NCBI GenBank assembly: GCA_044892505.1
Contig: CM097883.1
Location: forward strand, 151,962,001-152,026,000
Length of the DNA stretch: 64,000 nucleotides
Direction of reading: 5' to 3'
From: Schmidtea nova
Taxonomy: Eukaryota
The notes under the pieces were generated by a model, which was not told where the DNA came from, did not search any database, and worked only from the letters and a program-made list of their open reading frames with translations. Positions 1 to 64,000 of this stretch are shown here, one piece after another. The stretch's first letter is position 1, and each line of letters opens with the position of its first letter. The position numbers and the translations under genes are program-made.

Positions 1-13821: not shown

Positions 13822-13900
<79 letters not shown>
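13822..13900. repeat. (TA)n microsatellite
   Basis: Visible dinucleotide run. Confidence 0.95.
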
Positions 13901-15819
13901 TAGCCCCACGTCGAGCCGGTGAATAGGATATGTATATGATGATAGCAACTGTCCATTATCGAATTATCATCCGCCGTTATATATTTATATATATTTTGCA
14001 TTTCTCCCTTTTCTCAATTGAGATTTACCTGCAATTTAGAGCTCTCCTGTAATGCGGGTAAAAGCGGATAAATTTCCATTTTAATTTCATTTTCCAAGGA
14101 TAAAATCTGTTCTCGGCTTTCTTTATGGAATGTGAGTTTTTAACAGACAAAAGTCACGATTTGAAATTCTGACTTCCTGTTGAGTATTTTCATTTGATAG
14201 AACCCCGTAGGTTCATTATTTGTTTTCTTTTTCTTGTTTAATCTATAATAAGTCAACAACTTATTATTTCGATTGAGTACAATATGTCACTATNNNNNNN
14301 NNNNNNNNNNNNNNNNNNNNNNNNNNNNNNNNNNNNNNNNNNNNNNNNNNNNNNNNNNNNNNNNNNNNNNNNNNNNNNNNNNNNNNNNNNNNNNNNNNNN
14401 NNNNNNNNNNNNNNNNNNNNNNNNNNNNNNNNNNNNNNNNNNNNNNNNNNNNNNNNNNNNNNNNNNNNNNNNNNNNNNNNNNNNNNNNNNNNNNNNNNNN
14501 NNNNNNNNNNNNNNNNNNNNNNNNNNNNNNNNNNNNNNNNNNNNNNNNNNNNNNNNNNNNNNNNNNNNNNNNNNNNNNNNNNNNNNNNNNNNNNNNNNNN
14601 NNNNNNNNNNNNNNNNNNNNNNNNNNNNNNNNNNNNNNNNNNNNNNNNNNNNNNNNNNNNNNNNNNNNNNNNNNNNNNNNNNNNNNNNNNNNNNNNNNNN
14701 NNNNNNNNNNNNNNNNNNNNNNNNNNNNNNNNNNNNNNNNNNNNNNNNNNNNNNNNNNNNNNNNNNNNNNNNNNNNNNNNNNNNNNNNNNNNNNNNNNNN
14801 NNNNNNNNNNNNNNNNNNNNNNNNNNNNNNNNNNNNNNNNNNNNNNNNNNNNNNNNNNNNNNNNNNNNNNNNNNNNNNNNNNNNNNNNNNNNNNNNNNNN
14901 NNNNNNNNNNNNNNNNNNNNNNNNNNNNNNNNNNNNNNNNNNNNNNNNNNNNNNNNNNNNNNNNNNNNNNNNNNNNNNNNNNNNNNNNNNNNNNNNNNNN
15001 NNNNNNNNNNNNTTATTTTATTTTAAAACAAATTAAAATATTTATCAATATTAGTATGGAAAAGGGCAAAATACGTAATGAAGGGATGCTGAAAATTGGT
15101 TTAAGTGCTAAACATGGTTGTATATAAAACCTAGAGGCGTCCTTACTATAGAAAACAAAATAAATAATAAGTTAGACTCGTGAGATGGATAAAAGAGTTC
15201 TTAGTTAATTACCCATAAAAAATGCAATGATTGATGATTTATGCAGTATTATTGTCACTTAATAAACCTGTGAGGAAAATTTGGTAATTTATGATAACTC
15301 AAGCCTTCTAGTCAACTATTAGACATGAATGGTTCAGCTATCAACATCTCAATGTTATACGAAAGAAAATCGAGTAAAATCGAGAAAAATGAAAACTTTA
15401 AGAGAAAGAACGATCACTCCTTCACTTCATCAAGTATACTTGATATTTATCCAACAGGCTGCCCCCTTCTAGTCTTATGTCAGGCTAAGAAATTTAAAGA
15501 TTTGGAAGTACTCGAAAAGCTTTTCATCTCTTGGCGAAATCACGTGATCATAATTTATTTTAAAATGACATCATAGAAAATCATAGAACGTTGAGATATA
15601 GTATTAACGTAAAAGACAAATATCCCACTAATGTTAAAAATGGGTTTTATAAGTATTAGAATTTTTATTTCGAGTTATAAAACATTTTTTTAGTTTGGCT
15701 CGAATAAACATTTGAGTTGTCAATGGGGTTTAAGTTGAACAGACTTTTTTTTTAATTGCTTGGGTTTAATAAAATTAGTTGAATACAAAAAAAACATTAA
15801 AACTAAGTAAAAATCAAGA

Positions 15820-18400
15820 ATTAGAAAATTTAGAAAATTTGAGAATAGAGATTTAACAGGGGAAATTGGTATGGGTGGATGCCGAATATTAATCCTAATC
15901 CAAAAATGATAAAATAAAATAAACGGGGGATCCCCAGAAGAAAAGAATTTTAAAAATTAAAAAATTACTAAGAATTAATTGGCTTATGGGAAACTCGAGC
16001 AAATGGAGAGCCTGAATAGTGTGGGAAGCTCGAATGAGCAGTATAACAGATAATTATCCTTAAGAAAATTAATTCTAAGGGATACCCGAAGAACATAGTT
16101 GACGGAGGGATGATTGGCAATTAGGAAATGTCAAATTGAAACATCAGATAATCAAAATCCATCAAACGGAGCACTATAAAAAGGAGAGGCAAATATCAAA
16201 GTTTGCCAGAGTGGTCGAAGCTAAAAAGTTAGTAAACGATTATCGAACGAGAAACCCAGTAAACGAATTAGAAGTAACAGTTAAGAGTTAGAAGTTAAAT
16301 TTATTCTTCAATCGTACGAATCTCTGCTCTAAGTTGGAAAAACAGTCAAATAAAGGTTATTTTGAAGTTTTTTACAGAAACTTGTTGTGTAAGAAATTGT
16401 GTCAAAGAATTGTGATAGTTTCGAAAACATTATTCAGTGTTGGGTTAATTTATTATATCAATCTTAAGAACACCGAGGAGTCAGACAAACAGTACCGACT
16501 AATTGTATATATACCCAACAAAATTAATATCTATAGAAATATTAGGGATTGACCTTATGTCATAATAATCAATTATGTTTAAAATTACTAAAAATAAAAA
16601 ATCTACATTTAATTACTAAAAATAAAAATATAATATAAATAATATTTTTATAATACTAAAAATAATTAAAGTCATAAAAATAGAAAGGTAAACAATAGAA
16701 TGACATTTTTAAATAATTCATATAAATAAGGTCATTATGACCAGTTGAATGATGATAAAAGTATAAACAGCGGACGCAGGTGTTTATTTTAATCCGAATA
16801 TAAATTCTATTGCTTTGCAATAAATTTAGAGAAAAACTTACGAGAGAAAATGTAGATCCAGAAGCTAAGAAAATTATATTGATAAATTTTACTGCTCTAC
16901 GAAGTCTTTAGAAGAAAGCGATTTTACTGAATTGTGAATCTGTTATAATTGGTAAAAATATTGTTTTCTTTGTAAGATTATTTGTTAAAATCAACCGTGA
17001 ACCAACCATTTGATTAGTTGTGTTCACCAGGGATGCGCTAAACTAGAAACTTTCTTACCCTTCTTTATTTACTGAAGCGGTGTGAGCATCTAGTACCACC
17101 GGTATCTTTTATAAATTCTTCAGCGGTATTTAATACCATTTGTTGTAGTTTTTCTGTTAACATACATCTACACATTTATTGTACCAACTAAAATAAACTT
17201 TATAAACGAACACTTACTTATTTGTTTTTTTTTATATTCATACTTATATTTATTATCATAATTTGGAGTCAGACCTGTGTTAAGGTTGAGATATCCGCAA
17301 TTTATTTAAGTTAAGATCATAACGATCCTATCATAAATCTCTGTGACTTGTGCTAACAGTAGAGAAAGAATGCTAATTACAATTTAAACGGGAAAACCGA
17401 GTAAATATAATTTTCCCACGATATTGCTAAATGACCTTCCAGAATATTGAGATATATAAATAAAATGTGACTTTTAATAAAAATAAAGTGCATTTTAAGT
17501 TTTTAAATAGCCCTGACTATTATATATTTTTAATTTAATTAGCTTGATTTATGTATCTACGTATATATTTTACATGCTCAGTTGCCATGTGTTGTTTATG
17601 GGGATTTGTCTTTTATTTTTCTTAACTAAATTATTTTCCTTACATTCTTATAGGCAAAAAGGCTACTGGGGATGATGGAGTCGGGTTTATTTTTAAGTCG
17701 GTATAAATTTCTGACTCCTCTTGCTCTTTTTAATATTAATTAAAGTCCCAACACAATAACCTTTATTTGAATTCAACACAAAATCTACAATTAGCAATAA
17801 CAGTTTTAAATTGTTCTGCCCTTTTCTGATGTTAGACGGCGGTCATCCAACAGGAGATCCGTCTTTCTGGTAAGCGATAATTGATTTGATGTGGTTGATA
17901 CTATCTGTCTGCTAAGTTCTCCTCTTACCAACCTTTTGAATATTTTTAAAAATTTGTCTTCAAATAATCAGTAACTTCATGTATTTTATTTGAGTTTATA
18001 TAATGATTCCTGTCACTCAAGTTGATTGGGCACTAATTGGGTTTTGTTGATAGCAATCCCAAATCTTTGGGGGGTTTCCTTAAAATAATTAAATCACTTT
18101 GTTTATCCCCCATGCATTTTCGGTCTTATTTGTTATCTCGAGTTTTCCTTACTCGCAATTTATCTAGGATAATCAAATTTATTTGTTGTCTCACACGGCT
18201 CGAGCTTCATATTTGCTCGGGTTTTCCATTTAGTAATTAATTTTTAACTAATTAATTTTCCCCTCATATTTCTTTCTAGGAACCCTCCTTTGATTTTTAT
18301 TATTATAATTGGACTCGTCCCATCAATTGATATCCGCCCATACGAGTTTCCACGCAAAATGTTTATTTTTATTTTTCAAATTTTTAAGTAATTTTTGTAT
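15820..18400. repeat. Family C: old diverged dispersed repeat, here an inverted pair (about 15820-16300 + and 17660-18400 -)
   Basis: Shared motifs ggaaa(t/c)t(g/c)gtatggg(t/c)ggat and gg(g/a)aa(a)c(t/c)cgagcaaat on opposite strands. Related copies lie at about 38280-39100 (-) and about 47450-47800 (+). Confidence 0.5.
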
Positions 18401-19463
18401 TTATATTATTACTTTTTAAATTTTCATCTTTCTTTTTATTTGCGCATAATTTGTGTACTTTTTATATTATTTCGTGCCTGTTCAGGCCAACCAAAACAAT
18501 TGTAAGAATATATGACAATAATTTATAATTAACTAATTATACAACCGGGTTACTACGATATAATGTTTGTTGACTGATGCAGGAATGTTTGTGTGTAATA
18601 AAGTGAAGTAAGTATGTTTGTAATCTGTACCAATGATGTAACTTAAACTAATAGTACTCGCTTTTCTAGATGACTTAATTAGAAGTACTGTAAATAGTAA
18701 GTAGGTAGTTAATGGCCCTTAAACTCACTTCAAATTCTACCCACCCCCACCCCTAGAAAATTTTTTTTCTGCGTTGACGGGCCACTATGTTTTTCTGGCC
18801 ATTTTTGTATTGGAAATTTATTGTCGGTCTTTTGTACAGGTGCGTTAGCGGGCCATTATGTTTTTGAGTCGATCTTTTGTATTGGAAAATTTTTGTCGGT
18901 CTTTTGTACAGGGATTTTGAGCTCCGAGATTTTGCTCGGGCAAAAAGGGACTCTCGTATTTTTGTACATGGAATTTTGGTCTAGATTTTTTTTTGTACAG
19001 GGATTTGGGCTCCGAGATTTTTCTCGAGCAAAAAAGGACTCTGGTATTTTGTACATGGAATTTTGGTCGAGGTTTTTGTACAGCATTTTCTACTCCCAGA
19101 TTCTTTCTAGGACATAAAGAGACTAGTAATTATTATACAGAAATTTTCAAGAGATTTTTTATGGTAAATAAAAACACGTTAAATTTATCAAAATGTTAAA
19201 TAGATTTAAATGGTTTTTATTTCTATGGTAAAATACAAAGACAAAAGAATGACATAATATTTAAAATTTAAGAAAAAAGGGTAAAATCATGGCAATGTGA
19301 GAGTTGAAATGACACAATATTTAAAATTTAATAAATAAAAATGGTAAAATTAATTTTTTGGAGAAATCAGAGTTGGTAAATTTTTAACTAATAAAAAGAA
19401 AAATTTTTAACTAATAAAAATTCAAATAAATAAAAAGAAACATTTTTAACTAAATTTTATTAA

Positions 19464-20261
19464 AGTAAATCTTCTTCATCGTCTTCTTCTGTAACTTGAT
19501 TGAATTCTCTGTCATTAATGTCTTTATAATGCCCGTATGCACAACTTTCATTTTTTCCCACCCAAACCCTTTTATCATCTTTATTACTTAGTGCAATTTT
19601 TGAATTTTTAAAGCTATATAACTGATGATTATTTTGTACCTATTCTAAATTGTGGTACACTAATCTCTGAGTTATTTAAATAACATTTTACATATGAATC
19701 GTGGTCTATTTTAGTATCCTTTAATGTTGCTCCCTTAGCTTTTGTAGTATTAGTTTTCCCCAACAAGCTGTAACATTTCGGTCTAAGGAAAATCCACTCA
19801 TCATATCCTTCACCCTTACTTTCATCTTTGAATTTCCCAATAACAGAATCCAATTTCTTGCTGTATAGTGGGTGATCAGTTGGATAATTTGATGTATCTA
19901 ACAAGTTATCATTTTTCATTTCATTTAATAATATTTCTAATTTTTAATTTTTAATTTCTAGAAAAAACGAATCTGTATCGCCTGCTACGATATTTATTTG
20001 ACAACTATATTTGTCGCGATATTTTTGTAAATCTTTGTATTGTAATTCGTACATTCGAAGTTTTGATAAATCAAGCACTGATTGTCCAATATAACTCGGT
20101 CTATCTTAACAAATCGAATCTGGATTTAATAAAGCAGCAACTAAATTATCGTCAATTTTAATAGATTTTTTGAAAGAAGGTTTTGATGTATATTTAACTA
20201 GTTTTTTCTCCATTGAACATAATCTTAAATTCATTCTCCTTTTAAGATTTTCCACTGTTTT
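19464..20261 (-). pseudogene. polB: Inverted copy of the pPolB C-terminal part (left arm)
   Basis: KTVENLKRR...AGDTDS...FLRPKCYS...DDKR...AYGHY, with the same two stops and frameshift as the right arm. Confidence 0.9.
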
Positions 20262-20281
20262 CCACTGTTTCAGATGTATAT

Positions 20282-21790
20282 TATCTTCAACCGCTTTTAA
20301 AAAATCTTCTACACAATTTAGTCCAATAAATTGTTGGTAAGATTTTGTCCCATCAAAGTTATTTATTAACAAAAGACCCGCAGAAATAGGCAAGTGTTTC
20401 TGATAATATACATCATCCTTTGGTAAAATTGATTCAAAGTCTGCATAAATAACGAATGGTGGGGTAACAGTTTTTGACCAATCTGTAAATATTAGCATTT
20501 TATTTTCCGGGAAAGAGTATAATGTTGTTCCTAGTTGATTTTTTCTGCATAAAATCTCATGTTTTTCCAACGATAATTTATTTGGGAAACCATTTAAATA
20601 TCTACTGCACCATTCACTTCTTATCCTAGTAGTACAATAAATGCTTTGGTGACAATTCATTAAACGTTTTAAATTTATAATAGATACATAATGATATTTT
20701 CCCCCTTCATTTAATAACAATAAATTTATAGTTTTTCCTTCTATTACTTTTGACCGATGAATAATATCCAAATGAGGATGCTTTAAAATATAATCATCTT
20801 GCTCTTCATTAATTTCATTATTAAAACATAGTACATTTATGATCAAACCTGGATTCTTTGCCTCGAATTTTCTGATACTATTTAATTTCATGGGCATGTC
20901 TGATATATCATATTTGAGCTCTGACAAAAAATTTGTATATTTTGATACTCTTTCTTTAATTCTAGATATTGAATCATATTTTAATATAGCTAAAATGCTA
21001 TATAAAAACATAAATTATCCTTATTATCGATGTTTAATATACATCTCTTTTCTTTTAATCCTTCAGGAGTTTTTACAATGCTTCTACCTGCTAACCTACT
21101 TATATTGGATGACTTAGTTACAACAAAATTTATTTCAGTAATACGATTAAGTACACAACTGCTACCTAATTCCGCAAATGAAGTTATCTTTTCATTCAAT
21201 TTTTTAATTCCCTCTTCGAAAGATGTATGTGTCAGAGGTTTTGCACTATTGGAAATATTGTTTCTTTTAATTTCTCCATCTTTCTCAAATTCAACACAGA
21301 TACCAAATTGTATCTTCACATAGCCTAGTTCGTTAACTATTTCTATTAATTTATTAATAAATAATTGTGGAAAAATAATTTGCTTTATATTTAAATCACT
21401 AGTGTTAATTTTTTAAATCCTATGCGATCCATTTAAATCACTTTCAATGACAGGGAGAAGTTCTATAACACTTCCTCCAGTTTGATAAAATCCAACGTTC
21501 CAAATATCTTCATTCTCTTCCATCGCTTCAATTAAAATCTTGTTTTCATCCGCTTCCACCTCTTCCATCGCTTCTAATAAAATCTTGTCTTCAATCTCTT
21601 CTTGTAAATTTTGTGATTTCTTGATTATTTCTATGTTCAATTTAATCTTTTTATTATTTATAGGGTTTTGAGTCAAGTTTGGTCTTTTAAATAATTTTAT
21701 TTTCTTAAACCTATATTTATTTAAATGATCCTTATGTTCATCGTAAAAAATTTATATGTAAGGGGTTGGGAAGTTTGGCATACGGGACAT
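20282..21790 (-). pseudogene. polB: pPolB N-terminal region (frameshifted)
   Basis: ELGSSCVLNRI..I...SRLAGRSIVKTP..L..KRCILNIDNKDNLCF/LYSILA, FE.KNP.L.INV, LLL...GKYHYVSI.NL.RL and PPFVIYADFESIL are the typical Polinton PolB N-terminus and ExoI region. Confidence 0.85.
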
Positions 21791-22327
21791 ATATAATAGC
21801 GAATTTTATAATAAGAGTGTCCATAATATTGCTCTATTGATCGATAACAATTATCGTTGTGGTCAGTTGAAAAGCAATAATTTGGGTATAAAGCACCTAT
21901 GAATGTAAAGTAATGTTAAAAGAAATAATAATAATATTATCAAATTATATATTTACAAATATTTTACTATATTTATTTACTAAATTAATTAAAAGTTAAT
22001 CAAATTAATTAAAATTAATCAAAACTTACATTGAACATTCAATACCACATCAGGTATAGCTCCATTATTCATAATATTCTCATTATTGACAATCTCAGCT
22101 TGTACGGTAGTTTGTTCAGTCATATTTACATCACCTAAAGTAAAAGTTAAATAATATACTAAGTTAATGATTAAGTACAATTTTCTTCCGCATTTTCTAA
22201 CATCGATTTCCCAATTGAATTATTGAGATTACCTAAATTAATACTAAATGATAATAAATTAAAAAATAAATTTACCATTTTCTTTTCCACTTGGGTTTTC
22301 GTTCCTAAAACTTGTTATAATGTTCAT
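21721..22327 (-). CDS. Predicted 4-exon spliced ORF (128 aa), possibly the 5' exons of pPolB
   Basis: Exons 22327-22276, 22232-22179, 22134-22030 and 21896-21721. Introns of 43, 44 and 133 nt are all GT..AG and phase 1, and the frame stays open from ATG to TAA. The last exon contains CPVC. Confidence 0.6.
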
Positions 22328-22412
22328 TTTAAATGTTTATTATTTGTTAAAAAGAATAATGAATGAAAAAGTATTGTTTATATATCAAAGTTATTACACG
22401 CACATAACCTTT

Positions 22413-22475
22413 GACCAATAAAAATCGAGTAAGGGTAGGAAATTTATTCTTATTAGCCAATCAGAATCGAGTAAG
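22413..22475. promoter_or_regulatory. Tandem CCAAT-containing motif upstream of the spliced ORF
   Basis: ccaataaaaatcgagtaag and ccaatcagaatcgagtaag occur about 43 bp apart, 90-150 bp upstream of ATG 22327. Confidence 0.35.
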
Positions 22476-23050
22476 AGGCAGTAAAGGTATTATTATCATC
22501 AAATCAAGTTCAAGAAAATGATAGAGAATTATGACTAAATATATATTACGTTGCAGTATTTTAAAAAAACTATAAAAGTTATTTCAACAAATTATAATAT
22601 ACATCAAAGTTATAAAATATTTCAATGAATTGCATACATGTCATATGATTAAAATATATTAGACTAAATATTTCAGTGAATTAGATCTAAATTATATTAC
22701 ATTTCAATAATTTCGTCAGTTATAAAAATATTTTAATTAATTTTGATAAAATACATTAGAATTGTCATTAACACACACAAAACTTTTATAATTTTCATTA
22801 GTATATGATAGAAAATTAAATTATATCTACACATGATTATAATAAATATTCGATAAATCTATGCTAAATAGCCGAAAAAATCCAGTATTTTATTACAAAA
22901 CACGTGTGCATCACAAACATATCAATATACCTAATTTTTAATAAAGCTATTTTGTAGAAAATTAAATTTTATCTCTACAGTATTACAATGAAAACTTATT
23001 TAAATTACTTTATATAGACGAAAAATGCAAAATTACTGACAAATCTTCAT

Positions 23051-25178
23051 TGTGTAGAAGATTTTTTAAAAGCGGTTGAAGATATTGCTTTATTAAAAGT
23101 TCTTCCATATTACAATAAAAACGGAAACAAACCAATGAATAGATTGACTGAAATTGAAGAGGATCAATTTAAAAATGGTACCACTTGTTACTTTTGTATG
23201 AAAAATATCGTAGATCCTGTAAGAGACCACGACCATTTCACTGGGAAATATTTAGGTGCAGCATGTCAAACGTGTAACATTAATAGAAAAATCAATAAGT
23301 CTTTACCAATAGTTTTTCATAACTTGAAAGGATACGATATGCACCATATTCTTAAACACGGATTAAATAAGTTCAAGAATTGGTCATTGTGTTGTATACC
23401 TATTACAACTGAAAAATTTATTTCATTGATAGCTCATGTTGACAAGATTAGTTTAAGATTTATAGACTCATACCAGTTTGTGAATGATTCTTTGGCAAAG
23501 GCAGTGAAAACGTTGAAATCTTTACCTTTGACAAATTCGGTTTTTAATGGAACTATAGTTTCTGAAAAGGGTATTTTTCCGTATAGCTTTGCTACAAGTT
23601 TAGAAGTACTTAAAAATACTTATGAGTTACCACCAATCTGGAAAGGTGTTTTAAAAGAAGAATATGAAATGGCAAAACTGATTTGGATAGAAACAAACTG
23701 TGTTACTCTTTTAGATTATATGATGACTTACTTGAAACTTGATTGCTTTCTTTTGGCTGATTTCTTTCATCAATTTCGAACCAAATCTATTGCTCACAAT
23801 AGATTAGAGTCATTGAATTACTTCGGTATTCCTGGCATTTCTTGGTCATCTTCTTTATTGACTTTAGATGAACCAATAGAATTAATAACAGAAAATGAAA
23901 TGTTTAGCTTTTATATAAATAATCTTTACGGATGGGCTTTAAGTCAACCTTTACCTTGTGGAGAATTTAGTTGGGTGACTGATAATTTAGATAATATTTT
24001 GCATGACTGTATTAATCTAAATATTGAATCTATATCTTACGGTTACACTTTAGAGGTAGATTTGGAAATACCTGCTGAAATTCATGATTTCTTGGATGAT
24101 TTCCCGGTAGCTGCAGAAAAAATGAAACCACGAGGTTCAAAAGTAGAAAAATTACTATTGACTCATTACCCTAAAAAGAATTATATAATTCATTGGCGAT
24201 TACTTCAATTATATTTAGGACTTGGTGTTAAAGTCACAAAGATAAATAGAGCAGTTAAATTTAAACAATCTCCAATTTTCAAAAAGTATATAGACACCAA
24301 CACTGAATTGCGGGCGAAAAGTACTAATACTTTAGATAAAAACATTTTCAAATTACTCAATAATAGTCTGTATGGCAAAACAGTGGAAAATCTTAAAAGG
24401 AGAATGAATTTAAGATTATGTTCAACGGAGAAAAAACTAGTTAAATATACATCAAAACCTTCTTTCAAAAAATCTATTAAAATTGACGATAATTTAGTTG
24501 CTGCTTTATTAAATCCAGATTCGATTTGTTAAGATAGACCGAGTTATATTGGACAATCAGTGCTTGATTTATCAAAACTTCGAATGTACGAATTACAATA
24601 CAAAGATTTACAAAAATATCGCGACAAATATAGTTGTCAAATAAATATCGTAGCAGGCGATACAGATTCGTTTTTTCTAGAAATTAAAAATTAAAAATTA
24701 GAAATATTATTAAATGAAATGAAAAATGATAACTTGTTAGATACATCAAATTATCCAACTGATCACCCACTATACAGCAAGAAATTGGATTCTGTTATTG
24801 GGAAATTCAAAGATGAAAGTAAGGGTGAAGGATATGATGAGTGGATTTTCCTTAGACCGAAATGTTACAGCTTGTTGGGGAAAACTAATACTACAAAAGC
24901 TAAGGGAGCAACATTAAAGGATACTAAAATAGACCACGATTCATATGTAAAATGTTATTTAAATAACTCAGAGATTAGTGTACCACAATTTAGAATAGGT
25001 ACAAAATAATCATCAGTTATATAGCTTTAAAAATTCAAAAATTGCACTAAGTAATAAAGATGATAAAAGGGTTTGGGTGGGAAAAAATGAAAGTTGTGCA
25101 TACGGGCATTATAAAGACATTAATGACAGAGAATTCAATCAAGTTACAGAAGAAGACGATGAAGAAGATTTACTTTAA
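23051..25178 (+). pseudogene. polB: Protein-primed family B DNA polymerase, middle and C-terminal part
   Basis: DHDHFTGKYLGAACQTCN, PIVFHNLKGYD, RFIDSY, KGIFPY, YLKLDCFLLAD, NNLYGWALSQPLP, KLLNNSLYGK and AGDTDS. TAA at 24530 and 24692, a +1 frameshift near 25007, and an apparent deletion just before motif A. Confidence 0.92.
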
Positions 25179-26071
25179 TAAAATTTAGTTAAAAATGTTT
25201 CTTTTTATTTATTTGAATTTTTATTAGTTAAAAATTTTTCTTTTTATTAGTTAAAAATTTACCAACTCTGATTTCTCCAAAAAATTAATTTTACCATTTT
25301 TATTTATTAAATTTTAAATATTGTGTCATTTCAACTCTCACATTGCCATGATTTTACCCTTTTTTCTTAAATTTTAAATATTATGTCATTCTTTTGTCTT
25401 TGTATTTTACCATAGAAATAAAAACCATTTAAATCTATTTAACATTTTGATAAATTTAACGTGTTTTTATTTACCATAAAAAATCTCTTGAAAATTTCTG
25501 TATAATAATTACTAGAGTCTCTTTTTGTCCTAGAAAGAATCTGGGAGTAGAAAATGCTGTACAAAAACCTCGACCAAAATTCCATGTACAAAATACCAGA
25601 GTCCTTTTTTGCTCGAGAAAAATCTCGGAGCCCAAATCCCTGTACAAAAAAAAATTCAGACCAAAATTCCATGTACAAAAATTCCAGAGTCTCTTTTTGC
25701 CCGAGAAAAATCTCGGAGCCCAAAATCCCTGTACAAAAGACCGACAAAAATTTTCCAATACAAAAGATCGACTCAAAAACATAATGGCCCGCTAACGCAC
25801 CTGTACAAAAGACCGACAATAAATTTCCAATACAAAAATGGCCAGAATAACAGTGGCCCGTCAACGCAGAAAAAAAAATTTCTAAGGTGGGGTGGGTAGA
25901 ATTTGAAGTGAGTTTAACTACCTACTATAGTACTGTAAAAAAGCAACAATTCGGCCACTAATTTTGACATTGATAATGATTGTCAATAGAACGTTTTATT
26001 TCAAGTTTGGGTCAAGTTTTTTAGTTTATATTTCACTTTGTTTATGAATTATCTTATAAATTAAATAAAAA

Positions 26072-26110
26072 TACAGTGATGCCTCGCATAACACACGTAA
26101 TTCGTTCCAT
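26072..26110 (+). mobile_element. Tigger/pogo-like terminal sequence (orphan end)
   Basis: TA|CAGTGATGCCTCGCATAAC resembles Tigger TIR starts; no partner end was found. Confidence 0.35.
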
Positions 26111-46870: not shown

Positions 46871-49245
46871 TTTATTATTATTATGTATCCTATAGAAAAT
46901 AGACAAGTAAAAATTCTTAAAATAAAGTAAAAAAATAAGTCAAACAAACAAACACTACAAAAATGCTGTTGAGTATAACAAATTGCAACCTTGATTAAAT
47001 AAGAATAATTAACAAAACATTTAGTAATAATATTTTATTTATCTAGTTTATGGTTGAGCCAAAAGTTATGCCTTGTAGTTCCAAAAGTAATATAAAATAA
47101 GTTTCAAATCATTTATCGAAATCACTTAAATGACTGAATAATACAATTTTTGCAGCGTCCTTTTAATTTTCGAATATCACTCTAGAAAAAGTCAAATGGT
47201 TTGGAAAGAAAACAGAGCTGGTTGTCTATGTTAGTCTTTTCGTAATGGTTGTAGAGTTTGCACAGAGATGAAATTTCAAAGGTTAAAGAAGTACAAATTC
47301 TGGGAGTACAGGCTATGTGGGAGAATGGCAAAGACAATGCTCTGAAGCTCTGTATTCGTTTTCTTAGCTGTATGTGGAGCAGAATTGTCATGAATGAAAT
47401 GGATATTTTGTACAAAAAGGAACAAATTATATTCAATAAACTTTAAAAATAATTGAAGTGCAAAAGTTATTTAAAATTTATAAAAATTAATATTGTCCGG
47501 GGGAAATGGGCATAATTATATGATGCATCATAAGAAAAAACAGAAAATAGTAATAAAAACTTAGTGAAAGGTTTCTAAGAAACGTTTTTAGGAAATAACA
47601 AACTAATTAAAATTAATTAACCTCTCAATGGGAAGTCTTAGTCAATGAAGAACCCGAGCGATGATGAAAACTCAGAGCTCATGGAGACCCGAGAGATCAA
47701 AAATTGGGTAATTATCAAAACAATTTAAGATAAATCTACCTGTGAACTAGGATGGAATAAACGAAATTAATTTGTTATTATTTATTACCCCTAAAGATTT
47801 TGAATAATAATAACGTAATATTAGATAAGTGTCCCAAAGAAAAGTATAGAACGAGAGTTGAAAGAGACTCATATTAATGTATATGTATTAACTTTTTATT
47901 AATTTTTATGAACTTTTTATTTTTATTGTCGCGAACGGCATGATCACGACCAAGTAGCTCGTGTATAATGTACAACCTTTTGACCTTTGATTAGTCTTGG
48001 TTCTTAACCCCTCTGAGAAATTGCGGGCCCTCGAGTGTTTTATGTTGGGCAAAAACTGCAAATTGTTTTAATAAAGCAATAACCCCATAAGTAGGAGCGC
48101 GCAAGATTCAATTTTAACCCAAACATCCATTAAAAGTCCAAGCGATTAAGTGGAAAACACCAAAAGGTGAAGTGGACTCAAAACACATCAACCAGTAGAG
48201 TACGCGCTAGCTGTGAATTTGCAAGTCCTTACACTGAAATCTCGAGAAAAATTAAAAGTCGTCAAAAGAAGAACGTTTGAAAGTTAAAATAGACGGAAAA
48301 CCCATTGAAAATGCCCATAAAGAACAGAATTTTGTCATAAACCTTCTGTGTAGAAAAATTAACTAAATTTTAGGAGAAAATTGTGATTTTATTAAAAGAT
48401 TTTCACATTTAACAATAAAAAGAACTAATATTGATCGGAAAATCATAAATTAAATCAAATCGAACAAATTTTGATTCAAAAATAAAAATTTTGAATTAAA
48501 ATAAATTATTTGTGGTTTATAAAAAATTATTACACAAAAATATGGATTTAATTTTCGAAAAATCATTAGAATTAATTTAGAAAAATTAAAAAGAACATTC
48601 TAGAACAAATTGTTTTACTACACTAGTGAAGGTAACGCAAAATCAATGGTATATATACCGCCATCAAAATGGCAAAGATCAGAATTTGGTGAGAATTTGG
48701 TTGTAATTTTAGAATTTGTGAAAAATTTTGTTTTCTGAATTTGTGAGAATTTGCGAGCATTTAGAATTTTTGAGAACTTGTGCAAAAAATTTTTGATCAA
48801 AAATTTCCGAAAATTTATTAGTGAAAAAGATAATTTTGTGAAAAATTTCCGTGCTCTGAAACCGAAATTCCCCGGAGGAGTGTATAGGTATGCATTTTTT
48901 GGTTTGGTGCGGGGTCATCGAACACCATGCCTGTCCGATTACCCCGTACCGGTAATATTTTTATTTTGTTAATGGTATATTATATTGATATTATTATTGA
49001 CATATTGTTTTATGCAAAATATTAAATGAATATTAAATTTTTTTTTATTACTGTTTATTTTTTTTTATTGTCACAAATCCCAGATTTGAAATCACAAATG
49101 ATATTTATTATAAAAAAGATAAAAATAAATAATTTTTTTTTCCGTACCCCCTGAAGCCTGTTTCTGGCCTTGTGCCGAGCGGGTGGAAATAGCCTTATAT
49201 TGCAGAAATTTTATAATGAAAAATTGTGAACCAAAAAATTTTCCT

Positions 49246-49440
49246 AAGAATTTGTAAATTAAAATTTATATCGAACCCCATAAAAATTACCACTCGAAAA
49301 TATTGCTATTATATAAAAGATTTTATCATCTTATAAAATTCCAAAGAATTTGTAAATCAAAAATTATATCGAACCCATAAAAATTATAAATCGAAAATAT
49401 TATTATCATATTAAAAATTTTATCATTTTATAAAATCCAA
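49246..49440 (+). repeat. Diverged tandem duplication, unit about 98 bp
   Basis: aagaatttgtaaat..aatt.tatcgaaccc occurs at 49246 and 49344. Confidence 0.7.
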
Positions 49441-52068
49441 AAATTCGAACTTTCATAGAAAATATTTACGATTAATATATATATTCTTAAAATATAAAAA
49501 TTCGAATCTAAAAATGTATATTGTAAAAATTAGAAATTTTATTATTGTCTAACTCTTAAGAATTTATAAATTTAAAATTTGTATAAAATTAGTATTATTA
49601 TTTTAATTTGGGAAATATTTTATATATATTATTTATTATTTTATTAAAAACCCCCACGATATCACAAAATCACAATGCACCCCTATTTGCAAAAACTTAC
49701 ATCCATTTCATTCATTAGTAACACCCATACTTAATACAATACATAATACATTCAGTTACCAGCACACACACACACACACACACACTACCACATTTCAATC
49801 AATAGGATCTTCAATGCTAAACAATACAATCAACAATACATCCACTCACCAACATACCCAACATGATTTCATCTCACAATATCCACTAGCAACATACATC
49901 CAGACGATCCCCACAAATATTCATATAATCCCATCCATTGTTTATAGCCCATTACCACAGTATCATTCCAAACATACAAACACACGCAATCACATAAAAT
50001 TATAACAATACGATATGTATTTCAGACTTACAATAACATATACATACATGCAAACTTATGAACGCTACATCCATCCCCAAACAAATTATTTCAACTAACC
50101 ATCAGCATCCGGAAAATCGACCCATCTACGTAGGAAATCGAAAAATTTCTTCAGTAAGATCCTATAACACTGTTTGTAGACTGTAATACTCTAGCATTTT
50201 TTGGTCCTTTTATTTGGGAACGAGTTTTCCAACAAACCCACAAAATTTTCTATGTGATAATCTACCACCCCTAAAATAAATCGGAAGAAACAGAATAGAT
50301 ACATTAGTAATAGATCATTTTCGAAAATTACCATAGGAGATTGGTCAAGTTCGGAAAACAGTAGTGGCACGAATTTACCGCATGTTGTGAAAATAACCAG
50401 CCAAAGCGGAATAAAAGAGGCGTTTAAATTTCAGATGAAAGCATCACTAGACGCGGTTAAAATCGTTACTTAAAAATTAATGAAAAGTTTTACTTTTAAA
50501 AAGTTATTGAATCATAAAACCAAAATAAATAAAGTTCAATTTTATATTTCAAAAGAAAAATTGTATCTCAAAAATTTACTCACATTTTTTCATAAATATT
50601 TTTTCTCAATGTCTGAATATAGTCAAATAAAAGGAATCAAAAAATCCAGAGGTATAAAATTCGGTATGAAGTGAACGAAAATGAACTGGGAAATTGTCAG
50701 TGATGTAAAAAAACCATAAAAATCCAACAGCAAGGGTAGATTTAAATCCAAAACGGGAAATTTCATGGAAAATCTCCAAGTGAAATAACCAGCAGATGTG
50801 GAAAAATTTCATAATAAGTTGGGCTGAAAGATCAGGATTATGTTAATAAACAAAATGAATTAATATTGAAATTACTTTAATTCGGAAATCGTTAAAAAAT
50901 AAAAAAAATTTTCCTTTCTTTTCTCTTCTGTTATGGAGGAGCAGCGACTTATATTACCGCTTGCCACAGTTCTGGGGAGAAGCAACCCTCCACCTCAGGA
51001 GATTTGAGACACTAAAAGGAGAAAATGATAATTGAAAACACAAAATTCGAAATTAACTTACTAATTTGAAAAACCAAAATTGAGGGGAATCTCCTTCTAA
51101 AATTAGAATCGCTAAAATCAATATTGGTGATAGTGAAATTGAAAATGACATAATATAACTAACCAATTAAAATTCTGGAAGTTTTGCTTAGCGTTTATAT
51201 AGTTTCTCTTTTTTACGGGGGAACGGCGTCGTTTTCAGGGGTATCCTGATTTGAGTTGAATTTCCTAAAATTAAATTAAATTTAGAATTAGAAAATATAG
51301 GAAATATTCTTAATTAAAAGATATTAATAAAATCAAATTTACTTAATATTTAGGCAGTTTATATTGATACCGTTGCCAATGCCTCGGTGAGAATTCAAAT
51401 GTTAAACTCATCAAATTTTAATAAAAATATAATTAAACTTATAAAGCAAGATAGACATTAGATATAGGAGATAAGTGAAATTTTAGTTAAATTTACTAAC
51501 ACAAAAATATAAAAAATCAAAAACATCCAGAAAATAATAATAGTTTGGTCCAAATCAATAGAAATCAATTACACCGAATATATGTGATGGTCAATAATTT
51601 TTCGATTCCCGAATTGAGTTTGCGATGATATGTTTGAGTTTGAGCTTACGAATAGAGTGAATGTGCGAAAATTCCCGAGAATTTAGATAATACCGAGCAT
51701 AATGATTGATTCGGACAAATTAATAAATTTTAATTGACGAAATTACTTCATTTTTGTTAATTTAAAATAGATATCTGCAGTTTAATCATGTAAGGAGGGA
51801 CAAAATGGGCATTAAACCTTCTATCGGTAGCCCTTGGACCCAGGAGATATTCGGTCAATCATAGTTTCGTATTGACGACGCTCACTGATTGCGAATACCC
51901 ACCCATTTGTTGCATTACCAAAGTTACATTGTGACGGGCAACAAAATGGTTATCTTAATCTTTTGTATGTTGAGTTGTTGATACAAGCCATAGCAACGTC
52001 AAGGTCATATTGACGATCAACAACCCACCAAAATAAAAGGACACGAAAAGTAATAGATTGGACTAGTA

Positions 52069-55000
52069 CAGTGGTTTCCAACCTTTTTGAACCGGCGCCC
52101 CCTTTTTAAAAAAAAAGTTGGTGCGCCCCCCTTTAAAAAACAAATTGTTGCGTCCCGTTAATTTATCTAAAAATCAAATTTCATAAATACTCAACTGATA
52201 TTATAATTTATTTAATGGGCTACAAAATAATATACAATATTATGTAAAAATATAATATATTTATTATAAGAAATATAATAACAAAACAAAAAAAGAATAT
52301 ATAATTAATACTACTACAACATAAAAATTTAATGCGACGGTTGAGCTTGTTTTTCAGCACAAATTTTCTCAAACCGTGGTATTATTGAAGAAATCGCGGT
52401 TCTTAGTTCCTTTTCAATCATTAAGCGAGATCGATACTTTGTTTTTAAGACAGCTACTGTAAAAAAACAGTTTCACATTGGTAAGATGTTAAAAATGGCA
52501 ATAAAATTTCTAAAGCTTTGTTTGTCAAAGTAGAAAAATCGTCCTTTACTCGTAGCCAAAACGTAACAATATTATTTATATCTAGAAACATCTGCTTTAA
52601 TGTGCTATCACTAGATAAGTCGATTATCATTTCCTGCTCTGCTGTCGTAAGGCCAAAATCATCAACTCTTTCAATCACAAATGGGTTTCTAATCCATTCA
52701 TATTTGGACATGTCAAGATCTTTAAAGTACAAGGAGAATTGCTTCCATAGACTGGTCAAATGATTATTAATAAGAACTTTACTTTCTTCTATTTCATCAG
52801 CAAGACAGGAAATTTTAAAAGTGGGAAACATGTCAAAGTTATTATTTTTCAAACTTATTATCCACAGTTCCAATTTTTTCATAAATGCAGTTCTTGTCTT
52901 TCTGCGTAAAAGCATGAATTTGAGTCCTTTTCATTGATTTATTTAAAATACTGAGTCTTTGAAAAATATCAACTAAATACGCAAGTTTTACAAGGAATTT
53001 CGTGTCATAAAACAAGTGTGCTTCATCTCTATTATTATCACTAAGAAATATGGCGATCTCTTCTTTTAGCTCAAATACCCTTTGAAGTACTTTGGCACGA
53101 GAAAGCCAACGTGCCTCACAATAGTATAGAAGTGATCTATATTCTGAACCCATGTCATCACACAATTTTGCGAAAATCCTTCCTCTTAATGGGCTATTTT
53201 TGATAAAATTTACAACTCTTGTAATAACTTCAAATACTGTTAGTAGATCTTCACCCACATCTCTTGAAACAAGTGATAGTCTATGAATCATGCAATGCGT
53301 CCAAACTGCACGAGGAGCCACCTTTCGAACTAGTACCTGTAGACCAGCATTTTTTCCTGCCATAGATGGAGCTCCATCTGTGCATATTCCAACACAGTTC
53401 TCCCACAGAATATCATTTTCATTAAAAAAATTATCAAGGATTTTAAAAACTTCCCTTATTGTAGTATTGCATTCAATAGGTTTACAGAATAACATGTCTT
53501 CTCTAACATCAGTTTCCACAACATGTCTTACATATGTTATCAAGTGTGCATCCTTAAGAACATCGGTAGCCTCATCTACTTGCAACGCGAAAGAAGATAG
53601 TTTTACTTTTTCTATTAATTGATCGCAAAGATCTTCAGATATATCGAATATTCGTCTTCCCACCGTATTATCTGCAAGTGGAATGATTTTAAGTTGATCA
53701 GCATATGATTAACCGAGCATCGTTTCTATCATGTCAATAGCTGCAGGAAGCACCAAAGTTTCTCCTATTGAATGGGGTTTTTTGCATTTAGCAATTCTAT
53801 AAGAAACTTTATATGACGCAAGCAATGCTTTTTGTGTTACAGACATGGTCTTTGAAAACATTTCTTGTTGTTTATTTAAATTCTCTAATTTTCTTTGGAA
53901 AAATTCTCTTATCTTGCCAACGTGATCTGCATTTACTTTTTCAAGATGTCGTTTTAATTTATTTGGTTTCATGCTGTCTGAGGCCAAAGTATTCATACAC
54001 AGCAAACACAATGGTCGTTCTTGGCCATTAATAACCTTATATGTAAATCCTAATGATAAGTACATTGGATCATATTTTCTATATTTAGGTTTACTATTTT
54101 GCGAAGATGTATTTCCGATATTTTCATCATCTTTTCTTTTGCCCTATGCTTCTGCTTCATTTAATTTTCTTTTCAAGCCAGTTACGTATTTATCCATCTA
54201 AAAGGGGTATTATTTTAAATCATAAACTTTATATTAATTTAAAATAAAATAAATTATATCAATATTTTCTTTTAAATTAAATATCAGTCTTAATTGGGAT
54301 AATTTTTAAATGTAGAATTAAAAACTAATTTTGTCAAAATTAATTACTGAAATATAAATAACATAAAAATAACTTGCGCTCTTCTTACATAAACGTGAAT
54401 TTTTCTAAAATCAAAATTCATATTACTCAATTAAAACGGTTACTGGTAAATTTATGAGAAAGTAAAAAAGCGCTAGTAGTGAAAAAATAGTATATTAACA
54501 TCGGCCAGGATGTTATTTTATTGTTTCGGATGTGTATAACCCTGGCACTTCGCGCTCGTGTCGAAAAACTACCTCAACATTAAATTAACATTTCCTGGTT
54601 AATAAGGTACTATTATAACAGTTATGAAATTTACCTCAATGTTAATTTATTTAGAAGTTACCAAAGCGAAGTGTTTCATTCTATATATCAACGTGGTTAT
54701 CGCAAGCACTACTAACGAACTAATTCTGTTCATAGAAAACAGAAACAATCAGATGCTTCTGTTTACTGAATTCTGTAACCAAAGTCTAAAAGGTAAGGTA
54801 GACTTAGGCAGTCAATAGTGCAAGGAGGTGGGTTTTAGCGTGTGCAAGGCTCACAGTACCTAGAACTGGTGGTCGAATATAATGGAAACATATACCAATG
54901 TTTCTATTCTGAATGGGTATAGTTAAATTATAAAGACATAGTAATAGGTCTCCGTAGGATTTCCCACCCATAGGCAACAAAAAAAAATTCTGTTTATTGA

Positions 55001-55322
55001 AGTTTGGCACGAGTAAGCACGAGAATACCCGGCATGTTGCGAGTGCTTATCTTTTGATTCCACGCCCCACCAGTGCTCGGCTCCAAACGCGAAAGCGAGA
55101 TATTTCGTTCCAAGAAGAGTATGAATGGGATGTTTTAACATTTGTACCCGAAAAATTCGCGGCGAGGATTGTGGATTACGTATACTGCTGATTCATTTTT
55201 TGACACCTATTCGACTTTTTTGGTTTGTATTCGAAAATGATATTTTGGAAAAAGCTGCATGCCCCCCTTGCAACAGTTTCGCGCCCCCTGAGGGGGGGCG
55301 CCCCACATGTTGGAAACCACTG
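52069..55322 (-). mobile_element. Full-length hAT Buster-type DNA transposon, 3254 bp
   Basis: 14-bp TIRs cagtggtttccaac and gttggaaaccactg; 8-bp TSD GACTAGTA at 52061-52068 and 55323-55330. Confidence 0.96.
52329..54197 (-). pseudogene. Buster/ZBED5-SCAND3-like transposase with 2 nonsense codons and 2 frameshifts
   Basis: BED finger CLLC..SDSMKPNKLKRH, KKPHSIGETLVLPA, ALQVDEATD, GICTDGAPSMAG, THCMIH, EARWLSR, CETVF and ..KQAQPSH*. TAG at 54144 and TAA at 53709. Confidence 0.94.
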
Positions 55323-56430
55323 GACTAGTAGTTAAATAAATAAAATAACCCAACAATATTGTGATATATATTGTGATATACAATAAGCGATGAATTTTAC
55401 TGTTCTATAGTCATCAAAAGCAAACTGATCGGTTTATAATAAACAAACGTTGTGGCAAATTGGCTACTAAGTAACATATCCATAAGAAGCACTTTTTTCG
55501 AATCCCAGTATATACATTAGCTAAATACTTATTGTTCGTCAACGTTCGTGTAGGCGTAGGAAACGGATAATCTTCCTTTTCCTACTGGTATCAGAAATAC
55601 ACCAATTTTCGGATATCATTACGACTTAAATTCATTTAAACAAAATTATAGGACAACATAATTCTGCACAAACGCCAAAAATTTTGAGTAATGATAACAA
55701 ACATTTATGATAATATTAAATAATGACGTCTTCTCCAGCAATTAATTTTATTGGCTTGAGTTGTTCAGCAAATTTGATTTTGGCTACTTGTTCAATTTGT
55801 TTGGCTTAAGTGACAATTTAGATATTTCGATTGACATATGTGAATAATATTTGAAATAGGAAAAAGAAAATAAGATTATAAAAACAAATATGTATACTTA
55901 CTTAACTAATTTTATTTTATTTAATTAATATTTAATTTTAATTGTAAATATTTATATATGCTACTTATTAGTAAATTTGATAAAATATAAATAAAAGTGT
56001 GACTGTCACATATGGTTTACAAAACAAATTTTTATTATTTTTAGGCTTAAAATTATTTGATCAGTATTTTTAATCTATTTTCATTATTTTTAAAACTTTG
56101 GTCAGCATTTTTTTTAAATCGTCAGTATATTTTTCTCAATTATTTTAGTTACACCTAATTCTGTTTTTACACGACAGATACGTTCCTAAAAAATTCGTGT
56201 AAAAAAGATATTGGCTGAATGGAAAAATAGAAGATTGGTTCCATACCTAAAAAAGCAAAAAAAGTACAATAAATAAACAAAAGTATAATAATAAATATAA
56301 AAAAATCCTTGTTAGAGTTCACAAAAGAATTTATTTTTCGTGCTTATACATTTGGAAAAAAGAAAATAATATCAGAAATTCATTAATATAAAAAAGTAAA
56401 AATAATATAAACATAACAACTTTTTATTCA

Positions 56431-56800
56431 TTGTCATTTTCTGACACACGTATATTGTGGTGGGGGTTTTATTTTGTCCGGCGGGCATGTCGGAGTGTGT
56501 GGGAAAAGTTGGAAATCGCTCATAATAGCGATATAGATTATGAAGAACTGATAATCAAGTCTGTAGATGAATTGGATACTTTAATCAATAGTGATTGCAA
56601 CGAAAAGCCTTCTCAATGTTTAAATGGTGAAGCAGTTTTAAATAACTCATTACAACTTTTAGTTCATTCATATACTCATGCTGAACATAGTAAAGAAAAT
56701 GAATTGTTTCAAATTTGCCCCAACTGTAGTAGATTATTTTTCAAAAAGAAAAAATAGTAAAAGCTATTTCAAAGATCATTATAATCCTGAACATCTTAAA
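56431..56800 (+). other. Possible C2H2 zinc-finger exon or pseudogene fragment
   Basis: QICPNCSRLFFKKKK*SYFKDHYNPEH has C-x2-C...H-x4-H spacing across a stop codon. Confidence 0.25.
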
Positions 56801-57689
56801 AAGTCACCTGCTCAATGTGGTAATTTGTGTTCGTCAAATGAGAATTCTTAAAAGGATATGATGGATGTATGTATGCTAGATGCGGAATGGATGGAAAACT
56901 GCTCTGACCTGGTCTCCAATTAATAAATAAAAACATTAATTGAAATCTATCTTTTGTTTGTTAGTTTTATTTCGTTATTATCTCGTAATTAAATATGTGA
57001 TTTCGAATAGAATGTAAAGTATCTTGATATATAAAAAACAGCTCATGTGCATGTTTGCAATTTTTATTAGAATAGTTTTGTACATGATGATAAATATTGC
57101 TTTAAGTACGCGCGACTCGTTGTGCCTTGACATTAGTTTTCGATATTTTATCATTCTACAACTTTTGTATTGAAGCAGATTATATGTAATTTTGATTTCG
57201 GAAATATGTTTAAATGTCGCTATTAAATAACTCTGTATAATTTTTTTATTATTATTTTTTTAAAAAGTTTTCTTGGAAAATATTCATATATTTTGCTTCG
57301 CTTACTTTATATATTATATATTAATTATCGAATATATTTTTTTATAAAATGTTGTTTAAATAATGAGAATTTTGTAAAATATCTTTTAGATTTGAAAATA
57401 TTATTTTGTTAATCGTAGTTGGATTTTTAAATATTTTGAAACAAGTGTTCAAATTTATCTGTAGAATAGATATTATTTCAATTTGATAAACAAAACAATC
57501 CGTGTCGATAATAAGCATAATAATACTATTCCTAAAAAACAGCAAGGTGTCAAGTGTCAGGATGATTAATGTGCGAATTGAATTAAAACACGAGATTACT
57601 TTGGTAGATACAGACAGTTCTCAGTAGATTCTGAGAAAAAATCGGTTCAATGGAAACTACGTGTCTAGTAAATAGATCGTTACTATTGA

Positions 57690-60130
57690 TGATTGAAAAT
57701 TATAATATCGGGAATCCTCTCTAGTCGATCTCACAATTAAAGGCTCTTCAATTGTCTTATCGTGTTTGGTGGTGGATGAGTTGCCAATGGGCATTGATCA
57801 TATTTTAGGAATGGAAGTTATTTTTCGAAAGAGCGGCTTATACATCGATGGAAATAAAGCTACTTTTGGGATACAGTATCGTTGGAGGCGCAATTGTGTC
57901 TCACTGACCGCATCAATGACGATGATTTGAGAAAAAGAGACAGTACATTGGAAGTGGTCTGGAGGGTCACCAACACTGAGAAATCAGAGAGGGATTTACC
58001 ATTTGAAAAACATGTGAAGGAAACCTTTGACAAAGAAGTTAAGCAGTGGATTTCAAACGGTTAATTACAAGAATATCATTAGTCACATGACGGAGTCATA
58101 CTTTTGTTAGCAATTGATCAGGTTAATAAAAGAAAGATTCGGCCACTAATGAATTTCCGAGAGCTAAACTAGTGGGTCAAACGTTACACAGGAGATAGCG
58201 ACGTTTGCTCAGAGACGATGCGTCAATGGCATTGAACGGGAGAAGAAGTAGTTCTTCTTGATTTGCGTAATGCTTACTTGCAGATTCACATTGAAAAGAA
58301 CATGTGGCGATATCAATGATTCGATACGCGGGAAAGACTTACTGTTTAACACGCTTAGGATTTGGTTTAAACTGCGCTCCCAGGATAATGTCAAAGATCT
58401 TGCGAAGGGTGCTTTCTTCTAATGCTGTCATTCGAGATGTCACCTTCAGCTATATCGACGACATAGCAGTGGACTCATCAAAGGTGAATCCAAAGGCAGT
58501 TGTGGAACTGCTCGACTCATTTGGACTTAAGACTAAAGATCCGGTACCCATCGAAACACACAATGGCGTTGGGGCTGTCTATTTTTCGAACAGAAAGCAA
58601 CGAGCTGAGGTGGAAGAGAGGAAATCAACTCTAGAACCTTGACGTAAACTAGTCAGGCTCAAGGCGAAAGTTAATTTCAATTTGTGGTTGGGCACAAATC
58701 CGGTGGCAAATGGCTGCGAGTCGTCTGTAGCTTCATTAGGTGTTTGAGCGACGGAGATTCAGAGGATGATGATGTTGATGTCTAGAGCAAACGGCTGTCA
58801 TCAGGGCTGATCGGCCGAGTGACAAATCAAGATCCAGTTGAAGGAATCTGGCCTGTAAGTAGATCCAGCGAAGGAAGAGTTTGATAGTGATGCCAGTAAT
58901 CTTACACTGGGGTCTGTTTAGAAATCAACAGAAACATAGTAGAAGATGCCTTTTGATTACGAAAAAAGAACGATTATTTGCACATTAATCTCGCAGAACT
59001 AGAAGCCGTTTTGCGTGGAGTTAATGTTGCGGCTAGATGGTGCATTCAAAGAATAACTATTATAACCGATTCGGTCACAGATTTCAAATGGGTTGACAAC
59101 ATTCTGTCCGGAAAGAGGAATGTGAGTACCAGCAGCAGCTCCGAGATGTTGGTTGAAAGGCGACTTGGTATGATCAAGCAGTTAGAAGAGGAGCTCAGAC
59201 TAGAAATATCCATCGAACTGGTGAAATAAGAAGAAAATTAGCGAACACTCTGATGCGGGTACCCAAAGTTTGGCTGAAGTATTGCTCCACAATTATTATT
59301 GGTTTTTCTCTATCTTTAGTGTCAAAAATGCATTGGAAGCATCACATGAGCATTAATCGAACGCCTTACTTAGCCAAGAAGTATGATCCAATGATTAACT
59401 ACAATATGGTTAAGGAAGTTATCGATTCATGTAATAAGTGTAAGATGTTTGATCCAACCCCAATAACCTGGGAGAAAGGTACATTGGACGTGAATGAAGA
59501 ATGGACCCGAATTGCTGTTGACGTAATTTGTGTGAACGCGGATCTTTTTCTTTCAATTATAGATTGCGCGCCTAGCAGATTTTGCATCTGAAAGAAAAAC
59601 TCTAATGACGATTCACTTTCTATTATCAATGCGCGAAGCACTGTGTTTCTGGCAAAGGTTTCAGTGAAAGAAATTCTGACAGATAAGGTATTGAACTTTC
59701 GATCTGCAGAGTTCAAACTATTGCAGGTATGTGAGACTTAAATCTAAAATATCGTTGTGCTTACAGACCTGAATGGAATGGCATTGCAGAAATAAACCAC
59801 AGAACTTTCAAGCGGATAGTTGCTAGATCAGACTGTGACCCGCTAAGAGTGGTATTCTTTTATAATATCACTACTCACTCAGGCTTGGACGATAGTACAG
59901 TACCTGCAAAGATGCATTTTTGTCGAACGTGAAGGTGCCTGGAGTTTCTGGGAAGCAAAGACGAATTTGATAGCCTCGACAATTATGATTAAAATCAATA
60001 GGCTGTCGGAATCTCTTATTCGTCAAGCCGCCGAATGGAAAATGCAACATACTTTGGGCCGTTGGTACAGTCACCGGAATCAATTTCTCATATGTCGATG
60101 GTACTTCGAGACACGTCAGTCATCTTCGAA
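57690..60130 (+). mobile_element. pol: Decayed Ty3/gypsy-type pol (PR-RT-RH-IN order); no LTR pair found
   Basis: IDHILGME (PR); IRPLMNFRELN, LDLRNAYLQI, LTRLGFGLNCAP and YIDD at 58451 (RT); HINLAELEAV..ITDS (RH); HHCC, AVDV..IDCAPSRF and CAYRP..NGIAE..HRT (IN). Confidence 0.9.
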
Positions 60131-60577
60131 GGGTATCTAACTGCGATGATATTACTGAACGAACAGGACTGATAAGTGACAGGGACCGAGATAATCCGGA
60201 ATTTATTAGTTTAGTTTCTCCAAGAACGAGAAAAGAGCGCCGACCACTAGAATAGAAGAAACACTGAAATTGATCCTAAGATAATGGAGCATGCAATGAT
60301 TTAGATTCTTGTGCGTCATGGCCTATTACATCATAGGTTAATGAGAACGTAATATTTCATAAAATATTACGTTGCAGTTCTTCTTTAAGCTATAAATAAT
60401 TGTGCCGTAAATAAATCTCTGGATTCTTCCATTTTTCTTTTAGTAATGGATGAACAAGGTGCAAAACAAATATACATATTATGAATTTTATAGTTAGGAC
60501 TAAGAAGATAAAATATTGTTATTATATTGCAAGAACTGCTGATGTCTTTATATTTTTAGATACCGGAAATATTAATA

Positions 60578-61113
60578 TTTTTAATGATTTTATGGAATTT
60601 ATGAAAATATATGCAAAGGTAACAAACAAATATATTAAGAGCTTTAGAGTTAAGATTAATAATTAATATATAGTCATGTATTTCAGTAAAATTATTTTCT
60701 AATTGAAAATTAATTAATAGTGTATAGTTTGAAGTCCAAATAAGACATTTTGAAGTTTCAAAATTTTAAATATTGCCAATAAAAATTTGAGTTCCGAATT
60801 TTTTATTATTGTCCAGATTTCAACAAAGAATAAGCATAGTGGCATTTTCGATAAACTCTGTGGCAATAAATTTGATTTATCTTGTAATTGCTGTTACAAG
60901 AAAAATAAATATACACATTGGTTTTTCTGAATTCAAAAATAAACATTAAGTGCTTTCATTTGAGATGTCTCTTTTTTATCGTTTTTCAATTATTACAGAC
61001 TTACGAAATGCAAGTTTGTATTCCTACTATATTGGTGCTAGCAACCTCTGGTGTTTTAGATTTTATTTACTCGTATTTATTGATCCTCGTGTGTTATGTT
61101 CTTACTTTGAGGT
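60578..61113 (+). other. Possible short exons of a membrane-protein gene
   Basis: AG/GT-bounded blocks translate as hydrophobic stretches (ISIVAFSINSVAINLIYLVIAV; CIPTILVLATSGVLDFIYSYLLILVCYVL). No family recognised. Confidence 0.2.
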
Positions 61114-61333
61114 ACTTGATGTTATAGTGCATTTAAAATTAGCATCTTGTGTGTATGTCAGCCAACAAAACAAATAAATAGCAATGAATTGGAAAAATNN
61201 NNNNNNNNNNNNNNNNNNNNNNNNNNNNNNNNNNNNNNNNNNNNNNNNNNNNNNNNNNNNNNNNNNNNNNNNNNNNNNNNNNNNNNNNNNNNNNNNNNNN
61301 NNNNNNNNNNNNNNNNNNNNNNNNNNNNNNNNN

Positions 61334-61471
61334 CCTTGGATCTTTTTTTATTATTATTATCAATAATTCTCATAATGACTATAGATCAAAATTTTTTTTT
61401 ATAAACAATAACACTAAAATAAAATATAAAAAAAAAAATTTTGATCTATAGTCATTTTGAGAATTATTGAT

Positions 61472-61478
<7 letters not shown>
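61334..61478. repeat. Short fold-back (arms 61352-61400 and 61430-61478) of the PLE 3' tail seen at 32061-32142
   Basis: The reverse complement of 61334-61413 matches 32061-32142. Confidence 0.8.
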
Positions 61479-61531
<53 letters not shown>

Positions 61532-61557
61532 GAAACGCCAATCCAAATATATATTCT

Positions 61558-61598
61558 GCACAATATATTTCGAGAAATTTTTTCTCATCATCAGATGC
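61558..61598 (-). ncRNA. Minimal hammerhead ribozyme, family A (intact core, G-U in stem I)
   Basis: gcat CTGATGA t gagaa-aaaat-ttctc GAAA tatat t gtgc. Confidence 0.7.
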
Positions 61599-62227
61599 TA
61601 TTCAATCTTCAATCCAATATAAATCAAATAAATTGATTTTTCAAATGTCATGAGTGAAATGTCACATACCTTAGAAAAGACTACTGGTCTTCTTTGTATT
61701 AGAGTTTCAGAGCATAGTCAATTTATTGGATTTAGCGTTGTTTCCAATTATATCAATGTTTGTGAATATGAGTGTGAGAATGTTGAGTGCGTGTGTTTAC
61801 TTCAATTTTTGAGGTTTAAGTAAATTAACTGATGCGATTGTGACGATTCTTGTTTTCTTTTGATCTTTATTCTATACTCGTTTAATTTTTCAAAAGTCAT
61901 TGGGGAAATGCCACATACTTTGGAAAAGACGTCTTTTCTATACTCGAGTGTTAGAGCATTTTCAATTGATGATTATGGACTTCGTTTTCAGTCATACTGT
62001 TGTTTATAAATATGGGAATATTTAAAAAATATTCTTAAAAAATATTTTTAAAAAAAAAGAATATCATTTTTTAAAATTAATTTATTTAAATTAAAAATAA
62101 AATAATTTTATCGTTTTAAATTTTTTGGCTATTTTATAAAATTACAATATACATTTTATTTAAAACTTATGATTAATTTGTTTGAAAATTACTTTATTTG
62201 ATTTATATTCGAATGGAATATTGAATA

Positions 62228-62268
62228 GCACCTGATGATGAGAATGAAGTTTTCAAAATATATTGTGC
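62228..62268 (+). ncRNA. Hammerhead motif, family A (G12>A, probably inactive)
   Basis: gcac CTGATGA t gagaa-tgaag-ttttc aaaa tatatt gtgc. Confidence 0.55.
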
Positions 62269-62323
62269 AGAATATATATTTGTATTGGTGTTTGTTTTTA
62301 ATTATTTTAGTGCCATGTTTGTT

Positions 62324-62358
<35 letters not shown>

Positions 62359-64000
62359 GATATAGTAATGGAGAACAAAAGTATTCATACTAAACTAGAG
62401 TTACTATTGGCTCTTGTTTATAGTAAAAACAACAGTCAAAAATTTTGTTTTGGCGGAAAACGACTAGACGAAGATCCTGAAAACTTTACAATCAACAATG
62501 TTGAAATATCCATACAATTGTCAACTAGAATTTTGAAGAATTCCAAAAAAATATTTCCAAATGATTGTCTAACAATATTCAGATATTTTTGAGACAAGAA
62601 AATATCAGTAGACAGTTTTTTAGGGGCTCAAACTCAGAAAGTGAAAGGATTAGAGTTGTACCGAGCTATCTAAAAATGGACAATTTCAAGATATTAGGAG
62701 GATATTTTACTACAATTACGAGAGGAACAAACGAGAATGGAACAGCAGAACTTTGTTGTACCGTGAAAGAATTAATCATGTTCTCAATGAAAACATCTCC
62801 TGTCAGTTTATAGACCAGATCAAATCAATTTATTAATCGGTAGAGATATCATAACGAAGTACAACAACAAAACGACTGTTGACTTGAATAGAATGTATTT
62901 TGTCATTTATCTTTTCATTTTCCTAAAGTTATTAAAAAATACAATAGTGATATGATTTTTATTTTAGTTATCTAAATTCAGTTTAATACATTTAATTAAT
63001 AATCTATATTTTTATTTGCTAAATTTTTTCAAAAAAGCTTCACTTACGGTAAATTTTATACTAATTAGATTGTGGAGAATTTTTATTGGCAAAAATAGAT
63101 TTTATATAAAAATTAATTGCACTCTCGCTTTATTACATCGAATTTTATTTTAGGTTTTTAATAATTGACAATGTTACATTGAAAAATATATATTTTGCCA
63201 CAAAAAAACTTTAAAATAATTAAAATAAACTCTTCTTCATATCATTCCGATATTTATTTAATAAATATAAATAATGCTGAATTTATTATTGAATTTTATT
63301 TATTTAATTATTTATTTATTATAAATTAAAATTATCAAATATTTTAAGATTAATTAATTCTAACAAATGTTAATCTAAATATTTCTAAAATATTAAATCA
63401 ATTAATTTTTTTCTTTTGTAAATGACCAAAGAATGATTTACTAGCTAAAAAGTGAATAAAAATAATTGATGGAAAGTTTCTTTACACAATTTTACAAAAA
63501 TGTATTTCATTTGTGATTAATGCTTAGTGGACCAATGATGGAGAATTGTAGAAGAGAATTGTTCCACAAAAAAAATGCATTGTAAAAACAATGCCATTCA
63601 AATTAATAATTTAAATACCCAATAATTAAAATGTCGTGAGGACTGACGAAATAAAAGTAAAATTAAACACTGGATAAATAATCATCATTTTCACCAGACC
63701 AAATTGAATTGGCCTCGCAAAATATTTTAATAAAATTCGCCCCATTAATTATTAAATTGTAATTCTTGGTGTTTATCTGAATTCAATCGAAGAAACAAAT
63801 GTCTGTAATTATTACGAGAATACAATGAAAATACACCCAGGAATAGGGAACTGTTGATGGGGAGAATGACAAATTGCATTGAATGTATTTTCTTGCAAAT
63901 TACAGTGACTTGGACATTGCACAATTTCATTTGCAATTAAGGGATTTAATGGTAATTTTTAACTTAAAGAATCTTTAAAGAATTGCAAAATGATTGGGTC

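Follow-up and report, generated by a model that had tools for sequence, protein, structure and literature searches.

Polintons, also known as Mavericks, encode a protein-primed PolB, have AG...CT ends with terminal inverted repeats (TIRs) that are repetitive within, and create a target-site duplication (TSD) of 6 nt. They range from 12.7 to 24.6 kb, and the autonomous elements are recognized by integrase, packaging ATPase and capsid genes and by a size of 12 - 25 kb. To our knowledge, the Polinton replication cycle has little direct support. Copy-back defective genomes, whose ends are exact complements resulting from one turn-back, have been described for RNA viruses. In vertebrates, 96% of the Polinton copies are degraded fossils (PMC8097293). 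According to one report (10.1101/2025.02.07.637071), butterflies have Polintons with ~2-kb TIRs that duplicate core genes, namely those for hexon and adenain, and these insertions are full-length and recently mobile.

Galileo, a transposon of the P superfamily, has non-autonomous '2RT' copies in Drosophila mojavensis, in which the sequence beside one TIR is repeated in inverted orientation beside the other. The accessible text of PMC3573991 attributes TIR extension to internal sequence being copied from the other end during repair, the recruited sequence being a spacer of some hundreds of nucleotides. With reference to a 2007 review, the same text adds that Polintons have likewise been reported to show expansion of inverted repeats. 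Inverted repeats can also seed BIR, followed by MMBIR or NHEJ junctions with templated insertions, as described in the accessible sections of PMC11293582. The literature covered, which does not extend to the founding Polinton papers, yielded no architecture like the one described below, and none of the matches listed combined 'Polinton' with copy-back or defective interfering.

The window, i.e. the whole 64,000-nt stretch of Schmidtea nova contig CM097883.1 that was analyzed, contains ten N-gaps, none of them within the element. The element is 7,227 nt long (18700 - 25926), and its AG...CT termini are exactly where the original prediction had placed them. It is flanked on the plus strand by ATAGTA at 18694 - 18699 and by the matching right copy at 25927 - 25932, for which the chance expectation, given the composition here, is 6.5e-4. 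The predicted 6-bp TSD is exact, although the word 'clean' needs qualifying, the target site being a 12-nt-period repeat that overlaps the TSD at both flanks. With a broken protein-primed PolB, AG/CT terminal inverted repeats that are internally repetitive, and a 6-bp TSD, the element belongs with the Polintons. Its end motif, AGTAGG, differs from the (AGT)2 or (AG)3 ends of vertebrate Polintons (PMC8097293). At 7.2 kb it is also smaller than Polintons, and it contains only pieces of PolB, the 5' half of which is inverted. Integrase, packaging ATPase and capsid genes had been predicted to be absent, and comparison with 300 ORFs from 76 related loci, a set that includes integrases, A32-type ATPases and capsid proteins, gave no match outside PolB at E<=0.01. 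The element is inactive today, a fossil, and is filed solely as a defective Polinton derivative.

The broken PolB pieces cover nearly the whole of a homolog of 1,242 residues (P0001). The middle and 3' part is on the plus strand (23049 - 25178), matches P0001 at 58%, and comprises an HNH/endonuclease VII-like finger and a DNA_pol_B_2 region. PF03175 was matched with E=1.3e-23, and PF02945, with E=1.5e-4, fell below the cut-off. This part is interrupted by stops at 24530 and 24692 and by a frameshift near 25007. The polymerase resembles Alpha/pfam03175-type pPolB with an HNH-like finger, and may be compared with that of adintoviruses (PMC8502044) and with pPolB2 with HNH (PMC10748475). The original prediction overlooked the 5' half of PolB, which the element retains in inverted orientation between the two copies of a 36-nt inverted duplication. 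This half, corresponding to residues ~1 - 515 of the homolog, runs on the minus strand from 21837 to 20282, opposite to the rest of the gene; it is broken by a stop at 21413 and by frameshifts, one near 21005 and one near 21760. An AT-rich upstream segment of the family, 1.2 kb long (21838 - 23048) and present in family contigs of X1, X2 and X4, is inverted along with it. The segment, including a short ORF at 22019 - 22219, has no match in Pfam, Atlas or Rfam and no convincing one among the related loci.

In a relative with 47% identity, L008, PolB lies beside an integrase, an A32 ATPase and a double-jelly-roll capsid gene. IMG/VR contained one distant PolB locus and no match to a terminal motif. 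A capsid relic at 36 - 37.5 kb of the window was rejected as the lost half of the element, as it is 10 kb beyond the TSD and has no nucleotide match to the element.

The inverted arms have the predicted length of ~1.55 kb: 18719 - 20261 and 24377 - 25917 align with 98.8% identity over 1,545 columns. They contain, as predicted, about 800 nt of PolB 3' coding sequence (24377 - 25178), and the two stops and the frameshift are mirrored at 20106, 19944 and 19631, respectively. The alignment spans both arm stops in 53 of the 55 closest homologs. The mirrored lesions bear out the earlier view that the template was an already inactivated PolB.

The arms have two ages. The left outer arm (18700 - 19124, plus strand) is an old terminal inverted repeat containing tandem sub-repeats of 72 and 88 nt, and the right outer arm (25516 - 25926, plus strand) is its old counterpart. 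In a pairwise alignment, 11 substitutions and 5 indels separate the outer 425 nt of the two arms, whereas the inner 1,137 nt differ by one substitution, at 20212/24426. The divergence is thus 2.6% in the outer and 0.09% in the inner arms, where 29 differences would be expected at the outer rate. The unevenness (11/425 versus 1/1,137) is significant by the Fisher test (p=5e-6), also if a cluster of seven substitutions is counted as one (p=0.007) or if only the 70 nt outside tandem repeats are used (p=0.01). The outer arms consist mostly of tandem repeats, which may mutate faster. Per arm, the outer divergence is 1.3%, of the same order as the distance of this copy from the X5 contigs. The left inner arm (19125 - 20261, minus strand) is a young copy of the right interior and includes the PolB 3' end (19460 - 20261, homolog residues 980 - 1226). 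The right inner arm (24377 - 25515, plus strand), which is continuous with the middle part of PolB, is its likely template.

The right tip lacks 10 nt that the left tip has, the deletion being ~9 nt from the tip. This deletion is found in read contigs that bridge the right flank junction with no differences and extend 38 - 39 nt into the element (X1 record 6 and X4 record 23). Their depth is that of single-copy sequence, at the level of the flanks: 48.4 versus 48 - 50 in X1, and 11.5 versus 11 - 12 in X4. Because the deletion is private to the right end, the ends are not twin copies, contrary to the original claim that one and the same end occurs at both termini. The difference between outer and inner divergence, together with the right-tip deletion, indicates that the arms were copied long after the insertion and that the tips were left out of the copying. 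An X1 loose end at 19287 was discarded as the edge of the native TIR, as it is situated in a ~50-nt repeat region where the agreement is 0.63.

The two breakpoints of the PolB inversion share a 36-nt inverted duplication: 20282 - 20317 (minus strand), in the 'CVEDFLKAVED' stretch of PolB, is 100% identical to 23049 - 23084 (plus strand). Between the left copy and the arm there is a filler (20262 - 20281), in which 10 nt from the inner end of the arm are duplicated in tandem and a further ~10 nt resemble nearby element sequence. The latter were likely templated there, judging by the sequence match, although the 10-mer recurs at five other places, making its source ambiguous. Two internal junctions are visible in addition to the inversion with its 36-nt duplication. 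With an inversion and three junctions altogether, the structure is more than one turn-back. The junctions at 20262 - 20281 and 23048/23049 are not among the read-table rows considered, a point against the reading favored below. X5 contig 25 passes from 20542 - 20282 on the minus strand straight into 23085 - 23358 on the plus strand, and X1 and X4 have loose contig ends at 20282 that are consistent with this. In the relatives represented by this contig and by P0001, the 5' half of PolB is continuous with the middle.

Read contigs were compared from four of seven runs (X1, X2, X4 and X5). X1 - X4 belong to one study and may be the assembly's own source; X5 may be from another population. The rows considered were 40 of 271 substitutions, 15 of 257 joints, 24 of 3,320 loose ends and 32 of 31,202 pieces. 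The left flank equals X1 and X2 contigs with no differences, and these enter the element by only 27 - 28 nt, less than the 31 nt required for bridging. None of the listed contigs spans the whole element. Each inner arm differs from related natural contigs by 1.6% (10/628 nt), and the copy differs from the X5 contigs by 2.3% (58/2,489 nt in all 8 listed pieces), which is an upper bound on its decay because X5 may represent another population. At many listed sites nearly all of the depth differs from the window letter, including the frameshifts at 19631 and 21003 and the stop at 21414, which fits the expectation for copy-specific decay. The family appears to be very abundant in organism A. An argument for a short native TIR from summed depth (duplicated PolB to middle, 0.96 - 1.24; outer repeat to middle, 2.2 - 3.0) was not counted, as depth cannot rank the parts.

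On balance, host repair acting within the chromosome probably produced the mirror arms of this decayed Polinton copy, well after it had integrated in the ordinary way. A complete or longer element would have integrated normally, which likely left the 6-nt duplication, and would then have decayed in place to ~2.3% from its relatives. A stalled or broken fork might subsequently have been repaired through template switching. One switch would have used the homology between the terminal repeats near 19124, after which ~1.1 kb of the right interior was copied in reverse. The change from 2.6% to 0.09% divergence near this position would fit a junction inside an inverted repeat pair. Another switch, with the 10-nt slippage and the filler, would have skipped the 1.3-kb middle of PolB and resumed at the 36-nt stretch. 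From there, synthesis may have run back through the PolB 5' half and the upstream segment, rejoining where that 36-nt stretch begins. The net result would be a right interior copied onto the left, 2.8 kb inverted, the other genes lost, and the old ends and TSD untouched; the sequence between the left repeat and PolB, whatever its content, would have disappeared. Two events, a staggered-break inversion followed by repeat extension, could give an equal map. The intact TSD is likely a leftover of the original insertion and does not require integration in trans. A gene-containing inverted duplication of 675 nt, free of any Polinton part and situated 18 kb from the element, is counted in favor of this history.

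The product resembles a Galileo 2RT copy, in being non-autonomous and in having the sequence beside one TIR repeated inverted beside the other, here with an intact TSD. It is not itself Galileo, and it differs from the copies described in the accessible text of PMC3573991 by ~800 nt of coding sequence in place of the spacer and by an inversion with duplicated breakpoints. It shares gene duplication by the TIRs with the butterfly Polintons, but is a single, dead copy in which only part of PolB is duplicated. Compared with the DUP-TRP/INV-DUP rearrangements of BIR/MMBIR (PMC11293582), the switch may likewise be hidden in an inverted repeat, followed by reverse synthesis and a junction with insertion or microhomology. 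The tandem duplication and the putatively templated filler at 20262 - 20281 correspond to the latter. The present case, however, is on a kilobase scale inside a transposon and is a deletion-inversion-duplication without triplication. The sole inner difference is 49 nt from the junction, which goes against host repair in that an older fold-back with a late conversion tract ending there would fit it as well.

Such a history, unlikely in our estimate, would have the fold-back formed early, either ahead of the insertion or shortly after it and perhaps by the element's own polymerase, and a recent conversion tract at ~19124 - 20211 copying the lesions and erasing the divergence. It accounts equally well for the TSD, the common lesions and the old outer arms, and places the sole inner difference near the junction. 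Conversion among TIR copies has been invoked for Galileo in the accessible text of PMC3573991. It nevertheless demands conversion over 1,087 nt or more between arms that had already diverged by ~2.6%, and two separate events instead of one. It also needs the absence of differences in 95 junction-near nucleotides outside the tract, for which the probability at the outer rate is 0.08 (0.39 for the 36-nt pair). The original prediction, that the protein-primed polymerase of a helper replicated a dead copy off the chromosome and that the copy folded back on itself and was integrated in trans as a unit, is quite improbable. Its Polinton derivation and mutated template stand, and it explains the exact ends with the TSD and the lesions common to both arms. 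Helpers may have existed in so abundant a family, and butterfly Polintons without PolB appear to be still mobile, judging from the available part of 10.1101/2025.02.07.637071. As in copy-back genomes, inverted copies of the interior from one side lie next to both ends, and the other side's genes are missing. A single copy-back unit, however, predicts twin ends and even drift, whereas 11+5 outer differences were found versus one inner, the deletion is at one tip only, and the old, unequal ends and three junctions replace two ends taken from one terminus at once and a single break-and-rejoin point. Rescuing this reading would require one more switch, to the other old end, as well as mobilization of a copy with a damaged tip.

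An assembly artifact, in which another, inverted partial copy was attached to the left end or the two inner arms were collapsed into one sequence, is very unlikely. It would presume a gapped short-read assembly of a very repetitive family; the window does contain N-gaps, and the inner identity of 1,087 nt exceeds usual insert sizes, with no listed contig across the element. Yet the element itself is gap-free, both flanks equal read contigs exactly and share the TSD, and the sequence of the filler and of the 36-nt duplication is unique. Collapse would not normally affect arms that are 2.6% apart, and only one difference lies near the inner junction. It is more improbable still that the parent family natively had ~1.5-kb TIRs including the PolB 3' end, with only the inversion and deletion being secondary. 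Gene-containing Polinton TIRs of ~2 kb are described in the available part of 10.1101/2025.02.07.637071, and vertebrate Maverick TIRs reach 1,447 bp (PMC8097293). Native repeats, however, would be equally old throughout and would not share copy-specific stops, and an inverted second PolB end was found in none of the 76 related loci, mostly short contigs without the far end.

A broader proposal, tentative and rather unlikely, is that Polintons make defective-interfering-type genomes: the element's own protein-primed polymerase would switch template on the free linear genome, giving a PolB-only fold-back that is inserted by a helper integrase, with the arms homogenized later or an old-ended dead copy remobilized. 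If true, the locus would document in genomic sequence that Polintons replicate off the chromosome and that packaging or integration can depend on a helper. Additional copies sharing these junctions would then be expected, and recurrence of the junctions at other loci would be direct evidence for such genomes and for trans-mobilization. On the favored reading, the element is a well-resolved single fossil, showing that long gene-containing 'TIRs' can arise post-insertion with the ends and TSD intact, so that long TIRs or a perfect TSD in one copy reveal neither the form of the parent nor movement of a defective element. Divergence measured along the arm is a cheap way to tell the two cases apart.

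The element spans 18700-25926 (7,227 nt), begins with AG, ends with CT and is flanked on both sides by the target-site duplication (TSD) ATAGTA, as originally predicted; the chance of a 6-mer match at the local composition is 6.5e-4. At the insertion site (18684-18699 and 25927-25939), a repeat with a period of 12 nt overlaps the TSD; it either predates the insertion or arose during its repair. Other parsings of the TSD and this target repeat gave worse element ends. The inverted arms match at 98.8% over 1,545 aligned columns. Each carries some 800 nt from the 3' end of the PolB coding sequence, in which two stops and one frameshift are mirrored in both arms. Both stop positions are covered by the alignment in 53 of the 55 closest homologs. 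The expected lack of an integrase, ATPase or capsid gene was borne out: 300 query ORFs from 76 related loci, among them integrases, A32-type ATPases and a capsid protein, gave no match outside PolB. Gene fragments and transposons in the neighbourhood point to a eukaryotic host, probably an animal.

The map of the element is real and unusual, and more complex than the original prediction held. PolB is nearly complete and lies in opposing orientations when aligned with the 1,242-residue homolog P0001 (58%). Residues 1-515 occupy the minus strand from 21837 to 20283 and are followed in frame by residues 980-1226 in the left arm, and residues ~500-1226 run on the plus strand from 23049. Five further homologs give the same picture. 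The two breakpoints carry inverted copies of one 36-nt stretch. In sequencing run X5, one contig joins the minus-strand 5' half of PolB directly to the middle part on the plus strand, and runs X1 and X4 have loose ends at position 20282 that continue likewise; the segment 20282-23048 is therefore in inverted orientation here. At the left junction, 10 nt are tandemly duplicated, together with some 10 nt of filler that matches nearby element sequence.

The arms differ in age along their length, a further point absent from the original prediction. In pairwise alignment, the outer 425 nt contain 11 substitutions and 5 indels and the inner 1,137 nt a single substitution (Fisher p = 5e-6); the outer rate would have given 29 there. 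The contrast persists when a cluster of seven substitutions in tandem repeats is counted once (p = 0.007) or when the count is limited to the first 70 nt, which lie outside these repeats (p = 0.01). The rate ratio is ~29-fold as a point estimate and 2.6-fold conservatively. Among the five indels, one removes 10 nt close to the right tip. The right flank junction is bridged without differences by contigs of X1 and X4, which reach 38-39 nt into the element at depths of 48.4 and 11.5, respectively; this is the flank level, as expected if the loss is private to this copy. The left-junction contigs (X1, X2) end 27-28 nt inside the element, below the bridging rule, and show the longer end. Runs X1-X4 come from a single study, possibly the source of the assembly.

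Over the eight X5 pieces listed, 58 of 2,489 nt differ from the window (2.3%). In the duplicated part the figure is 10 of 628 (1.6%), all ten being common to both arms, and the outer arms have drifted by 1.3% each. At many of the sites listed, including a stop and two frameshift sites, the majority of contig depth carries the non-window letter. Together, these data indicate that decay came first: the ends drifted apart while the copy decayed, and only at a late stage did the inner arm undergo duplication or homogenisation.

The likeliest reading is that known repair processes rearranged a dead Polinton at its insertion site. Normal integration would have produced the TSD, and decay of the integrated copy would have preceded three template switches during host repair. 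The first may have occurred within terminal-repeat homology near 19124, so that the right interior was copied in reverse; the second, with slippage, would have skipped a 1.3-kb middle portion; the third would have rejoined the copy at the 36-nt stretch once the 5' half and an upstream segment had been copied. The genes that had separated PolB from the left repeat would have been lost. We lean slightly towards one such repair path as covering the intact ends and TSD, the shared lesions, the old outer arms, the inversion and the 36-nt duplication.

An older fold-back followed by a late conversion tract is unlikely but deserves some weight: the sole inner difference lies 49 nt from the junction, as might suit a tract edge, and the absence of differences from the 95 junction-near nt has P = 0.08 at the old rate. 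A copy-back origin of the element is likewise doubtful. Under the specific proposal, a copy-back molecule made from a dead PolB template and integrated in trans as a unit, the ends should be twins that drifted evenly. The unequal ends and uneven drift contradict it, short of the remobilisation of an old copy whose ends had both aged and one of which was damaged; we regard it as quite improbable. Misassembly is very improbable but is kept in consideration because the internal junctions are not covered by the contig matches listed and because there are ten gaps in the window, although none falls inside the element. Native 1.5-kb terminal repeats would leave the shared private lesions unexplained and are scarcely credible.

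Because of its PolB, ends and TSD, the element can be classed as a defective Polinton derivative; it does not qualify as an autonomous Polinton. In L008, a relative at 47% identity, PolB lies beside integrase, ATPase and double-jelly-roll capsid genes. This Polinton-like locus, which has a close PolB relative, also encodes a TBP-domain protein (L008:10321-10764; PF00352, E=2e-17). Vertebrate Mavericks are described in PMC8097293 as 96% degraded, with intact copies of 12.7-24.6 kb and terminal inverted repeats (TIRs) of 46-1,447 bp. There are hints from runs X1, X2 and X4 that the present family is far larger than the 8-287 copies per genome given there. Contig depth summed over 18700-25926 in X1 is 1e5-6e5 versus ~48 for unique flank contigs, a ratio that is not a copy number. 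Galileo repeats are reported to be extended by recruiting internal sequence during repair, and the authors, citing a review, state that this has been reported for Polintons too (PMC3573991). Butterfly genomes are reported to contain Polintons with ~2-kb gene-containing TIRs, as well as PolB-less mobile ones (10.1101/2025.02.07.637071), and Polinton TIRs have been proposed as the driver of a past C. elegans inversion (PMC11414722). The proposed switches follow the logic of inverted-repeat BIR/MMBIR rearrangements, as outlined in PMC11293582. Further comparison sources are PMC8502044, PMC10748475 and 10.1101/2022.07.12.499685. No report of a copy-back Polinton was found among the literature matches listed.

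A second, heavily decayed Polinton relic lies at 35960-37560 (minus strand), possibly extending to 39800. It matches three adjoining L008 ORFs, including the double-jelly-roll capsid protein (44-54% identity), and 37427-37578 and 39622-39779 are 68% alike; integrase, PolB and matching ends were not found in it. A tandem array of 357-nt units (39811-40727; 2.6 copies, 94%) adjoins this capsid relic. At 43775-46094, a SET-domain gene fragment is duplicated in inverted form (~675 nt, 99%) around an HSP90 fragment (PF00183); its outer 85 nt are more divergent, and these gene-containing inverted arms occur without a Polinton. This duplication and an intronless RING fragment (PF14570), which we take to resemble CNOT4, are enclosed by 130-nt inverted ends (95%) at 42220-46809. 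The whole resembles a Pack-type element with pieces of host genes inside. An assembly gap adjoins its left end. The element at 5663-10602 has 247-nt inverted ends with one mismatch, two internal gaps and no recognised ORF. A near-perfect 451-nt hairpin (34011-34934; 98%, 22-nt loop) belongs to a dispersed fold-back repeat family that is also present at ~3400-5550, 30230-30980 and 61480-62360. Finally, 52454-54143 and 58295-59591 contain a broken hAT-like transposase (DUF659, below the cut-off) and retroelement fragments (weak RVT_1 and zf-H2C2 matches).
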